IMG/VR virus record: IMGVR_UViG_3300045988_008125
Coordinates: 1-5,923 of that record
Source of the DNA: a virus
Direction: 5' to 3' (one strand)
Length of the DNA: 5,923 nt
How positions within the stretch are numbered: the first letter of the stretch is position 1; each line of letters starts with the position of its first letter. The notes under the pieces are model-generated. The model did no database searches and was not told where the DNA came from. It worked only from the letters and a program-made list of their open reading frames with translations. The position numbers and the translations under genes are program-made. Below are positions 1 through 5,923 of the stretch, piece by piece.

Positions 1-662
1 ATTTTTTTTGTAACATAGCCTGCAACATATCTATATGTTTCCGGAACGGCTTGTGCGATTTGTATTTGACCCATGCCCCACAATTTTTTCAGCCATTCGC
101 TGGTATAGTATCCGTTGTGGTGGATTTTGTATAGATTTTTTAGGTCTGTTGGTTCCCAACCGTATAGAATCATGTGATAGTGCGGTCTCGCTGTTTGTTC
201 TCCGTACTCACCTGCTACAAAATAGCGTAATTTGCGGTTGTAAGCCTTTCTGAGACGTTTTAAGAACCTTTGAATATCCTCATATAGCAGAATTTGAACG
301 CTGTCTGGGCGCTTCTCTCCAGGCTTCCACGTGTATTGTACTTTTCGCATGATTTCACCTGTTTTTACTATCATGCCTGGTACATGGTCATCATCATAAG
401 TTAGCGTGATAAACCATACTTGTTCTTTTGGGTAATCTCTTGCTTCTAGTTCTATTCGTGTTGTCCAGTCTTCTCGCTGTCTGATTCTGCATCCGATGCA
501 CTGTCCGCATGGTATTAACATAACTTTCGGATTATACATTAAATCTTCATATTTCAACTTTTTCCCGCATAACTGAGAAAAGTGAGCGAGTGAATATACT
601 CGCCCACTTGTTTCTTTGTTTTCCGGGTTGTACAGCCTTATTAATGGCTTGTAACAACTCAT
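1..662 (-). CDS. VP4: Replication initiation protein VP4 (HUH rolling-circle Rep), 5'/N-terminal portion. The CDS crosses the circular junction and continues at 5824..5467 (full length 1020 nt, 339 aa).
   Basis: Reverse-complement translation from the ATG at 660-662 gives [91 protein letters not shown]...[14 protein letters not shown]...[11 protein letters not shown] CxxCxxC cluster (PCGQCIGCR) is present. RC motif I (FITLTY) and motif II HxH ([10 protein letters not shown]) are present. The frame is continuous with the ORF at 5467..5907, which carries motif III ([11 protein letters not shown]). A GGCGGAGGAAG SD precedes the ATG. The ATG overlaps the VP2 stop (ATGA). No stop codon occurs down to position 1. 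Confidence 0.9.
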
Positions 663-1474
663 TTTTTTCTTCCTCCGCCTGTATGGAAGCTTCCTCCGCC
701 CGCTTTAAACGGTACGGTTTTTTCTGTATTTTCCATCTGTTTATAGGTTTTGAGTAGGTCTTCGGTCAGCTGTACCGGACTGCTATAGCCTGAGCTTATT
801 TGGCTGCCCACAGCTTCCGCCAGCTGGTACCACTGTGACTTACTTTCACTTCGGCTGAAATAGCTGTTTGGCACGTTGCCGTTTAGTGCTGATACTCCCA
901 GTGCGCTGGATGCGGGCATTCCCATGCTTGCTCCTGTGATTGTTGCGCCTGAACCTCCCGGTGTGCTTGCGCCACCCTGTGCGTATGCCAAAATCGGGTT
1001 AAGTCCGGCTTTTCGCATGTCTTCTACAGCTCTTTGGTATGCTGTGTTGCTCATACGCTCTTGGAACTGCCGGTTTGCCAGTGCTTCAGCGCTGTTATAA
1101 CTCATGGCGGCGTTTTGTTCGATGTGGTTATAAATGCCCTGCTGGATTGCTCCCAGCGTGTTGTAGCCCATCTGCATGAGCATGTTTTGTCTGTTTGTTT
1201 TGCTTTGGAATGCGTTCTGCCCGCCCTGCCATTGGTAGTATTTGTTGAGGTAGTCCATGATTTGCTTGTCGTTTGTGCCGCCCTCGCTCATGGATTCGCT
1301 TTGTCCTCCGCCTTGACTTTGGCTCATGTTGCTTCCTTGGCTTTGGTTTTCGCTTTTCTGTCCAAAGTAGCTTGATAAACCGTTGCCAATTAATGACATT
1401 CCCGTTGTTACTACTTCTGGATGACTTGCAAGCCATGTGCCAGCGTTTGCAAGCATTGCTCCTAATCCTGCCAT
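659..1474 (-). CDS. VP2: Minor capsid / DNA pilot protein VP2 (271 aa)
   Basis: ORF-track protein [33 protein letters not shown]... The N-terminus is hydrophobic. A Gly/Ser/Gln-rich low-complexity linker follows. The block [44 protein letters not shown] matches the conserved NTAYQRA...AGLNP core of gokushovirus VP2 pilot proteins. The gene sits immediately after VP1 and its stop overlaps the Rep ATG. An AAGGAGGAAG SD lies upstream, separated from the ATG by a hairpin. Confidence 0.8.
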
Positions 1475-1485
1475 ATTCTAAAATA

Positions 1486-1502
1486 GCCCGCAAACTGCGG
1501 GC
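1486..1502 (-). terminator. Stem-loop in the VP1-VP2 intergenic region: 7-bp stem GCCCGCA/TGCGGGC with a 3-nt loop. On the coding strand it is followed by TATTTTAGAAT and then the VP2 ATG. Possible partial intrinsic terminator or mRNA 3'-stabiliser, and also a spacer between the SD and the VP2 start.
   Basis: The coding strand reads TAA AGAAAGGAGGAAG GCCCGCA GTT TGCGGGC TATTTTAGAAT ATG. The stem is perfect and GC-rich. The downstream T-run has only 4 Ts, so termination would be weak or partial. The SD is about 29 nt from the ATG unless the hairpin forms. Confidence 0.35.
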
Positions 1503-1514
1503 TTCCTCCTTTCT

Positions 1515-3203
1515 TTATAGTTTTTCCAGACCCGGCACGCTGTACAGCGGCATGCACCTAGTTGTTTTGTTCATTACTCGGATCGCTCCAAAGAACTGCG
1601 GCTCGTTCTGAACAATCAACGTTCGTGCAATTTCGGTTTTGCCTTCGTTCATCCACTCTTGGCTGAGCGTTGGAACTTCGCTGTAGTTGTCTGCATAGTG
1701 CCAGAAGTCCAGTGTCCCTGTCGCATTGCTCCGCATTTTACCGCATACCCGGTTCGGCTTCATGCGATAGTCGGCCCATGCCTCTTGGTAGCCGAATGTT
1801 TCATCGTCCGTTGCTGTACCGGTTACCATGATTTCCTTTTTCTTGACAGGCTGTTCGCCCAGATTTGCAAACTGCGGGAAATAGTAGTCCAGTCTGTCGT
1901 TACGGCTCCAGAATCGTTCCAAACCCTGCTGATAGCTGTGATTATGGCGAACGCACATCACGCCGATAATGAATCCGTGCTCTTCAAAGCTCTTTGTGAA
2001 AGAGCTTTCGTTGATAGGTGTTATAGACATTGCACCAGTCTCGCCGATTGGCGTGTCTGTTTCGGTCTGTTGTCCAGAAGTCTGCACAATTTGGTTAATG
2101 TTGACGTGATAGCGGCCGCCGCCCAGATACTCCGGCACCTGTGCGGTTTTGTCGCTAATGCTTACACCAAAAATTGCTCTTACCTGCTCGCGGTATCGGC
2201 TGCCTCCACGTGCTAGTGCTTCGTAATAGTGCTGAACTGCGAATGCTTGACGTAACTGATTGATTGTTGCGGCTTCGATATTGCTTAGGTCTGTTGCCAT
2301 GTATCTTGCGTTAGGCACAAGGCCATTCTGCTCTGTCGAGCCTATTGCTACGGTTGTACTATTTTCATCGACTTGTTCCAGATATGACAATTGTCCAGTC
2401 ATCCAGATTCGCGATGGGTTCGTTGGCCCGTTAATTCCGTTGTCATCGTACATTCTTACCGGTGCGTTTCCTGTTAGTGCGATTGTGACTTCCGGACCAC
2501 GCTGAGGATACGGCAGACAGCTTGAGAAGTAGTCGTGAAAGCGGCTTACTGGCAAGCAATATCCGCCGTTTTGTGCATTTTTAAGGATTGTTTCTTCTTT
2601 TATTACATCTTCGTTTTCGCCGCCTGATGCGTATTCGACGTTTTCGTCTCCTGTGTTTAGTGTTGCTGGGTTTCCTACGTTTTGGTCTCTAAAAAATTCA
2701 TTCCAGATTTTTACATATGCTCTGATTGGTAGCGCATTGATGCTGTATTCTGATTTCGTTTCTTTTTTGATACTTTTTGCTGGAATACCCATATAGTCGA
2801 GGATTGTTCCTTCGTCTGGATAATCTCTGTCCGGGTTTGGCCATACTGATTTATTTCCGATTATGATTTTCGGTACTTGGTATGTTTTTGCCGGCATCCA
2901 CGGTGTATCGTCTGCTTCTCCCATGAAGTGTTTGAAGTTGTCCCACAGAATTCTGTTCGGACAGAAGAAGTAGTAGAAGTCGATGAATGCATCATCGAAA
3001 ACAGGGTATTTCGGTGTCGTCATTCGGATGATTGCCGCTGTGTCAATGCTGAAAGTATCACCCGGAAGAACTTCGTCTACATAGAATGGAATCAGTTTGC
3101 CCGCATTGAAGGTCGTGAGAATGTTTTGGTCTCTTTTGAAGCGTGTTCGGCTTACGTGCGTTTCTGGCACTTGGTTGAAGTGTCTTTCATTATTCCGGTT
3201 CAT
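1515..3203 (-). CDS. VP1: Major capsid protein VP1 (F-like jelly-roll capsid protein), 562 aa. Preferred start is the ATG at 3201-3203; the track ORF extends in frame to 3269.
   Basis: Protein MNRNNERHFNQVPETHVSRTRFKRDQNILTTFNAGKLIPFYVDEVLPGDTFSIDTAAIIRMTTP... shows the characteristic Microviridae VP1 N-terminal motifs (FNAGKLIPF, EVLPGDTF). Its size, about 560 aa, is typical of gokushovirus-like VP1. An AGGAG SD lies 7 nt upstream of the chosen ATG (AGGAGAAAAACAATG). The 22 codons upstream (MQWNCRRCRKRPQTRQRSRRKT) have no SD and overlap the preceding gene. Confidence 0.93.
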   Translation of the reverse strand: MNRNNERHFNQVPETHVSRTRFKRDQNILTTFNAGKLIPFYVDEVLPGDTFSIDTAAIIRMTTPKYPVFDDAFIDFYYFFCPNRILWDNFKHFMGEADDTPWMPAKTYQVPKIIIGNKSVWPNPDRDYPDEGTILDYMGIPAKSIKKETKSEYSINALPIRAYVKIWNEFFRDQNVGNPATLNTGDENVEYASGGENEDVIKEETILKNAQNGGYCLPVSRFHDYFSSCLPYPQRGPEVTIALTGNAPVRMYDDNGINGPTNPSRIWMTGQLSYLEQVDENSTTVAIGSTEQNGLVPNARYMATDLSNIEAATINQLRQAFAVQHYYEALARGGSRYREQVRAIFGVSISDKTAQVPEYLGGGRYHVNINQIVQTSGQQTETDTPIGETGAMSITPINESSFTKSFEEHGFIIGVMCVRHNHSYQQGLERFWSRNDRLDYYFPQFANLGEQPVKKKEIMVTGTATDDETFGYQEAWADYRMKPNRVCGKMRSNATGTLDFWHYADNYSEVPTLSQEWMNEGKTEIARTLIVQNEPQFFGAIRVMNKTTRCMPLYSVPGLEKL

Positions 3204-3585
3204 TGTTTTTCTCCTGCTTCTTTGTCTCGTTTGCGGCCTTTTCCTGCATCTTCTGCAGTTCCATTGCATTGGCCTGTGCCGTTGCTATCATGCTGTGATA
3301 TTCGTGAATGTTGGTCGGCCACTCGGTGATATCTACGATTTCGTCTGTTTTTGCGCTGTCTACCAGACTTTTGGCAAACTCAGGGTCAAAGCTGGCTTTG
3401 CGGACAATGTTTTTAATGTCGCATTCGTCTGCATAGCTTTCAATTTCGGCTTGAATGTCGATTGGCTCGGTCTCAATCAGTTTGTTTTTACCTTTTTCGT
3501 CTTTGCCCCAGACGTATTGTTTACGTAGTTTTTCGCCCGGATTTGTAAAGAAGGGCTTTCGCCCTTCTTCATATCGCTTATTCAT
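3190..3585 (-). CDS. 131-aa acidic protein, candidate internal scaffolding protein (VP3-like) by position and composition
   Basis: The start ATG at 3583-3585 is preceded by GGGAGGG at -8. It overlaps the stop of the upstream 80-aa ORF (ATGAATAA). Its 3' end overlaps the VP1 start by 14 nt. Sequence: MNKRYEEGRKPFFTNPGEKLRKQYVWGKDEKGKNKLIETEPIDIQAEIESYADECDIKNIVRKASFDPEFAKSLVDSAKTDEIVDITEWPTNIHEYHSMIATAQANAMELQKMQEKAANETKKQEKNNEPE. It is acidic and helical, with an ECDI(K/N)NI-type segment that I recall from gokushovirus VP3 scaffold proteins. This assignment is from memory and not certain. The longer track ORF (from 3738) has no SD and lies inside the upstream gene. Confidence 0.6.
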   Translation of the reverse strand: MNKRYEEGRKPFFTNPGEKLRKQYVWGKDEKGKNKLIETEPIDIQAEIESYADECDIKNIVRKASFDPEFAKSLVDSAKTDEIVDITEWPTNIHEYHSMIATAQANAMELQKMQEKAANETKKQEKNNEPE

Positions 3586-3820
3586 GCGGTTTGCCCTCCC
3601 ATACCTTTTCCGGTTCGATGCTGTTGAATTCGCCGGTTTCATCGTTGAAGTTTGCGATGTGGTAGCCTTTGTAGTCTTCGGGCGACTGACCCAGGAACGT
3701 TTTCTCGTCCTTTTCCATGATATTGCACATTCGTGCAAATGTTTCGTTGCTCTTGCTTTCTCCGATGTAGCAGTAGCATTTTGCTACGCTGTCGTAAATC
3801 CCATAATACCCGTGAACCAT
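3578..3820 (-). CDS. 80-aa hypothetical acidic protein
   Basis: ATG at 3818-3820 with AAGGAG 6 nt upstream. Its stop overlaps the start of the VP3-like gene, suggesting translational coupling. Sequence: MVHGYYGIYDSVAKCYCYIGESKSNETFARMCNIMEKDEKTFLGQSPEDYKGYHIANFNDETGEFNSIEPEKVWEGKPHE. No recognisable family. Three Cys residues (C15, C17, C32). Confidence 0.55.
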   Translation of the reverse strand: MVHGYYGIYDSVAKCYCYIGESKSNETFARMCNIMEKDEKTFLGQSPEDYKGYHIANFNDETGEFNSIEPEKVWEGKPHE

Positions 3821-3916
3821 GTTTTTCTCCTTTACAGTCTGATGCCGCCCCGCATGGGTTTCTGGCTGAGGTTGATACTCTTCGTTTTGCTTGCCGTCAC
3901 GTTGAACATTCGTTTG

Positions 3917-4162
3917 TCAGTGCGTACCGGCATCCGCTTTCTGTGCTTCATCTGTGTACTCCCTTCTGAGTAGTTCCATTTCTATGTCATTGGCCCATTT
4001 TTTCATAACCCATATTCGGTCAATGATATTTTTTGCGTCTTCTAAGTTGGATACTTTTTTTATCATTTTGTATCCAGCTTCTATCTGCTTGTATAGCCTT
4101 TCGGCCTCTAGTCTGAGGCTTTCTTCGGTCTGGTCTCGTACATTCCATGTTTTGTGCATCAT
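3917..4162 (-). CDS. 81-aa hypothetical, predicted all-helical protein
   Basis: Tandem ATG ATG at 4157-4162 with AAGGAG 6 nt upstream. Sequence: MMHKTWNVRDQTEESLRLEAERLYKQIEAGYKMIKKVSNLEDAKNIIDRIWVMKKWANDIEMELLRREYTDEAQKADAGTH. No recognisable family. A 96-nt gap follows downstream before the next gene. Confidence 0.55.
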   Translation of the reverse strand: MMHKTWNVRDQTEESLRLEAERLYKQIEAGYKMIKKVSNLEDAKNIIDRIWVMKKWANDIEMELLRREYTDEAQKADAGTH

Positions 4163-4165
4163 GCT

Positions 4166-4270
4166 TTACTCCTTTTCCTTTAGGATGTGATAGATTTGGT
4201 CGAGCTTTTCCAGCACGGTTTTAATCAGCTGAATTGCCTCTCGCAGGTCCTTGACTTTAATCAACGCCAT
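4166..4270 (-). CDS. Possible 34-aa small ORF (MALIKVKDLREAIQLIKTVLEKLDQIYHILKEKE), amphipathic helix. It fills the gap between the lysin and the 81-aa ORF exactly.
   Basis: It is too short to appear in the supplied ORF track. ATG at 4268-4270 lies 3 nt after the peptidase stop (TAA CCC ATG), with AAGGGGGTG upstream. Its last codons contain the SD (AAGGAAAAGGAG) of the next gene. The stop at 4166-4168 lies 3 nt before the next ATG. Gap-free packing is typical of real microvirus genes, but at 34 aa a chance ORF cannot be excluded. Confidence 0.3.
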   Translation of the reverse strand: MALIKVKDLREAIQLIKTVLEKLDQIYHILKEKE

Positions 4271-4273
4271 GGG

Positions 4274-4657
4274 TTACACCCCCTTTCTGTATTGTTCTTC
4301 TCGCACATCAATGTGTGTGAAGTTTGTGTATCTGATTACGCCGCCTTGCTCCATGATTTTATCTGCGTACTTTGCAACTTCTCTACTGCTGTGCCCTTTT
4401 ACTACGATATCTGCTGCCATCCCTTTGCAGTGATAGCTGTTTGGTGCTCCGTTTACTTTGCTGTTCCAGCTTGGTGTACGGTATCCGCTGTTGATGATGA
4501 CCGGTGCGTTGAAGTGGTTTCGGATTTTTTCCAGTATCTCAATCAGTTCTGTTGCGATTAACAGATATTCGCTTTTGTCTTTGCACTGAAATTCTTTTGC
4601 TTTGAAGTGCTCGCTCAGGTTTCCGAATTCTGCTTTTACATAGCTTATGTGTTTCAT
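4274..4657 (-). CDS. Peptidase M15 family (zinc D-Ala-D-Ala carboxypeptidase-like, Peptidase_M15_3 / YcbK-like) cell-wall hydrolase. Probable phage lysis enzyme. 127 aa.
   Basis: Sequence MKHISYVKAEFGNLSEHFKAKEFQCKDKSEYLLIATELIEILEKIRNHFNAPVIINSGYRTPSWNSKVNGAPNSYHCKGMAADIVVKGHSS...YTNFTHIDVREEQ. It carries the family signature SGYR(T/S)P..N..VGG...S.H..G.A.DI and the H...D...H zinc ligands (SYH, AADI, THID). The ATG at 4655-4657 has an AAAGGAAA SD 7 nt upstream. A consensus promoter lies directly upstream. Confidence 0.85.
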   Translation of the reverse strand: MKHISYVKAEFGNLSEHFKAKEFQCKDKSEYLLIATELIEILEKIRNHFNAPVIINSGYRTPSWNSKVNGAPNSYHCKGMAADIVVKGHSSREVAKYADKIMEQGGVIRYTNFTHIDVREEQYRKGV

Positions 4658-4683
4658 GGCGGTTTCCTTTCTCTTCTATTTTG

Positions 4684-4712
4684 ATTATATCAAAGAGAAC
4701 CCTGGTTGTCAA
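4684..4712 (-). promoter_or_regulatory. Promoter P2 (sigma70-type) driving the peptidase M15 gene: -35 TTGACA (4707-4712), 17-nt spacer, extended -10 TGaTATAAT (4684-4692)
   Basis: The coding strand reads GATTGACAACCAGGGTTCTCTTTGATATAATCAAAATAGAAGAGAAAGGAAACCGCCATG. Both hexamers are perfect consensus, the spacing is the optimal 17 nt, and a TG lies at -15/-14. The predicted TSS is about 4677, giving a 5'UTR of about 20 nt with an SD. Confidence 0.6.
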
Positions 4713-4722
4713 TCGGGGTTCT
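4696..4722 (-). other. Stem-loop (7-bp stem AGAACCC/GGGTTCT, 13-nt loop) immediately after the 60-aa ORF stop. The loop contains the P2 -35 hexamer.
   Basis: The coding strand reads TAA ACAC AGAACCC CGATTGACAACCA GGGTTCT CTTTGATATAAT. The stem is perfect and starts 5 nt after the TAA stop. The downstream stretch is only moderately T-rich. It could attenuate read-through from P1 and/or modulate P2 -35 accessibility. Confidence 0.4.
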
Positions 4723-4726
4723 GTGT

Positions 4727-4909
4727 TTATTTATTTTCTGTGAAGTACAGTGCTTTTTCTTCGACTTTATATAGTGTGTATAGTCCCGGGTTCCTGTTTG
4801 CGTATTCTTTCGCTCTTTGCTTTACGTATTTTGGTTCATCGGTTATTTTGAGTACGGTTGTTAAGCTTTCGTCATCGTTAAATTTTCTGAGTTCATATGT
4901 GTGCTTCAT
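4727..4909 (-). CDS. 60-aa hypothetical protein. Start is the ATG at 4907-4909; the track ORF starts 3 codons earlier at a GTG.
   Basis: Sequence MKHTYELRKFNDDESLTTVLKITDEPKYVKQRAKEYANRNPGLYTLYKVEEKALYFTENK. A GGAAGGTG SD lies 6-7 nt upstream of the ATG. It is the first gene downstream of promoter P1. No recognisable family. Confidence 0.5.
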   Translation of the reverse strand: MKHTYELRKFNDDESLTTVLKITDEPKYVKQRAKEYANRNPGLYTLYKVEEKALYFTENK

Positions 4910-4936
4910 TTTTAGCACCTTCCTTTCTTTGATTAT

Positions 4937-4990
4937 ATTTTATCATATTTTTTGTGTTTTGTCAAGCATTTTTTAGAAGAATTTTTCATT
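4937..4990 (-). promoter_or_regulatory. Promoter P1 (sigma70-type) with an AT-rich UP-element-like tract: -35 TTGACA (4960-4965), 17-nt spacer, extended -10 TGaTAAAAT (4937-4945) with an overlapping TATAAT (4932-4937); UP-like tract at 4966-4990
   Basis: The coding strand reads AATGAAAAATTCTTCTAAAAAATGC TTGACA AAACACAAAAAATATGA TAAAAT ATAATCAAAGAAAGGAAGGTGCTAAAAATG. The -35 is a perfect match. The -10 matches 5/6, with a TG extension and a 17-nt spacer. An A/T-rich block lies immediately upstream of the -35. It sits at the downstream end of the long non-coding region, facing the gene cluster. Confidence 0.6.
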
Positions 4991-4992
4991 AT

Positions 4993-5042
4993 GTGGCCGC
5001 TGTTGCGCGCTACGCGGCGCAACTTCCAGCGAAGCGCGGCCG
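4993..5042. other. GC-rich island with nested inverted repeats that could form a multi-branched hairpin or cruciform
   Basis: GTTGCGC (5001-5007) pairs with GCGCAAC (5016-5022). CGCTG (4998-5002) pairs with CAGCG (5026-5030). GGCCGC (4995-5000) pairs with GCGGCC (5035-5040). The local GC content is far above the genome average. It lies directly upstream of the P1 UP element. Confidence 0.5.
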
Positions 5043-5082
5043 TGGCTTTCCCGTTCGATTCCGGACTGCTTCTATTGGCTTT

Positions 5083-5246
5083 TCAACATTTTCAACATAC
5101 TTTTCAACATTTCAACATTGTTAAACTTTAGCACAATAGAGTGTTTCAACAATTCAACAATTTTTCAACAAATCTTTCAACATTGTTTTTGTTTGTTTTT
5201 TTACGCTCCAACGTTTTAAAATTATACTTTTCAACTTTTCAACATA
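5083..5246. repeat. Iteron array: about 10 directly oriented copies of the 8-mer TTCAACAW (coding strand WTGTTGAA) in three clusters
   Basis: Exact copies start at 5083, 5092, 5104 and 5112 (TTCAACAT); at 5146, 5154 and 5165 (TTCAACAA); at 5177 (TTCAACAT); at 5231 (TTCAACT variant); and at 5239 (TTCAACAT). Spacing within clusters is 8-12 bp, about one helical turn. All copies have the same orientation. Degenerate copies occur at 5208-5214 (CCAACG) and 5263-5270 (TACAACAA). A T-rich bent tract (TTGTTTTTGTTTGTTTTTTT, 5185-5203) separates clusters 2 and 3. Confidence 0.8.
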
Positions 5247-5280
5247 CTCTACTACTATTACTACAACAAGTTATATTATA

Positions 5281-5331
5281 ATACGTGCGCACACGTGCGC
5301 GTGTACTTTTTCGCGCGTATGTGTGTGCGCG
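5281..5331. repeat. Two alternating purine-pyrimidine tracts (26 nt and 20 nt, CG/CA/TG-type) separated by T5. Z-DNA-prone. They contain the palindromes GTGCGCAC and CACGTG and a 10-bp direct repeat ACGTGCGC(A/G).
   Basis: 5281-5306 ATACGTGCGCACACGTGCGCGTGTAC alternates Pu/Py perfectly for 26 nt. 5312-5331 CGCGCGTATGTGTGTGCGCG alternates perfectly for 20 nt. Segment 5287-5294 (GCGCACAC) is complementary to 5323-5330 (GTGTGCGC). The tracts are GC-rich within AT-rich flanks. Confidence 0.7.
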
Positions 5332-5346
5332 ATTAGAATGATTAGT

Positions 5347-5408
5347 TAAATAGTAATAATTATCACTTTTCACGTGATAAATAGTAATAATTATCACTTT
5401 TCACGTGA
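5347..5408. repeat. Perfect 31-bp x2 tandem direct repeat (TAAATAGTAATAATTATCACTTTTCACGTGA). Each unit carries a CACGTG palindrome. The unit junction creates the inverted repeat GTGATAA-N10-TTATCAC.
   Basis: 5347-5377 is identical to 5378-5408. CACGTG occurs at 5371-5376 and 5402-5407. A third CACGTG lies at 5292-5297. GTGATAA (5374-5380) is the reverse complement of TTATCAC (5391-5397). The palindrome ATAATTAT lies inside each unit. Confidence 0.9.
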
Positions 5409-5422
5409 GATTAAACAATAAT

Positions 5423-5456
5423 AGCCCAGTACCTTACTTGATAGGTACTGGGCTAG
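5423..5456 (-). terminator. Intrinsic terminator-like hairpin 10 nt downstream of the Rep stop. It has a perfect 13-bp stem (5423-5435 / 5444-5456) and an 8-nt loop. On the coding strand it is followed by TTATTGTTTAATC.
   Basis: The coding strand reads TAA TTGGTGTCACC TAGCCCAGTACCT ATCAAGTA AGGTACTGGGCTA TTATTGTTTAATC. All 13 stem pairs are Watson-Crick. The downstream tract has 8 Ts in 13 nt. Its position at the end of the last gene of the operon fits an operon terminator. Confidence 0.5.
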
Positions 5457-5466
5457 GTGACACCAA

Positions 5467-5923
5467 TTATAAAATACCACGCTTTTTCGTTTGTTTTTTG
5501 ATGACACGTTCTTTTGTCTCTAGGACTGTCTTATAGTCTTGGTCCTCTAACTGTAGTCTCTTTTGTTCGATTGCGTTTTTTTGCCTGTTTTGCTTGATTC
5601 TCCATAGTCTTTCCGGGTTTTCTGCTTCCATCTGCTTTTCGTAGTATCTTGGAATCTGCGCTTGTTTTCCGTTTGTGCATTGAATGTATCCTTGCCGCCA
5701 GATTTCTGTTTTGTGCTCTTGATAGTAATGGTCTCCAAGACCCGGCTTTAGGCTCATGCAAGCAAAAGGCTTTGTTTGTCCTAATTCGTAGTACGCATTG
5801 GCTTTCTTTCCGTCTATCTCGTACATTTTTTTTGTAACATAGCCTGCAACATATCTATATGTTTCCGGAACGGCTTGTGCGATTTGTATTTGACCCATGC
5901 CCCACAATTTTTTCAGCCATTCG
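5467..5923 (-). CDS. VP4: Replication initiation protein VP4 (Rep), 3'/C-terminal portion. It continues from 662..1 across the circular junction. Positions 5825-5923 duplicate 1-99.
   Basis: It is in frame with the N-terminal part (5907 corresponds to position 83 of the unit, and 662-83 is divisible by 3). It contains the catalytic-Tyr motif [14 protein letters not shown], then a K/Q/E-rich C-terminal tail ending ...KKQTKKRGIL, with a TAA stop at 5467-5469. Confidence 0.9.
   Translation of the reverse strand, partial: EWLKKLWGMGQIQIAQAVPETYRYVAGYVTKKMYEIDGKKANAYYELGQTKPFACMSLKPGLGDHYYQEHKTEIWRQGYIQCTNGKQAQIPRYYEKQMEAENPERLWRIKQNRQKNAIEQKRLQLEDQDYKTVLETKERVIKKQTKKRGIL
5825..5923. repeat. 99-bp terminal redundancy: an exact copy of positions 1-99. 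This is an assembly overlap of a circular 5,824-bp genome, not a biological terminal repeat.
   Basis: 5825-5923 (ATTTTTTTTGTAACATAGCC...TTTTCAGCCATTCG) is identical base for base to 1-99. Circularising gives an uninterrupted 339-codon Rep ORF across the junction. Confidence 0.95.

What the first reader, a model, noticed from the sequence alone, without database searches (positions are those of the whole stretch)
5083..5246. Array of about 10 directly oriented TTCAACAW iterons in a microvirus non-coding region: candidate Rep-binding or origin-organising element, or regulator-binding sites
Microviridae genomes are normally almost entirely coding. In the phiX174 paradigm the rolling-circle origin lies inside the Rep (A) gene and no iterons are involved. 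Here an approximately 545-bp intergenic region carries 10 same-orientation 8-mers in three clusters (4+4+2) at 8-12-bp spacing, all on one helical face, with an A/T-tract bend between clusters. This architecture is the hallmark of iteron-type origins in other HUH-Rep replicons (circoviruses, geminiviruses, RC plasmids). In those systems Rep binds direct repeats next to a nick-site hairpin. Alternatively the repeats could be binding sites for one of the small unknown proteins encoded just downstream, acting on promoter P1 120-280 bp away. Either way this would be an undescribed regulatory or replication feature for this virus family.
Basis: partly seen in the sequence, partly recalled or inferred. 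Interest (0 to 1): 0.72.

Follow-up and report, generated by a model that had tools for sequence, protein, structure and literature searches.

The report
Bacterial-type DnaA origin module in microvirus
The repeated TTCAACA words in this gut microvirus are most likely binding sites for the host's chromosome-replication starter protein DnaA, laid out like the DNA-opening core of a bacterial chromosome origin, which I found no earlier report of in this virus family.

Summary
There are 9 exact and 1 near-exact TTCAACAW copies, all on the + strand, at 5082-5245; chance predicts 0.7.

The repeats are probably not Rep iterons. As 9-mers they read TTTTCAACA. In about 130 related gokushovirus genomes, homologous positions instead carry TTTTCCACA or TTATCCACA, the canonical DnaA box.

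The last two boxes overlap with an 8-bp offset. They are followed by a 4-nt spacer, CTA CTA CTA TTA CTA (DnaA-trios on the other strand), and then the least stable AT stretch of the non-coding region. This is the order, strand relation and spacing of the Bacillus subtilis "basal unwinding system". A 16-mer is identical to the Clostridioides difficile oriC trio.

The signature TTTTCCACA-N4-CTACTACTAC lies just downstream of dnaA in at least 68 of 120 bacterial hits. Ruminococcus-type gut Clostridia use the same TTCAACA boxes in their dnaA-dnaN spacer.

Best reading: a host-DnaA-driven DNA-opening module on the replicative form. What that opening is used for is inferred, not shown. I found no prior description.

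In passing, I noticed a covarying hairpin next to Rep that is the better nick-site candidate, and signs that this clade packages the antisense strand.

The parts
5080..5117 (+). DnaA-box cluster 1. Four same-orientation 9-mers: TTTTCAACA at 5080, 5089 and 5101, and ATTTCAACA at 5109 (8-bp offset, overlapping the previous box by 1 nt).
   Evidence: Relatives carry TTTTCCACA at homologous positions.
5118..5142 (.). Spacer 1, which is variable among relatives (three sequence families).
5143..5182 (+). DnaA-box cluster 2. Four same-orientation boxes: GTTTCAACA 5143, AATTCAACA 5151, TTTTCAACA 5162, CTTTCAACA 5174. In some relatives the third box is TTATCCACA, the perfect consensus DnaA box.
5183..5227 (.). 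T/A-rich spacer 2, containing ACG..AACGTT.
5228..5244 (+). Proximal tandem DnaA boxes TTTTCAACT (5228-5236) and TTTTCAACA (5236-5244), offset by 8 bp like B. subtilis boxes #6/#7. In most relatives this reads TTTTCAAC-TTTTCCACA.
5245..5248 (.). 4-nt spacer. It is TACT here and often GCCC in relatives, which corresponds to the GC cluster of bacterial origins.
5249..5263 (-). DnaA-trios. The + strand reads CTA CTA CTA TTA CTA, so the minus strand reads 3'-GAT GAT GAT AAT GAT-5'. The + strand also carries the 5'-TnnT periodicity of the DnaD recognition element.
   Evidence: (the identical 16-mer CTACTACTATTACTAC is in the C. difficile oriC2 trio).
5264..5270 (+). CAA CAA G, part of the 13-mer CTACAACAAGTTA (5261-5273), each position of which is conserved in at least 97% of 90 relatives selected without reference to it.
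5271..5283 (.). A/T-only stretch, the candidate DNA unwinding element. The 16-bp window 5268-5283 is the least stable of the whole non-coding region.
5413..5466 (-). Associated element; its link to the array is inferred. A 13-bp hairpin (5422-5455) lies directly after the Rep stop. On the gene-sense strand its loop reads ATCAAGTA and its flank GGTGTCAC. It is the candidate Rep nick/binding site, and it also has the form of a terminator.

Best explanation
The TTCAACA repeats are binding sites (DnaA boxes, variant TTTTCAACA) for the host chromosomal initiator DnaA. Together with what follows them, they copy the 'basal unwinding system' (BUS) of a bacterial chromosome origin: distal box clusters, two overlapping proximal boxes, a 4-nt spacer, DnaA-trios and an AT-rich unwinding element.

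Proposed mechanism on the double-stranded replicative form:
1. DnaA-ATP docks on the boxes.
2. DnaA oligomerises from the proximal boxes onto the minus-strand trios (3'-GAT-5').
3. This melts 5268-5283.
4. The open region then serves as an entry point for the host helicase-loading machinery (DnaD/DnaB/DnaI-DnaC in Firmicutes). That would give DnaA-dependent initiation on the phage replicative form, and in most genomes it opens DNA next to the Rep hairpin.

Shown here: the sequence anatomy, its conservation, and its identity with chromosomal origins. Inferred: DnaA binding, unwinding, and above all what the unwinding is used for. The box variant points to Ruminococcus-like gut Clostridia as hosts.
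For: 1. The array is real and non-random.

2. About 130 gokushovirus genomes share the same architecture, with Rep 35-95% identical to the window's. Block identity to the window is flat at about 63-74% whatever the Rep divergence.

3. Box profile across 69 relatives: T-T-T-T-C-(A 78% / C 22%)-A-C-A. There are 66 TTTTCCACA and 8 TTATCCACA, and 300 forward against 14 reverse boxes.

4. In 58 of 70 genomes the layout is exactly tandem boxes offset by 8 bp, a 4-nt spacer, and five triplets beginning CTA CTA CTA. Downstream, CTACAACAAGTTA is at least 97% conserved, followed by 9-10 purely A/T positions.

5. The experimentally defined B. subtilis BUS is 5'-TTATCCACA|AATCCACA|GGCC|CTA CTA TTA CTT CTA CTA|TTTTTTATA. 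Order, strand relation, 8-bp box offset and 4-nt spacer are all the same (criteria). The C. difficile oriC2 trio CACCTACTACTATTACTACTATGA shares an exact 16-mer with window 5249-5264.

6. The pattern TTTTCCACA-N4-CTACTACTAC, present in many of the phages, gave at least 120 bacterial hits against about 4 expected by chance. In at least 68 of them dnaA lies directly upstream on the same strand.

7. In Ruminococcus/Ruminococcaceae/Eubacteriales MAGs the dnaA-dnaN spacer is filled with TTCAACA boxes (18, 10 and 5 copies) ahead of TTTCAACTTTTCCACA-N4-CTACTACTAC. The flanking genes were confirmed as DnaA and DnaN by Pfam.

8. 5268-5283 is the least stable duplex in the non-coding region. The array has no single-strand structure (z = +0.7), which fits a duplex protein-binding array.

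9. Among 2.9 million viral contigs the TTTTCCACA signature is almost confined to microvirus-sized contigs (about 89 of 93 hits). The TTTTCAACA version also occurs in three viral contigs of about 140 kb and one of 43 kb, with no DnaA motif found in the stretch fetched (6-14 kb), where an origin function is the simplest reading.
Against: - No binding or unwinding data exist for TTTTCAACA. It differs from TTATCCACA at two positions (one from TTWTNCACA).
- The window's 4-nt spacer (TACT) is not GC-rich.
- The fourth triplet is often non-canonical (CGG/CGA) in relatives.
- The invariant CAACAAG after the trios is not a general bacterial feature. It resembles only one Ruminococcus origin (L131), so something else may read it.
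- The block is cleanly inverted in six genomes and sits at another locus in two. Any strictly strand-specific coupling to Rep or to packaging is therefore not obligatory.
- Chp2, phiMH2K and SpV4 lack such a module.
- Rolling-circle replication in the phiX174 paradigm needs no DnaA (established knowledge).
- The host is inferred, not known. No microvirus relative was found in bacterial genome assemblies.
Confidence: 0.7

Rival explanations
1. The boxes do bind DnaA, but the purpose is regulatory rather than initiation. One version is a DnaA sponge on a multicopy replicative form that shuts off host chromosome initiation, like B. subtilis inc regions or E. coli datA. The other is a DnaA-dependent switch of the neighbouring promoter or of Rep expression that senses host replication status.
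For: There are ten to thirteen same-orientation boxes per genome, and a promoter lies 117 bp away. From established knowledge, plasmid-borne DnaA-box regions of B. subtilis oriC are incompatible with the chromosome. The orientation independence of the block is compatible with titration.
Against: Titration or transcriptional control would not need the exact proximal-box/spacer/trio/AT-rich geometry, which is kept in nearly all of about 130 genomes. The promoter-proximal end of the block changes when the block is inverted.
Confidence: 0.15
2. One reading: the repeats are iterons bound by the phage HUH Rep and organise a rolling-circle origin, as in pMV158, circoviruses or geminiviruses.
For: They are direct repeats in the non-coding region next to the rep gene, in a replicon that encodes an HUH Rep (PF23343).
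Against: - The repeat sequence is constant while Rep diverges to 35% identity.
- The variants at repeat positions are canonical DnaA boxes.
- Identical repeats occur in bacterial dnaA-dnaN spacers, where no phage Rep exists.
- The array can be inverted relative to rep and to the hairpin.
- A better Rep site exists: the covarying hairpin with GTGTCA repeats.
Confidence: 0.05
3. The repeats are operators for a small phage-encoded DNA-binding protein that controls the promoter at 4965..4937.
For: The array lies upstream of the promoter. Several small conserved ORFs exist: orf34, orf39 and VP5 are each present in 116-126 of about 130 genomes, and VP5 falls in a PHROG annotated as DNA-binding.
Against: The ORF directly downstream of the promoter is present in only 19 of about 130 genomes. 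The same repeats occur in bacterial chromosomal origins. This idea does not explain the trios and AT-rich element.
Confidence: 0.04
4. The repeats are Spo0A boxes (TGTCGAA, i.e. TTCGACA on this strand) that let the phage sense host sporulation, as in phi29.
For: TTCAACA is one mismatch from TTCGACA. One relative carries TTCGACA (L001). From established knowledge, Spo0A binds oriC and phi29 DNA.
Against: The diagnostic position is A in 559, C in 157 and G in only 1 of 718 boxes. Variation therefore runs towards the DnaA consensus, never towards the Spo0A consensus.
Confidence: 0.03

Closest known systems
Basal unwinding system (BUS) of bacterial chromosome origins: DnaA-boxes #6/#7 + DnaA-trios + AT-rich element of B. 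subtilis incC (Richardson 2016/2019; Pelliciari 2021, PMC8287927; PMC6669920)
   Same: Element order, strand relation between boxes and trios, the 8-bp offset of the two proximal boxes, the 4-nt spacer, at least 3 GAT-type trios, a downstream AT-rich least-stable stretch, and additional upstream same-orientation boxes. A 16-mer is identical to the C. difficile trio.
   Different: It sits in a 5.8-kb single-stranded DNA phage that has its own HUH Rep, not between dnaA and dnaN. The box variant is TTTTCAACA. An invariant CAACAAG follows the trios. The block occurs in either orientation relative to the genes.
Chromosomal oriC (dnaA-dnaN spacer) of Ruminococcus / Ruminococcaceae / Eubacteriales gut and rumen MAGs (L158, L182, L217)
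   Same: The same TTCAACA boxes in arrays at 8-12 bp spacing, and the same proximal TTTCAACTTTTCCACA-N4-CTACTACTAC followed by AT-rich DNA.
   Different: There is no extended nucleotide homology beyond the motifs; the best blastn match is 35 nt at 89%. This looks like mimicry or an old capture rather than a recent transfer. The bacterial spacers are longer and contain boxes on both strands.
Iteron plus nick-hairpin double-strand origins of HUH-Rep replicons (pMV158 bind/nic loci, PMC1851628; circovirus and geminivirus origins)
   Same: Direct repeats in the neighbourhood of a conserved stem-loop beside the rep gene.
   Different: In those systems the repeats are read by the replicon's own Rep and co-vary with it. 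Here they do not co-vary with Rep and match the host initiator's sites. The GTGTCA repeats at the hairpin are the closer analogue.
Theta-plasmid origins with DnaA boxes next to iterons and an AT-rich region (pSC101, RK2, F, P1; established knowledge)
   Same: Recruitment of host DnaA to a mobile element's origin, with an AT-rich opening site.
   Different: Those origins depend on a plasmid-encoded RepA/TrfA-type initiator with its own iterons. No such protein is encoded here, and the whole array consists of DnaA boxes plus trios.

Membership tests
Bacterial BUS (DnaA-box + DnaA-trio unwinding module) | A DnaA box with at most 2 mismatches to TTATCCACA lies within 0-16 bp of the trios (criterion of PMC8287927). 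| tested here: met
   TTTTCAACA at 5236-5244 has 2 mismatches and lies 4 bp from the first trio. Most relatives have TTTTCCACA, with 1 mismatch.
Bacterial BUS (DnaA-box + DnaA-trio unwinding module) | A second, tandem box in the same orientation (at most 4 mismatches). | tested here: met
   TTTTCAACT at 5228-5236 is offset by 8 bp, the same offset as B. subtilis TTATCCACA/AATCCACA.
Bacterial BUS (DnaA-box + DnaA-trio unwinding module) | At least 3 consecutive trios with a central A (3'-GAT-5' type) on the strand complementary to 5'-TTATCCACA-3', on the 3' side of the boxes. | tested here: met
   The minus strand reads 3'-GAT GAT GAT AAT GAT-5' at 5249-5263. CTA CTA CTA is present in 70 of 70 relatives.
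Bacterial BUS (DnaA-box + DnaA-trio unwinding module) | A short GC-rich spacer between the proximal box and the trios. | tested here: inconclusive
   The length (4 nt) is as in bacteria. The sequence is TACT in the window but GCCC, GTGC or CTCC in many relatives.
Bacterial BUS (DnaA-box + DnaA-trio unwinding module) | [quoted passage not shown] | tested here: met
   5268-5283 is the least stable 16-mer of 4900-5485. There are 9-10 A/T-only positions across 90 relatives.
Bacterial BUS (DnaA-box + DnaA-trio unwinding module) | DnaA-ATP-dependent strand separation that requires the boxes and the trios. | not testable with these tools
   This needs purified DnaA and the published strand-separation assay.
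Chromosomal oriC | Location on a bacterial chromosome, typically flanking dnaA. | tested here: not met
   The element lies in a 5824-bp circular microvirus genome encoding Phage_F capsid, an HUH Rep, a pilot protein and an M15 peptidase. It works like an oriC core but is not a chromosomal origin.
Rep-iteron rolling-circle origin (pMV158 / CRESS type) | The iteron sequence is specific to, and co-varies with, the replicon's own Rep. | tested here: not met
   The same box is found with Rep identity ranging from 35% to 100%, and the same box occurs in bacterial origins.
Rep-iteron rolling-circle origin (pMV158 / CRESS type) | Iterons lie in a fixed position and orientation next to the nick-site stem-loop. 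| tested here: not met
   The distance to the hairpin varies from about 20 to about 400 nt, and the orientation is inverted in six genomes.
Spo0A-box array | Core TGNCGAA, which requires G at the position corresponding to box position 6 on this strand. | tested here: not met
   G occurs in 1 of 718 boxes.

The most novel reading that the evidence does not exclude
This large clade of gut gokushoviruses carries two origins. One is a host-type, DnaA-dependent origin that lets the double-stranded replicative form initiate like a minichromosome, amplifying or persisting as a plasmid-like carrier state in step with the host cell cycle, without an integrase. The other is a Rep hairpin origin used for rolling-circle production of progeny strands. 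A corollary is suggested by the inverted hairpin and by the mutational asymmetry: the packaged strand in this clade would be complementary to the mRNA-sense strand.
Probability: 0.3. Interest if true: 0.9.

Novelty: new variant of a known kind. Interest (0 to 1): 0.8.

Why it matters
Microviruses are the textbook case of host-DnaA-independent, Rep-driven rolling-circle replication. A complete chromosome-type DnaA unwinding module, conserved in more than 100 gut gokushovirus genomes, would matter in four ways.

- It would mean these abundant, uncultured human and animal gut phages plug directly into the host's initiation control.
- It gives a concrete and cheap biochemical test, because the published DnaA strand-separation assay can be run on a 56-bp scaffold.
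- It offers a possible explanation for the long-term persistence of gut gokushoviruses that lack integrases.
- It provides a new way to predict hosts. Here the box variant TTTTCAACA points to Ruminococcus-like Clostridia.

The same module in gut viral contigs of about 140 kb suggests the strategy is not limited to microviruses.

Tried and rejected
- **tRNA or tRNA-like attachment site in the GC-rich stretch 4990-5080** (it contains GTTCGATTCC): ARAGORN finds nothing.
- **Known RNA family:** only sub-threshold chance hits.
- **Structure of the array as single-stranded DNA:** none (z = +0.7).
- **Coding potential:** only 33- and 46-aa ORFs overlap the array. Conservation is motif-wise with variable spacers, which does not look like coding sequence.
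- **Spo0A boxes:** rejected on the position-6 statistics.
- **OmpR/PhoP/WalR-type direct repeats, IHF and LexA,** recalled from memory: none fits the 8/9/11/12-bp spacing or the variant spectrum, so these were not pursued.
- **Mobile element or plasmid origin:** the plasmid collection gave only trivial Acinetobacter matches.
- **Recent capture from a host origin:** no extended homology to any of the 120 bacterial loci.
- **Microvirus relatives inside bacterial assemblies, for direct host assignment:** none found.
- **Altered DnaA domain IV contact residues in bacteria that use TTCAACA:** a shared YVVREIT...RDHSTIVY pattern was seen, but no clean specificity change could be argued.
- **The GC-rich element 4990-5080 as a significantly stable hairpin:** not better than shuffles in the window (z = -0.6).
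- **Generality across classical gokushoviruses:** Chp2, phiMH2K and SpV4 have no such module.

Full report
**1. The window**

The window is a complete circular gokushovirus-type genome of 5824 bp; positions 1-99 repeat at 5825-5923. All genes are on the minus strand:
- Rep, an HUH protein of family PF23343, running 662->1 and continuing 5824->5467;
- VP2 pilot protein (659-1474);
- VP1 capsid, Phage_F (1515-3203);
- VP3, VP5, an M15 peptidase/endolysin, and small ORFs.

The only sizeable non-coding region is 4919-5466. Read in the gene-sense direction it contains, in order:
- the Rep stop;
- a strong hairpin (5455-5422);
- a perfect 31-bp tandem repeat (5408-5347);
- an alternating purine-pyrimidine GC tract (5331-5284);
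- the element studied here (5283-5080);
- a GC-rich stretch (5079-4990);
- a consensus promoter, TTGACA-17-TAAAAT (4965-4937).

**2. The observation**

TTCAACAW occurs 9 times exactly, all on the + strand, between 5082 and 5245. Chance predicts 0.71, and 0 of 200 shuffles reach 9. A tenth copy, TTCAACTT, lies at 5230.

**3. Conservation**

The stretch 5080-5303 is 80-85% identical in GenBank gut gokushoviruses from pig, human and monkey. Several of those records share no other detectable nucleotide similarity with the window.

Pattern scans of IMG/VR brought the set to about 130 microvirus genomes, with Rep 35-95% identical to the window's. All show one architecture on one strand:
- cluster 1, with 3-4 boxes;
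- a variable spacer;
- cluster 2, with 4 boxes (TTCAACAwTTCAACAagttTTCAACAaatctTTCAACA);
- a T/A-rich spacer of about 45 nt;
- two overlapping boxes;
- 4 nt;
- CTA repeats;
- CAACAAGTTA;
- an A/T run.

Block identity to the window is flat (63-74%) regardless of Rep divergence. The spacer families are mosaic across Rep groups, which suggests exchange of the module between lineages.

**4. What the repeats are**

As 9-mers they read TTTTCAACA. Across 69 relatives the profile is T-T-T-T-C-(A 78% / C 22%)-A-C-A. The set contains 66 TTTTCCACA and 8 TTATCCACA, which is the consensus DnaA box. Orientation is 300 forward to 14 reverse.

In 58 of 70 genomes the promoter-distal end has the same exact layout: two boxes offset by 8 bp, a 4-nt spacer, then five triplets beginning CTA CTA CTA. 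In 90 genomes chosen without reference to the downstream sequence, CTACAACAAGTTA is at least 97% conserved. It is followed by 9-10 strictly A/T positions and then by GC-rich DNA. In the window, 5268-5283 is the least stable 16-mer of the entire non-coding region. The array itself has no single-strand structure.

**5. Comparison with bacterial origins**

The B. subtilis unwinding module used in the published strand-separation assay is 5'-TTATCCACA|AATCCACA|GGCC|CTA CTA TTA CTT CTA CTA, followed by TTTTTTATA. The window has TTTTCAACT|TTTTCAACA|TACT|CTA CTA CTA TTA CTA|CAA CAA G|TTATATTATAATA. The relative L003 has TTTTCAAC|TTTTCCACA|GCCC|CTA x5. The formal search criteria for this module are met: a box with at most 2 mismatches, a 0-16 bp spacer, and at least 3 central-A trios. 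The C. difficile oriC2 trio shares an exact 16-mer with window 5249-5264. The strand opposite the trios also has the TnnT periodicity that DnaD recognises.

None of these loci encodes microvirus proteins. In at least 68 of them DnaA signature motifs lie directly upstream on the same strand, so the pattern marks the dnaA-dnaN origin across phyla.

Among those loci, Ruminococcus sp. (L158), a Hadza-gut Eubacteriales MAG (L182) and a Ruminococcaceae MAG (L217) fill that spacer with TTCAACA boxes (18, 10 and 5 copies). Each array ends in TTTCAACTTTTCCACA-N4-CTACTACTAC. For L158 and L217 the flanking genes were confirmed as DnaA and DnaN by Pfam; for L182 a dnaA upstream rests on the DnaA signature motifs.

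The phage iteron is therefore the DnaA-box variant that these bacteria use in their own origins. This also gives a host hypothesis. That hypothesis is consistent with the Gram-positive-type promoters, the GGAGG ribosome-binding sites and the M15 endolysin.

**6. Mechanism**

Shown: the anatomy, its conservation and its equivalence to chromosomal unwinding modules.

Inferred: DnaA-ATP binds the boxes on the replicative form, oligomerises onto the minus-strand trios and opens 5268-5283.

What the opening is for is the least certain step. Three points favour an autonomous, origin-like function (helicase loading) over pure titration or transcriptional control:
- the full box/spacer/trio/AT geometry is conserved;
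- the block works as a cassette, being cleanly inverted in L002, L007, L050, L078, L103 and MG945447 and relocated in L029/L091;
- the same module occurs in three gut viral contigs of about 140 kb and one of 43 kb, with no DnaA motif found in the stretch fetched (6-14 kb).

In roughly 120 of the 130 genomes the AT-rich end faces the Rep hairpin, only about 20 nt away in the L003 group. DnaA-driven opening may therefore also assist Rep. The inverted cases show that this coupling is not obligatory.

**7. Rivals**

- **Rep iterons.** Rejected because the boxes do not co-vary with Rep and because they occur in bacterial origins.
- **Small-ORF operator.** The ORF after the promoter is present in only 19 of about 130 genomes.
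- **Spo0A boxes.** Position 6 is G in 1 of 718 boxes.
- **DnaA sponge or switch.** This remains possible, and it is not exclusive with the origin reading.

**8. Novelty**

Full-text searches found no paper that describes DnaA boxes, trios or oriC-like modules in microviruses. The term pairs searched were Microviridae/'DnaA box', gokushovirus/DnaA, microvir*/DnaA, DnaA-trio/phage and Microviridae/oriC. The classical gokushoviruses Chp2, phiMH2K and SpV4 lack the module. The element type is known; this context is not.

**9. Noticed in passing: a better nick-site candidate**

The hairpin after the Rep stop has three properties:
- it is highly stable (z = -5.6);
- its loop core CAAG and its flank GTGTCA are invariant, and the flank is often repeated 2-3 times;
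- 8 of its 13 stem pairs show compensatory changes, across relatives that include Chlamydia phage Chp2.

The antisense reading of its loop is TTACTTGATA. This contains CTTGATA, the nick core of phiX174/pC194-type origins (established knowledge).

In Chp2 and SpV4 the ACTTG reading is on the gene-sense strand. In this clade it is on the antisense strand.

**10. Noticed in passing: mutational strand asymmetry**

I counted singleton substitutions in four clusters of near-identical relatives (34 genomes). On the gene-sense strand:

| Comparison | Rates (per kb of the source base) | Ratio |
|---|---|---|
| G>A vs C>T | 84 vs 59 | 0.70 (C>T / G>A) |
| C>A vs G>T | 41.5 vs 8.9 | 4.7 |

The sign is the same in all four clusters.

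Five Chlamydia phages show the opposite for the transition pair: C>T 56/kb against G>A 23/kb.

Both lines suggest that the strand exposed as single-stranded DNA in this clade is the antisense strand. This is suggestive only. Selection for A-rich codons could contribute, and no phiX-type control was run.

Noticed in passing
window 5413-5466 (hairpin stem 5422-5434 / 5443-5455): A hairpin directly after the Rep stop. Its loop reads ATCAAGTA on the gene-sense strand and its flank GGTGTCAC. The loop core CAAG and the flank T-TCA are invariant, and 8 of 13 stem pairs show compensatory changes across relatives, including Chlamydia phage Chp2. GTGTCA is often repeated 2-3 times around it. This is a better candidate for the Rep binding and nick site than the TTCAACA array, and it also has the form of a terminator.
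   Followed up: partly
window 5424-5455 compared with L307 (Chp2) 2905-2950 and L309 (SpV4) about 512-545: The phiX/pC194-like reading of the loop (ACTTGAT, containing CTTG|ATA) lies on the gene-sense strand in Chp2 and SpV4. In the window and all of its roughly 130 relatives it lies on the antisense strand, so the putative origin hairpin is inverted relative to the genes in this clade.
   Followed up: partly
Relatives: clusters around L003, L006, L012 and L034; control L307 and L314-L317: Singleton-substitution asymmetry on the gene-sense strand: G>A exceeds C>T (84 vs 59 per kb) and C>A far exceeds G>T (41.5 vs 8.9 per kb) in all four clusters. Chlamydia phages show C>T exceeding G>A (56 vs 23 per kb). 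This suggests that this clade packages the strand complementary to the mRNA-sense strand. It is not proven; codon selection is a possible confounder.
   Followed up: partly
L002, L007, L050, L078, L103, L310 (MG945447); L029, L091: The whole box-trio-AT block (about 215-230 bp) is cleanly inverted between unchanged flanks in six genomes, including the closest GenBank relative. In two distant genomes (Rep 35-37% identical) it sits between a VP2-like gene and the hairpin/Rep start. It behaves as a cassette.
   Followed up: partly
L333, L338, L340 (from viral contigs of about 140 kb), L337 (43 kb); L318-L329: Large gut viral contigs carry a very similar module (TTTTCAACTTTTCAACAcgacCTACTACTACTAtatatattt), with upstream TTCAACA/TGTTGAA boxes and no DnaA motif in the stretch fetched (6-14 kb). 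The canonical TTATCCACA-N4-CTACTACTAC version occurs in 12 large viral contigs. Whether these are phages, phage-plasmids or mis-binned DNA was not checked.
   Followed up: partly
L158 4984-5499, L182 4200-4720 (minus strand), L217 3093-3385: In these Ruminococcus-type Clostridia, TTTTCAACA rather than TTATCCACA is the predominant DnaA-box variant in the chromosomal dnaA-dnaN spacer. Their DnaA domain IV shares a distinctive YVVREIT...RDHSTIVY pattern.
   Followed up: partly
window 5347-5408: A perfect 31-bp tandem duplication (TAAATAGTAATAATTATCACTTTTCACGTGA x2) containing the palindrome TCACGTGA. A related TCACGTGATAACG motif appears inside the AT-rich spacer of the block in other relatives (L042, L062, L094, L100).
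   Followed up: no
window 5284-5331: An alternating purine-pyrimidine GC tract (CGTGCGCACACGTGCGCGTG...GTGTGTGCGCG), prone to Z-DNA or hairpin formation. It lies between the AT-rich element and the hairpin. The kind of sequence is conserved in most relatives but the sequence itself is not. It stays on the Rep side when the block is inverted.
   Followed up: no
window 4990-5079: A GC-rich stretch between the boxes and the promoter, with a nested stem (GGCCGC...GCGGCC around GTTGCGC..GCGCAAC) and a tRNA T-arm-like GTTCGATTCC. Its orientation is fixed relative to the genes in both block orientations (L001 compared with L002), which makes it a candidate complementary-strand origin. It is not more stable than shuffles in the window, and ARAGORN finds no tRNA.
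   Followed up: partly
L307 (Chp2) 2820-2840, minus strand: Chp2 has two exact consensus-type DnaA boxes (TTTTGCACA) 12 nt apart, about 50 nt from its origin-like hairpin. There are no trios. DnaA boxes near the hairpin may therefore be older than the full module.
   Followed up: no
window 4684-4712 and 4937-4965 (minus strand); 4274-4657: Two near-perfect extended -10 sigma-70 promoters (12/12 and 11/12 matches), strong GGAGG-type ribosome-binding sites and an M15 peptidase/endolysin gene. All fit a Gram-positive (Clostridia) host.
   Followed up: partly
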